A stretch of DNA of 63,808 nt, filler included, from Collodictyon triciliatum (Eukaryota), in the NCBI GenBank assembly GCA_043381765.1. It is 5 parts of 5 records of this genome, joined end to end, with 100 filler letters (N's around TTAATTAATTAA, not from the genome) between each part and the next. Parts side by side here need not be neighbours in the genome. Positions count along the whole stretch, not along the records: positions 39,907 to 53,086 come from JBHJMP010002030.1; 4 more parts are not named here. One strand, 5' to 3'. Positions 1-63,808 of the stretch are shown here, one piece after another (positions within the stretch are counted from its first letter, which is position 1; each line of letters starts with the position of its first letter). Under the pieces are notes generated by a model. It made no database searches, had not been told where the DNA came from, and worked only from the letters and a program-made list of their open reading frames with translations. The position numbers were made by a program, and so were the translations under genes.

Positions 1-175
1 TTAATGGATTTTTATTGGATTTTTAATGGATTTTTAATGGATTTTAATGGATTTTAATGGATTTTAATGGATTTTAATGGATTTTAATGGATTTTAATGG
101 ATTTTAATGGATTTTAATGGATTTTAATGGATTTTAATGGATTTTAATGGATTTTAATGGATTTTAATGGATTTC
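1..175. repeat. (GGATTTTAAT)n minisatellite in a CEP164 intron
   Basis: Near-perfect 10-bp tandem units visible directly. Confidence 0.95.
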
Positions 176-246
176 TATGTATCTTAAATGCATCTTTCAT
201 TTTTATTGGAATATTAATACCGAGTGTATATATACTTTTTTTGTAG

Positions 247-3200
247 TAAGACAAAGGATGGTGATATATACTACTTTAACTTCACCACTGGAGAGAGTGT
301 GTGGGACCATCCATGCGATGAATACTACAAAAATCTTTTTAAGGAGGAAAAGAAGAAGAAGGATGAACAGAAAATGAAAAAATCCGGATTCGGCTCAAAG
401 ACTAGAACGGTTTGTATGTGGAAATATACAGACAGTGCCTTCAAACAGACATATCAATTATTCTGAACAAAAAAAAAATTACATCGAGGTTTTTTCATTC
501 AAGAACATACATATTTCTCTTTTGCTCTAAGTGGCACATGAACTCAATCGTGGTAATAGAATGTTTGAGAGTCAATATTGTATCCACTCATTTACCCATA
601 CAAATTCCCTCGCCGTTTCTCATAGGAGGAGCAAACGAAACCCGCCAAAAAAATGGGATCCACAGACTTTGACAAGGCAAAAGAAGTAAAGCCTCTGGTC
701 TCCATAAGAAGGTTAGACAAGAGCAACAAAACACCTCACTTCATAAATCAGTACATAAGGATCAGATATCCCTACGAATTCAAAATAAAAACATCAATAA
801 TCGCGAAATCAAAAAAAAATAACAAAATAAAAAAGTAGATGGTAACTTTCGAATTTGTTATTTTTTTAAAAAAAAAATGAATATACCCTCTCCAATGAAA
901 CTTTGCCCAGAAAAAAAAAACTTTAAGCAACTCCTTCGAAACCATCACAAACAGAAAAAAAGCACTATTCCTAAACATACCACCAATATAAACATAAAGC
1001 GGCGGTCCATTGAGCAATCCACTCGACAAACTCTCGTTGGGAAAACCGGCTCCGCTCGGAGGAACAAGCCTCTCTGGGAAACCACCTCTGCCTTCGCCCA
1101 CAAGCTCAAGTCACCTGATTATCGGAACAAGCGCGACTCCGTTGAAGTCCATCACCAACGACACACCCCGCGGCACCGAAAAATCACCTGCATCTCGCCT
1201 GACGAGCCCAGAGTCCGGCCGCCCAACCACATCAGCCATTGCCACACCGGTTATCGGGCAAAGCGGAAGCACACTGACCTTTTCATCCAGTACTACGCCA
1301 CGAGGAAATGATCAAAAGCTTACCGCAGCTGATGAAGCGCGAATCAAAAGCGAGCATCGGCAGCTACTGGAGCAAGCAGCCAGGGACGAGTTTGCGCGAG
1401 AAATGCCTCGAAAGAAACAAGAATGGGAGAGCGCTGAGAAGGCAAGTTTCGACCTGGCCCTGAACGAAAAGAAGAGGTTGTGGGAACGACAACTCAGTGA
1501 GCGACAGCGCGAATTTGAGGATAAAGAGAGCGAATACCGCCGCAGGGTACAAGACATCGAATCCAAGGAGCAGAGTTTGCGGGACCGGCAGAGAAGCAAC
1601 GATTACCAGCATAATGAGATTGTGAGACAAGAGGACGATTTGAGAAAGAAGCAAGAACATCTGCGGGAGAGCCAGGAGCGTCTTAGACAATTGCAACTTG
1701 GGCAGGAGCAAAGTGAGGCTGACTTGCTGTCTTCCACACGCATCAAACATTCCAGTGCCCTTGATGACCTTCGCCGGCGGAACGAGGATGAAATCAGCCG
1801 TGTCGAGCAGGATCACAAAGCACGAGTTGAATCGCTTCACAGGGTCAATAAGGAGGAGATGGAAAGTCTTCAACGGATTCTCGAAAACACTCGTCGCGAT
1901 GTGTCTGAAAACACGACCCGTTTGCAGCGCGAGAAAGAGGAGTTGGCTCGACAAAGGCAACAAATCGAGCAAGAAAAGTCCAGACTTGAAAATCAGCTTT
2001 CCGCCGCGCAAATGCAGAGTCAATATGAATCAGACCTTTCTGGTAGAAGTGCCGAGCTTAGAACAAAGATTGAAGAAGTTTCCAGGCGAATACGCGAGGA
2101 GCAACTTAAACTTGACGAAGAACTATCGAGGATGCAGACAGAGCATTATGAAAAGAAAGCTCAGCTAGATAGTAAGCAGCGTGATATACAGGTTGAGATG
2201 CAATTAGTGAAAAGCAGACACGATGATCAAAAGCGCATGACAGAGCAATCGACCCAGGAGTTGAGGAGAATGCAAGAGAGGAACAAGTCTGAAATGGACC
2301 AGGTTGCTCAGGAGCTAATGAATCAACGAGAGCAGATGAACAGTCGCTTCAAGCTTGAACTTGAGGACATCAAGCGGAATCACGATGCAGAGAAAGAAAA
2401 ACTTGCAAAGAATTTGAAAGCATCTCTTTCTGCGGACGAAGAATTGGTGTTGCAAGGCATAAAGAGAGATGAAGAGGAGAAACTTACAAAGAAGCGCGAA
2501 GAAATCACTCGAGAGTACCAGAGAAAGTATGCTGACTTGGTTTCAAAAGCGGAAATTGAAGCTATTCAAGATTTTGATGAAAAGAAAAGACAATATCGGT
2601 TGAAATTGGAAAGGGAACTGAAAGACTATGAACAGGTAACCTCTTCAATTTACCCATCTTGCATTTATTCATCTTAAAACTATCATGGAGTCAGGCTAGA
2701 GTATTCTAGTACAACTACATATTCATATTTTTGGCTTTTCATTTTCAGGTTTGAAACCTTTCAAGGTTGCTTCTTTTTTTTCTTCTTCTTTTTCATTCAG
2801 TTTTTACTTGGTGTTATGTAAATTTTCGGCACATTCTAAAACTTCAAGAATAAATGCATTCAGACCCAACAAATCTTGCTCGAAAGGGATAAAGCATCCA
2901 TAGCCGGTTCATTAGCAGCTAAGCAGCAAATAAGAAATGCAGCACAGGTCGGACATGTGCAAATTTTGGAGGGTATGAATGTTTCATGGGCTACTGATCA
3001 TTGCAAACAAAATATTTACTGTGAAATACGTCATAAAAAGAAGTACACTTAAAAGCATTACGCTTATATCTAAGTAACTATTTACAAATTCATAGATTTT
3101 GAAGATAAAAAGAAAGAGATTCAAGAGAAAATCAAACGTAGTGATTTTGTGAAAATTCCATTTTCTAATTATATTTTATTCTTGTTTTTATATTCTTGTT

Positions 3201-5916
3201 TTTATATTCTTGTTTTTATATTCTTGTTTTTTATTCTTGTTTTTATTCTTGTTTTTTATTCTTTTTATCATTATTTTATCATTATTTTATCATTATTTTA
3301 TCATTATTTTATCATTATTTTATCATTATTTTATCATTATTTTATCATTATTTTATCATTATTTTATCATTATTTTAATTCTAATTCCGAAAATTTGACA
3401 ACGATTGCGATACTACTGGTGTACTCTTTTTTTAAAAAATATGCTCGTTCAGTTCAAATCACAGAATACGAGCGCGAGCAGCAGGCTAGATTCGAGGAAA
3501 CCAAGAAGCAAGCGATGACAAAATATGATGGAATGCAGCAGCAACTCAAAGAGCTCGAGAAGAGATTAAAACTTCGAGAAGAGGAACTTTGTGTTTGTTC
3601 TTCTTTCAAACAAATCGATCACTTTTAAAATTTATTCGATAAAAACATTCATTTCTCTATTATTTTCATTACATTTTCCCTCCTAGTGTAGATGTGTTAT
3701 CTCATCAATACCTTTAACTACCTTTTTACAGGAAAAGGAAAACGAACTTCAATTAAAATTTAAACATATCACATCCCGGGAGATTGACTTTGAATCAAGA
3801 GAAAAACGCGTGTCTCAACAAGAAAAAGAACTTGAGCAGCGAAATTCAAATATTCAAGCAATCACACACCAATGTGACGAAAAAGATAGAATGTTCAAGC
3901 AGAGGCCTACCGAACATATCGCTCAAAGTCAAAGTCAAGAGCTTCAGCTCCTTCGAAAAAGAATTGAAGTAATTTTCTGAATCTCAGAGTAATCATATAT
4001 TCTCATTTCTCCATTATTTCTTCCTTCTTTTTTTCTGGCTAATAGTCGATATCACCTGGTATATTTGCACTCTTGATTTCATTCAATATGTTTTAATATC
4101 GATAGTTTATGTAAAAGAATAAGCCTAGCCAATGTTTTCACTTACAATTCATGAGTAGGAGCTTACATCCGAAAACGGAAGACTGATAAACGAACATAAA
4201 GAAAGAGCTGCACAGTATGAGGAGGAAATTCGAAAGCTTAGGATTCAAATTGCAAATTTGGAGATGTCTTTAAGGGAATCAATTGTATCTCAGCATCAGA
4301 GAGAGCCCGAATCATCCCGCATCATCGAGCTGAGTCGTATAATCCAAGAGAAGGATAATGAAATACAACGACTTCAACAAGCCATCGTCAACATAAGACA
4401 GAGAGACCACGTTTCTAGTCCTACCTTCAATATCCACCCAGAAGCGCAGGTAGAACATAATGGAACTATTTTTATTAAATGCGGGATATTGTTGTATCAT
4501 ATGGATGAAAAGAAAATATTCAATCCATTTTTAATTTGTTTGGTTGATTTTCTTGGTTAGTTTTTTCGGGTGGGTGTTTTTTTTCTTCGATTTTCGGTTT
4601 ATTTGAGATTTATATAGGTATTTGAATCTGCAAACACGGTTGAATCAAAACCCAGCATCGTAAGAAAAGATCAATTACAATTATCTCCAAAAGATGCTGT
4701 AAATTCAAAGGATGATGTGAGTTCCCCGGATTCTGAAGCCACCGTTAATCCTACGGTAGGATTATTAATTTGACCCTTATTTTTTTTAAATATTAACCAA
4801 AATATCTTTTGTATATAAAAAAATTTCGTAAAATCAGCAACCATTACGACGAGTTCATTCTTCCATATATTTATGTTTGAAGGATTAAATGATAATTATA
4901 AATATTGAGGTCCAGAGAAATATGATTTATGAAAAAGCAAAACAAAAAGTTGAACAGAGGATGCAGAATGGAAATCAACATCCTCCACGGGACACTTTTG
5001 TTCGAATGTTTGTCAATAGAAAAAAATTCATATCGTTTATTATTTCACTCTACCACACAGTCGTTTGCATTATCCTTATTTTGTTTTCTTTTTCTTTTTC
5101 TTTTTCTTTTTCTTTTTCTTTTTCTTTTTCTTTTTCTTTTTCTTTTTCTTTTTCTTTTTCTTTTTCTTTTTCTTTTTCTTTTTTGCGTCTATAATAGACA
5201 AGAGAAGAGCGCTGAGGTATTTCGATCGATGGCAGAGGAGCAACGGCAAATAAGGAAATATGCTGGTGAGTTAAAAGAACAGCGACTGAAAATTCGGCAA
5301 CAGCAAGAGGATTTGGAGGGAGCTAGAATGGCATGGAAGGCGGATGTGAAAGCTATAAATCATGTATTTTTTTATTTAAATTTCCATTTTATCCAGCTTC
5401 GAAAACCATCACAAACATTTTCTGAATGTTGCTTAAATTTGAAAAATTCCATCACAACACAAATAATCAATTGAATTGCTTGCTATTATATCCCGTCTTT
5501 CAAATAGCTCGAAAATATTAGATGCGTTGGTGTGGTTATCTATGATTACGTCTAATGTTGTTTTATTATTGATAACAGGACAAGGACGCCCCAGATTACC
5601 AAGAGAGATATGAATTTCTACAGGAAGTGAAAGGTGTTCTTGAACAACAAGCCAGGTAGCTTTGATGCTTTGTATTATTGGTCGTTATTTTATTTTGTTA
5701 ACATAAAGTACCCGACATACTTTGACTTATATTTTATGGCATAAAAGTAACAAATATCTTGATTATTATCATTAATTTGAAGTACTTATTCATCTCATTC
5801 CTAGAGATTTCAATGAAGAAGTCGCGCGCTTGAATCAAGCACAGAAATTTTTACAGTTGAAGGAGAAAAAGCTCAGGCTTATTGAAACAACATTTGACCA
5901 AAGGACTGATGGAGAC
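247..5916 (+). CDS. CEP164: CEP164-like centriolar distal-appendage protein (multi-exon; 5' end outside window, 3' end runs into N gap)
   Basis: Exon at 247 encodes [26 protein letters not shown], matching the CEP164 WW region. It is followed by a P/S/T-rich linker and long coiled-coil exons (about 1000-2635, 2864-, 3732-, 4159-, 5198-, 5579-, 5805-5916) with GT-AG ends. Confidence 0.85.
3265..3376. repeat. (TTTTATCATTA)n intronic minisatellite
   Basis: 11-bp tandem repeat visible directly. Confidence 0.9.
5084..5184. repeat. (TTTTTC)n intronic microsatellite
   Basis: Visible directly. Confidence 0.95.
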
Positions 5917-5920
5917 GTAA

Positions 5921-6276
5921 NNNNNNNNNNNNNNNNNNNNNNNNNNNNNNNNNNNNNNNNNNNNNNNNNNNNNNNNNNNNNNNNNNNNNNNNNNNNNNNN
6001 NNNNNNNNNNNNNNNNNNNNNNNNNNNNNNNNNNNNNNNNNNNNNNNNNNNNNNNNNNNNNNNNNNNNNNNNNNNNNNNNNNNNNNNNNNNNNNNNNNNN
6101 NNNNNNNNNNNNNNNNNNNNNNNNNNNNNNNNNNNNNNNNNNNNNNNNNNNNNNNNNNNNNNNNNNNNNNNNNNNNNNNNNNNNNNNNNNNNNNNNNNNN
6201 NNNNNNNNNNNNNNNNNNNNNNNNNNNNNNNNNNNNNNNNNNNNNNNNNNNNNNNNNNNNNNNNNNNNNNNNNNNN
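5921..6276. other. Scaffold gap (356 N, no linker)
   Basis: Run of N without the TTAATTAATTAA linker, so an intra-scaffold gap. Confidence 0.95.
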
Positions 6277-6311
6277 TTCTTTTTTCTTCTTTCTTTTCTT
6301 CTACTTTTTCG

Positions 6312-6345
<34 letters not shown>

Positions 6346-6497
6346 TAATTCTTTACATAACTTTCCTTGACATTTCATCATCGTTATTTTTTTCAAATCG
6401 TCTTCGACATTTTTACATATTTTTAACGCGTGTTAATAAAATGGCGAATGACTCATCCAAATGTGGTATATAACAGTTGCTTTCCCCTTCTCGAGCG

Positions 6498-8164
6498 ATG
6501 GAATGGATACTCGTTGATTCACTCTATCCTGAAGTTACTGTCACTATACCACCTTCGAGATGGGCTTCATTTGTGCAAGTCAGAAAGCCTTTCAAAAAAT
6601 GATGCATTTGCGTTTTCCGCTGCTATTTTATTTCAAGGATCGATGATGTTTATCTTCTCTTACTTCCGAAAGCTTGAGGTATTGTGCTGCCTCTGAAATA
6701 CTCTCTAATTCAATTATTAGGAATTCTTCATGTGGATTAAAGGTGTCAAGGTCATGTCGGAAGCCAGAAAGGCTCTAAGAACGTCGGATAAAGTTATATA
6801 TAAGGTCAACAATTATGAATCATTGTTCAAGTTTTATGTTTTAAGATAAAGGCATGAAATTTAGTTACTTTGGAATATGGTGACCAATTTCTTTGTATCT
6901 ATTGAAATATTCATCTAGTCATTTATCTGAGATATTATTGTGATTCATTAGCCTGCTCCGTTGGGTGGAAATTGGGGATTTTACTGGCATGGTTTCTTTC
7001 CCTCTAATCCAAATACAACGCCAAAATGCGCTCTGATTTTCTATCCTGGCGAAATTATCCCTCCGGAAGCTTATGCACCTTTAGGTTTTAATTTGCATAT
7101 ATATTACGATGATATTGAAGCATCCGAGATGAGCATGTGATAACTAATCCCACATATATACCTTTTGATGTCCAATTCATGCCTGCCTAGAATGAAATGA
7201 AGGAACACAATTATCACTTACTTTTAATAGCTTGTGGAGTTGCTGCAAACGGCTTCCCCGTCTTCATATTATCTGTTCCCTTCAAGACTTCGACATTTGG
7301 TATTGAACGAGCCTCTACGATTCAGATGATATTCCCAGGTACTTTCATATCAGAGTATTCCACTTTTTTTCTCTAGACTTATCTGATTGAATAACTAGAA
7401 ATTAAGAAATGGGTGGTTGGTGGGCATGCTATCGGTGGGTTAGCTGCATGTATGTTCGCTCAGAGACATCCATCAGCCTGCTCGGGTGTGCTGTTATATT
7501 CTGCTTTTCCAAATGAAGAGGTTGACTTGTCAAACCTAGACCATTTACACGTAATTTCCCTTTCTTTTTTCTTTATTTTTTCTTTTATTTTTATTTTTAT
7601 TTTTATTTTTATTTTTATTTTTATTTTTATTTTTATTTTTATTTTTATTTTTATTTTTATTTTTATTTTTATTTTCTACTGTCTTCCGTTTTATTTTATT
7701 TACAAATTTATTTCTTGCCAAATAAATGGTATTCATATAGACTAAGAAGCATTATTTTTATTATCAAATTTTAAAATGAACAGGTAACTGCTTGTTATGG
7801 CACAAACGAGATACACGTTCCAAGAAAACTGGAGAGTCATGCGATTAGAGCCAGATTTCCCTCTGTAAGGCGTTCAATTCATGGTTCAGTTAGATATATT
7901 AATTATCTAATTATTCGCTGTATGCTAGCTGTAAGGCCCAAAGAAAAAAAAAGGAGCCGTTCATGATGCTATATCATTTAATTTTAGTATACACGCATAA
8001 TTCCAATCGCCGGTGGAAACAAGGAGCAGTTTGGGTATTACACAGGGCAGCACTTGGACGGGATAGCCACCATCAGCAGGGCTGTGCAAAAGGAACAAGC
8101 TGTCGGGGCTGCCGTTGACTTATTGGAAACTGTACAATCGTATGAAAACCCTCAGCAAGCATAG
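6498..8164 (+). CDS. Alpha/beta hydrolase fold protein (Abhydrolase_5-like), predicted catalytically inactive; start uncertain
   Basis: Spliced exons give ALIFYPGEIIPPEAYAPL, WVVGGHAIGG, CYGTNE and IAGGNKEQFGYYTGQHLDGIATISR, with TAG at 8162-8164. These follow the family pattern IFYPG...GGHSLGG...GGNHAQFG..Y..Q.GD..A.IS. Confidence 0.75.
7585..7675. repeat. (TTTTTA)n intronic microsatellite
   Basis: Visible directly. Confidence 0.95.
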
Positions 8165-9031
8165 ACAATATTCTTTCACACAATCTAAGACTCCTATGAT
8201 GCATTGTATATGTTTTTTTTTTTTAAAAAAAAAAAATAAAAGACATATTTCGAAGGAAATATCTAAATTACTTTTGCATAGGTCATCCGATTTTTGAACA
8301 TCCTTTCCCATTTACTATTAGCTCTATTTGGCACTTTCTCTACTTAACTTTTTTTAAATACATAAAATGAATGGTAACATTAAGCCTTCGCGTGTAATCT
8401 TGTCACCGTGTGTGTTTACCTCTTCCTTCATCTTCGTTGCCCATTTTTTTCGGTATTCCAAAAAGGAACCATCCCACCCCCATTTATACTTATGCCTTAT
8501 CTTTTAAATAAAATATCATAAATTGCCCACTGCACCCTTTGTTTGTTCTTTTCAACTTTAATTAACCCCAGTGAAGAAAATTATAACTGAATAGACATAA
8601 TGTGTAATAAAAAAAAACTTAGTGCGCACTTATGATTTTCACACTTCTCATGTTCATTTACTACCTCGCCTACGTAACTTAATTCAAAACAACTTAACTA
8701 AGTGCTCCTCTCATCCGCTGTGACTCTGTTACAAAAATATGAGCACATACTTAAATGCGTGAGTTACTACCGAAGAATTTCCAGCTGCAGAAGACACAGC
8801 AATTTTTTTACTTTATTTTCACAACAGATAAGTTAATTTTCCGTGTGCAGGGATAAACTCACATCAACAAGATTACTGCTGTTTTTTCACCAAAGACATG
8901 TATGAATGTTTTTATCAGTATTGGTATTATCTTCGTTTTCTGCATTATATTGTTATCATATTGGTATTATCTTCGTTTTCTGTCTCTTTCAGAATACATA
9001 TGTTTATCTCAGATAAGTTATACATTTTATT

Positions 9032-10033
9032 TCATTCCACTGGATGAGTCTTTTGAGGGGACAACGGGTCACTTTCCTTGCGCTTCTTGCTGGGCGACTC
9101 AGACAAAAAGCGATAAATCGTTGTTTGTCTGGTATTATCGGAAGTGGCGCTTGACCGTCCCCTGGCATCGGAACCATGCGTAGCCGGCAGTGGACTTTGC
9201 TTAACCGGAGTATGGATACGCGTTTGAGGTTTTAGAAACATACGCTCCTGCTTGCTCGAACTATCTAATGTGTGCGGAGTTCCAAGCTAGGATTCGACTT
9301 GTGCTGTTTGCTCTTACTCCTTGGTTCTCGGTGCGACGGGCTGGGGCAGGGTAAACGGACTATCTTTTGTGGGCGCTGGTTCTTGTGTTGCCTTCGCTTT
9401 GGAGTATCCTTTTGGATAAGTAAGGAAGATTACTTGAGGCCTCCTATGTTAACCATATTCACGTCTGTCTGAATGGGTAGTTTAAAGGGGTTATTTCTTT
9501 CGGGTTTTGGAGATGCGCTGCTCTTGGGTCTTGCGATGTACGGGCTTGTCCAGTATTGGTGGTGGAGGGCTCGAGTGCGAGGATTCTGAAGAGGAACCAA
9601 GATTTCCTTCCATGTCATCGTCGCTGTCGCTGTATGCGCATATCAGCTGTGAGTCTTGCGGACTCTGTTGTTGCCTGGCCTTGGCTTCCTTGACCCGTTG
9701 CTGCTTGTCTGCTTGGCGTATTCTTTTGTGGAGTTTTTTTACTTTTCGTTCGTTATTCGGGGCTGGTGGACGCTCTTTGGGGATGCGCTTTGGATACTTT
9801 TTGCCCATGATCGTAAACTTTGCAGGGAGCTGGTTCTTGTGACAAAGAAGCTTCACCACGGCCGTGTCTGTGAAGAAGCCTTTGTCCTTTTTGATCTCCA
9901 CGTGGGTCGGTCTGAACAGCTTCAGCTCCTCACGAAGGAATTGCGGCCACACGTCCAGCGGTAGTTGGTAGAGCACCGCAAAGGGCTCTGTAAGTCTACT
10001 GTAGCTGAATATGGCCAGAACGAATATGTTCAA
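9032..10033 (-). mobile_element. Degenerate intronless ORF resembling the ORF1 (RRM) of an L1/Tx1-type non-LTR retrotransposon
   Basis: GC-richer 1-kb island without introns, broken into three frames. VLYQLPLDVWPQFLREELKLF...GFFTDTAVVKL...LPAKFTIMG resembles the ORF1p/ZCCHC3 RRM pattern. No zinc knuckle or ORF2 is visible. Confidence 0.35.
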
Positions 10034-10617
10034 TGACTCTTTTTCATCTTATAATAGCTGCATACAGACGTACTTCATTGAAAAGAAGGTAGAATATCAC
10101 CATGCGTTGTTTGTTAGGACAATCTAAATTCTATGTTTGTAATCTGCTACAATCATAATTTAACATTTTGTAATAATGGATAACTCTTTTCAGTTTTAAA
10201 TAGATTTTCCTCCTTGTTAGATGATTATCTTTTTTTCTCGATTCATCATTTACTAATTCAAAATTAATTCTTTATATCTAAAATGTAAATCCAGAAACGA
10301 TGGAGTTACAAATTCCACAAAAATGGTTCAATTTTTGGTATACTTAATGAATTCATTTAAATAAAGACTGAAATAAGAAAGTAAAAGAAATTTGTAACTG
10401 TGAACGTAAAGGCTATTAGCATTAGTACATAGCATGAAAAAAAAATAAAGCTCGGTCAAGATATTTAAAAAAACGATTCCAGAGTTTGCGGGTTAATAAT
10501 GTGACCCAAACAACTGTTATTTATTTATTTTATGGTTTACTCATACTACGGTGTGCACGAGTGCATGTGAAAAGCAAGACAAAGGTTTAAATAATAATAT
10601 TAAAATAAAAAAAGGCA

Positions 10618-13031
10618 CTATATTCTCTTGATCATATTTACATGACCAAAACAATCACGCAGCAATGGCTCTTCTAAAACACAGCGCTCATATTCTTCAA
10701 ATGTAATATTATTATCATTGTCTGAGTCCATCCTTTGAAGAATGTATTCCAGGATAATCTTGACATCTGGTGAGCCCTAGTAATAAAATATTCATTACAG
10801 TATGTAAAAAGAAGGTATCAAAGGATGAAAATTTAATTGTAGTTAAGTCTCAATTATTGTGTCAATTTTGCATATAAACAATGAATAGAAATGAAGACTC
10901 AAACCTGGGCTTCTATGATGTTCAAAGTCAACAACTTTGCTGCCTCTTTCCTTGATATCACGCCATCCCCATTCAAGTCATACTTTGTAAACTGTTCTAA
11001 TGTGGTTTAAAGTGTCGTTTTTTTTTTTTTTTTGATATGAAAGAAAGGGAAATGAGCAACTGCCATGTAAACGAAAAGTCAAATATATAGTTTTTCATTT
11101 TAGTAAAGTATAATTATATAATATATACCCTAATTTCATGTATTGGTACACAAAAAACACTGGTTTGGACATACCCTTAATTGATTTTTTCAATATCTTT
11201 TCCTGCTCCTCTGGTATAATAACTTTTTTGGGGGGTTTTCTCTCCATAACAATCTTTGTTTTCATAACTAAAGAAAATGATTAATAAATTTTTTGTTTTT
11301 TTTTTGTTTTTGTTTTGTTGTGGTATATCAATCCAAAGTCCATTTATCATCATATTTCGAAGTGACGTGTAAGAATAAAACTTGCGGGTGTGAGGAGTTC
11401 TCGGCTTCATTAGGTTTTCGAAGCTGGGGTACCCTAATAGACATGAAGTTTTTATGCACGATAATTCAATTGAGGGTATCACTCATTTGTAAAGTGTTTA
11501 TCTTGAAAAAATGTTTTGGCTTTGTATATCTATTCTGAATATTTGGAGAAAAGGGGAAAACATTATCTTTAAGCCATCCTTACGAGTTTGCATGGAACGG
11601 TGGTCGCTAGGAGTGAAACGGGAGGGCAAAAAACTTTGTGGTTGTCGCATTACTGGTTTTGGGTTCGCTGGAGATTTAATGGTCGAGCTTGATGATATAT
11701 CCGTAATCTTCGCTTCTTCGTAAGTGATATTCTCATGATTCGAAGATGCAGAAGCATTCAAAAATTGTGCTTTTTTTATAAATAAACCATATATTAACGT
11801 TTTATCATTATAATTATGCTATTGTAAAGTTTTAGGAGGATAATCCTCTCTACTTCCACGTATACACACCCTAACCAATCCCTGGGAATAATAAAGATAT
11901 AATCTCACCTGATTTCTTTGGAGGGTTCTTTTTTCCTATCCCTTTAACTGTCTTTAATTCAAAAGATTGATGTTTAGTGCAGCCCGTTTAAAATATGGGC
12001 GAATCTGTATTTGGTAACAACCCCGACAGTATTCGACTTGAGTATGTATCCATACCTGGTTTTGACTTTCTATATCTGGGACATATTTATGTAATCTTGA
12101 TGGGGACAGATAATCAAACATTGAGTGCCCTTCGTCCAACTAAGTGTGGTGGCAAAATAAAAACTAAATGAATACAACAAGTATGAATGATAATGGATTT
12201 TGTGTTGCCTTCTTTGTGACTTGTGTTCGCTTGTAGTTGCTTGTAAACCAGCATTTTCTAGAGATTTTACTACAGCTCTAGACGTCAAGATTTTGTGATG
12301 AAAACGAATAATTGCACACACCTTAGGCCAACCCCTTACGACATCTTCTTCCAAAACTCGAGATTTTCTACGGTATGATGTGTTGGGTGGTCCTGGCGTA
12401 AACGTGTTCTGTGTAAATACAAGTGGTGCAGATGCTGGGCGTGTATATAATGACGCTGCATTGGTCCTATCAGACATGTCTGACAATAAATGAGGTTTTG
12501 GAGCCCAAAGAGGAGCCGGAGTGTTTTGTCGTTTAGAATGGTCTCTTTCTGCACGAGCAGCTGAGGTCCGTCCGTTGGAGCTCATCGGTCGTGTTTTCGG
12601 TCGGGAATCATCCACATTAATCTGAAAGTCAAATGACAAGTCCACAGGTGTCTAGATATTTCGTTGTTGTTTTTTAGTACATCGTATATACTAGGCTAAA
12701 ACTAAAGGTGCTGGTATTTTAGTAAGGTGATATATCTATGTTCAAGATTATCGAAAGGTAAGTATGAAATTTTGCTACAAAGTAGGCTTTCTCCAGTGCG
12801 AATGTGTAAGCGACATAGATGTGTGAAAATTATTACAAGAATAGAATCAAAGTATAAAAAGCTTGTATATTGCAACTATAAACCCATTTAACTACGATGA
12901 TAGAAAATTAAATGGAGAGACACTGAAACCTCTGCTCGAGTGTTCAAAGGTATGACTACCAACTGCTGATCATTTACACGAGTCATCTCGTAGAAATACA
13001 ACTCCCAGTCAGGATTCGCCGCATCGCCCAT
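10618..13031 (-). CDS. Multi-exon protein with a C-terminal EF-hand pair (calaxin/calcineurin-B-like tail) and a long low-complexity N-terminus
   Basis: Last exons encode FTKYDLNGDGVISRKEA and MDSDNDNNITFEEYERCVLEEPLLRDCFG, stop at 10618-10620. Putative first exon MGDAANPDWELYFYEM at 13031. Linkage of the internal exons is inferred. Confidence 0.6.
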
Positions 13032-13145
13032 AATAAATTCGAAGAGGTGGATGTTACTGTGGAGTAGAGAAAATAAAATGGTGTTGAGAAGCTGTCGCTT
13101 TTTTGTTTCTTTGCTTTTTTTTTTTGGTTTTTTTGGTTTTTTTTT

Positions 13146-13210
<65 letters not shown>

Positions 13211-13310
13211 NNNNNNNNNNNNNNNNNNNNNNNNNNNNNNNNNNNNNNNNNNNNTTAATTAATTAANNNNNNNNNNNNNNNNNNNNNNNNNNNNNNNNNN
13301 NNNNNNNNNN
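13211..13310. other. Artificial contig spacer (44N-TTAATTAATTAA-44N)
   Basis: Six-frame stop linker, identical at four places. Confidence 0.97.
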
Positions 13311-13354
<44 letters not shown>

Positions 13355-13554
13355 CTTTTTTCTTTTTTCTTTTTTCTTTTTCTTTTTCTTTTTCTTTTCA
13401 TCTCGCTTATTATATTTTGAAGAATATGTCCTCAATTTCATCATCTCACATTGGCCAAGTTCACCTTCGTCAAATATTTTCTTATACATCCGTCCAATAA
13501 AACGGAAACATTCGGCATTTTTCTTTACTTCGCTCTGAAGGAAAAAAATCCATC

Positions 13555-14248
13555 ATGTATCTAGCTGGACACCGTGCCTCTCATCGTCACATCAATCTGG
13601 ATAGGACATATCCTCAGGAATCTCAAAATGAAAAATACTTTGATGATAATGCGAAAGTGCATCATGCCCCTCATTCATCATCTGTATCACACATTCCAAA
13701 GCCTTCAATCTTTTCAAAGTCCAGTTCTCAGAAGGATCTCGGTACATATGGAAATGATATATCCGCCACAACAAGTCACTCTACCGAGAAGATCAATTCA
13801 GTTCAATCACCCTTGAAAGGATCAGAACCTATGCGGTAATTTCAAATTCTCTTGGGAAATCGATATAAAAAGAAGTCATGTTTTTTTTTATTGACAATAC
13901 TAAATATTATATGATGCAAAAACAGATTGTCACTAAATTTATCAAAACACAAGGGAAACATCGCATGAGTCACTAGGTGACATAAGCTCATCGTCCAAGC
14001 AAGAGCTTTGGGACTTGTTAATAAAATTTAAGGGAGTTTTGAGGGTAAAACAAGAGGCAATCGTTGAAATCAAGTAATTAATCAATCATTGACATTATTT
14101 AATATTTATTTTCTTTTTCATTAAATTCTGTGAAAATTCTTCATTTTTTTTTTTTTTGGTTTGGCATGCATATATTTAGAGAAAGAAATATGCACCTAAT
14201 TTAAGTGAAGCTTTTCATGAAGTGTTAGGGAAGTTATAAGAAGAAAAC

Positions 14249-14344
<96 letters not shown>

Positions 14345-16796
14345 AAAAAGAAAGAAAAAAGAAAGAAAGAAAAAAGAAAGAAAAAAGAAAAAAGAAAGAA
14401 AAAAGAAAAAAGAAAGGGTTTTTGTGGTGAGACTTTCTATTGAGTCTTATCTTAATGCTTGCTAATTTATTACAGAAACCTATTCTCGAGTTTGCAGACA
14501 CAATGGGATAGTGTCATCGCGAAATATAGAAACGAGAATCATCCAGACATCGAAGCTCTATGGCCTGGTTTTTGTAACTTTCCATCGGATATCTGGCAAG
14601 TATTAGAATCCGTATTTGAGCTTCGAAAAAAAATCCAATCAGAGAGACAATCAAACTCACGAATGAACACCGTCGATTTTTGTAAGGTCGAAGATGAATA
14701 TATTCAGTTTATGCTTGCGGTTTCTGGAGTTGGTTTGATAAAGGAATCGTTTACTGCAGATGTGATTATTCAAAATCTTGCTGGGCTGAAAAACAATTTG
14801 CCAAAATCACTTTTGGATTACTATACACAAAAAATCAATCAGGCTAAAGATAAAGTCCAGCTCGAATTCGACGGACCTTTACTTCAAAAGGTATTACTTG
14901 CGAAAGTATATGCCGGATATCATGCATTAAGGCTCAAGGCCGATGTGATGGGATGTGAAGAATTGGAAAACTCATTCAAGGATTCGAAGTATCACATAAT
15001 CACACCCAGGATTCCCGAGCTGAAGTCTCTTATTCAGCGAATTCGCTCCGACACCGAAATATTGGTCAAGTATCAAGTCCTTATAGAAGTTTCTCATAAA
15101 GAGTTTCTTGTCTCGCTGTCCATGCAGCGCGTTTTCCGAAAAGTTAGTGAGCATCATGAATCCATTAATCGAGCTTACAACGAGGCCATCCAGCCCATCC
15201 ACGCCCAGCAACCAACATCACCAACTACAGACCATATCTCACAGCCCGCAACACCGCGAATTGTCGAGGATGAATCATCAAGAAAACAAATGAGTAGCTC
15301 ATCACAGCAGGGATATGTAATGTCGTCTTATCCAATCCCAGACTCTAATTTCATGGGCTCAAATCCGCGCTCAATGTCTTGGACATCAGCACCTTCAGTG
15401 CCTTCGGCACCCATGAGGGTTCAAGGTTTCCCCACAGTAGCCCAGAGTCATCATTCAGGAGGAAGTCCGCTAACAGGACCATACTTTCCCATGGCGCACA
15501 CTATACAATCTTCAGGGCCAATAAGCTCGCCGCGCTCCGGGTTTTATGTTTCTGGCGTGGGTAATCCAACAACCCCGTCTCCAATCGGCCTGGCAGCTAG
15601 TAATTCGGCGTCCCTGGTTCGGTCGATAAACTATATGTCGATAGCATCCACAACGCCAAACCAAGTTGCTTCGCCGGGTGAGTATGACAGGACGAAGGAA
15701 AGGGCCGAAAGGGGAAAATGGAGAGAAATCATATTTGCATGTCTATGACGAACAAAAGATTGTTTTTTTTTTTTATTTCTCATAAGAGATAATCATTCAT
15801 TTACTTTTGTAGTCGCGCAGAGTTCATCAAAGACAGGCAGCAATTCTGGAATTACACAACACGGAACAACAACATCGTCACCCCCACCAAATGCAAATAC
15901 GCAGCAGCCCACTAGCAATCTAACACCATCCTCGAGTGTATCGTCCACACCAAAGCCACCATTGGGGACTTCTGCAAACTCAGCATCTCCTAGCAATAAT
16001 ACTTTCCCTGCAAACGGATATGTTCCAGCCAGTGGCTCGTATACTTTGGCGCCCTCACCCCATCATATGCTGTCTCCAAACGCAACGCAGAGTGGCATGA
16101 TTTCGAATGTGATTGGACCATCGTCCCATCAATATACAGCTTTGAATTCTCCTATTCATCATGGCTATGCTCACCATGTCCAGGCGAATACTAGTATTGG
16201 GCAAAAGGGACACTCCCCTGTTACATCCTATGTTTTTTCCAGCGTTGTAACATCACAATATCAGGAAGAAACGAGGTATTTTATAAATGTAAATTTCCCC
16301 TTCCTTTTCCTCCTTTCTTCCTTCTTTCATTGTATTTATGGTGCTATTGTATCCTGTTTTTATGTTGAATTAACTGTGGTTATCTATTCTGCCCTCTTCT
16401 CTCTTTTCTTGTTGGAATAATAAGAATATGTCAAAAATATTGTTCATTTCTATTTGTTTTTTTTTTCTTTCGTAATACCCTGAAGAGCTGACAGTTGTTA
16501 TCAGCGGAAATGCAGGGTTGGACGTGGAATCTAGTCTGGTATCACCCCGAAACGTTATTATGTCACAAACATCGTCAGCTTCTTCAGCCCACCAATATGT
16601 CGTAAGTTTTTGTATGAATGAACATTGCTTGCGACCGCCGTTAGGTCCACGATTGAAGAACACACAAGCAACGCGAAAAAAAAAAAAGGAACGTAATATT
16701 GATTCCAATTATCATTCTGGGGGGTTTTTTTAGACATCATCTAATCCACAAGGATATCCCCCTGCTGCCTTCTACCACGGATCCTACCATATGTAG
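13555..16796 (+). CDS. Hypothetical protein: central helical domain plus S/P/T/H-rich disordered tail (5' end uncertain)
   Basis: Exons at about 13555-13835, 13926-14072, 14476-15677, 15812-16275, 16480-16601 and 16734-16796 with GT-AG ends; ends GYPPAAFYHGSYHM-stop. No family recognised. Confidence 0.65.
14250..14415. repeat. (AAAG)n intronic microsatellite
   Basis: Visible directly. Confidence 0.95.
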
Positions 16797-17408
16797 CTGA
16801 ACATATGTCTCTATGAACCTTGAAGAGGAAAAGAATAAATGATTACCTGAAAAGATGATAAAAAAAAAAAGGGAAAAAGATAACACACATCACGAAAGGG
16901 AAAAAGTATCTCCACCCTTTCCTACCGACTCTAATCCATCTTAGCATGTGCCCCACACTGACTCATCCGCAGCTCCATGACGTCATTTCCTTAGTCAGCT
17001 ATTATTCCGTATATGGATTAATTTATTGATTTCTTGTCAACATTTCACTGCAAAAATCCCACCCACAATATAAATTTCGAAAAACATTCAGTCACCCCCC
17101 CCAGGAAAACCAATAGCACTCGCCTTCAATCCCACCGCCCCAGTAATCACGCGACCATCAAGAGTCACAAAAGCAGCGGTGTGAATCACAAGACTCGCCC
17201 GGTTCTTCTGCACGGCACCTCACAAGCAGGCTGCCTGCGCGAGTCTGACGAAGCCACACCGACTTGAAACACCGATCACCCTCAATACTTACTGACTAGC
17301 AAAGCACTTTTTATAAGCTAAGTCACTTACAAATGTTTCTTACTCCCTTTTTTTTTTTCCAACTCTGCCAAAGAGAGAGAAAAACTCCACCCACCTACAA
17401 AGTCCACC

Positions 17409-18176
17409 ATGGTCACTGTTGCCGGATTCCAGTCCTCCCAGCTGTTCGAAGAGATGAAGTCTGCCTTGGCTGCCGATCCTTCCCTTGCCAAGAAGGTCTC
17501 TGCCCGCCCCACACCCTTGTCCTTTCTCCAGCATAATTCCTTTCCTTTCCTTTCCTTTCCTTTCCTTTCCTTTCCTTTCCTTTCCTTTCCTTTCCTTTCC
17601 TTTCCTTTCCTTTCCTTTCCTTTCCTTTCCTTTCCTTTCTTTCTCCCGACTGTTTTTCTGGACCCTTTCTCGAGTTCCTTTTTTTTTTTTCCTCAACTGT
17701 GATTAATAACTCTTGGGTCGCACAAACCCCAACCACCCACGCTCAACGCACGGGCTGCTTCGAAACAGGTCAACGGAGTCATCCAGTACGACATCACAGC
17801 AGGAGACAAGAAGCAGTCGTGGACCGTGGATCTCAAGAACGGCGCGACTGTCAAGCTGGGCGCAGCCGAGAAGGCCGACCTGACTCTGATCGTCACCGAC
17901 GACAACTTTGTGGCCCTGGGCAGCGGCAAGCTCAACCCACAGTCGGCCTTCATGAAGGGCCAGCTCAAGGTTTGCCCTTCACGCCACTCCCTTTTGCTTC
18001 CTTGCGCCTCTCAGATTCGGCCCCTTCTCTTTTCTTTTATCGGTATATTTTAGTTTGTTTAAAGTAAGCAAAAGATCTCACTATCCTACCCTGACCAGAT
18101 CAAAGGCAACATGGGTCTCGCCCAGAAGCTCGACGTCCTCACCCAGGCCGCTAAGAAGGCCCGCGCAAAGTTGTAA
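17409..18176 (+). CDS. SCP2: Stand-alone SCP2 sterol-binding domain protein with PTS1 (-AKL)
   Basis: Exons 17409-17495, 17769-17969, 18099-18176 give WTVDLKNG...[43 protein letters not shown]...ARAKL-stop. Confidence 0.93.
17537..17640. repeat. (TTTCC)n microsatellite in SCP2 intron 1
   Basis: Visible directly. Confidence 0.95.
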
Positions 18177-18325
18177 GCAATGCCGGCAAAGCGGACGCCT
18201 CTGCATCCTGCCGCGTATAAAGGCAGCCACCCTCGTCAGACGCTGTTGTGCCTTTGCTTTGGAGGTCCGCCTGGAATATCTTTATGTTTTTTTCCTATTG
18301 TCTTCTGTCCTTGCGCCAGTCAGCC

Positions 18326-21300
18326 TCACTTGAGGGCCTGCGGGAAGATGGCGTACTGGGCCGTGATGCGGCTGCCGGCAAAGAAGCGTCCGTTCAGGGC
18401 CCGCATGGCGTTTGCAGACTCGATCGGGTTCACAAACTCAACGTAGATGAGGCCGCCCTTTGGAGGAAGGCTTCTTGTGGGTGGCTTTGCGCGTGGGTTT
18501 GTGAAGCAGGGGAGAGGGAAAGGGAGATGAAAAGAGGGAAGCACTCACGGGTGTCTTTGTGTCCAATGCAATGTGCACGATGTTGCCGTACTTTGAACAT
18601 TCCTCCTTGACATCCTCACGCACTTCCTGGTAGTATTCCAAGCTCTCACTAGCAGTGTTAAGAAGTGTGGGGTTGATGAAGTGATGGATGGATTAATGGG
18701 TAGATGGATGGGTTAATGGGTTGATAGATGGATGGATTGATTGATTGATTGATAGATGGATTAATGGATGGAAGGATGGAAGGATGGAAGGATGCATTAA
18801 TGGGTTACCCGGCTGAATACATTCCAGTTAGCAGAATGCAGGGCCCCGGATACGACATTGGCGGGGGAATCCCGGTGCGAAGACCGAGCTGCTGCTGTTG
18901 TTGTTGCTGGAAGGCCGATAACATCCGGCAGCGTTTATGTTACATTAGATTTGCCTGGTTTGCCTATGAGTGAGGATATCATGTTTGGTGCTTGTGGGTG
19001 GGCGCTCTTACAAAGGTGCTGGCTGCTGTCGGTTGTGGCCCGGCAATCTGCATCGGCGGCACTCCAATTAAGTTTTCGTTTCTCATCAGTTTGTTGATGA
19101 GATTGACTCGCATGTGGGAGTTTTTCAAGAGTCCGGCACCTGTTTGGTTGAGGAATGCACAGAGGAAACATAGTGAATCAAAGGGGGAGCAAAATGTGGG
19201 CAAGGCTACTCGCTCACTTTCTAATTACAGTTTTATTTTTGTTGAATACAATCTAAACTCATTATTATCCATGCAAATATGGCAACGCGATTTTCCATAG
19301 GAAGAAATATGCACCTTCGTCATCAAGTTCTCCGACACTGTAGGCTGGTGCACCCGTGTTGATTGTCGGTAATATGCGGGGGGTTTCAGAGACCAACGCA
19401 ACTCTCAGCTAATGAAAAAGGCCAGGCGATATGCAATTTTAGAAATGGCAAATGTTCAAATATTGAAAAAGGAAAAAAGAAGCTGGTAGTTGGTTGAGAA
19501 ACTCTAGTGCCTTTGCATTCTCTTTCTCTTAAATTATTTTCAAACAGAATTGATCTTTTCAGGAATCTGCAACTTGGTAAATCAAAAAAAAAGTGTCATT
19601 AATCTAGAATGATATAAATGTAAATATACTATTTTTTCCAGGAATTCTTTTCCATTAAACTCCTGCATCGCCTTCTTCGCATCATCCACATGTCGGAATC
19701 TGGTAAACAAACAACATCAGGTAAGTATGACCTTGAGATGATCAGGTAAGGCTGCTTGGTTCTTCTTTTTTCTTTTCTGATACGTTTGAATTATGTCTAA
19801 TCTTATATTCAAAGGGGGGGAAAAAAAAAGGGGCATAACGGATTAAATTCAGACGTGATGCATGCCGCTCCTTTGAAATCTCCATCACCGTCCTTCACAA
19901 GGTCAACTTCATCGATCGGCCCCATGACCGAGAATAGCTCCCTAATGTCATCCTCGTCCATAGCCTCATTCAGATTCTCGACATTGATTTTCATGGGTCC
20001 CTTGGCCGTGGCCGTCTGCTTTCCAGCAGCCGCAGCGATTCTGTTCTTTTCTGCTTGGGTGTGCTGGATTGTTAGAGGTCGGTTCATGAATATCTTTCCG
20101 TTGCATGCAAGGGCTTTTGGAACACTCTCCAGGTCGGCAAACTCGAGATAACAGAATCTGTGTGATTACAAACCAGAAGTTTAATAATATTAAATCATTA
20201 CTGACGATGTCATCCATTCGTGTGGTGGCATTCATATTTAAGACTGGTTTTCCTTTATTCGAGGCATATATATTAAAGATACAAGTGAACACTAAATAAT
20301 AAGTGTGATAGAATAATATGAAAGAAAAATGGACTCTAATGTTGTACTCCCTTACCCTTTCGATTTTCTTGTAAAGCGGTCAGTAATCAGTTGAACCTAA
20401 AATAGGCAACCTTAGGATGTTGATTCCCTTAACAGAGAGAATGTCTTCGACATAATCCCCAATATGTAAGGAAAGAATCATGGTGCAAGACAGATTAATT
20501 TTTTTTTTTTTTAGAAAAAAAAAAGGAAAAAGCGTTTTTGATCCTCTCAATAACATGATGTCTTTACCTCGCGAACTTTTCCAACATTTTCCTCGAAAAA
20601 ATCACGGATGTCTTTATCAGTTGCTTTCAAAGGAAGCTGATTCAAAAAAATTGTGCAAGCATCTTTCTTCTCCAAGTCTAATCAGACAAGTCAAACATTA
20701 TACTTAAGACAGAAACTGATCACAAATTACCGTTCAACATCAGAAATCATTTAAATACTTTCTATTTGCTTCATTATGTGCATATATAGTCATGAAACGA
20801 ATTCAGGGTGGCAACCAGCTCATTATCATTATTAGGTTATGAGATTACCTTCCTGAGTAGGCTCGGCTTTTTCACGTTCTTTTTCACGTTCTCGCTCCCG
20901 TTCTTTTTCGCGCTCTCGCTCTCGTTCCTTATCACGTTCACGTTCACGTTCTCGCTCTTTTTCCCTGTCTTTGCGGTCTCTATCTCGGTCTCTGTCGCGG
21001 TCTCTGTCGCGGTCTCTGTCGCGGTCTCTGTCGCGGTCTCTGTCGCGGTCTCTGTCGCGGTCTCTATCACGATCTCTGTCGCGGTCTTTGCGGTCTCTAT
21101 CACGGTCTCTATCACGGTCTCTATCACGGTCTCTATCACGGTCTTTGCGGTCTCTGTCGCGGTCCTTGTCGCGATCCTTTTCTCGGTCCTTATCTTTTCT
21201 GTCTCTGTCCTTGTCTTTACGATCTTTGTCTCTGCTGTCTTTTTCCTTGTCCTTTTTTTCGGTTTTCTCCTTTGGTTCAGACTCGATTACATTTTCATCC

Positions 21301-22046
21301 CTGGGATATGGAGTGAGAAAATTGACTTAATATCCTGGGGCGTAGGGAGATAAATGATAAAACTCTGGGAGGTTCTTTATGCGATTTTTTGGATAATGCA
21401 GATACAACGAAGGGATAATATTGTTTCGTTTGATATGTTTTTTTAAAATTATATTCTAATTTTAATTATTGCGTTATTTTTCAAATAAGTATTGGTGTGT
21501 TCCTCATTAACTTTTAGTTAAAAGAAAAACACCATCAATTCTCCATAACCTTTCTTTTCTATTGAGCCTCTAGTTTTTGTTCTAAGGAAGAATTTTACCA
21601 AAAAGCAACAATAATTATGTGAAAATAGGGAAGGGTGTGAGCAAACGCCAACGATTTGTTTCTTACTTTGGAGCACCAGATGACTCAACTTTTGCAACTG
21701 GAGCACTGACTGTAGCCTTCGGCTAGATATGACCAAGTCATAACAAGCAGAATCGGTCAAGTTTTTAAAGTGTAATTTTTTTTCCAGGGTATCCGCATTT
21801 GATTTATTTATTTTTTTTGGTTTGTTTGTTCAGAAGTGCAACAAGAAAAAACAGAGAAAGACCCGATTGAATCGCGTAGTGTGAGTTGATTTTAGTCGTT
21901 GAACTAAGAAACAAACATAGGCATGAATGACAGGGAACGCATCGATTTTTACAAGTTGCATCGATCAAAAAGTAGGAGAAATAGGAAGCCAGAGCACTCA
22001 CATCGAGAGTAGCTTCGAGGTAGGACTCGGGATCGAACTCGGCCAT
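18326..22046 (-). CDS. RBM39: RBM39/RBM23 (CAPER) family splicing factor: charged N-terminus, RRM1, RRM2, C-terminal UHM
   Basis: Start MAEFDPESYLEATLD; RRM1 VQLITDRFTRKSKGFCYLEF...QHTQAEKNRIAAAA; UHM EVREDVKEECSKYGNIVHI...GLIYVEF...ALNGRFFAGSRITAQY. Confidence 0.9.
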
Positions 22047-22636
22047 GATCGACAGTCCTTCACGTGGTTTGCACTGCGAGGACAGCAAAAGAAGAAAACA
22101 TAGCTTCGTGAGAGTAATTTAGGATGCATACTTGATCGTGCGATTCTCGAGTTGGTTTCAGGTCGTTGGTGCTCGAGCAGCAAAAGTACCTGATTTTTGT
22201 TTGACTTTGTTTTCTGTTTTTTTTTTTGTGGCGACTGATTCGATCCTCAAGGAATCTCGCTGGAGATGAATCAGCTTGCGAATGCCGTGCGCTTCAAGCC
22301 CACTGCTCCGTATTTTCCACAAATAGGCAGTCTGTTGGCGACTAGTTTCATATCCATTTAAATGCTCAAATGTGGGTTAAAGTTATTATCTATGTGTGGA
22401 ATATATCTTCGTATTATAAATATTTCTTAATCTATCGGATAAGCATTCAATTATATACAAGAATTTAGTAGCATTATTATATTGTAAGTCATATGTGTAT
22501 AAGGAACACTAGCAATGGGAAAACACACCTAGAAACGCACATATGAAGCTCTTTCCCTTGGCAACGCGGCAACGCAACACTTTTCCCAGGTTCTCCATAT
22601 AATTTCTTTTTTTTTTTCTCTTTCTCTTTCCATTTT

Positions 22637-22721
22637 CTCTTTCTCTTTCTCTTTCTCTTTCTCTTTCTCTTTCTCTTTCTCTTTCTCTTTCTCTTTCTCT
22701 TTCTCTTTCTCTTTCTCTTTC
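22637..22721. repeat. (TTTCTC)n microsatellite in the RBM39 / V-ATPase d divergent intergenic region
   Basis: Visible directly. Confidence 0.95.
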
Positions 22722-22980
22722 CTTACCTTATTCTTAGTCATTCCAGCCTGACACACGCCAGCACCATTCACTTTGCTTCTTTATGCTCAGATCCCCCGTG
22801 GGTTCAGGATACCGTGGAAAAGGTCTCCCTTGAGAAGGCGCCTAACGTAGAGATATTCTAGAGATGTTCGTGTTTATTTTCCTACGATATGTTTTCTCAT
22901 ATAAAGCTGCTGATCAGGACCTGTTAGAAGATCCGCTGCATTTGAACGCCTGAACGAAAAGGCCTAGAAAAAAAAATAGC

Positions 22981-25973
22981 ATGTTTCTGTTCTCTTCTAC
23001 GTCCTCTCTACCAGTCCTCTACAAAGCCCGTCTTCTTGGGACACTCTTTTTTTTCTTTCTTTCTGGGTGTAATACTTTTTTTCTGAACGCAAAAAGGTAT
23101 GGCCAAAGTCAGGGTGTGCGAGGGATGCTTTCTTTCAACATAGATGAAGGATTCCTAGAGGCCATCGTCCGAGGGTATCGTTCAGGTAATTTTATTCTTC
23201 TGCTCTCTCATCGCTTCTTTGACCTTTTAGAATTGGCCTCCAAAAAAAAAAAAAAAGAAAGAAAAATAAAGAAAAGATCCTTTTCATATTCATTTCTCCT
23301 TAGCTTTACGTTACATCAAATAGCAAATGGAAACGTTTGAATATTTCCAATATTTTTATTCCTAAAAATTCTTAGTCTACACTCATATTGGTAAAATCAC
23401 AGCCCTGCAACTTCTCATTTCTTTTTTTTTTTTTAAAAAAAAAGTGTATATGAGCTTTGCTCGCTAATATCATCCCCAATTGCAGGAATACTCACCAGCT
23501 CCGATTACTCAAATTTAACTCAGTGCGACACATTGGAAGGTAATACAGTTTGATTTTTAGTCTATTTTAAAACATCTTCTTATGAAAGGCATAGCTACGC
23601 TACCATTTCCTCATCAAAAATGATTCGGCACAATTTCCAAGCATTTTCGGCTTTTCGATTTTTCTGCTCAATTATGTGGCTCATTCACATAATGGAGCGC
23701 AATTTTTACAACTCTGTGATTATTTTTTTTTATATTTAGATATGAAACTTCACTTGGTGAATACGGACTACGGATCCTTTCTCCAAAATGAATCGTCCTT
23801 GACACCGGCAATTATTGAAAAAAAGTGTCAGCAAAAAATGATAGAGGAATTTAATTTCATTCGATACAACGCAACTGAACCACTATCTACATTTTTGAGT
23901 TACATCACGTGAGTTTTGTTTATGGTGAGACAAAAGGTTTTTATATTATTTGTTTGATGATACATTTTCTGAATTACCCTCGACTAAATCAGGTACGGAT
24001 ACATGATAGACAATATAGTCCTCCTGATAACTGGTGCTCTACACGAGAGGAGTGTGAATGATTTAATAGAAAAATGTCATCCACTTGGTCGATTTGATTC
24101 CATGGGCACCTTGGGTTTCTCAAAGACGACTTCAGAGCTTTATAGTTCTGTCCTCGTAGATACACCTCTAGGTAACAAAACAAAATAAAAATTGAAGAGA
24201 AAGATGACAAATATTCAGGGATCTATATTTGGACATGACTACATTCGCGGGAATTATTTGAATGAATATGATTACTTCAGGTTTATACCATTGTAAACAC
24301 TCACAGTATTACTCTGAATGATTTATTAGCACCGTACTTCATAAATTGTCTATCCGAAGAGGATTTGACAGAGCTTCACACTGAAATCATACGAAATACC
24401 CTATACAAAGCATATCTGGAGGATTTTTACCAATACTGTCAGGTTGCTCAAATATATGCCCACATACCAATTAATTATGATATGAAATGTGCTCCACAGT
24501 GTATATATTAGCCCATAGAAAGGTTGTTACATTCAATTTTTTTGATGCATAACTTGAACAAGACCTTCGTGAAGAAATTTTTGAACGATATAATTGGTTT
24601 TGTTTATACCTTTTTAACTTTGTGTTCGTTCCTAGACTCTTGGTGGGACGACATCGGAAGTTATGTGTCGCATATTAGAGGTATTATTATTTTTTATCTT
24701 CAAAATATATTTTGTTAGTATACCATTTTAACTTTCTCTAGTTATTTCTGAAGTAAATCTGAAGAAATTATTTGAATACCGATACATATACTTCATCACA
24801 CCAAGTTTACTTTTCATCTTATCTCAATTATTAAAATATATTGTCATGTTTTCTAGTTTGAGGCCGACCGACGTTCCATCACAATAACAATCAATAGTTT
24901 TGGAACAGAGTTGACAAAGGATGATAGGGCAAAACTGTATCCAAATTTTGGTGTGGAAGACAATTAAGCACAATTCATCAAATGCCATTCTGCTCTTTCC
25001 CCCTTTTTTTCTTCTGTCTGGTCAATAACTCGGAATTTCGAAGCGAACAAAGGAAAATAATGTCACTCTATATTCACTCAACTCTTGATTACACATGTAT
25101 TATATTACCGAATCGCTCAGCAATATACTGTTACAAACTTTATTTACATATCTTATAAACCAACAAAGGTCTCTTATATCCGGCTGGAATTGCACGACTT
25201 GCCAAGGCTGATGACTACGACGCTGTCCGAAGTGCCGTGGATTACATACCCGTAGTTTTTCGAATTACTCTTATTTCCTTGAAAACACTTTCTATGTATG
25301 TGCGTCTGTTTGTTATATGAGCCAGCCCTAAAGATTGTCCTCGGACCACAGGCATATCGAAACATATTCTCTGAAGTGAGTATGAAAGCTGGGATGTCGC
25401 TCGAAGGTTCATGATTATACATCACTTACCAACAAACTTACTAATCAAAGCAGCCGTGTCAACTATAGGATGATATCATTCCGAGCAATTTCACTCTTTA
25501 TATAGCCATCATCACTTACTCTTTCTTTTAAAAAACACCATGGATAATGCTATTTTTTTTTTTTTTTTTATCAATCGCATATTCCAACTTGACTGGTTCA
25601 GATGGTTTCTTTGAGTTGGAAGTTGACCTGAACAAAGCCTCATTCATGCACCAATTCCACTTTGGATTGTTCTATTCTATCCTCAAGTTGAAGGAACAGG
25701 TAGATTATCTGTGCATTGAAATATCACATCGCAATTGCACATTTTGTATCTGAATCAAAATAAGGAAAAGAAGAAAAAGAAAATAAAAGAAAAGTTACGA
25801 AAAAGTTTTTTTTTTAAATAGTAAAAATTATTACTTTTTGAACAATAATATTTCAAATATTATCGTTGATGGAAAAAAACCATTCCCAGGAGGTGAGAAA
25901 CGTTCTGTGGGTTGCGGAGTGCATCAGCCAAGACCAACGTGATAAGATTGGCCAATACATACCCATCTTTTGA
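22981..25973 (+). CDS. ATP6V0D1: V-type H+-ATPase V0 subunit d (start 22981 via split ATG, or 23125)
   Basis: [73 protein letters not shown] and [14 protein letters not shown]...YIPIF-stop at 25971-25973. Confidence 0.96.
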
Positions 25974-26032
25974 CAAGGAATCCATAAACCGTATCAATCA
26001 CATTATTACGTGTGGAACAAAACTGCACCCTC

Positions 26033-26300
26033 TTATACCGGATACTTATTGAATAAGGAATCAAAATTCCAATATAGGATATCCGATTCGCGAATTATCT
26101 CCACATTTAGATAATCCGGATTTATTGGCCACAGAATCATGAATTCCCAGGAGCTAGATTCAATGAAAACAGCCGCAGTTGTCAAACAACCAACATGGTT
26201 ACGAAGTTTGTGAAGAAGCCGATGAAAAAAAACATGGCGATCGTTTTCTGAGCAAATCACGATCAAAGTCAGCGATTGTGATGTGATGGCGATCAAACGA
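26033..26300 (-). CDS. Possible exon(s) of an unidentified gene at the contig end
   Basis: Non-repetitive open frame ending in TAA at 26033. Frame and splicing are ambiguous. Confidence 0.25.
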
Positions 26301-26417
26301 GAGAGGCTCGGAAAGCAAGTATGACAAAAGGCAGAGAGAGAGAGAGAGAGAGAGGCCGGGGAAAAGATATGAAGCAACTGTGACGAAATGGGGCCCGAAA
26401 CCAAAATCGTAGCCAAA

Positions 26418-26509
26418 AACCAAAACCAAAAAACCAAAAAACCAAAAAACCAAAAAACCAAAAAACCAAAAAACCAAAAAACCAAAAAACCAAAAAACCA
26501 AAAAACCAA
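26418..26509. repeat. (CCAAAAAA)n repeat at contig end
   Basis: Visible directly. Confidence 0.9.
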
Positions 26510-26609
26510 NNNNNNNNNNNNNNNNNNNNNNNNNNNNNNNNNNNNNNNNNNNNTTAATTAATTAANNNNNNNNNNNNNNNNNNNNNNNNNNNNNNNNNNN
26601 NNNNNNNNN
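26510..26609. other. Artificial contig spacer
   Basis: 44N-TTAATTAATTAA-44N. Confidence 0.97.
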
Positions 26610-26730
26610 GAAAAGAACATGATTGCACATTAAAGTCAAATGAATGAGTTTTAAAATTTTACTGACGGTGCACTGATGGATTGCGATCCTCACACAAAAA
26701 AAAAAACCATGGGATGAAAAGTTCTATTTT

Positions 26731-26788
<58 letters not shown>

Positions 26789-26962
26789 TTTTTTTGTTCT
26801 TTTTTTTTGTTCATTTTTTTGTTCATTTTTTTTTTAAAGAGGAAGACCAGCGTACAATCAGGTATCAAATGTTAATTACACTCTTAGACTAAGCAAGCTC
26901 CGTGAAAGTTTCCAACTAACGGAATGATAATAATAATAATGGGAAATCTGATGAAATAGTAT

Positions 26963-29900
26963 ACCTCTGATCTGGCATAAATTTCTTCTTTTTCAGCTGA
27001 TATATGAGGCAGATGAGTAGTTTTTTTTTTTTAGAATATACAGCATAATTGGGATATGCAATGATGATGAATAATATGTTTTGAACGAATCAAATAAAAA
27101 CAGCGGCTGATAGTGATGTAAATTTGCATTTAAAATATACGAAAAATTGTAAAGAAACGGGAAAAAATACTACTAAAAACCTGATATTGACACCACTGGA
27201 GTAGTCTCTTCAAAGTGTCTCACAAGATTGGAAAGGAAAGTAGCATAGGAACCAGGCTGTCCCTTTGGAGAAGAGTATTGAAATTTTAGAGTAGCAGTGA
27301 CAAATTTTAAAAAAGACTTGAATCGAAAAGAACAAAACATTATTTAAAAAAATCAGAAAAGCTTTAATACTAACTTAAATAAAACGTGTGGCTAGAATAA
27401 AAAAAAAAAAAAGAGAGTGTGTGTGTGGCAATAAAGATGATGAATACAAATTGGCTTCGACTTTTTTATGTATTATCTTCATTTTATCGTGTTTTTTTTC
27501 TTTTGTGTTTGTGTGTATTATACATTATCGTTCTGGTATGTGTCCTGCGACTCTGCATCCAACATCTTTGAGACAGAGTTTGTTCGTTTGAGGGTTTCAG
27601 GTAATTTTCCTCGGACTGACAAACGACTAGACATCTGAGTTTGTGTCTGTGTAGTTGCCAGGTCAAGGTATGTATTCGTATTCTCACTAGAAAGTTTGAA
27701 TATGCCATTATACGTGAGTGTCATATATATAAAGTTATATGAGTATATTACTTTCGTTCTTTTTTTTTATTGTGTGTCAATCAGACACCTATTTATTCCT
27801 AGTATGTCTTGGTAAATAATATGTGAGTTATTACGTTGATTTCTCTGGGGTCGTCTGGGCTGTTGATGCATCTAATTTTAAACGCAATAAGATTTCAAAT
27901 ATAAGCTGAGCTTTGGATCCAGACAAATAAAATAAAACAAAAGATTTTATGCCGAAAATTATACGTGAACTTGATTTAAATTGCTCTAATCGGGAGCGCG
28001 GATCCAAAAAGGTTTCCAACAGCAACTTCGAAAGAAAAAATGAAGAAAAGGTCATACTGAGTATTGCAATTACTTGAATGTATCTTTTCAAGAAGGCGAC
28101 ATTTTCTAAATGCAGCGTACGAATAATATGACTATGCGATAAAATGACATACTTCTTTCTTCTTTCCTGGGGCCACGGTAATTGGAGTTTCTGTCTGAGG
28201 CAGTGATTCGCGGTAAAACTATTGCAATGTGTGTTAATTTATTAAACTTTTTGTTTCATTCGTTCTAGACCTCTATAGAAAATACGCGAAAATATATTCT
28301 TGGTATTTCCAAAATGAAAATATACTTTGATATCATCCTGGTCGCTGCATGAGAACAGAAGCTCGATATTCTCATGAGTTGAATTTCTTACTTCAAAACA
28401 CCTCAACTATATTGCATTTTAAAAAAAAAACAAAATTCAATGTTGGTCATGAAAATGGAAGGGGGTGCCCCCAGTTTTTGATAATACTAATAATAAACAA
28501 AATAATGCATAATGTTAATATACACGTACAATAATGGAAGTAGTTACATACCGATGAGCTTGAGACAACGACTCTCCCAAAGCTGATTGCATCAGTGCTT
28601 ACAGTAAAAAATTGAGAGTAGTGAATAGTGTCCAATCTTTCAACGTTTCGAGAGCGAACCGTGATTGTTATTTCATTCTGCTTGTTAAAGTTATTCACCA
28701 GAATCATGGATTTCCTAGAATTCAATCGTGAAGAATATTATAAATTAGGTGATATTTACTTTTTATGTATTTATTTATGCATTTATTTTCCTTACTAATA
28801 GCGTTTGAATTAGAATTATCTAAGTTAAAGGTAAGCTTTTTGGCGATAATAATGTTTCATCAGAACATTTACTTGTAGTCGTTGTTGACCTTTCGAGGCG
28901 CACAACTAATTTTGAGAACTGTTTGACCTTTTGGTGGTATATATATTTTGGTATCACCCACACAACTGTATGTGAATAAATAGTTTTCAGTCGTCAAAGA
29001 GGTACTAAAAAAAAAAAATACGAAACCCTTTAAAATCGAATAATCCTGATTGTGAACATAAAAATCGAATTATAGTACCTCAGTATTTTGGAGTCCAACT
29101 CCAGATTGATGTTCGCAGGTAAATCGGATGAATTTGAAATTTGAATTGAACCAATCTACTCGGACAAAGGAAGGTAAAGCGTAATTACTATTCTTATTCC
29201 ACGAAATAAGCAAATAATTTTAGTATAAACTAAAGCGTCAAATAAAACGAAAAAAAAAATACTTTGACATCTCCCAAGATGCATGGTCCTAGATTAATTT
29301 CTGTTCCTGAAACTTTGATATGGGACGTACACACTCTTGCCTTAGCTGTTTCATGTATGAGTGAGTACCAATCACGTTAGGTAATTAATACGATATATAC
29401 AAATATATCAGTTAAGACGTCATTACTGAATAGAATTTTGAAGTTGTGTTTGAAAATTTAATGATTATAAATGAGATATGTTGTCCAGGGGATTCTGCTT
29501 TCAAGAGAAACTGGGTGTGATATAGAAAAGGGGTGTATCAAAGCTAAATACTTCAGCTACTTACATGTAATTGAGCGAACGTATATGAGGTCTTTCAGTT
29601 GACCACGAACATTACTACACTTGATATCAATTCGAAAATTTCGGCGAATTAATCGATAAGCCCTATTGAAGGATAAAAGGAGCCGAAAGTTAAAAGAAAA
29701 AACGCAAGATTTAAATTAATTTTAGTGATAGATCTTATATTTAGCATAATAATACAAATAAGCATGAGGAATTATTCGAATAAAGGAAAAAAAGCATGAG
29801 GAATTATTGTAACATTATATGCAGAAGAATACTTTGCATCCGAGAGGTTGGGGTCTCTTGATGGGGTAAACCAAACTTTGACGAGTCTCTCACTCCCAGG

Positions 29901-32900
29901 GTAAAGGGTTAAATCCTCCATGTGGTTATGTCTTACAGAGCTCTTGAGGATCTCCTTGGAAAAAAAAATAATAGAGTTGCCCACTTAAAAAAAATTCTGA
30001 TAAACTATTATCAGATTTTGTGTAAAAATAAAATAAAAATTAATACGAGCTCTCCCTTTGACGAAGGTGTTAAGTTGTCCCCCTGCAATGTCCATCATGT
30101 TTTGAAGGAGGGAGAAAAATTACAGCGAGAAAGTGGCGTTTTTGATAGAATCAAAGTGAACGTAGATACTACTGTCTGACTTCTAAAGTAACAATATTTT
30201 TGTCGCATGAATATAAGGATAAATTGTAACTAAAGATGTGTCCAAATCGATTTCAGCTGATTCTGGTCTCTTTTTAGTACTTTCGACGTCGACTTCGTAA
30301 TGCCAGTCGAACTTTATCTATGATTTTATATAATATATCAAGAATTTATGCGCTTAGATTTTTCCCTTCATTTGATTCAAAGTATAGGAGGGTAAACCCA
30401 TAGATGAAATATGCGTAGATATGAAGGTATATGACTAGTATAATATGGTCAAAATCATGAAAAGTGAACTTCATCCGGGCGATTGGAGATGAAATTCAGA
30501 TCAATTGCTTCTCTCGACAGATTTTGCACTATGAGAAACAAGGTGGTATGTATATTCAATGAGCTTGTCATGTATTCACTTGTCCATTGCTATTTTGTTA
30601 TATTTTTATTTTGAATGATGAACTAGAACGTTTGATGTAAAATATTTGAATACCTTTTATGATCTGGTGATAGGGCATATCTGTGTAACAATCACCAAAA
30701 TCCAATGACTCGCAATTCAGACCAAGCACACCCTTATGGGAAAAGAACATGATTGCACATTAAAGTCAAATGAATGAGTTTTAAAATTTTACTGACGGTG
30801 CACTGATGGATTGCGATCCTCACAAAAAAAAAACCATGGGATGAAAAGTTCTATTTTGGTTTTTTTTTTTTTTTTTAGAGGTCTACCTTTTTTTTTTTTT
30901 TTGAGAGGTCTACCTTATGTATGCTTTCCAGGACGTGAGAAAATATTCTACACACGCACGTGTTCTTCTCATCATTATTGTTCATTATATGTACTGGAAT
31001 GAGCTGCTCTCCAGATCTCTTGGGCTGAAATGTCACACTAAAATTTGTGTAACATTTTCATACAATTATATATAATATAATCTCATCAATGAATAAATAT
31101 CAAGAAAGGAAAAAGGCTTCTTTTGTATTCTCATGTTCGTATATGAGCATCACAAAATGTTAGAAAAAGAAAGTTACTATCATGCAAATGGTTACATATA
31201 TCATATCACTAACTAAAATAAATTACTACCGAATTTTCATGGGAGAGTAAGCAGGAACGATAGCCCTGGTCACTATGGAAAAAGATAATGTAACATTTAA
31301 TGATCAGAGCACGGGTGACATGGACGTTCAATATAAATTGTATATGTGTTAATAAAAAAAAAATATTCAAAAATTTTTTATAGTGTCATACTTGATAAAC
31401 CAGTTTCGAAATTCTTGAATGAAAGCGTGTAGCTGGATTGGTCGTACGCCTATGACAGAAAGAAGTTGGGGGAGTTTACCAAACTTGAAATTCGTGATAT
31501 GAAATAAGTGCCCATAAACATTAGTTGGAGGTATGAAAGGATTCGTCTTTGTGAATGAAACGAGGATGCTATGAAAGTGGTGCAATTACTGGAAGGACAA
31601 TGGAGAAATTTAGTGGAATCTGAGAAGCGTTCCACACTGTAAAATCTCTAACAAAAGAACCCCCAGTATGACATTCTTCAAATAAAATGTCTTCAACATC
31701 CACACGTAGCTCAGATCGACATATACGCGCATGAAAAGGTATCTCATACTATTCATGCATTTGTAAATGAGAGATGCATAGAACAGATTTATAAATAAAT
31801 GTAAATTTTTTTATTTGTATATATATATATTTAAATAAAAGTATTTATTGATTAAAAATCAAGATGAAGAGCAGTATTTTTGGGAGGAAAACAATTTCAA
31901 ATATTATAAAAAGTAATGAATAACATGTAATCTATGAATGGGTAACTATAACTTCATTCTGAAACTGTTAAAAAAAATTAAAAAAACGCAAGGAAACGGT
32001 AGTAGCCCTCGTTTCTTAGCTGCTATATTGTCTGCATATGGAAAAAAATATGAGAATAATTGAAATAAAAGAACTAATATTTACCTTGTAATCTGGCTTC
32101 AAGACAGAGACAAGAACTGCTCCTTGTATTTCGATGAAATGGTGTCTAGATCGCGTTTCCTCCTCACCCTCACGAGATTGTTGTTGTCCCTGCAGGCGAA
32201 AATATAGGGTTTGCAATCAAAGAAATATAAAAAAACATACAACATAAAAAAAGAAAGCAAGGTAAAGAAAACAATATTACAAGCTAAATGATCTACAAAA
32301 AATACAAAATATAAAAGGTAAATATATTTCATAGATTTGGTTGATGTTTTCCCCTTATGCTTTCCTGATCTTTCATATTGAAATGTGTACATGAGTTAGG
32401 GCAGATATACGAGATGGGTCTGGCTTGAATTGAAGAGTGACTCGGCCTTTCGAGAAAGCTTCAAGTTGCATTTCGTTAGAACGTTCCACTAGGTTGAAAA
32501 GCTGGGGGATGGCAGCATGAGTTAAGTTAGATGACTATAGTTTTCTGGGGTCAGATGTCTTAAATTGTGATATGCATGTTCACGCACGCAGCTATATGTA
32601 CATCGGAGAATGTATCACCTCATTGTAGTCCTCAGGTGAGTCAAACTCATTGATATTTTCGTTTTCAAACTGGAAAGTGATCTATTGCGCAAAATAGTAT
32701 GTATGTATGTATATATGAGTGTCAAGCATGTATCTTTCAGGCACGAAAAGAGAAAAAAAAAGTCGACTCTTGAATAAGTTGAATGGTATACTTCGCGGCT
32801 TTCACAAATTGGGCTTTCAGAAAAGGATATTGAATGAGTACTACGGAAAACACATGCACGCACTTACCTCATGGCCGAGTGAGGACTCAAACCGCACACA

Positions 32901-33272
32901 ACAGTCTAAGGCTGCAGCATTCTCGATCTCAAAGGGAAAAAGGGCATGCGTCCCGTTGATCACCACATCCCCAACGTCAATGCCCCTCTGCAGAGACGGA
33001 ATCAGTATGGGCCCTGATCGATCCACGTGAGGCGGCCTGGTCTCCTTTGCTTCGCTGCTTGGCCCAGAAAGCTCCTCGACGGCAGAAAAGCGGGGAGGCT
33101 TCACACTCTCAGGATCGGCTGGTTGCCTTGAGGGGGAAGTCTCCATCTAGCAGGACATGGCAGCAATAAAGTCAGCCTCTTTGAGGAGCGCACAAAGGTA
33201 TGCCACGTGTCCAATCCCTGTGTCTGGCTGCGCGAACGGATGCATCGCTGATTGGTCACGACTCTTGGGCAT
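26963..33272 (-). CDS. Large uncharacterised protein with tandem ASH/PapD-like Ig-fold modules (3' truncated; start 33272 or 33146)
   Basis: Many small exons repeat a module: IDVGDVVING..FEIEN; CRSELRVDVEDILFEECHTGGSFVRDFTVWNASQIP; SLDFGDCYTDMPYHQII; CTSHIKVSGTEINLGPCILG..ISNSSDLPA; DAISFGRVVV. Confidence 0.65.
29777..29792 (+). mobile_element. Ultra-short retroposon 3' end (CGAATAAAGG-A tail) with 16-bp TSD
   Basis: AGCATGAGGAATTATT at 29761-29776 and 29793-29808 flanks the insert. Confidence 0.75.
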
Positions 33273-33538
33273 TGCGGAAGGGCGAGCGTTTAACGCAGCG
33301 GGCAGTGATTGTTTATGAGTCAAATGCCGGAGAAGCAGACACAGACACAGACACAGACACAGACACAGACACCCGGAAAAGTGGGCGGAAGGGCACCGCG
33401 GGAGTCTTTGCAAGTTCTGCGCTGGGTGGATGCGAGAGGAGGAAGCCAAAAAATATATAAGAAAAAAAATGGAAGGGGTGGGAAAAAGAAGAAAAAAGAC
33501 TGGAGCCGCAGTGGGGGAAAGAGAGGCGTTCTAGGCGC

Positions 33539-39035
<5,497 letters not shown>

Positions 39036-39806
39036 GGCTAAAGTGGTGTTTGTAAGTCAGAGAATATTTAGAGGAGACAATAAGGTTGACAAGTGCAGCT
39101 ACAAGAGAGCAGAAAGAAAGCTGCTAGATTAGTCGCCTCTGGCTCTTCGTCACTTTTCTTTTCTTTTTTCTTTGTCTTTTTCAGAGAGGTCTCCTACCCC
39201 GGCGAGAGTGGTAGAAGAGGATGGGAAAGCCGAAAAAATAATTATTCAAGAATTCGATAGCTGAGTTGTCAGTTTGATCGACCAAATATGACGAATGTGT
39301 GACCGTGTGAGTAAAGTTGGATGAGTTAGTTGAGCCTGTGCAGTCATCTCCTTCTATCTCAGGTTTACGAGTTACGCATAGTGCGCAACCTGGTGGTTTG
39401 TGCTTTGTCAAGGCGGTTTAAAGAGGGATACGAAAAGAGCAGAAGAAGCAGCCCGCGTGAACGCTACAGTCATTTGCTTCGATCTTGTGAGGACATCAAC
39501 CAGCTTGGTTTCATGGTTTGCTGAATCGCGTTGCTAGATCTCGGTCTGTGTCTATTGATCCCAATGAAGCACACAGCCACAACCTTTGATGCGATGGCTT
39601 TGGGCTTTTTTGGCTTTGTTCCTGGCTTTAGCAGGGGTTAGTTTGAGGGCGCTATGCACTGTTAAAAATAGCGGCTTTTTCGGAGAGTTTCAATGCATAT
39701 CTACAAATTTAGAAGGAGTGGTCTTTCTTGTTTTTTTGTTTTTTTTTTCGCTTTTGTTCTCTATTTCCTTGCGTCGCTGATGGTTCCACGAATGAGTCGT
39801 GATGCG

Positions 39807-39906
39807 NNNNNNNNNNNNNNNNNNNNNNNNNNNNNNNNNNNNNNNNNNNNTTAATTAATTAANNNNNNNNNNNNNNNNNNNNNNNNNNNNNNNNNNNNNN
39901 NNNNNN
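39807..39906. other. Artificial contig spacer
   Basis: 44N-TTAATTAATTAA-44N. Confidence 0.97.
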
Positions 39907-39987
39907 TTTATGTTTTTTTATGTTTTTTTATGTTTTTTTATGTTTTTTTATGTTTTTTTTTACGCTTCTTAGCGCACGTTTAAGAAC

Positions 39988-42524
39988 TTACTCGCTGTAG
40001 CAGAGGCTGACCGCGAAAGTGGTTGCTGATCGGGATTCTTGAATGCCTTCACAGGGGTTGAACTTTTCATTTTTGAGCAGCCCACCAGAATCTCTCCCCT
40101 CTGTATTACAACACTCTTCCGTTGCCTCGGCTGGACTCCTCTCGCTTACCTGTACTCTCTGACAGCTCCTTCCTGGTATTTTTTTCCTTTTCTTAACGTG
40201 CCTGTATCCCATTGACGTGATTAGGAAAGGAGAGGGAAACAGGGTGTTGGAAAGTGCCCCGGCTGCACAGTTTTCTGCTGGCGCTGGCCTGAGATCGCTC
40301 GCTTCGAAATAGCTTTTACAACAAAAAAAAAATAAGAGTATGGGAGCAATGACAGACAGAAAGCAAAAGGAACGGCACCATGTCCCCACACCCGACACGT
40401 TCGGGAGACTTTGAGCCATCTGCCTGTTTTGGGACTCTACTTTGAGGCAGCGGCGGACGGTGTTTGCGGCTTGGATTCATGAAGCCGGAGTAGCAGCAAA
40501 CAAAAATAATTCTTTACCCACAAACACCCACCAGATCCAAATGCGGAGAGCCCAACGGTTCTGCGTGATTTATCCATCTCTGGAATTTTTTATTCTTCCT
40601 TTCAATTATCCATCTCTGGAATTTATTCGAACAGAACAGGGTGTTTTAGCTGTGCGTGGGCGGCAGATACTGTCTTTCAGGCGGGACTGGTCTGCGGATT
40701 CTCTCCTGCCTGGCCACAAGAATCAGCTTCTCGTAGCGCGTAAGTGCCTTTGTTTTTCTCTGGTAGCTGGTGTCGTCTTTGGCCTGAGCACACTCAGAAA
40801 TGGCTCTCTTCAAAGACATTGCTACGGTATTCGGCAAAAATGTCATTAAAGTTTGTTTGGGTGAAGTCGAAGCGCGGCTTACGGGCAAAGTTACCTTCGC
40901 GCTCTGATATGATGATAATCTGGACAAGCTGGCTCTCATCAAGCTCCTCCAGATGCTCTTGCAAATGTTTTGCACAATATGAGAGTGGCTTGGGTATGAT
41001 CCCTTTGCACCTTCGTTGCTTTTCCCAAGAGACGGGCTATATGCAAACAGATAGTGCCTCTTTTTATGATGCGCCCACAGGCACAGCCCTGTGATGATTT
41101 CTATCTTGGCATCCGTGTGTCCAAGCCCATAGTTTTACAAGATATAAGAAAAAATAAATTTGTTTTTCTATGAACATACTTGCTCATGCTTACATCTTGT
41201 ATATTCCGAGCTATGGTCAAGGTACAGGTGATTGTAACAGTAACTCGTCGAGCCAAACTCTTTCAGCACCGGATTTCTGCATGGCGCATTTGTGCGTGCG
41301 TTTTTCCCCAAACACAAATCATGTAGCTGTTGAATATTGTAATTGCTTAATATATATGTATATACAGACTAATAAAAACAGGTGAAAGGCATACTACCTC
41401 GGTTTTTGATACTAGGTGAATATCCGAGGGGATTGGGTTCGCGAGGCGGTCTTTTGTTTTCCTTTGTTTGGTGTCTTGGCTGTATGATGACTCACTACCT
41501 TGATTTGAATGACTCGTAATGAAACCTTGCGAGGATGTTTGAAAATCATGGCTCGTAGCATGAGAGAAATGTCCAATTGATTCCGAAGCATTACAGCTCT
41601 CATCCAACTTCATGTCATACTCTGCATAAGATTGGACCAATCCCCTCTCTCTCTCATCTGAGAAAAAATCCAGTCGTTGATGGGGCCATGTGTTCTGGAA
41701 CTGGCGCTCATAAGAGCAACCAGAATCAGGTATGAATCCTGTGCCTTTGGCCAATCCTCCTCTGCTTGATTCATGAATAAAAGGAGAATTCATGGGTGCC
41801 AATGGAGACGGTGAATCTGTGGGAAAACAGAAGCGCGGGTGTGGCGCACGGAATCCTCCTCTCTGTCGCTCTCCTCCAGGTGTCATTTGACCCCAATTCG
41901 CATCTGCTTCCACAGAATTGTTATATATCTCTTCCTCATCTCCTATTTCCTTCTCAGGAGTCTTTTGTGGGGAACTTTCTTCATTTCCCATCCTTCTTTT
42001 GATTAATATGAGGATGAATATGACCGAATAAATCATAGGATTCTTTCTGAAAAAAAAAATTCTCTTTTCAATTTGTGGAAAATAAGGCATTATTCTCTTA
42101 ATTTTGAAATCGCTTTCATATCAATTATAAAACTGTACTCATTCAAGATTACTTAAAATTACTTTGCAATTAACCCTGTAATTATTTAGGGACAAAAATA
42201 TCCCGCTCGCTGGGTACATGCAGTATGTTATGTTTATTTGGTTTTATGGTTTTATGGTTTTATGGTTTTATGGTTTTATGGTTTTATGGTTTTATGGTTT
42301 TATGGTTTTATGGTTTTATGGTTTTATGGTTTTATGGTTTTATGGTTTTTGACTAATCGAGGACGTATATTAAGTTAAAGTAACCTTCGATCTGGAGACT
42401 TCGCCCGGGCCATTAAATGCAAATTGTTCTTGCAAATCACACCTAAATGTAATAACTTTTAAATACGAGATAATCGATTGTCGGGTAATCGACATGGCTC
42501 ACCTTTTGATAACATCTCGCACAT
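39988..42524 (-). CDS. zf-C3Hc3H (KANSL2/INO80D-type zinc finger) protein; both ends uncertain
   Basis: Exons 41180-41326 and 40895-41036 splice in phase 0 to CLGKNARTNAPCRNPVLKEFGSTSYCYNHLYLDHSSEYTRCKHEQPVSWEKQRRCKGIIPKPLSYCAKH, i.e. two C-C-C-H units. Preceded by a large disordered exon (about 41398-41995). Confidence 0.6.
42240..42348. repeat. (GGTTTTAT)n microsatellite
   Basis: Visible directly. Confidence 0.95.
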
Positions 42525-42742
42525 CCTAAACGACAGAATTATTGCTTATTGAGATAATGACATTCACTCCGACTACGTCGGATATATATTTCCCTTTCCG
42601 AAATCAAGCACGTGTGATCTGGCTACCAATTTGGTGTGGCTCTACGATGTACGCATCATTATTTTCGCGCACCAAAACGAATGAATGGTACACCTATTGA
42701 ATATTCGGAAAAGGTGGCAATTATTAATGGCTGAATGTGGTC

Positions 42743-42835
42743 TTCTCCTCGTGTTTTCTCTCTACTATGCGCACCTATCTCGCCCCTTGTACAGCATGAC
42801 CTCGCTACACTTTGAATCGAATAAAGGGGAAAAGC
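42743..42835 (+). mobile_element. 5'-truncated non-LTR retroposon 3' fragment, copy A
   Basis: Ends CACTTTGAATCGAATAAAGGGGAAAAG. Flanked by CTGAATGTGGTC (42731-42742) and CTGAATGAGGTC (42836-42847). Confidence 0.75.
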
Positions 42836-43075
42836 CTGAATGAGGTCCAAAGAGTAATTGCTTCATCAGTCGCAATCGTATCCATGTTTTCATGAGCTCG
42901 TGGGTAATTAATCAAGTGGGGTTTACATTCATAATTATGCTCATGCTCACTCCTTTGCATTCCAATGCCCAGAAATACAATATCTTGAAAATTCAGTTTG
43001 ATGTGTGTCGTGCTTGAAGAATGCTTCAAACTGATTACGCAAACATCTTTTTTGCTCTTTAATGTACGTAATACT

Positions 43076-43170
43076 ATGATGATTATTATGATGATTATTA
43101 TGATGATTATTATGATGATTATTATGATGATTATTATGATGATTATTATGATGATTATTATGATGATTAT
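43076..43170. repeat. (ATGATGATTATT)n minisatellite
   Basis: Visible directly. Confidence 0.95.
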
Positions 43171-43210
43171 CATTATAGTCATTATTATTGGTGAATTATT
43201 ATTTTATCTT

Positions 43211-43329
43211 TTTTTTTCCTTTATTTGGTTCAAAGTGCAGCGAGGTTATGCCATACATAGGGGCGAGATAGGTGTGCGTGGTAGAGAGCAAACGCGAGTA
43301 GGAGAAGACACTGCTGTGGAGAGGCTAGC
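43211..43329 (-). mobile_element. 5'-truncated non-LTR retroposon 3' fragment, copy B
   Basis: Reverse complement aligns with copy A over about 95 bp and has an A tail. Perfect 17-bp TSD AATTATTATTTTATCTT at 43194-43210 and 43330-43346. Confidence 0.8.
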
Positions 43330-43879
43330 AATTATTATTTTATCTTATTTGTTTGCTTTGAAATTTCATCGGATGGTTTGTTTTTTTTCCTTGCAAAATT
43401 TTGTTGTTTGTTTGAGCTAAGCTAAGGGCAAAGATATCTAATGCGCAATTCCATATCGATTAGCTTCACAGCCCATGCCATTTCGCATCGGCCTTGTTTT
43501 CAAATCCCGAGGAAAAGTGTGTCTGCGCCCTTTGTAACGCATGTCCTCCTTTGTGAAAACAAACTAGAGAATGGTCGTCAATAACTTTTCTAAGTGTGGA
43601 ATTTATTATAATACCGATTTTTTTCCTATATATATGCGTTTGCAAACGAAAAAAATCTACAAGCACATTATGCATATACATTAGCATGTTGTACTGGATA
43701 GACCACACTGGTGTGCATGTTTAAATGTTCAAATTTAAAACTTGGCATCAGGGAAGATGACATTACGGCTATAGCACCCATAACACCGTTTGATTTTATA
43801 CAACATAGGCATTTGACAAAAAACTTCCGATTCCTATTACGATTTGTCACTGCGTATTAATAGGACAGAACCAACATCA

Positions 43880-44045
43880 TGCCCCCAATCGGTAATCCAT
43901 CTGTGAATCGCCCAGTCAGGTGTGGTTCGCGCGCCCTTAAGCGAAGCCGGCCAATAGGGAAGCCGCGCGAAGGCCCAGCCACAGCACCAGGCGGAGGCAT
44001 AAAAGCTGCGTCCTCGGTTGCTGCAATGCCACCCGATTGGCGGCG
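43880..44045 (+). promoter_or_regulatory. GC-rich putative promoter of the LRR-TRP gene with three CCAAT boxes
   Basis: CCAAT at 43885 and 43951, ATTGG at 44036, CATAAAA at 43998; 300-460 bp upstream of ATG 44344. Confidence 0.35.
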
Positions 44046-44343
44046 AGCCTGCCGAAACACTATTGCAAAGCACCTGATCCACAGTCACGAGAGCCAGGAG
44101 GACAAACACATAGTAGCTGTTGTTCCAGACACGAGCATGATCCTTGGGCGGTGCAGAGCGGAGCGCGAAGACCTGGGCTGCACATCACTGACATCCCCAT
44201 CACCTGTAGCTTAAGTACCCAGGAAAGAGCAAAAGTCGCCACCAGAGGAGAAAAGAGAAGAAAGGAAGAGAGACAGACAAAGAGACCCGCCCAAGTAGCT
44301 TGTCAATCCTTGCAAGGAGGCCTGTCTGCGCTTCTCTCCCGGG

Positions 44344-47300
44344 ATGTCGTACTTTGATTACACAGTGTTTCGGCCCTGGCCATGGTTCCAGCCCAGCGGG
44401 GACGTGCATCAGGCCACATTCATGGACCTGCGTGAGCGGTGGATCCGAGAGTTGCCCGAGTCCATTGGAGCGCTTCGCCTGCTGAAGTTCCTCAGCCTTG
44501 GCGTGAATAGCGTATGTCCCCCCTAGCTGTGGCCTGCTAGACTCTTTAATTGCGCCCGACTGTTTATTTTTGTTCTTGTATATTATTCTGCTGTCACACG
44601 TATTGTTCATTTGAGCCCATGATCGAGAGGGTTGAGCCTGACCATAGTTGTGCAAAGTGCTCTTGAAGTTGCCTTGACAGAGTCTTTGAGTAGACGCTGT
44701 CGGAGATAACCTCTGCACCGCCTGCAATCATCCATTGCGATTCATACTGATGCTACTTCTGTCATTCCAGCCAAAGAATAAAGGTCGGTCTATTGATCAT
44801 TAATTATCCTCACCCTCTAGATAAGCACACTGCCCGAAACATTCTCACAGCTTCAAGATTTGGAGGAACTCTGGCTCGGCGCAAATGATGATCCACAATA
44901 CTACTATAAAGGTGGAAATCACGTAAGCAACTTACTCTCGTCCATAGGACGGCCTTCCCAAGTGCTTTTTGACCACCTCAACGAGGCCATCCCAGAAAGA
45001 GTTCTCTTTCTGTCTTGTGGGACTGTCGATCAACAAACCAATCACATCCCCACGGTTGTTCAAATCCACCACTAACCTTAGCACTTTTATTCATTCCGTA
45101 CAGTTTTCCGAGTTCCCAACGGTCCTCACAACACTCTCTAACCTTAAACTCCTTGGCTTTGGCAAGAACCAGGTACCCTAAGTCATATGTTCATAGGGCC
45201 TCAGCGGCTCACAGCCAGTTACCCTGCGTGTATTTCTCATAAAGGTTGTCCGCGATCATATTCTCGTTCAAAACTGCTCCTGTATCTCTTCATAGCTCAT
45301 CTCATTTCCACCGGAAATCACCAGAATGAGCAGCCTCACCTTCCTTAGCTTTGGAGACAATCAGGTGATCACTTTGACACTCTGAAGCACACATCTATCT
45401 GTTGTGAATTGAATTCAGTCTTGAATACTCCAGGGCAACCCCCTCTATGAAAAGGTGTCAATTACTGATGAACCACTTGTTCCACACAGATTGAAAATGT
45501 CCCCATCATCCCAAGTCTGCTAGCACTTACCCTCAGCGGCAATAAGGCTTGTGACACCCCTGTTCTTTACGATAGATCCATCTTGTAATGCTTACACGTG
45601 GCGTTCAAGTCAATGAGCATCACATTTAGATTAATTATCCCTCTGATAACAATTACCTTCTGTGACGGAAAAACAATAGATATCCTCCCTTCCAGATGAA
45701 ATCAGTCTTATGACGAACCTAACATATTTGGCATTATCTGGAAACCAGGTGTGTGTCGCACAGTAGTTATTCACAGACATATTGCATATCTTCTTATCTC
45801 GGTTAACTGCTGACATGTCTCACGACCCCTAATCTTCCTTTCCCTGCGCTAGCTTTCTTCCCTGCCGTTAGCCATCAGTAACTTGGTCACGCTCCAGGTC
45901 CTCCAAATCCAGAAGAACAAGGTTTCATCTCATTAACATCCCTTTGAATCGAATAAAGGAAAAAAAATCTCATTAACTTCCCTTCCACAAGCATTCACAA
46001 CCAATAAGACCGTCGAGACCCCTCCCCCTCCTCCCATCATATGCTTGTTTCCCACAGGCTTCTCTAATAAAAGTGCTTCATTGTAATAGTTGTCTTCTAT
46101 CCCAGCGGAATTGACCAGTCTTACCTCTCTCAAATCTTTCGACTGCCAGTCCAATGAACTGCCTGAAGAGGAGGCCAACATATGGACTCACTATAACTTT
46201 GAGCATCAGCAAGTGATCCTCGAAGATCAAGGACTCGTAGAGTTTCCCGTGTATGCCCTACAGCTGAGTCCGGCGTCCATTAATTTATCTCAGAACAACC
46301 TTATCATCACCCAACATGCCCGCCGAAAGACCGAATGGGAATCGAAGTGCAACAGCGACGAACATGAAGTCGAGCCTGAGTCTGCCGAGGGCCGTAAACT
46401 TTACCCCACAGGTCCTTTTTTTTTTTTTCTTCCTTCATCGTAAGCCTGAGGCTATATAATACGAGCCCAAACCTTCATCTATTTGCCAACAAATCCCCAC
46501 ACATCTCACCATTCCAGCTGGCTTATTTTTACGTGTCCAAAGTCACGATAAATAATAATTGCACCCGCGTTTAACTTTCTTCACCCCCTGCAATCTAGTT
46601 TTCCCTCCTCAACTATGCCTCCATACCATGGACATCATCCTAACGGGCAATCCTGCACTACCTGGAATCTTCGCCAAGGAATTCCCCGCTATCATCAGAA
46701 ACGAAGACAATAGTGCATGCGAAAAGGCACTGAAGGCTCTTGCTCTCATCAAGAAATGTCCAAAGTACGACCCCATCCTGGCCCAGATGTATGAAGACTT
46801 TGCCATGGAGGAGCTAGACAAGATGAGTGAAGACCCGTCGCAGGCCCATCTCATCGATGATAGCCTCATCCAACTCGCTGTTGATGCCGATGCTCTCGAC
46901 TTCCTCACTGTGGACACTATTGAAGAGACTATCGAAGAAATGTGGAGTGCTGGCGCCTCGCTGAAGACGTTCCTCTCTGTCGAAAAGCAGAAAGCATCAT
47001 GGTGGTCCGACGGATACTGGGTCGGCATCGGGTATTTCCTTCAGGCCGTCGCCAGTGAATTCCCAAAGTTCACCCGCTCTCCCCAGGGAAAGTATTACTT
47101 GGCTGGAACTATGTACTTTCTCTTTATGATTCTCCTATCCATGTTCTGTTACCAAATGAATACCTCTTTCAACAATCCATCATTTTACTTCACCGACCAA
47201 CTGCGCAACAAATACGCTCCTGATGAGTTGGGTTCTCCAAACGACTTCTGGTCTTACTTCTCTGATACCTTCCTCCCAGCTCTGAACAGCGGAGTCGAAA

Positions 47301-50300
47301 GCAGAGACTTGGTGACACCAGAGGGTCAGTACAAAGCATCGTTCTCCTATTATCGCCAAGTAGGCAACCTCCGAATCCGGCAGTTGAGGTCGGTTATGGA
47401 GCTATGCAGGGAATTGGAACCGAAGAATGACAATCCGGACCTAATAGACTCTCATCCTCGTCCCTACTGCGTCCGTCCGTTTGGGCCGATTGACGAAGAT
47501 ACTGGCTCTTTCGGCCCGAAAAGAGAGTATACGTGGATTTCGACGTTAGACTCAAAGGGATATCCTCTATTTGGCCAACTCCGCATATTCTATCCAGGGA
47601 GCGGATTTGTACAGTATTTCTCCCAAAACACCACGGACCAAGAGTCCAAAGTCAAGGAGCTACAAAATAATTTCTGGATTGATCTGCAGACCAGAGCAGT
47701 CGTGTTGGAATTCCTCATCGCCAGTGATAATTTGGACCTCTTGAGCTCAGTATCGATACTATTCGAATTCCCGGTCTCTGGGGGCGTCTTTGCAACCACA
47801 AAGATCCACACGATGCCCCGACTCGCTATGTCTGAGAACCGAGCGAGTGTTAGCGCCATCTCTGTGTTCCTGATGATCTTTGCGATCGGATACTTTTTGC
47901 ACGAATTTACTGTATTCATGAAGGATGGCCCTGAAGAGTACTTTAGCGAAATCTGGAACAAGTTTGATGTTACCCTGATCATCTTACTATTTATAGTACT
48001 TGGATTTCAGTATCGTATCACTGACCTGAATGCACCATACAACGTTCCTGGGGCAGAAGACTCACTCTTTGCTAGTTTCAAAGAGATATCCAACTTATGG
48101 GCATATCAGCGGGAGTTTCTTGCAGTTCTTGTTTTCATGGCCTGGATTCGTCTGCTTTACTTTTTCAGTATTCATGAGTATCTCGGACCCATGCTGCTTA
48201 TTGTCGGTGCGATGACATTCAATATCGTTCAGTTCCTGATTTTGTTGCTTGTGTTCCTGCTGGCGTTCGGAGGCTCAACTTATGTCTTGTACGCGACGGT
48301 TCTGGAAGGATATTCTACGCCTCTAGACACAGCTTTCTCGATAGGAAACTTTTTGTTCGGTAACTTCGATTTTGATGCCATGAATGACGAGGATAACGTG
48401 CTAGGTCCCATATTGTTCTTTACGTTCCTAATTCTCTGCATTATATTGCTGATGAACTTCCTTATCGCCATCCTCAGTGGAACCTATGAAGAGATCCAAA
48501 ATATCTCAGAGAAAAAGTATGTTAAGCTGATGGCTGAAACTCTTCTATCTGCCATGAACTCACCAGCGCCGCCACCGACTAATCTTTTGACGTACATTGC
48601 TCCCATATTTGGTCTGGTTCTATGGATTGTTCCCTACTTCCGTCCCATCACGCTTTTCGTCCGCGAATGGGTAGAAAACGCGTGGGCTGAACGCTGCATC
48701 CAATGGTACTATATTTGGATCGACAATCACATGGAGAGAAAACTATGGAGCCAGTGGCCAAAATATGAGTCAAATGTTTTCCTGATATACCGTGACCTCT
48801 ATGACGGACCCGAAGATAAGAAATGGACCAGATTTACCGATCATTTTGTCTATGGACTGAGTTGGTTCATCTCATCCTGCTTCACAGTTATCTTCAAATT
48901 CTTTATGTCGCCGATTGCATTCATACTGCGCCGTAGTAAGAAATATTTGAAGCATCGCAATGGGGTTTATGATGTCATCGAAGTCGTAACAAGGAAGAAG
49001 AAATCTCAAGACGGCGGTGAAGAAGAGGAAGAAGATGACGACGATGACGACGAAGAGGACCATCCAATCTTCGAATTGGACAAGTACTTTAGACGATTCA
49101 CGGTGCGGTTGATCTGGGTCTCTACGACACTTCTTTGGATTACCTTCTTCTTTGGGCGATTCTACAAGGTATTTAGCCTTATGCCTGTCTTTTTTTTTTT
49201 TTAACGTCACACTCATGTTCCACCTGGGCCGTTCGATGCACATACCAGATACTCTACTTTCAATTAGCAACCCGAAACCAGGACATACTAATTCACCACC
49301 ATTTTTTTAAATTACTTATACAGAGACGCTATTCCAAGAAAGGTACGCACTGTCCAGTTTAACACTTGCCGGTTTCTCCTGAGAACTTCTGATTATTTTT
49401 TGTTATGAAAAACAAAGAAAATCATTTGCCGTGATGACCGATTGACCAATTTAAACTTACAACGACACTTATCTGTAGACGACGAGCACAAGGATATCCG
49501 CATTAACATCGAAGGCGAACACAGCATCAAGGAAATCAAGCAGGACAACATCTTGATTCACCAAGGAGAGCGAGGCTCTGTGGTCACCCTAAAATCTCCC
49601 GTTCCCATCGATAAGGAGAGAAATTTCAACTACTTTGAAGTTGAGATTATCAATCCAGGAGAGGGTGTTTATGTGGGTCTTTGCAGTGGCGAATATCCGA
49701 AAGATAATCGTCTTGGCATGCAATCCGGGTCCATCTCTTACTTTTCCAAGAGTGGAGAGGTAAACATCGACTGGAGATTGCGCCGTGCCGCATACAAGCA
49801 AATGGCTCCCTTCCACTATCCCAGCGCGGTCATCGGTTGTGGCATTGACCCCAACTACAGCCAAATCTACTTCTCGGTGAACGGAAAGTTCGGCTCTGAG
49901 AACATTTCCCAAGACACGGTGCTCAAGGGTGCACTCTACCCGGCCATCACTCTGACTCGGGGCGCTTCTGTGCGTGTGAACTTTGGATCCGAGCGGTTCC
50001 GCCTGTTCTACACACCCCCAACCCCAGAGTCGGGCTTCTCATGGCTTGAGGTATCCGAGACGGTCTATACTCATCCGAACCTGGAGGCACTGACCCTGTT
50101 CAGCACAGAGCATGAGCTCGGACAGCTGGTTGAGTCTCGTATCTTTGGAAACACGTTCCTCTCTCTTAGGTCATTGCCATACATGGACATTAACATCTAC
50201 AACCGGGGATTCCATGACGCACCAGTGCTGCAGGTTGGATTCATGGCGCTCAAATACCCTGTCAAGAATCCGGAATGGTTCGAAGATTACACCCCGTCCT

Positions 50301-50952
50301 TGGTTGCCAAAGTGTACGAGGACCACATCGAATACGGCGGTAGACTGCTGCTCGGGTAAGGATTTGCCACGCTCGCTCGCTTCCCCGCCCAATCAAACAC
50401 GCACACACCCACACCGATGCATACATATGTATACGCCTTTTGTCTCCTCGAATATATTCCTGCCTCTCCCATGGCGCAAACGGTGAGCAAAAGAAAGATT
50501 TCCTGTCCACGAACGAACGAACGAACGAACCAACTAACCCAACCCCATGCAGTTCGGACGAAGAGGACGAGTCCAAGACAATCACCATCAAGCACACCGG
50601 GGCTTTCACAAACTTTGCGTTCCACCTGCGCTCGCTCCACAACGAACAGGAACTGTGTCTGGTGATCGACCACTCCATCGTCCACCGCATCAAGCTTGGC
50701 ACGCGGCCCGTCTACCTCTACCCGGACGTTGTCCTGCGCCACCCCACGCAGCTCATCACCGTCCGCTTCCCCACTGAGTTCACCCTCAACCACGACTTCA
50801 CCACCACCGGGCCCGAAGGCATCCAGATGGTTCCGCTCACCGAGCCGCCGTCTGCCGAAATCAAGCGTGACACTGGTGCCGGTGCCTCCTCTTCTGTGGA
50901 GGAAGGCGGAAGCGATGAGCAGGAGGGCGAGGAATCAAAGACCCTCATCTAA
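44344..50952 (+). CDS. LRR - TRP/polycystin-2-type cation channel - SPRY fusion protein (about 1596 aa, 12 exons)
   Basis: Exons 44344-44511, 44821-44922, 45104-45172, 45296-45364, 45490-45546, 45680-45748, 45853-45921, 46090-46411, 46599-49168, 49324-49342, 49479-50355, 50553-50952 total 4791 nt in one frame. Motifs: LxxLPxxIxxLxxLxxLxLxxN repeats; PKD2 motifs RIRQLR, YPGSGF, WIDLQTRAVVLEF, FEFPVSGG, LGPILFFTF..LLMNFLIAIL; SPRY YFEVEI..VGL..IGCGID..IYFSVNG..LYPAITL..VRVNFG. Confidence 0.85.
45938..45966 (+). mobile_element. Retroposon 3' fragment, copy C, in LRR intron 7
   Basis: ATCCCTTTGAATCGAATAAAGGAAAAAAA flanked by ATCTCATTAAC at 45927-45937 and 45967-45977. Confidence 0.8.
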
Positions 50953-52000
50953 GGCTCTCGCCCTGATGGAACGGCGCCACCCCAGAAAACAAACAAGGAA
51001 CAAAAAAAAACAAAAAAAAACAAAAAAAAAACACAAAAAAACGCATTGGCAAGCAGGCACGTACCGCCTATCCCCTTATGAAATCAACCCAACCTACTCC
51101 CACGAGCTGGCAGGTTGCCAAAACAAAACAAAACAAAATCAAAAAAAAAAGCAAAAAAAACGAACATGAATGAAAAGCGAATCAAGGACAAGGACAAAAG
51201 ATAATCAAATTAGGGTGGCGCCAAATCCAACAGAATAAACCGACAAAAAAACAAAAACAAACTTAGCATAAGTCAAAGTGCTGTAGGAACAACGAATATC
51301 CTGTGGAATCTCCTTATCCATTAATCTATGCCCTGGTATGGAAACAGATGGAGGTATTTGTTTGTTGCCTTTCGTTGCGGGCGTTTGAAAGGCGGAAATA
51401 TGGCAAAATGCGAGGCGCGGCAGTGATTGCGTGGGAAATCATGGACGGTGCAGCGCTAAACGATCAAACCGCCCTTGCACGGCCGACGAGGCCCTATCTC
51501 TTCTTCCTGTGGCACTCGTTTTTATTTTATTTCTATTTGTCTCATTCCTTTGCTTTCTACTATGTTCTACAGCCACATCCACACAAGTCTCGTTTTCTTT
51601 TCTTTTACTTCTTTTCATCTTGTTTCTTTTACAATCACTTTTTCTTCTTTATCTTCTTTTCTTCCTTTCTCTTTTCTATTACTTCTACTTTTACTTTACG
51701 TCTTGTTTCTTTTACAATTACTTTTCTCCTTTTCTCCTTTTCTCCTTTTCTCCTTTTTCTTCTTTCTTGTTTTCTTCTTTTTCCTTGTTTGTTGTTTGTT
51801 GTTTGTTGTTTCTTCTTTTCATGGGCGCCCGAAGGCTACTGTCCAAGCACGGGCTGGTTTGCTAAGTTGCTAGCTTATGGCGGTACTGCCCACTCACACG
51901 ACTAGGAAGGCGGAAGAGTAAGAACAACAACAACAACAACAAGAAGAGAGTATCAGAACAAACATCCAGACAAGCCTGCGTTCCGCTCAAGAGAGGAAGG

Positions 52001-52995
52001 ATGTTCCGGTTCCAAGGTAATTTGAAGAAGAAAGGTCTGCCGATTGAGAGCAAGACCTGGGAGATCGAATACCAGGACTTGGAGTTTCTCAAGACCCTGG
52101 GAAAGGGGTCCTTCGGAACAGTCTTTCACGTTAGTTTCATGATACTTATTTATGCAGTGTGTAATTGTAGATACATTTTCCTTCTTTTTCTCTTATTCTT
52201 TATATCGAGCTGTTGGAAATTCATTTGACTTATCCATCTACCTCGATTATCGTCACCCTTATTTATTTTTTATCATCGTATTTTTTTTAAATGATCACTG
52301 AATAGTTTGAAAGTACTGCATTCAATACAAACCATATGTTCGTGTCTATTCACACATAATGAACAAAATAATAATAATGAATAAATAAATACACACGCAA
52401 ATGTATATATGACACATATAACACAGACTCAGATTCACCCACATCCGTTATTTTACGTAAAAGATTCAGCTCTATGATTGATAAAAAAAACTTTGATGTA
52501 TGCGTGTCTTAGGGAATGTACTTTGGGACGGACGTAGCCATCAAGCAGATCAATGATGATGATGAAAAATATCTCGAGCGAGAAGTCGCCATCCTGAAGT
52601 AACGCATTTCGACTGTTCAGAATGTGCCAATTTTTCCAATAGTTTTCAATATTTGGGGAAAAAAATAAGATATTAATCCTGTAGAAATTCCTTTTTGTTC
52701 TCGGTGAGAACATATTCAAATCGACACTCTTTGATGACAATATGCTTCCTTTTCTTGCAGGGACATCCGGCACCCCAACATCGTTCAATTAATGGGGATT
52801 TGCGAGCACCAAACAGGATTGTATCTTGTTACAGAGCTACTGAATGGAGGAACCCTTCGCAAGAAGCTAAAGAATAAAGCGGTGGAGATGGGATGGTCCT
52901 TGAGGCTCGATGTGACCATCCAAATGGCCCGAGCTTTGACCTACCTACACTCAAAAGCCATTATCCATCGTGACCTCAAATCAAAGAACGTTCTC
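52001..52995 (+). CDS. Tyrosine-kinase-like (TKL, possibly LISK/TESK-like) protein kinase, 3' truncated by contig end
   Basis: WEIEYQDLEFLKTLGKGSFGTV, VAIKQI, EREVAILKDIRHPNIVQLMG, YLHSKAIIHRDLKSKNVL. Confidence 0.9.
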
Positions 52996-53018
52996 GTAAG
53001 GATGCTCTCACATACATA

Positions 53019-53086
<68 letters not shown>

Positions 53087-53186
53087 NNNNNNNNNNNNNN
53101 NNNNNNNNNNNNNNNNNNNNNNNNNNNNNNTTAATTAATTAANNNNNNNNNNNNNNNNNNNNNNNNNNNNNNNNNNNNNNNNNNNN
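53087..53186. other. Artificial contig spacer
   Basis: 44N-TTAATTAATTAA-44N, preceded by (TC)n. Confidence 0.97.
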
Positions 53187-53266
53187 TTGCTTTGTTATGC
53201 TTTGTTTTGCTTTGTTTTGCTTTGTTTTGCTTTGTTTTTTGTTTGAACTATATAGCATGATTACTA

Positions 53267-53267
<1 letters not shown>

Positions 53268-53297
<30 letters not shown>

Positions 53298-53370
53298 CTT
53301 CTTCTTCTTCTTCTTCTTCTTCTTCTTCTTCTTCTTCTTCTTCTTCTTCTTCTTCTTCTTCTTCTTCTTC
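53268..53370. repeat. (CTT)n intronic microsatellite
   Basis: Visible directly. Confidence 0.95.
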
Positions 53371-53387
53371 GATGACCCATTTAATAG

Positions 53388-54883
53388 GTTGTCTTGGTGC
53401 ATGGATTTTCCTCATATTCATATGTATGGGAAACCCTTGTGCATCCTCTTGTGGAAGATGGACACCAAGTTTTGCTCTTTGGTAAACTGTTCGTTGATCT
53501 CATAGTTGCAATATAGTATGTAATATGATAGACCCGATTGATTGACTATGTTCTATGCTGCCTTGTACCGTAGATATTTATTTTCTGCATGAGTAAAGAA
53601 CAATTTGATTCCATCCAGACTTATATGGCCGTGGCTATTCTGATACCCCTATTGGAAGCTATAACGCTGGATTTTTTGCCTCTCAGATTGCCAATCTCCT
53701 ATACTATTTGGATGAAACACGTGACAAAAAAGTAACCATTGTTGGACACTCGATGGGCGGTTTGTAATTACGGACTACACACGAAAAAAAAATTGATGAC
53801 TGATATTATTTCACAAAAAAAAAATAAAAAATCGAGGCCCTATTTTCAGCCTAAAATGAACTATATGCATACTTACCTACAGGAGTTGGTTTGGACTATA
53901 TATATATTCATCATATTATTGCATTATCCATATAAAGGTGGTATTTCTGTCACTTTTGCCTATCACTACCCCCATATGATTGAACGCCTTGTGATTGGCG
54001 CACCGGCCGGATTTCCCATCCCGATGCCCATCGTAACAAAGTAATAGCCAAAACTCATTCAGTTGGGGGGCATATATACATATACATACAAGAAAAAAAT
54101 CTCAAAGTACTTGTACTTAGATTTGTGCGAATTCCAATCCTGAGCGAAATCCTAATGACCCTTGCTGGGCGACACAATCTTGTGGAACACGTGGACGGAT
54201 GCCTACTTGACCGTACAAGCCCGAAGGCCATCGAACGGATGAACACCGAGCGCGAGATGATTGTAAAGCAATGGGACCACAACCCACCATATCGCCGCTC
54301 GCTCTCGCTCACTCTGCAAAACTTTGAGTTTGGCACATTGAAGCCTGTCTACGAGCACATTGGCCGAACCGCAAATTATCCAGTGACTCTTATTTGGGTA
54401 TGCAATTAACTTACTTAATGGGGAATAATAATGATAATAATCGAAACTGCAAACCATTTCGTGGGTTATATATATACTCCGATATATTTTGCTCTTCAAA
54501 ATATTTATCATTTTTCTGATTTTATCTATTACGTAGCAAACATATTATTATGTTTATTTTCTTCAAACAAAAGAGCAGAAAATTTCTCATCTAATGCGCA
54601 CATAGACATACCCATATTTACATGGCTAGATGGAATAAAATACTAGAAAACAATATATAGAGAGTTGCTACCGACGCTTATTGAAAATCAACAATAGGGT
54701 GAAAAAGACGAAGTGGTTCCATTCGAGATTCACACGCAAGTCACCGCAGCCCTGCCAAACGCCCACTTTGTTGTGTTCTCCAATCTGGCACACGACATCA
54801 GCGAAAACCCTGCAAAGATGAGCAACGAGTTTAAGTTGATTGTAGAGGGAAGGTTTGATAGAACTATAACACGCGTCGTCTAA
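53388..54883 (+). CDS. Alpha/beta hydrolase (Abhydrolase_1-like) with intact triad; 5' truncated
   Basis: VVLVHGFS, DLYGRGYSD, VGHSMGG, LIWGEKDEVVP, NLAHD; TAA at 54881-54883. Confidence 0.9.
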
Positions 54884-55312
54884 TATCCCACCATGAACAT
54901 CCCTGCACGTTCTTTTGCAGCAATTCATGTGAGCAGCACACAATAAACCAAACAAAAATAATAATCTATGAATGGTATCAAACTAGTCATAAAAGAGTAG
55001 AAAAATGCAAGGGAGTATACGACGCAACAAATTGAATAGATGCATGCAGATGCATTCATAAGCGAACCGTTCGATACATCACACACACTCCTACGTTCTT
55101 TTATATGTTTTTATTTATTACGAGAGAGCAAAAGACAGTCAATTCAAGAAACTGTAAACTTCACCCACAACGCTTTCTTCCTTCCTTTTTTTTTTTTTTT
55201 CATCCGCCATCATCATCATCATCATTTCCTCTTTTCCTTGCTCAAACAACCTCCGCATACAACGATGAACAGGTTCCACCTCTTTCCTTGCCCAGCATTC
55301 ATACAGAGCAAC

Positions 55313-58300
55313 TTATGTGTATTTCTTCTTTGCGCGAAAGAACGCGGGCTTCATGACCGTGTGCTGGGCAGACGAATCCGACTCTTGAGTCGTAGAGTTG
55401 CCCTGTTGAGAGCTCACAGTTATATTGCCCTGTGAAGATGACGGTGGGAGTCCAGGAGGCAACTCAGAAGCCACATCCAAGGATGTCTTTGGTCGGGTCG
55501 ATGAAACAGCATCAGCCAAAGGCGCCTGGCGAAGCGAAGAGCTCATGCGCAAAGGAGACGATGCGCCTCGGGCCCTTTCACCTGTGCGAGACGAACTTGG
55601 ACGAGAATCCTGGGGCTTCTCCTTCCCAGCCAAAGTGTCATTCTCCTGCAGGCGAGAAGCTGGGCGAGAAGATGGCGAGAACAAAGGCTGCTCGGTGCTG
55701 CCTGCTGACTGGTTCCATCTCCTAGAGTCTACAATCTTGTTTTGCTGGTTCACATAGTCGGGAAGGTCGTCGTTGTCTTCGGCGTTTGTTGGGGCTGCGA
55801 GTGTCTCGTTCTGTGTACTTTGCTTATGTGTGTATCTTTGTTCAGAGGAGACGCGCATCGGGGTATCGGTATTTGAAGGTGCATTCTCTGCCATGTCTTT
55901 TTCTTCCACTTGGTGCTGTTGCTGTTTTTGTTGTTCTTGATGTTGTGTACGCTGTGAGCGAGCAGAGCTGTTTGGGCGGGATGCATTTTCTCCAGGCGTT
56001 AGTCTCTGCTTAGCTGGCGTGGACATATTCACGTTCGGTTCGGATGATTCCGCGATTTTCATGCGCGAAAAGGATGAAGACAGGGAAAGACCATCTGGTG
56101 CATTCGTCTTTGTTTTTTCTTTTGACGCAGGCGTTGCCTGGATGTCGATATTTCCAAGTGCCGTCTCTGGTCCATCACTGTCGTATGATTCAAGTTTCTT
56201 TGCACCTGAATCGACTGGGCTGTGCGGTACTGATTCGTTATCAGACTCGGAGTCGTGGATTGGTGACGGATGTTTTGGCTTCTGTGCCTCTTTTACCGCA
56301 CCCTCTGCTTCATTCCTGGTGGTAAAGTGGTTCTTTTTTCTTGAGGCCTCCAAGTCGCTTGGATGATTAGGCATATTACATGAGTCTGTGTTGACTGGGA
56401 CTGGGTTTGATACGGGTTCTTCAGCAACTTGTATGGCTTTGGGTGGTTTTTCACGCGAAGAAGAATCTTTCTTGACTTCGTGGAAAGCTGGCTGAGGCTC
56501 AATCTCCAAGTAGCCGTGGGTTGGGGTATTTTCGCGGGTTGTGCTTGGAAGCTTCTCAGTGGTCATCGAATTGGGAGGGGATTCGGGCTTGCGTTGTGCT
56601 TCCTCCTCGGTGTTTTTGACGGGCGGTCGTGATGGTGATGGTTCCTCGCGAATTGTGTCGTTTTTTTCCAACGCTGATTTGGGGTCAAAGATAGGGCGGC
56701 CTTTTGGTTTGCTGTTGGAGTTGCGGTCAGGTTTGGGCCCAGTCTTGTTTGGTCTATCTCTTACGTGCAGCTGTATCCATTATGCATTTATTTTGTAGAG
56801 AAAGCGATGAAGGGCTGTTAGTAAATTGATGGGTAGAGTGTGCATTCGTAAAGTCGAGTGTTTGGTAATTTTCAATGATATGATAAAAATTACCTTAATA
56901 ATCTCATTCGCTTCGGTCAGCTCCTTTCGTAATTGTTCGATCTCGTTAGTTGAACTTTTGACTTGAAGACGAAGCTTTTTGAGTTCCTATGGATGGATAA
57001 ATCAATAAAGAAATTTTTCACTTCAACTGAGATGATTATTTTTGTGATGACATGTAAAAGCGTTCATATTTGCTTATCGAAAACTACCTGGTCCTTTGAA
57101 TTTTGTAAAACACCAATCTTGTACTCCAATTCCTAGAATGATAAAGAAACCCAGCAAATAAGTAAAAAAATCACTATAATTACGCCAATTAATGTAAAAA
57201 TATGCTTCGACAAAATGACGTTTCTTACAGCAATAACATTTTCTTTATCAATTAATTGTTTCCTCAATTTCTGGTCTTCCTCTACAATATTTTCATCTAA
57301 ATTCCTGCTTTTCAGAATTTGTTCAAGTTTTATACATCGCTCCTGGCAAATGAGAGTTTTTAGTTAAAGCAATCAAAGAAAGCAATTGGGAAAAAAATGC
57401 AACAAAGAGGTATGGTAATTTCTGTTAATCGTCATATATGCTTGCAGACTCACTTTGAGTTTGGTTGTTTGCTCTTCATGAAATTTGATGGTTTTGTCGC
57501 TAACAGACAGCTTCTGTTGGTATCCCTTGATTTTTTCCTTTTTGAATAGTATTATATGATTTTTCTTCTTCTCGGAGGAGGGAGGAGCAAGAACAAAGAG
57601 GGTGCTATCGAATATGGTAGAAAATAGCGAGAAATCAAGATTACTTTTAAAACTTTGATATCAACTTGAAAAGATTCTATAAGTCTCGGGATATCTGCTT
57701 GCTGGTGGTCAAGATTAGATATGGCCTTCTCTTGTCGACGTGCCATCTTAGTAGATAATGTGATTAGAATTTTAGATAAAGAAAAAATAGGCAAACTGAT
57801 TACAAGTCTTATGAGAATATTTGAGATTCTGAATTACTTTTTTTTTTTTTTTTTAGTGATATGGTTACCGTGACAAGAGTTCGGTTCTCTTCTTTTAGCT
57901 GTTCGATTATCTTGTCCTTTTCTGCAACCACGTTTTCCAAGTCCACAGCCTTTTGGATTCTCCTAAACATATATACAAAGTTGAGGGAAGGAATTATTTG
58001 AACAATTGCCGTATCCATCCAGTTGGTGTAAAGATTGCTTAAATGCTAAACAACAAACTTTATCGGTGCTGGTGCTATTTGCGCAGCAGCTTTCATTTTT
58101 CCTAATTTGGTCGAAATATATTTTTTTTAAAAGAAAAAACAGAATGAAGGTGAGCTATTCTCCTCATGAGAAACTGCCGGTATGTATGGGATATGGTGAA
58201 ATATTGAGATTTATATTGTTGTACCAGTACCCGACTTTTTGTCAGACATTCTGGGGGGAGCTCGAGAAGTACCAACAGGCGTAATCTATATTTTTAAAAG

Positions 58301-59452
58301 AAAATTAATGGGATTGAGTCTTGAAATGAACATGTATCAAGTAAATTCATATTAATGCATTTTTCGCTTCCTTCATTGCATAGAGTAATCAATTCCCACC
58401 ACAATTCAAGGAATGAATTCCTTACCTTTCTGTTGACTGCTCGTGTTGTTCGAAGTGAGTCATATTGAAAGTGTTGTCACAAAACGGCGATTTAGACATG
58501 AAACATGATTCAATGATATGTGTCAATAACAATAAAAAAAAATAATGTTTTCGTCCGGCTTTGAGTCGAATAAAGGGAACCTGTGCTGACTTTTGGCACG
58601 CTTCCGGAACCCGTTGGTTTTACTGGCTGTGCCTGATTTTGAGGCCGGGGGACGACTGAAGGAGAAACCCGATTGGCGGGTGGCTGACTTTTTACTTGCT
58701 CTGGCTTGACTCGCTGCTCTGTTTTTTGGGGTGCGTAGTGCTGTTGTTGGTAGTAAACAACGGGCTCGAAGTTCTATGGTTCATGAGACTGAGATATATG
58801 TATGACACTAGGAGAAGGCAGAGGCACAAAGTTGTACGTATGACGACAGAAAAAGCAAGCAAACCTCTTTCTTTTGATCTTTACTTTGGACGTCTGCACT
58901 GGGCTCAAAAGATTGTGAAAATGGAAACTTTTTTTCTTGAGTGCCTGCTGACTTGTGCAAAGAAGACGGCTCAGCCGCGTGTGAAGTGTTTGCTGGTAAA
59001 GTACTTGCGGAGCTTTGTCTCGATGTGGGTTTCTCAGTGTATCGCCTCGGAGAAGAAATATCTGCCTGTTGAGTGATGAAGCTGGACTGGTGCTGGCCAA
59101 CAAATGAGTGTCGAAGAGTTGGGACGGGTAGCGGGTCTGCTTGTTCGTCTTGTTCTTCTTGTTCGTCTTGTTCTTCTCGATCGTCTTGTTCGTCTTGTTC
59201 GTCTTGTTCGTCTTCGTTTTGAGGATTGATCGAAGGTTTGTTGTACCTCTCAACTTCTTCCTCTTCTTCCTCTTCTTCCTCTTCTTCCTCTTCTTCCTCT
59301 CCTTCCTCTTCCCCCTCCTCACGAAGGCTGTCCTCTTCTTCGCTGTCTGATACCAGCAAGTGTTTGGAGGCTGGGTTTGCTTCTGTGTTGCGTGCTACGT
59401 GTGCTTCGTTATCAAAGGAGGCCTCTTCAAAATCCTCGTCGTAGTCGCTCAT
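55313..59452 (-). CDS. Lebercilin (LCA5)-domain coiled-coil protein with acidic N-terminus and long disordered C-terminus
   Basis: Central exons give LKEENRTLVTMARRQEKAISNLDHQQADIPRLIESFQVDIKVLKEKIKGYQ, matching the lebercilin pattern RQEKAL......I..LI.......LKE. Start MSDYDEDFEE. Confidence 0.65.
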
Positions 59453-59547
59453 AAGCAAGAGGCTGTTTGGCGCGCCCTTATTTGCTGGAAAGTTACTTCG
59501 TAAACTAAGAAAGCATAGTGTTGTCTCATCGATTGAAAATTATTGTA

Positions 59548-59598
<51 letters not shown>
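59548..59598. repeat. (TAAA)n microsatellite
   Basis: Visible directly. Confidence 0.95.
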
Positions 59599-60294
59599 AA
59601 TGTAAACCTAATGTTCATAGTCACTACAGTGATTAAATAAGATAAAAATCCAATAACAAAGAGATCTATAGGAATAGTAATTATGAAGGAAGCACATAAT
59701 AAGAAAGATATGCTGCTGAAATAAATAAGGGGAGCAAAGAAGTAAAAAAAAATAAAAAAAAATAGTTGAAGTAATAACGGACTTTGGTGCGAGGGTGAAG
59801 AAAACACTTATTGAACTCGTCAAGGCGGTCAGAAAAGACGAAAAAAAGGGCGGGCTTTGAAAAGAAACGCGGCTAAGACACAATCTACGACTCCACCTTC
59901 TTGTCATCCAGGAGGTATACCGAGCCTCGTCTGGGTATGTATCTTGTTACCAATGGGCTTCTCTTAAGACCAAACCTCAGACGCTCGTACCCCTGCAAGC
60001 CTCTTCGCACTGATTCAAAATTAGGTCGTAACGTCCGCTGCAGCTTTCTTGATTTCTCATACCATATATATCATGTCATCGCGGATGCGCGCTTCCGTAT
60101 TCCCGCCCAACCCGCCGCACGCCAATGAGTCGTAACTGTTCCTCAGAGAAGCATTCTGTTTTCATAGTCAACAGCCATCCTTTGCTTTACGGCTCTGCGC
60201 GTCCACACGCGTCGTATTTGTCACGCAACCCCCTGTTTTGCAGCTGTTGGATAAGTCTGGCGATACAACTCACTTAAAATCGCCAAAGGAAAAA

Positions 60295-60357
<63 letters not shown>

Positions 60358-60503
60358 GAAAAAAAAAAGAGAAAAGAAAAAAAGAAAAGAGAATTACTGT
60401 GTGATCGTCATCTTTGTTTTTGTTAACTGTTTGTCAAAACACTCCCAAGCCCGACGCGCCTTGAGCATATAGAGTGCCCTCTCAGTCGAAGCAGGCAGCG
60501 CTC

Positions 60504-62958
60504 ATGGCGGAAAGCCCGCAGCAGAAACCCGCTCGCCCAATGCCGCCCTCAATCGACACACTCCGAGTCGATCCAACTGGGGCGTTTGGATCCAAAGCAC
60601 ACCTCTCGCCTCACCTTGAAACCCACACCCCAAAACCTCCGCGCACGCCCAGAACTCCGCACTCTTCTCGTAATTAACAGTTGGAATCATCGATCATGAT
60701 TTTTTTTTGAACCAAAGATTCCCAAGAAAAAAAAAAGAACAAAGAGCAAAGAGCAAAGAAGGAAAAAAGAAAAAGAAAAAGAGAAACGCTTCAGAATATC
60801 GTATCGACAGCCCATTTTTTTTCTTACCATGCGTGATATTTCTCCTACACACTCATCACCCTTACCCTGGTCACCAATTTCGTCCATACTATACATGTGT
60901 TTATATTTTATGATACTTTTGAGATGTACACAAGCTTATGTTCATATTTTTTTCTGTTTATTCGAAACTAACTGATTTACTCCCTAACCTACTTCACTTT
61001 AAGATGGGCGAAAAAGATACGACAACAGCAGGTACCATGTTTATCTTAACTATTAACTACTCTGTTCTATATATTCGCATTCCAAAGAGCATATTGCCTC
61101 AAAACAACATGGACACCGCTTTATCACTTTCAATATCTCTCAGACAGTCGCATATTCAATTATCCCACTTTCTATCAAAGATTAACTGTTTTTGTTGTAC
61201 ATTAAGAATCACAACTTTGAGTGAATTCTTGAATCTCGACGATTTAATCAAGCTTCAGTTCGAGTTGAATGATCGTGGAAAACGAGACACAAACCCTATT
61301 AGATTAGAAGAGGTATTCCAGTGTACTATATCTTTCATTTTTTGGTTGAATATATTTGTAGTCATAATTAACTTATTGTTCGATATTACATTAGTTCATA
61401 AGAATATTCCAACAAAAACTCGGAAAACTAAAATCTGAACAAGAGCTCACTCGCCTATTTGGCAAAATTGACGCAAACTCAGATGGACTAGTGGACTGGG
61501 AAGAATTCATTAATTACTTTCTAATAGAGACGGAACATGTATCATCCATCTCTTCTGAAAATACAGTAAGTTCTATGCAATATTCTCATCCTTTCATTTA
61601 ATTTTTTACACGCCTCGGTATGATCCACTTTGCATAGCCTCTGTTGGTATAAATGAATAGAACATTACACACACAAGATATTGATACTCTTTAATATAGA
61701 TAAACATGATTTACTCTTTACCTGAATACACCGACCCAGGGTCATCCAAGATGTGCCATAAACAAGGTATTATTAAAATAATCCCATTAAAATTGGATGC
61801 ATCAGCCGTTACCTCAGATAGATATGTAACCATCAGGTTCCTTTTTTATATATATTAATAGCCAAGAACAGTCATAAAGTTTACATTGTGAAGATGAGCC
61901 ATTTAAATTTAACTATATCGAGAATATAACACTCAGATATATGTTACTTATCTCATGATTTATGCACACCCAGCGCTGACGGTTTCATTCGGTCATGGAA
62001 TCCTCAGAACTTAAAATTCAGAAACTGTGTTGATCACTCCAAAGTATGGGATGCTCTCGCTCCACAAGTTCCTGCAGAGCCCGGACGTGTTATTCCAAAG
62101 CATTCTCAACCTGGAATTTCACCTCCTTACATCTCTGACATTTTTCATTTCCCAGAGATAAATGAGTTGATTGTAACATCCATGGACCGAACGTGAGTAG
62201 AATTAAGGATGATTTTCCTCTTTGTCATGATTGTCAAGATATTGCTTTATCATAATGAAAACTTTAACGGTGGATATAAAGGAAGTGTCTGAACAACAAA
62301 CAATGCCATAATCAGCAGTAAAATCTGGAATAAATAGAAAACTTTGAAGAAAATATTTTCTTTTCTTCGCTTCACTTCACTTCGTGCACAAAACATGTTA
62401 TCTATAACATTTGCCGTATCTATTCTCAACTCTATGTAGGATGTCTTTTTATGATCCTATATCTCTGGAGCCACGCAGACGAATTAGAGAACTTCCTCAT
62501 TCACCCCTTTGTCTCGATGGTTTCTGTTCGGCAGATAAAAAGATACTTGTATACGGAGATGACCATGGCTTTATATATTATACATTTGTGGAGCACACAT
62601 CGCTCCTTAGCCGTGCATCCTTCAAAAAGGTACAGCTCTACTTTCAATCATCTTACATGAGCTTCTGGTTTCGTGAACGAAATTCTAACCTTTCACATTG
62701 CGAGTACCTCACAAAATTTGTAAAAATAAAATAAAAATAATTGGGAACAGGTGAGAGTTCATAGCGACTGGATAACAAAAATAAAATATGTACGTGATAT
62801 TGACTGCATTGTATCATGTTCTTTGGACGCAAAAATAGTCCTCGTGGATAGAAATTTTGATACCGTCCGCGCTTTGGAGGGCTCTCAAAAGGTTAGCTAG
62901 GTGTCTCTTACGGAAGAGGTGGACGCCAGAATATCATATTAAACTTTATCATAAAAGT

Positions 62959-62993
<35 letters not shown>

Positions 62994-63022
62994 TTTTATT
63001 TTTTTTTTTTTTTTTTTTTTTT

Positions 63023-63055
<33 letters not shown>

Positions 63056-63712
63056 GGTATACACAACTTTGCGTGGAATCCGATAAACAAAACTATTGCT
63101 AGTTGTGGAATCGACCGCTCTATGTATGTTTATATGATCGTTAACGAATGGAGTATGAAGTTTTTGTATTGCTGACTATTCTCGATTTTGTTGGAAAAAA
63201 AAAACAACCTTCTATACATATTCAATCTCATTATTTTTCAAATCCCAACCCCATTAGATATATATGGAATCCATATATTTCAAATCCAATCGCTATATTG
63301 CTTAACTCGACTGGCCCGATTGTTCAAGTAGCTTTCAATCACTTTGATTCTCATGTTTTGGCTTTATCTCCATCGGTATGCAAAAAAATTTTCAAGAAAA
63401 AAAAGAGACATGATCAAAAAATTGCGACATATTTTAATGCCATAAATAATGTACTACTATTTTAATCCAGACTACTGCTTCATTTTATTACATCACTTTC
63501 TTGCGATACAATAATTATAGATGAATGGTTTAATCAACACCTTAAATCTCACGAAAAGGAAATTCATGTCTGGGATGTCAGATCACATCAAAAGATTCAA
63601 ACCATGGAACTTCACTCTCCATACTTGTGTGATTCGAAATTATCTGCATTGTATTTTGATGCCCATCAAAAATGTGTAGTTCTTGGGTCACTGAGGCTTT
63701 TATCATTTAAGG
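60504..63712 (+). CDS. EF-hand plus WD40 repeat protein (WDR49/EFCAB8/WDR64-like), 3' truncated
   Basis: LTRLFGKIDANSDGLVDWEEFINYFL, then WD40 exons ADGFIRSWNP, LVYGDDHG, HSDWITKIKY, SCSLD, FAWNP..IASCGIDR and YIWNPYISNPIAIL. Confidence 0.75.
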
Positions 63713-63808
63713 TTGTTTTTTTTTTCTCTTCATTTTTTTAAAAAAAAAAAAAAAATATTTTTATTTATTATTTTAAAAAAAACTAAAAAAAAAAAAAAAA
63801 AAAAAAAA

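What the first reader, a model, noticed from the sequence alone, without database searches (positions are those of the whole stretch)
44344..50952. LRR sensor - TRP/polycystin channel - SPRY fusion: candidate undescribed receptor-channel
Seen: one continuous spliced frame joins about 8-9 N-terminal LRRs (no signal peptide, so probably cytosolic), a six-TM polycystin-2-like channel and a C-terminal SPRY domain. Known: TRPP channels normally carry EF-hand/coiled-coil tails, and PKD1's LRRs are extracellular. I know of no characterised LRR-TRP-SPRY protein. Inference: LRR and SPRY are both recognition modules in NLR/TRIM/pyrin-type immunity, so this could be a cytosolic-ligand-gated cation channel (recognition to ion flux in one polypeptide) or a ciliary sensory channel.
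Basis: partly seen in the sequence, partly recalled or inferred. Interest (0 to 1): 0.88.

Follow-up and report, generated by a model that had tools for sequence, protein, structure and literature searches.

The report
LRR–polycystin channel–SPRY fusion gene
This is a real single gene of a freshwater protist that joins a polycystin-2-type cation channel to leucine-rich repeats in front and SPRY domains behind, a domain combination that appears undescribed and whose function is unknown.

Summary
It contains about 9-10 LRRs, a helical pre-S1 domain, a polycystin domain plus PKD_channel core, three extra hydrophobic helices, a Pfam SPRY domain and a second SPRY-like domain.

I obtained no RNA reads for this species. 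A relative supplies transcript-level support. The best hit among 1.84 billion proteins is a complete 1596-aa ORF on one Trinity transcript of Diphylleia rotans.

At least five D. rotans genes carry LRR + channel + SPRY. The diphylleid channels form one clade in a quick tree. The core matches human PKD2 (E 4e-40; Foldseek TM 0.82), but the filter reads FGN where PKD2 has LGD.

The LRRs resemble SHOC2, LRRD1 and LRRC8. The SPRY resembles SPRYD3, RanBP9/10 and RyR, not the TRIM/pyrin type. I read it as a lineage-specific, scaffolded TRPP channel. The immune-receptor idea is unsupported, and which side of the membrane the SPRY tail lies on is unresolved.

The parts
44344..44511 (+). Exon 1: start codon, N-terminal cap and first LRR (aa 1-56)
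   Evidence: The N-terminus MSYFDYT is identical to that of ortholog P0001.
44821..44922 (+). Exon 2: LRR with a loop insertion (aa 57-90)
   Evidence: AG/GT sites, phase 0. Collinear with P0001.
45104..45172 (+). Exon 3: one 23-aa LRR (aa 91-113)
45296..45364 (+). Exon 4: one 23-aa LRR (aa 114-136). Inclusion uncertain.
   Evidence: canonical splice sites, in frame. No counterpart in P0001 (42-aa gap).
45490..45546 (+). Exon 5: one 19-aa LRR (aa 137-155) with a GC donor. Inclusion uncertain.
   Evidence: donor AAG|gcttgt. No counterpart in P0001.
45680..45748 (+). Exon 6: one 23-aa LRR (aa 156-178)
   Evidence: ISSLPDEIS aligns with LEKIPDSIS of P0001.
45853..45921 (+). Exon 7: one 23-aa LRR (aa 179-201)
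46090..46411 (+). Exon 8: two further LRRs and a charged insertion (aa 202-308)
   Evidence: The junction sequence EGRKLYPT is conserved in P0001.
46599..49168 (+). Exon 9 (2570 nt): last LRR, pre-S1 helical domain, S1, polycystin domain, S2-S6 pore, and a post-S6 extension with three hydrophobic helices (aa 309-1165)
46660..47080 (+). Pre-S1 all-helical cytosolic domain, specific to the diphylleid family
   Evidence: AF2 pLDDT is mostly above 90. phmmer hits 9 of 160 held proteins, all D. rotans. No Pfam family. The atlas search was uninformative.
47234..47815 (+). Polycystin (TOP) domain between S1 and S2
   Evidence: Pfam PF20519 at 5.9e-24. Beta-rich in the AF2 model.
47846..48496 (+). PKD_channel region, S2-S6
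   Evidence: Pfam PF08016 at 2.4e-25. Aligns with human PKD2.
48356..48373 (+). Selectivity-filter stretch F-G-N-F-D-F. The Asn stands where human PKD2 has the Asp of L-G-D.
   Evidence: HMMER alignment to PKD2 and column view of 65 sequences.
48584..48661 (+). Extra hydrophobic segment 1 after S6 (aa 971-996), predicted as two short helices broken at a proline
48869..48925 (+). Extra hydrophobic segment 2 (aa 1066-1084)
   Evidence: Weak here and stronger in paralogs P0002 and P0005.
49097..49153 (+). Extra hydrophobic segment 3 (aa 1142-1160), directly before the SPRY tail and conserved in the paralogs
49324..49342 (+). Exon 10: 19-nt mini-exon (RRYSKK) that restores the frame between the channel and SPRY exons
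   Evidence: FYKRR is conserved in P0001.
49479..50355 (+). Exon 11: SPRY domain 1 and the first half of SPRY-like domain 2 (aa 1172-1463)
49631..49990 (+). SPRY domain 1 (Pfam PF00622)
   Evidence: 5.2e-14, 52.8 bits. Best PDB relatives are SPRYSEC-15, SPRYD3, RanBP10 and RyR1.
50000..50355 (+). SPRY-like domain 2, first half
   Evidence: Aligns with the second Pfam SPRY stretch of paralog P0002. The AF2 tail model has two beta domains that match RyR SPRY regions. The atlas search gives a SPRY lead.
50553..50952 (+). Exon 12: second half of SPRY-like domain 2 (to about 50841), an acidic/Ser-rich tail, and the TAA stop at 50950-50952

Best explanation
The locus is one protein-coding gene of a diphylleid-like (CRuMs) protist. 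It encodes a subunit of a polycystin-2 (TRPP)-type tetrameric cation channel. The conserved S1-TOP-S2-S6 core is extended in two directions. On the cytosolic N-terminal side there is a SHOC2/LRRD1-type LRR solenoid joined to S1 by a family-specific helical domain. After S6 there is an extension with conserved hydrophobic helices, ending in two SPRY beta-sandwich domains.

The gene belongs to a diphylleid-specific expansion of such channels.

The most likely mechanism is inferred, not shown. The pore conducts cations as in PKD2. The LRR and SPRY modules act as protein-binding platforms that anchor, localise or allosterically regulate the channel. Precedents are the cytosolic LRRs of LRRC8 channels and the SPRY domains of ryanodine receptors. 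They probably do not act as NLR/TRIM-style immune sensors. The Asn in place of the filter Asp suggests altered cation selectivity in this orthologue pair, probably lower Ca2+ preference.
For: Gene and architecture.
- Pfam finds Polycystin_dom, PKD_channel and SPRY above their cutoffs.
- The last LRR is encoded within the channel exon.
- The best of 4272 hits among 1.84 billion proteins is P0001.
- P0001 is a 1596-aa ORF flagged complete on one D. rotans Trinity transcript.
- P0001 itself carries LRR, Polycystin_dom, PKD_channel and SPRY.

Family.
- All 6 of P0001-P0006 carry LRR + channel, and 4 of these 6 carry Pfam SPRY.
- A family SPRY profile hits 7 of 172 held proteins. These are 5 genes, all from D. 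rotans.
- The 9 diphylleid rows form one group with SH-aLRT 99 in a quick tree of 65 rows.

Channel core.
- phmmer against PDB gives PKD2 at E 3.9e-40 over S1-S6.
- The AF2 model has pLDDT 82 and pTM 0.75.
- Foldseek gives PKD2 6t9n at TM 0.82 normalised to the target.

Module types.
- The LRR part of the ortholog is closest to LRRD1, SHOC2, LRRC8 and RSU1.
- The SPRY domain is closest to SPRYSEC-15, SPRYD3, RanBP9/10 and RyR.
- The tail model matches RyR SPRY regions over about 400-430 alignment columns.

Filter.
- FGN stands here and in P0001 against a majority LGD in 65 aligned sequences.
Against: - There is no transcript evidence from this species. Two metagenome scans found nothing relevant.
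- Exons 4 and 5 lack a counterpart in the ortholog, and exon 5 needs a GC donor.
- No experiment or structure bears on conduction, partners or localisation.
- The side of the membrane for the SPRY tail is unresolved. Hydrophobicity scans give between one and three extra membrane segments. AF2 confidence there is only 50-70.
- The tail model has low confidence (pLDDT 65), so the second-SPRY call rests partly on a weak model.
- The filter Asn could mean a poorly conducting or regulatory subunit.
- The tree is the quick version, not the careful search.
Confidence: 0.6

Rival explanations
1. Doubly tethered ciliary or feeding-groove mechanosensor. The LRR solenoid ties the channel to the axoneme or cytoskeleton. 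The hydrophobic helix before the SPRY tail crosses the membrane, so the two SPRY domains face outward and bind an extracellular structure or prey surface. Force between the two anchors would gate the pore.
For: A conserved hydrophobic helix lies directly before SPRY1 in the window protein and in P0001, P0002, P0003 and P0005. Its apparent insertion scores (1.35 to -0.15 in four of these, 2.32 in P0005) are comparable with the weaker of the canonical S1-S6 helices in the same proteins (the scale values are recalled). Chlamydomonas PKD2 is reported to be attached both to axonemal microtubules and to extracellular mastigonemes (PMC7265326; I saw only the abstract start in the listing). The best PDB relative of the SPRY domain is a secreted nematode SPRY protein.
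Against: SPRY domains are overwhelmingly intracellular (general knowledge). K/R-rich stretches flank the last helix on both sides, so the positive-inside rule does not decide. Two further hydrophobic segments could make an even number of crossings. There are no localisation data.
Confidence: 0.2
2. One reading: an innate-immunity-like receptor channel in which cytosolic LRR and SPRY modules recognise a ligand (pathogen or danger molecule) and open the pore directly.
For: LRR and SPRY are recognition modules in some immune proteins (general knowledge). The family has expanded to at least six paralogous genes in D. rotans with very divergent LRR and SPRY parts (about 32% identity over the 856-residue channel-exon region, less elsewhere). 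Such divergence is compatible with diversifying recognition.
Against: No NACHT, NB-ARC, PRY, death, TIR or CARD domain was found. The LRR and SPRY subtypes match scaffold proteins rather than NLR or TRIM proteins. The orthologue pair is well conserved in the LRRs. dN/dS could not be measured.
Confidence: 0.1
3. A non-conducting or modulatory subunit. The Asp-to-Asn change in the filter makes this orthologue a PKD1-like partner. It would co-assemble with filter-competent paralogs and contribute its LRR and SPRY platforms to a heteromer.
For: The filter reads FGN here and in P0001, while paralogs keep FGD or FGE (P0003, P0004, P0005, P0154). Heteromeric 1:3 PKD1/PKD2 complexes exist among the PDB hits.
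Against: The second acidic position (D in FDF) and the rest of the pore helix, filter and S6 are well conserved. Asn at this site does not by itself abolish conduction (inference).
Confidence: 0.1
4. Gene-model artefact: the LRR, channel and SPRY parts are separate neighbouring genes in this organism, or an assembly chimera.
For: No RNA reads from this species were examined.
Against: The introns between the parts are only 136-197 nt and all junctions are in frame. An LRR is split across the 46411/46599 junction. The relative's single transcript has the same order and the same junction sequences.
Confidence: 0.04

Closest known systems
Polycystin-2 / PKD2 and PKD2L1 (TRPP channels)
   Same: The S1, TOP (polycystin) domain and S2-S6 core match by Pfam PF20519 and PF08016, by phmmer (E 3.9e-40) and by Foldseek (TM 0.82 to 6t9n).
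   Different: There is no EF-hand or coiled-coil tail. Added parts are the N-terminal LRRs, a helical pre-S1 domain, extra hydrophobic helices and a tandem SPRY tail. The filter reads FGN instead of LGD.
Diphylleia rotans EukProt transcripts P0001-P0006 (unannotated)
   Same: They share the LRR - pre-S1 - polycystin channel - SPRY architecture. P0001 is the probable orthologue (60% identity over the full length).
   Different: P0001 lacks the 42 aa of exons 4 and 5. The paralogs are only about 32% identical over the 856-residue channel-exon region and differ in LRR number and filter residues.
Ryanodine receptors
   Same: They are cation channels that carry SPRY domains in the same polypeptide. 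The tail model's best Foldseek hits are RyR1, RyR2 and RyR3, and RyR SPRY2 is a weak sequence hit.
   Different: The channel superfamily and size are unrelated. RyR SPRY domains lie N-terminal to the pore. This is an analogy, not membership.
LRRC8 (VRAC) channels
   Same: A cytosolic LRR solenoid of a similar subtype is fused to a channel. LRRC8A and LRRC8D appear among the PDB hits for the orthologue's LRRs.
   Different: LRRC8 channels are pannexin-like hexameric anion channels with C-terminal LRRs. This is an analogy only.
Other protist polycystin-like channels with N-terminal repeat modules
   Same: They share the principle of a cytosolic repeat scaffold fused before a PKD2-like core. Examples are P0028 (LRR + ankyrin, metagenome), P0012 (ankyrin, metagenome) and P0026 (WD40 propellers, Cavostelium apophysatum).
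   Different: None has SPRY. P0028 lies outside the diphylleid clade in the quick tree, so its LRR fusion looks independent.
Polycystin-1 (PKD1)
   Same: It contains LRRs and a polycystin-type channel-like domain.
   Different: PKD1's LRRs are extracellular, behind a signal peptide, in an 11-TM protein with GPS and PLAT domains (general knowledge). None of those domains is found here. PKD1 is only a weak hit (E 3.8e-08).

Membership tests
TRPP / polycystin-2-like channels | PKD_channel (PF08016) six-TM region above the Pfam gathering score | tested here: met
   89.8 bits against a cutoff of 22.4, E 2.4e-25.
TRPP / polycystin-2-like channels | Polycystin/TOP domain inserted between S1 and S2 | tested here: met
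   PF20519 at 85.2 bits against 23.6. The AF2 model has a beta-rich domain at exon residues about 250-406.
TRPP / polycystin-2-like channels | Fold of the core superposes on solved PKD2 or PKD2L1 | tested here: met
   Foldseek against 6t9n_A: E 4e-22, TM 0.82 normalised to the target. Model pLDDT 82.
TRPP / polycystin-2-like channels | Acidic residue at the first filter position (LGD in human PKD2). This is typical rather than defining, because paralogs in the same clade vary (GD, GE, AD). | tested here: not met
   FGN here and in P0001. The second Asp (FDF) is kept.
TRPP / polycystin-2-like channels | Tetrameric assembly and cation conduction | not testable with these tools
   Four copies of the 856-residue channel region exceed the complex predictor's 1000-residue limit. 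Electrophysiology is needed.
Vertebrate-type PKD2 subfamily | C-terminal EF-hand and coiled coil | tested here: not met
   No Pfam family on the post-S6 216 aa. The tail is SPRY instead.
Leucine-rich repeat proteins (cytosolic SHOC2/LRRD1-like subtype) | Tandem LxxLxLxxNxL repeats recognised by LRR profiles | tested here: met
   Eight to ten 19-34-aa repeats are visible in the model. Single window exons are too short for Pfam (LRR_14 at 0.0031, below cutoff). The collinear orthologue scores LRR_14 4.3e-16 and LRR_8 4.4e-12. Its PDB hits are LRRD1 at 3e-51 and SHOC2 at 1e-42. The spliced window protein itself could not be passed to Pfam.
SPRY domain (PF00622) | Match above the Pfam gathering score | tested here: met
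   52.8 bits against 26.3, E 5.2e-14.
B30.2 / PRY-SPRY (TRIM, pyrin, butyrophilin type) | PRY segment preceding SPRY | tested here: not met
   SPRY is the only Pfam family on the 316-aa ORF at E up to 0.1. No TRIM or pyrin protein is among the 38 PDB sequence hits.
NLR-type immune receptors | Central NACHT or NB-ARC NTPase domain next to the LRRs | tested here: not met
   No such family in the window ORFs or in P0001-P0006.
Polycystin-1-like (PKD1, PKDREJ) | GPS, PLAT and an 11-TM architecture with extracellular LRRs | tested here: not met
   No GPS or PLAT hit. No signal peptide. The LRRs precede S1.

The most novel reading that the evidence does not exclude
A polycystin channel built as a one-polypeptide, two-sided tether. 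A cytosolic LRR solenoid would be anchored to the flagellar or cytoskeletal apparatus. Tandem SPRY domains would be carried across the membrane by an extra helix to the cell surface. Contact with prey or flow would then pull directly on the gate. This would be the first extracellular-facing SPRY module on an ion channel, and a self-contained mechanosensory or contact-sensing device in a deep-branching predatory flagellate.
Probability: 0.15. Interest if true: 0.75.

Novelty: new variant of a known kind. Interest (0 to 1): 0.55.

Why it matters
TRPP channels are ancient ciliary sensors, and how they are gated remains poorly understood. In animals their regulatory parts are short EF-hand and coiled-coil tails, or a separate partner (PKD1).

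Here a deep-branching eukaryote lineage has fused two large protein-recognition modules to the same pore and then expanded the family. That gives a natural system for asking how peripheral scaffolds couple to a polycystin gate.

It also adds a third case, beside LRRC8 and RyR, of LRR or SPRY modules built into a channel. It shows that protists repeatedly attach different repeat scaffolds (LRR, ankyrin, WD40) to polycystin cores.

The practical value is limited until localisation, partners and currents are measured.

Tried and rejected
- **Read evidence.** The look-up of sequencing runs listed 21 runs. Twenty hold part of the stretch, 18 of them on record as RNA (lake and freshwater metatranscriptomes), with best shares 0.43, 0.30 and 0.26. 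Nothing was laid, so I draw no conclusion on expression, junctions or habitat from these shares.
- **Metagenome scans.** The search for related loci in metagenome contigs with the channel exon matched 578 pattern stretches, none confirmed by tblastn. A search for the exact 19-nt mini-exon gave 3 loci, all chance matches with unrelated flanks.
- **Own genome.** The genome search 'own' reported that no genome is held, so I could not count paralogs in this organism. tblastn of the model against the window finds no second copy.
- **Word-index searches.** The SPRY exon with lengths 'longer' scored none of 1960 candidates. P0001 residues 1137-1545 found only P0001 itself among 8000 scored candidates. 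Both are weak negatives by the tool's own caveat.
- **Second-domain test.** hhalign of the C-terminal domain against SPRY1 gave probability 0.5%, so this test gave no sequence-level support.
- **Pre-S1 domain.** The protein atlas gave a best score of 0.79, which is uninformative.
- **Pfam on other parts.** Pfam found no family on the pre-S1 domain, the post-S6 extension or the last exon. It also found none on the antisense ORFs 50287-50934 and 44200-44727. I take the antisense ORFs as spurious.
- **Earlier findings.** Three look-ups returned nothing.
- **Alternative splice for exons 5/6.** A GT donor 4 nt downstream paired with the acceptor at 45696 is also in frame. I rejected it because it destroys the LRR register and loses the ISSLPDEIS segment that aligns with P0001.
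Full report
**Observation**

The + strand between 44344 and 50952 holds two very long stop-to-stop frames: 46559-49204 (881 aa) and 49409-50359 (316 aa). Upstream of them lies a row of short frames.

Pfam assigns three families:
- Polycystin_dom, 5.9e-24, on the first frame
- PKD_channel, 2.4e-25, on the first frame
- SPRY, 5.2e-14, on the second frame

All three are far above their curated cutoffs.

Reading the DNA and assembling exons in a script gives a 12-exon model:

| Exon | Coordinates |
|---|---|
| 1 | 44344-44511 |
| 2 | 44821-44922 |
| 3 | 45104-45172 |
| 4 | 45296-45364 |
| 5 | 45490-45546 |
| 6 | 45680-45748 |
| 7 | 45853-45921 |
| 8 | 46090-46411 |
| 9 | 46599-49168 |
| 10 | 49324-49342 |
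| 11 | 49479-50355 |
| 12 | 50553-50952 |

- The model is one open frame of 1596 codons ending in TAA.
- Exons 3-7 each encode one leucine-rich repeat in phase 0.
- The final LRR (FPPQLCLHTMDIILTGNPALPG) sits at the start of the big channel exon. So the LRR and channel parts are physically linked within one exon.

**Is the fusion real?**

I could not get RNA evidence from this organism.
- RNA runs that share words with the stretch exist.
- The single read-laying run was rejected by a filter on places outside the gene, and the cap stopped a second try.
- Two metagenome scans gave nothing relevant.

The support comes from a relative.
- An exhaustive phmmer search with the 856-aa channel exon against 1.84 billion representatives gave 4272 hits at E up to 0.001.
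- The top eight hits are set apart from the rest.
- All eight are Trinity transcript ORFs of Diphylleia rotans in EukProt. The ninth hit is a firefly protein.
- P0001 is a 1596-aa ORF flagged complete.
- P0001 aligns with my model from the shared N-terminus MSYFDYT to the C-terminus: 932 identities in 1543 aligned columns.
- It runs without a break through the LRR/channel junction (EGRKLYPT|x|FPPQLCL), the mini-exon (FYKRR) and the last intron.
- P0001 itself scores LRR, Polycystin_dom, PKD_channel and SPRY in Pfam.
- The introns separating the modules in the window are only 136-197 nt, which leaves no room for separate genes.

I put the fusion at about 0.9.

One open detail remains. P0001 lacks exactly the 42 aa of exons 4 and 5, and exon 5 needs a GC donor. 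These two repeats may be skipped or may be lineage-specific. Either way the frame is kept.

**Family and lineage**

- Pfam on P0001-P0006 finds LRR + Polycystin_dom + PKD_channel in 6 of 6 and SPRY in 4 of 6.
- Those hits are five genes, all D. rotans, including P0004/P0152 at about 5e-13.
- The pre-S1 domain is found only in these proteins (9 of 160).
- In a quick IQ-TREE of the S1-S6 core, the window protein pairs with P0001 (SH-aLRT 99). The tree has 65 rows, and the careful search did not finish.
- In that tree all nine diphylleid rows form one group (99). The group lies next to two metagenomic sequences, P0012 (ankyrin + channel) and P0034.
- The identity level and this placement suggest the window comes from another diphylleid or collodictyonid (CRuMs) flagellate. 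That is an inference.

Other protists attach other repeat modules to polycystin cores:
- LRR + ankyrin (P0028)
- ankyrin (P0012)
- WD40 propellers in the amoebozoan Cavostelium (P0026)

None of these has SPRY, and P0028 falls outside the diphylleid clade. So LRR-polycystin fusion has probably arisen more than once. LRR + channel + SPRY was seen only in diphylleids among the sequences I could examine, which were the best 150 of 4272 hits plus cluster members.

**Anatomy**

Channel core:
- The core matches human PKD2 from S1 to S6 (phmmer E 3.9e-40).
- AlphaFold2 with a 65-sequence alignment gives pLDDT 82 and pTM 0.75.
- Foldseek puts PKD2 and PKD2L1 structures on top, with TM 0.80-0.83 normalised to the target.
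- The pore helix, filter and S6 are well conserved.
- The filter reads F-G-N-F-D-F where PKD2 has L-G-D-I-N-F and most relatives have L-G-D-F-D-F. P0001 shares the Asn, while paralogs have GD, GE or AD.

Pre-S1 domain:
- About 140 residues before S1 form a confidently predicted all-helical domain (pLDDT above 90). It has no Pfam or atlas relative.

Post-S6 extension:
- Three hydrophobic segments lie at aa 971-996, 1066-1084 and 1142-1160.
- The last one is conserved in the paralogs and abuts the SPRY tail.
- The first is predicted as a broken helix. The model is only 50-70 pLDDT in this region.
- The number of extra membrane crossings, and therefore the side on which the SPRY tail lies, is unresolved.

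SPRY tail:
- The SPRY domain is nearest to a nematode secreted SPRY protein, SPRYD3, RanBP9/10 and RyR SPRY2. No PRY segment is detected.
- The roughly 215 residues after it align with the second Pfam SPRY stretch of paralog P0002. They show the YxxxxxxxG...VGF motif.
- They get SPRY/Neuralized look-alikes in the atlas (score 0.93, a lead only).
- In a modest AF2 model of the orthologue's tail (pLDDT 65) they form a second beta domain.
- The whole tail matches the SPRY-bearing part of ryanodine receptors over about 400-430 alignment columns.
- A direct hhalign test was negative.
- I therefore call it a probable, divergent second SPRY.

LRRs:
- The orthologue's LRRs are most like LRRD1, SHOC2, Leptospira LRR proteins, LRRC8 and RSU1.

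**Mechanism**

Shown here:
- a PKD2-type core with intact pore architecture
- N-terminal LRRs without a signal peptide, hence most likely cytosolic
- a conserved multi-module architecture in a lineage-specific family

Inferred:
- The protein forms tetramers and conducts cations like PKD2.
- The LRR solenoid and SPRY domains are protein-binding platforms that anchor, localise or regulate the channel. Precedents are the cytosolic LRRs of LRRC8 and the SPRY domains of RyR.
- The filter Asn changes selectivity or makes this orthologue a modulatory subunit.

Rivals:
- A two-sided tether (mechanosensor) with an outward-facing SPRY tail. A Chlamydomonas PKD2 paper states attachment to both axoneme and mastigonemes (PMC7265326; I saw only the abstract start in the listing).
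It lacks any NLR or TRIM hallmark.
- A silent heteromer subunit.
- A gene-model artefact.

**Novelty**

I ran six full-text searches.
- Two returned no paper at all: 'polycystin + SPRY + leucine-rich repeat + channel' and 'PKD_channel + SPRY'.
- In one search a few listed papers held 'polycystin' together with a diphylleid term. I take those matches to be Polycystinea (radiolarians), but I did not open the papers.
- I read only listings and abstract starts, so a description in non-open journals or in supplements cannot be excluded.

The sequences have been public in EukProt, unannotated. I rate the finding as a new variant of a known kind: a TRPP channel with an undescribed accessory architecture.

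**Surroundings**

- A P-type cation ATPase lies on the - strand at about 33.7-37 kb.
- A frame with a kinase-like glycine loop starts near 51.9 kb, with no Pfam hit on that fragment.
- There is no second polycystin copy in the window.

Noticed in passing
window 13211-13310, 26510-26609, 39807-39906, 53087-53186; also 5921-6276: Paired runs of 44 N separated by 12 bases recur about every 13.3 kb, and there is one 356-N gap (708 N in all). The regular spacing looks like masking or scaffolding rather than biology.
   Followed up: no
window 33689-36979 (- strand): Exons of a P-type cation-transporting ATPase: Cation_ATPase_C at 7.6e-21 and Cation_ATPase at 5.5e-05. It lies about 7 kb upstream of the channel gene. 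I found no evidence of a functional link.
   Followed up: partly
window 51866-52228 (+ strand): A frame just downstream of the gene contains a protein-kinase-like glycine loop (LGKGSFGTVF). Pfam found nothing on this 120-aa fragment. It is probably the first exon of a neighbouring kinase gene.
   Followed up: partly
window 43000-43200: A trinucleotide-type simple repeat gives long poly-Ile, (HHNN)n and (YYDD)n frames. It lies in the intergenic region upstream of the gene.
   Followed up: no
window 45296-45546 (exons 4 and 5): Two in-frame LRR exons are absent from the D. rotans orthologue, and the second has a GC donor. They may be cassette exons or a lineage-specific repeat gain.
   Followed up: partly
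proteins P0026, P0012, P0028 (not in the window): Polycystin-2-like cores are fused to other N-terminal repeat scaffolds in other microbial eukaryotes: WD40 propellers in Cavostelium apophysatum, ankyrin repeats, and LRR + ankyrin in metagenomic proteins. This suggests a recurrent design in protists.
   Followed up: partly
window 48362-48364: The codon for the filter residue encodes Asn, where PKD2 and most aligned relatives have Asp. The D. rotans orthologue shares the Asn, but the paralogs do not.
   Followed up: partly

Follow-up and report, generated by a model that had tools for sequence, protein, structure and literature searches.

Within the window, the whole 63,808-nucleotide stretch of Collodictyon triciliatum DNA that was analysed, a 12-exon gene (44344..50952, plus strand) encodes a protein of 1,596 amino acids whose layout is leucine-rich repeats (LRRs), a linker-helical domain (LHD), a TOP-6TM unit, a TRP-like helix, and a SPRY domain. 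We put the probability at roughly 0.8 that this is an expressed and intact gene for a TOP-bearing TRP channel subunit with flanks of the Group 1 type, LRRs, and a SPRY domain. The linker domain and the TRP helix have been regarded as restricted to the second major TRP branch; here they stand beside a TOP domain, and because all three occur in one protist channel, the textbook two-branch split of TRP channels fails outside animals. A preliminary description had proposed a Group-1-like pre-S1 region, a Group 2 TOP domain, and a Group-1-like post-S6 segment in one protein, and profiles and predicted structure bear out this combination. Its premise also agrees with two published papers, according to which Group 2 channels lack such flanks or have not been described with them.

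Gene structure, transcription, and terminal domains

The coding sequence (4,791 nt, 1,596 amino acids plus stop) lies on the plus strand in exons 1 to 8 (44344-44511, 44821-44922, 45104-45172, 45296-45364, 45490-45546, 45680-45748, 45853-45921, and 46090-46411), an uninterrupted channel exon of 2,570 nt (exon 9, 46599-49168), a 19-nt micro-exon (exon 10, 49324-49342) that joins this exon to the one for SPRY (exon 11, 49479-50355), and a last exon (exon 12, 50553-50952) with a conserved C-terminal segment followed by the stop codon TAA. Joined by these coordinates, the exons read through in one open frame whose sole stop is the terminal one; 10 introns are GT-AG and 1 is GC-AG. Spliced RNA contigs from four runs in four studies (three of the runs are freshwater metatranscriptomes) confirm most of the 12-exon structure: eight joints are listed, a further record bridges two exons, and one end is loose. 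The joint between exons 8 and 9 (46411/46599) is bridged by contigs in X1 and X3, and the joint 50355/50553 is present in contigs of X1 and X6. The micro-exon preserves the reading frame of the joined coding sequence, and record 4 of X1 spans 48696-49166 and 49477-49944, with 19 letters between them. Contigs matched at ≥99% in the three freshwater metatranscriptome runs in 12 of 12, 10 of 10, and 9 of 10 cases.

The gene model is also supported by an orthologous transcript of Diphylleia rotans (P0003), which is colinear with it from 44344 to 50913 (tblastn) and has the same length and 1,596-amino-acid layout. The last exon is 39% identical to residues 1434-1555 of P0003, and a Pfam search with it at E ≤ 1 returned no family. 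All nine motifs quoted in the preliminary description are real and lie in one frame of the open reading frame 46559-49204 (P0001, along which they are numbered below), within exon 9; that description covered only this middle exon of the 1,596-amino-acid LRR-to-SPRY protein.

The N-terminal LRRs (44344..46411, plus strand; Pfam and profile) are spread over eight exons, six of which carry one repeat of 19 to 23 amino acids apiece. Exon 1 matches Pfam LRR_14 at E 0.0026, under the cut-off, P0003 and its paralogues match LRR_8, LRR_4, and LRR_14, and the best PDB match of the LRR family profile is SHOC-2 (E 5.8e-105). The C-terminal SPRY domain (49631..49990, plus strand; Pfam PF00622, E 4.3e-14, query window:49481-50353) was also found in P0003 to P0007. 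Since hydropathy gives no signal peptide or transmembrane segment before S1, we infer that the LRRs and the SPRY domain are cytosolic.

The TOP domain, the membrane core, and their flanks

S1 (47093..47149, plus strand) corresponds to a hydropathy peak at aa 179-197, and the PKD2 superposition starts at about model residue 158. The S1-S2 loop holds, as proposed, a full polycystin TOP domain (47234..47815, plus strand; Pfam PF20519, Polycystin_dom, aa 226-419, E 5.9e-24) with the motifs RIRQLR (aa 272-277), YPGSGF (aa 345-350), WIDLQTRAV (aa 373-381), and EFPVSGG (aa 403-409). Residues R260, Q261, R263, C269, and C290 of this domain are invariant in nine of nine family rows, and both cysteines align with cysteines of polycystin-2. 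The S2-S6 core with pore helix and filter (LFGNFDF; 47846..48496, plus strand; Pfam, PDB, and model) matches Pfam PKD_channel (aa 430-646, E 2.4e-25), and PDB polycystin-2 is matched over aa 185-653 (E 4e-40). The membrane core is nearest to PKD2/PKD2L1: a query of S2-S6 plus tail, lacking the TOP domain, scored 73.5 bits against PKD2L1 (sub-query 20-229) versus 50.7 for crTRP1 and at most 50.7 for Group 1 chains.

The LHD and pre-S1 elbow of the TRPC/TRPM type (46688..47092, plus strand; profile and model) contain an ...LAVDADALDFL...W motif and an FTRSPQGK elbow. SLIQLAVDADALDFL lies at aa 102-116 (nt 46862-46906), FTRSPQGKYYL at aa 171-181, and TMYFLF at aa 184-189; W115 is invariant in all nine family rows. 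The TRPC/TRPM signal needs a nine-sequence profile, because the window's pre-S1 segment by itself found no TRP match in the PDB and nine single segments found nothing in Pfam. Built from the pre-S1 segments of nine family members and searched against 177,635 PDB sequences, the profile matched 93 sequences at E ≤ 10, the best 60 of which were all TRPC or TRPM. The best match was TRPC3 (E 3.7e-7; positions 30-180 against TRPC3 213-389), aligned at the equivalent place, from the LHD through the start of S1, and with a collinear motif order (...LA..A...F..H...Q......W, then SP..K before S1); further matches were TRPC6 (1.9e-5), TRPM5 (1.9e-4), and TRPM2 (3.8e-4). The classical PKD2-like protein P0020, a negative control, gave no match to this profile at the right place; of the amoebozoan Ank-TOP proteins, P0087 gave none and P0121 a motif-level match only (E 0.32). 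The likeness to TRPC/TRPM claimed for this region exceeds chance, and the predicted structure agrees.

The structural model is a prediction by AlphaFold2, which was trained on TRP structures, so that its agreement is not fully independent. TRPM and TRPC structures superpose on it from residues 1-35 to 663-686, whereas PKD2 structures cover only about 158-642. PKD2 (9dwq) gave Z 26.8 (rmsd 2.6 Å, 448 residues aligned, model 159..638), the TRPM2 chanzyme (8srb) Z 23.0 (8..686), TRPM4 (9b90) Z 22.1 (20..669), and TRPC5 (7e4t) Z 21.8 (1..663). The LHD and pre-S1 region has a pLDDT of 90-97 in the whole model and was also modelled by itself (pLDDT 81.4) for an unbiased scan against 48,161 chains. 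TRPM3 (Z 9.3), TRPM8 (Z 8.3), TRPM7, and TRPY1 (Z 6.6, model 1..186) ranked first, the top five being four TRPM and one TRPY1, and just two chains, both TRPM, reached Z ≥ 8; the tool warns that helical bundles can reach the range of 9.3 and 8.3. Foldseek with this domain gave no match at E ≤ 0.001, and its rows listed down to rank 50 were all TRPM or TRPC (E 0.2-1.9).

After S6 follow a TRP-like helix (TYEEIQNISEKKYVKLMAETLLSAMN; 48476..48559, plus strand; YVC1/TRPM2 alignments, Pfam, and model; TYEEIQNISEKKY at aa 642-654) and a Pro motif (SPAPPPTNLL) with a hydrophobic re-entrant-like helix (48560..48631, plus strand; SPAPPPTNLLTYI at aa 668-680, nt 48560-48598). P657 and P659 are invariant in nine of nine family rows, and hydropathy marks a segment at 673-691. 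Pfam YVC1_C is matched over aa 426-701 (E 1.6e-9, 38 bits versus a cut-off of 27). The segment aligns with the TRP helices of TRPM, crTRP1, and TRPY1, weakly when taken alone: zebrafish TRPM2, with "spa.ppptnllty" opposite "rpalpppfillshl", was matched at a nonsignificant E of 0.067 and YVC1 at E 0.12. With the S2-S6 plus tail query, 16 of 16 PKD2/PKD2L1 alignments ended at sub-query 229-234 (P0001 648-653), whereas those with crTRP1, TRPM2 chanzyme, TRPC3, and YVC1 extended to 259-276 (P0001 678-695); seen in context, the resemblance is consistent. The TRP-box Trp is replaced by a Tyr that aligns with TRPY1 Tyr473, a residue to which bioRxiv 10.1101/2020.10.12.336495 assigns a central role in the coupling of TRP helix and S4-S5. 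This replacement counts against our reading, as do the Asn at the filter position of the PKD2 "LGD" Asp (in the window and P0003) and the continuity of S6 and the TRP-like helix, which form one DSSP helix (601-653) in the model.

Two extra hydrophobic helices (48869..49153, plus strand; aa 771-789 and about 847-865; hydropathy and model) flank an acidic tract. Each of the five members scanned for hydropathy has peaks at similar places, although in most of them just one of the two segments exceeds the threshold, and the model has long helices at 739-783 and 822-855 with low pLDDT (45-73); they may be either an additional transmembrane pair or membrane-inserted helices.

Relatives and alternative explanations

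The layout is common to at least eight D. rotans paralogue clusters, and only the window and D. rotans yielded the LRR-to-SPRY arrangement. In a set of 162 proteins, a post-S6 profile (E ≤ 1e-8) matched 12, namely 10 family entries and P0014/P0162 (one cluster). Three unrelated proteins from other sources, one of them from the amoebozoan Pyxidicula, all carry Polycystin_dom and, by profile, the same flanks: P0014 (pre-S1 hhalign E 2.7e-6, probability 88.6; post-S6 HMM E 1e-8), P0103 (pre-S1 E 2e-4), and P0036 (pre-S1 E 1.3e-3). Such motifs are not routine in protist PKD2 homologues, yet the combination also occurs outside this lineage. Separate trees of the TOP domain and the transmembrane (TM) region, both unrooted and built with no Group 1 sequences, show no supported conflict, and in both the family falls outside classical PKD2. 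The window family, P0014/P0036/P0103, and the Ank-TOP proteins share one side of a branch with support 98 in the TM tree; in the TOP tree, the family is monophyletic (96) beside P0036 and P0103 (83). The window protein belongs to a protist TOP-bearing TRP clade distinct from classical animal-type PKD2, whose members keep the cytosolic apparatus for coupling that is missing from PKD2 and TRPML of animals.

The preliminary description had offered a chimera or a deep lineage bridging the two groups. A recent chimera, with a TOP domain inserted into a Group 1 S1-S2 loop or Group 1 flanks grafted onto PKD2 (through shuffling of exons or domains among collodictyonids), would account for flanks that match TRPC/TRPM best beside a TOP domain and core that match PKD2 best, and the one-repeat LRR exons, SPRY exon, and micro-exon indicate modular evolution elsewhere in the gene. 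However, LHD, S1, TOP, S2-S6, and TRP-like helix share one exon with no introns at domain borders, the core remains closest to PKD2L1 when the TOP domain is removed, and the same combination recurs in P0014, P0036, and P0103, with which the family groups. Given the paralogue clusters, these three proteins, and the unconflicting trees, we consider this origin unlikely; a deep lineage is plausible, though the trees are unrooted.

That the protein is an ordinary divergent PKD2 homologue, its flanks resembling Group 1 by convergence or helical composition, would fit the lack of significance of either flank in single-sequence searches, the moderate Z scores of the isolated domain, and the missing TRP-box Trp. 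We find it likewise unlikely in view of the profile result and its 60 best matches, the ranking of TRPM3, TRPM8, TRPM7, and TRPY1 in the chain scan, the motif order shared with TRPC3, and the paralogue P0158, which reads YDFVAHRNF...W. An assembly or gene-model fusion of adjacent genes, or a pseudogene, has nothing in its favour beyond the general risk of draft eukaryotic assemblies, although an N run lies near 39863 in the window. The hallmark segments all lie within one open exon, exons 8 and 9 are connected by RNA contigs, as are the channel and SPRY exons in one X1 record, the complete coding sequence is open, and an independent transcript from D. rotans shares the layout, so that we regard such an artefact as excluded.

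Proposed mechanism and comparison with known channels

Under our preferred reading, an expressed TOP-bearing channel with Group-1-type flanks, SHOC2-like, presumably cytosolic LRRs lead into an LHD and pre-S1 elbow whose homologues are found in TRPC, TRPM, and TRPY; an extracellular TOP domain lies between S1 and a PKD2-type S2-S6, followed by a TRP-like helix with the TRPY1-type Tyr, a Pro-x-Pro-x-N-L motif, a putative re-entrant hydrophobic helix, two further hydrophobic helices, and a presumably cytosolic SPRY domain. The domain identities, the homology of the flanks, splicing, expression, and conservation among paralogues are shown by the data above. The subunits may form a domain-swapped tetrameric cation channel with the TOP ring outside and, inside, the TRP-like helix under the S4-S5 linker, touching pre-S1/LHD. 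Protein-binding events at the LRRs or SPRY domain could then act on the gate at S6 in the manner of Group 1 channels.

Like the window protein, polycystin-2/PKD2L1 carry between S1 and S2 a TOP domain that has the conserved Arg-rich strand and Cys pair, and theirs is the 6TM core closest in sequence (E 4e-40; 73.5 bits) and fold (Z 26.8), but their structures have nothing matching the LHD/pre-S1 or post-S6 segments. The PKD2 filter is named LGD, versus FGN here, and S6 reads NFLIAIL versus NMFLAIIN. Unlike PKD2, the window protein has probably cytosolic LRR and SPRY domains, and no EF-hand was found in its channel (Pfam, E ≤ 1). With TRPC3/6/1/4/5 and TRPM2/3/4/5/8 it shares a collinear LHD, pre-S1 elbow, and S1 (profile and fold) and, in the TRPM2 alignment, the post-S6 helix, Pro-rich motif, and hydrophobic re-entrant segment. 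TRPC/TRPM channels lack a TOP domain, whereas the window protein lacks ankyrin and MHR domains, has Tyr for the TRP-box Trp, and has a core nearer PKD2. TRPY1/YVC1 resembles it in YVC1_C (over cut-off), the Tyr-type TRP helix, and the LHD fold (Z 6.6); in TRPY1, the segment following the TRP helix enters the membrane, which is reminiscent of the hydrophobic helices here. TRPY1 is without TOP, LRR, and SPRY, and its sequence shows little similarity (E 1e-8).

Balamuthia "TRP-like ion channel Pkd2," Cavostelium, Pyxidicula, and the metagenome proteins P0014 and P0036 likewise combine TOP with a PKD_channel core and fall on the window family's side of the TM-tree split (support 98). Both the pre-S1 motif and, after S6, P.P.NL are present in P0014, P0036, and P0103. 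N-terminally, these protist TOP channels carry ankyrin (P0014, P0087, P0101, P0121, and P0066) or WD40 (P0028), P0036 and P0103 have no recognised repeat domain, and, unlike the window protein, none has LRRs or SPRY. TRPW (WD40-TRP), described in preprints of 2026 (among them bioRxiv 10.64898/2026.06.15.732144), is likewise a TRP family of ancient protist origin that combines a repeat N-terminus, pre-S1, and TRP helix. The TRPW1 structure did not appear among the matches returned. Pfam found no WD40 in the window protein, and TRPW1 is described there as having WD40 propellers and a "relatively limited extracellular surface," in contrast to the TOP and LRRs here.

Gene structure and transcripts

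The segment that the preliminary description had singled out (46850-48640) lies within a single open frame of 881 codons on the + strand (46559-49204; P0001), and the nine motifs quoted from it were all recovered at their coordinates, in that one frame and in the order stated. The gene is far larger than this segment. Upstream of the channel exon (46599-49168) lies a series of short exons, each encoding one leucine-rich repeat (LRR), and downstream of it a SPRY domain is encoded (exon 11; Pfam, E = 4.3e-14). Joining the twelve exons (44344-50952) by their coordinates gave a coding sequence of 4,791 nt and 1,596 amino acids with a single, terminal stop; ten of the introns are GT-AG and one is GC-AG. 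The Diphylleia rotans orthologue P0003 (1,596 amino acids) was colinear with positions 44344-50913 in a tblastn search, and the two proteins were identical at 938 of the 1,650 columns of a global alignment.

RNA contigs from four public runs (X1, X2, X3, and X6), each from a different study, were placed on 44300-51000. Eight exon joints are listed from these contigs, 19 extra letters stand between 48696-49166 and 49477-49944 in a single X1 record that spans both, and the joint 44922|45104 was confirmed by a loose contig end. In three freshwater or lake metatranscriptome runs, 12 of 12, 10 of 10, and 9 of 10 contigs were at least 99% identical to the gene; stretches without contig cover in single runs are no evidence either way. 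The gene is real, spliced, and expressed. Since the segments at issue lie in one exon, an assembly or gene-model artifact cannot explain them.

Several smaller features were seen at this locus. The GC-AG intron is 45547-45679, and its joint occurs in contigs of X1, X2, and X6. Between the channel exon and the SPRY exon sits a 19-nt micro-exon (49324-49342, RRYSKK), supported by one X1 contig that bridges the two sides. The X1 contigs carry ∼30 single-base differences along the gene and, at 49027, a 9-nt insertion (three codons) inside an acidic Glu/Asp tract; they look to come from a closely related strain or a sister species. Compared with the aligned part of P0003, the gene apparently has two extra single-repeat LRR exons (45490-45546 and 45680-45748), despite the equal length of the two proteins. 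The AT-rich intergenic DNA upstream contains tandem repeats (42174-42378 and 42805-43203), of two types, one with a 24-nt unit (reading YGFMVLWF) and the other a long microsatellite of AAT/ATT type, and a run of N's lies near 39863.

Polycystin dome, membrane core, and flanking regions

Pfam placed a polycystin outer (TOP) domain between S1 and S2 (Polycystin_dom, PF20519; aa 226-419; E = 5.9e-24; 85.2 bits against a cutoff of 23.6), whereas channels of the TRPC/TRPM type (Group 1) have a short S1-S2 loop in the place of these ∼200 amino acids. The six-transmembrane (TM) core of P0001 was assigned to PKD_channel (PF08016; aa 430-646; E = 2.4e-25), with Ion_trans also matched, and YVC1_C (PF23317) was matched over the TM and post-S6 region (aa 426-701; E = 1.6e-9; 38 bits against a cutoff of 27). 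Among PDB sequences, polycystin-2 and PKD2L1 were the best matches of P0001 (E = 4e-40 to 4.5e-35; query 185-653), followed by the TRPM2 chanzyme (4e-11; 429-686), Chlamydomonas TRP1 (crTRP1; 6pw4; 8e-11; 429-703), and YVC1 (1e-8; 429-695).

The TOP Cys pair, which forms a disulfide in PKD2, is present as C269 and C290; both are invariant in all nine rows of the family (the window protein and its D. rotans relatives) and align to Cys of polycystin-2. The selectivity filter of PKD2 (LGD) is acidic. In the window protein (LFGNFDF, ∼48320-48340) and in P0003 (FGN), by contrast, an Asn occupies the place aligned to the PKD2 filter Asp; of the remaining seven family rows, six carry Asp or Glu at this position and P0004 carries Ala. 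Animal PKD2 ends in an EF-hand and a coiled coil; no EF-hand family was found by Pfam at E ≤ 1 in P0001 or the downstream exons.

The preliminary description had likened the region before S1 to that of TRPM and TRPC channels. This held: a Group 1-like linker-helical domain (LHD) and elbow were matched to TRPC3 by a sequence profile and to TRPM folds by predicted structure. Used alone, the window pre-S1 segment matched only ClpB in the PDB (E = 0.54) and gave nothing usable in an ESM Atlas search, and none of the nine family pre-S1 segments matched any TRP family in Pfam. A profile of 186 positions (A2) was then made from the aligned pre-S1 segments of the window protein and eight D. rotans paralogues. 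With it, 93 PDB sequences scored E ≤ 10, and the best 60 of them were all TRPC or TRPM, including TRPC3 (E = 3.7e-7), TRPC6 (1.9e-5), TRPC1 (2.3e-5), TRPM5 (1.9e-4), TRPM2 (3.8e-4), and TRPC4/5 (6e-4 to 2e-3). A2 positions 30-180 align to TRPC3 213-389, that is, from the linker helices to the start of S1, and the span includes a '...LA..A...F.AH..CQ..L...W' helix and an 'SP..K' elbow. The paralogue P0158 reads 'YDFVAHRNF...W' at the aligned place, and W115 is invariant (9/9 family rows).

An AlphaFold2 model from a 61-row alignment had a mean pLDDT of 83.4 and a pTM of 0.75, with values of 90-97 in the pre-S1 blocks. PKD2 was the top Foldseek match of the whole model (E = 8.9e-24; TMt 0.84), and a second structural aligner superposed PKD2 chains (Z 26.8; rmsd 2.6 Å; 448 aligned) on the model from residues 157-166 to 626-642 only. 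Group 1 superpositions begin at model residue 1-35 and reach 663-686: the TRPM2 chanzyme (Z 23.0; rmsd 5.5 Å; 393 aligned; residues 8 to 686), TRPM4 (Z 22.1; 20 to 669), TRPM3 (Z 22.0; 20 to 675), TRPC5 (Z 21.8; rmsd 3.5 Å; 376 aligned; 1 to 663), and TRPC4 (Z 21.8; 1 to 663). These ranges indicate that Group 1 chains span both flanks and skip the TOP domain. When the pre-S1 region was folded alone (pLDDT 81.4) and scanned, with no Foldseek prefilter, against 48,161 representative chains, it reached Z ≥ 8 with just two, TRPM3 (9.3; 154 aligned) and TRPM8 (8.3), followed by TRPM7 (7.2) and TRPY1 (6.6), all values within the range in which the aligner warns about helical proteins. With the same model, Foldseek gave no match at E ≤ 0.001; the matches listed to rank 50 were all TRPM or TRPC, at E = 0.2-1.9. 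The main evidence for homology of the pre-S1 region is the sequence profile, with which the predicted structure is consistent.

For the region after S6, where Group 1 channels have a TRP helix parallel to the membrane, searches with this region alone gave matches that were not significant, to TRPM2 (E = 0.067, with the Pro motif opposite 'alpppfill') and to YVC1 (E = 0.12, with the query Tyr [KKY] opposite Tyr473). When S2-S6 plus the tail was the query, all 16 of 16 PKD2/PKD2L1 alignments stopped at P0001 648-653, and the alignments to crTRP1, the TRPM2 chanzyme, TRPC3, and YVC1 extended to 678-695. The family consensus here is 'NFLIAILSGTYE.I...SE..Y..LFA.T.......P.P.P.NL', in which P657 and P659 are invariant (9/9 rows) and the TRP-box Trp is replaced by Tyr in the 7 LRR-SPRY rows. 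PMC9242649 gives this Trp as the last fingerprint residue and, in its Table 1, lists Tyr for TRPY, the fungal YVC1 type. By hydropathy, a hydrophobic helix (aa 673-691) comes after the Pro motif. Two further hydrophobic segments (48869-48925 and 49097-49153) lie past the TRP-like helix, and those D. rotans paralogues that were scanned have corresponding ones; model confidence is low over both (pLDDT 45-73). They could be extra membrane spans, or they could be inserted into the membrane like the segment past the TRP helix of TRPY1, for which such insertion is reported in a preprint (bioRxiv 10.1101/2020.10.12.336495).

Relatives of the channel and origin of its layout

Word-indexed homologue searches returned 1 match and 3 family members only, and an exhaustive protein search was needed. 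It gave 4,253 matches at E ≤ 1e-3; among the 150 listed, the best stretch started at query residue 78 or earlier in seven (P0003-P0008 and P0010). P0003-P0010 come from the EukProt transcriptome of D. rotans, and the source of the window gene is accordingly taken to be a collodictyonid related to that species. Pfam showed the domain order LRR, Polycystin_dom, PKD_channel, SPRY in P0003-P0007, the SPRY match of P0006 being below the cutoff, and no SPRY match in P0008. A profile of the whole family had SHOC2 (LRR) as its best PDB match (E = 5.8e-105); LRR proteins filled the output, which was uninformative on TRPM/TRPC.

Among 162 proteins searched, the family pre-S1 HMM recovered only the 16 family entries; three other TOP-bearing proteins were reached with hhalign, which is more sensitive. 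P0014, a metagenome protein with ankyrin repeats, TOP, and YVC1_C, matched both the pre-S1 profile (E = 2.7e-6; probability 88.6) and the post-S6 HMM (E = 1e-8). P0103 (Pyxidicula operculata; E = 2e-4) and P0036 (metagenome; E = 1.3e-3) matched the pre-S1 profile at the right place, with marginal post-S6 scores (0.28 and 0.35, respectively). For P0121 (Cavostelium), the match was to the motif only (E = 0.32). Neither the Balamuthia protein P0087, which bears the name "TRP-like ion channel Pkd2," nor the negative control P0020, a classical PKD2-like protein, matched the pre-S1 profile. Upstream of TOP, several TOP-bearing protist or metagenome proteins carry ankyrin repeats or WD40 propellers.

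Quick, unrooted maximum-likelihood trees were made from 61 rows picked from the 150 listed matches and the family isoforms; P0137 was too gappy and was left out of the TOP tree. In that tree the family was monophyletic (SH-aLRT 96) and adjoined P0036 and P0103 (support 83). In the TM tree, a branch with a support of 98 split 40 classical PKD2-like rows from 21 others, namely, the 9 family rows, 4 Ank-TOP rows, P0014, P0036, P0103, and 5 others. The two trees did not conflict; most of their deep branches are weak, and they prove no order of events.

We regard it as probable (roughly 0.8) that Group 1-type flanks have been retained in a protist branch of TOP-bearing channels. The preliminary description had also entertained a chimera, and the combined layout would then stem from a recent graft. 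Such an origin is very improbable. With TOP removed, the S2-S6 core still scored highest to PKD2L1 (73.5 bits; E = 2.3e-19), above crTRP1 (50.7 bits) and the TRPM2 chanzyme (49.4 bits), and so is not the core of a Group 1 channel into which a dome was inserted; the flanks recur in P0014, P0036, and P0103, and the TOP and TM trees do not conflict. A wider proposal can be put forward only tentatively: the combination of LHD, pre-S1 region, TOP, and TRP helix might be ancestral to the polycystin/mucolipin branch, perhaps to all TRPs. On this view, PKD2 and TRPML of animals would be stripped-down forms, the split into Group 1 and Group 2 an animal-centered artifact, and the collodictyonid family with its amoebozoan and metagenomic relatives living intermediates. 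If so, gating of the TOP-capped pore in these intermediates would still run through a cytosolic lever of Group 1 type, driven here by LRR and SPRY partner-binding modules found in no other TRP channel.

Predicted working and place among TRP channels

By homology, the protein would assemble into a tetrameric, domain-swapped cation channel whose TOP ring lies on the extracellular side; the Asn in its filter calls for some caution here. The cytosolic TRP-like helix would connect S6 to the pre-S1/LHD region, the LHD would bear the SHOC2-like LRR solenoid, and the C terminus would bear SPRY, a protein-binding fold.

The usual teaching divides TRP channels into Group 1, with cytosolic linker domains and a TRP helix, and Group 2, with an extracellular dome and neither of these. 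PMC9242649 describes GII-TRPs as without pre-S1 and TRP helix, and a 2026 preprint on TRPW, the WD40-TRP channels (bioRxiv 10.64898/2026.06.15.732144), has such features as undescribed for TRPP/TRPML; a companion 2026 preprint uses an identical definition of the groups. Our literature searches found no TOP-bearing channel with Group 1-type flanks (the preprints' supplementary figures S7/S8, on eukaryote-wide TRP architectures, might already show TOP-bearing forms) and no TRP channel fused to LRR or SPRY. Papers on TRPP, ankyrin repeats, and the polycystin domain in Amoebozoa included none on the TOP plus Group 1-flank architecture by title or abstract, and those retrieved for Diphylleia and TRP were unrelated.

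The finding matters for TRP evolution but is no new kind of system. The window gene and its paralogues, along with a few protist proteins unrelated to them, have both feature sets in one subunit. This gives inquiry into the features of the first TRP channel a concrete start, and it supplies a natural construct with which to test whether a pore capped by TOP can be gated through a TRP helix. LRR and SPRY are additions to the cytosolic sensor modules found fused to TRP pores. The finding has no bearing on health or harm.

TRPW channels have an N-terminal WD40 beta-propeller, whereas the window protein has LRRs in that place; Pfam found no WD40 in P0001 or P0003-P0010. In P0028 (1,753 aa), another protein from the exhaustive search, WD40 beta-propellers precede Polycystin_dom and PKD_channel, and a Trp-bearing helix (AWEIYITRLL) comes after S6; this protein could be a link between the newly named TRPW architecture and TOP-bearing channels.
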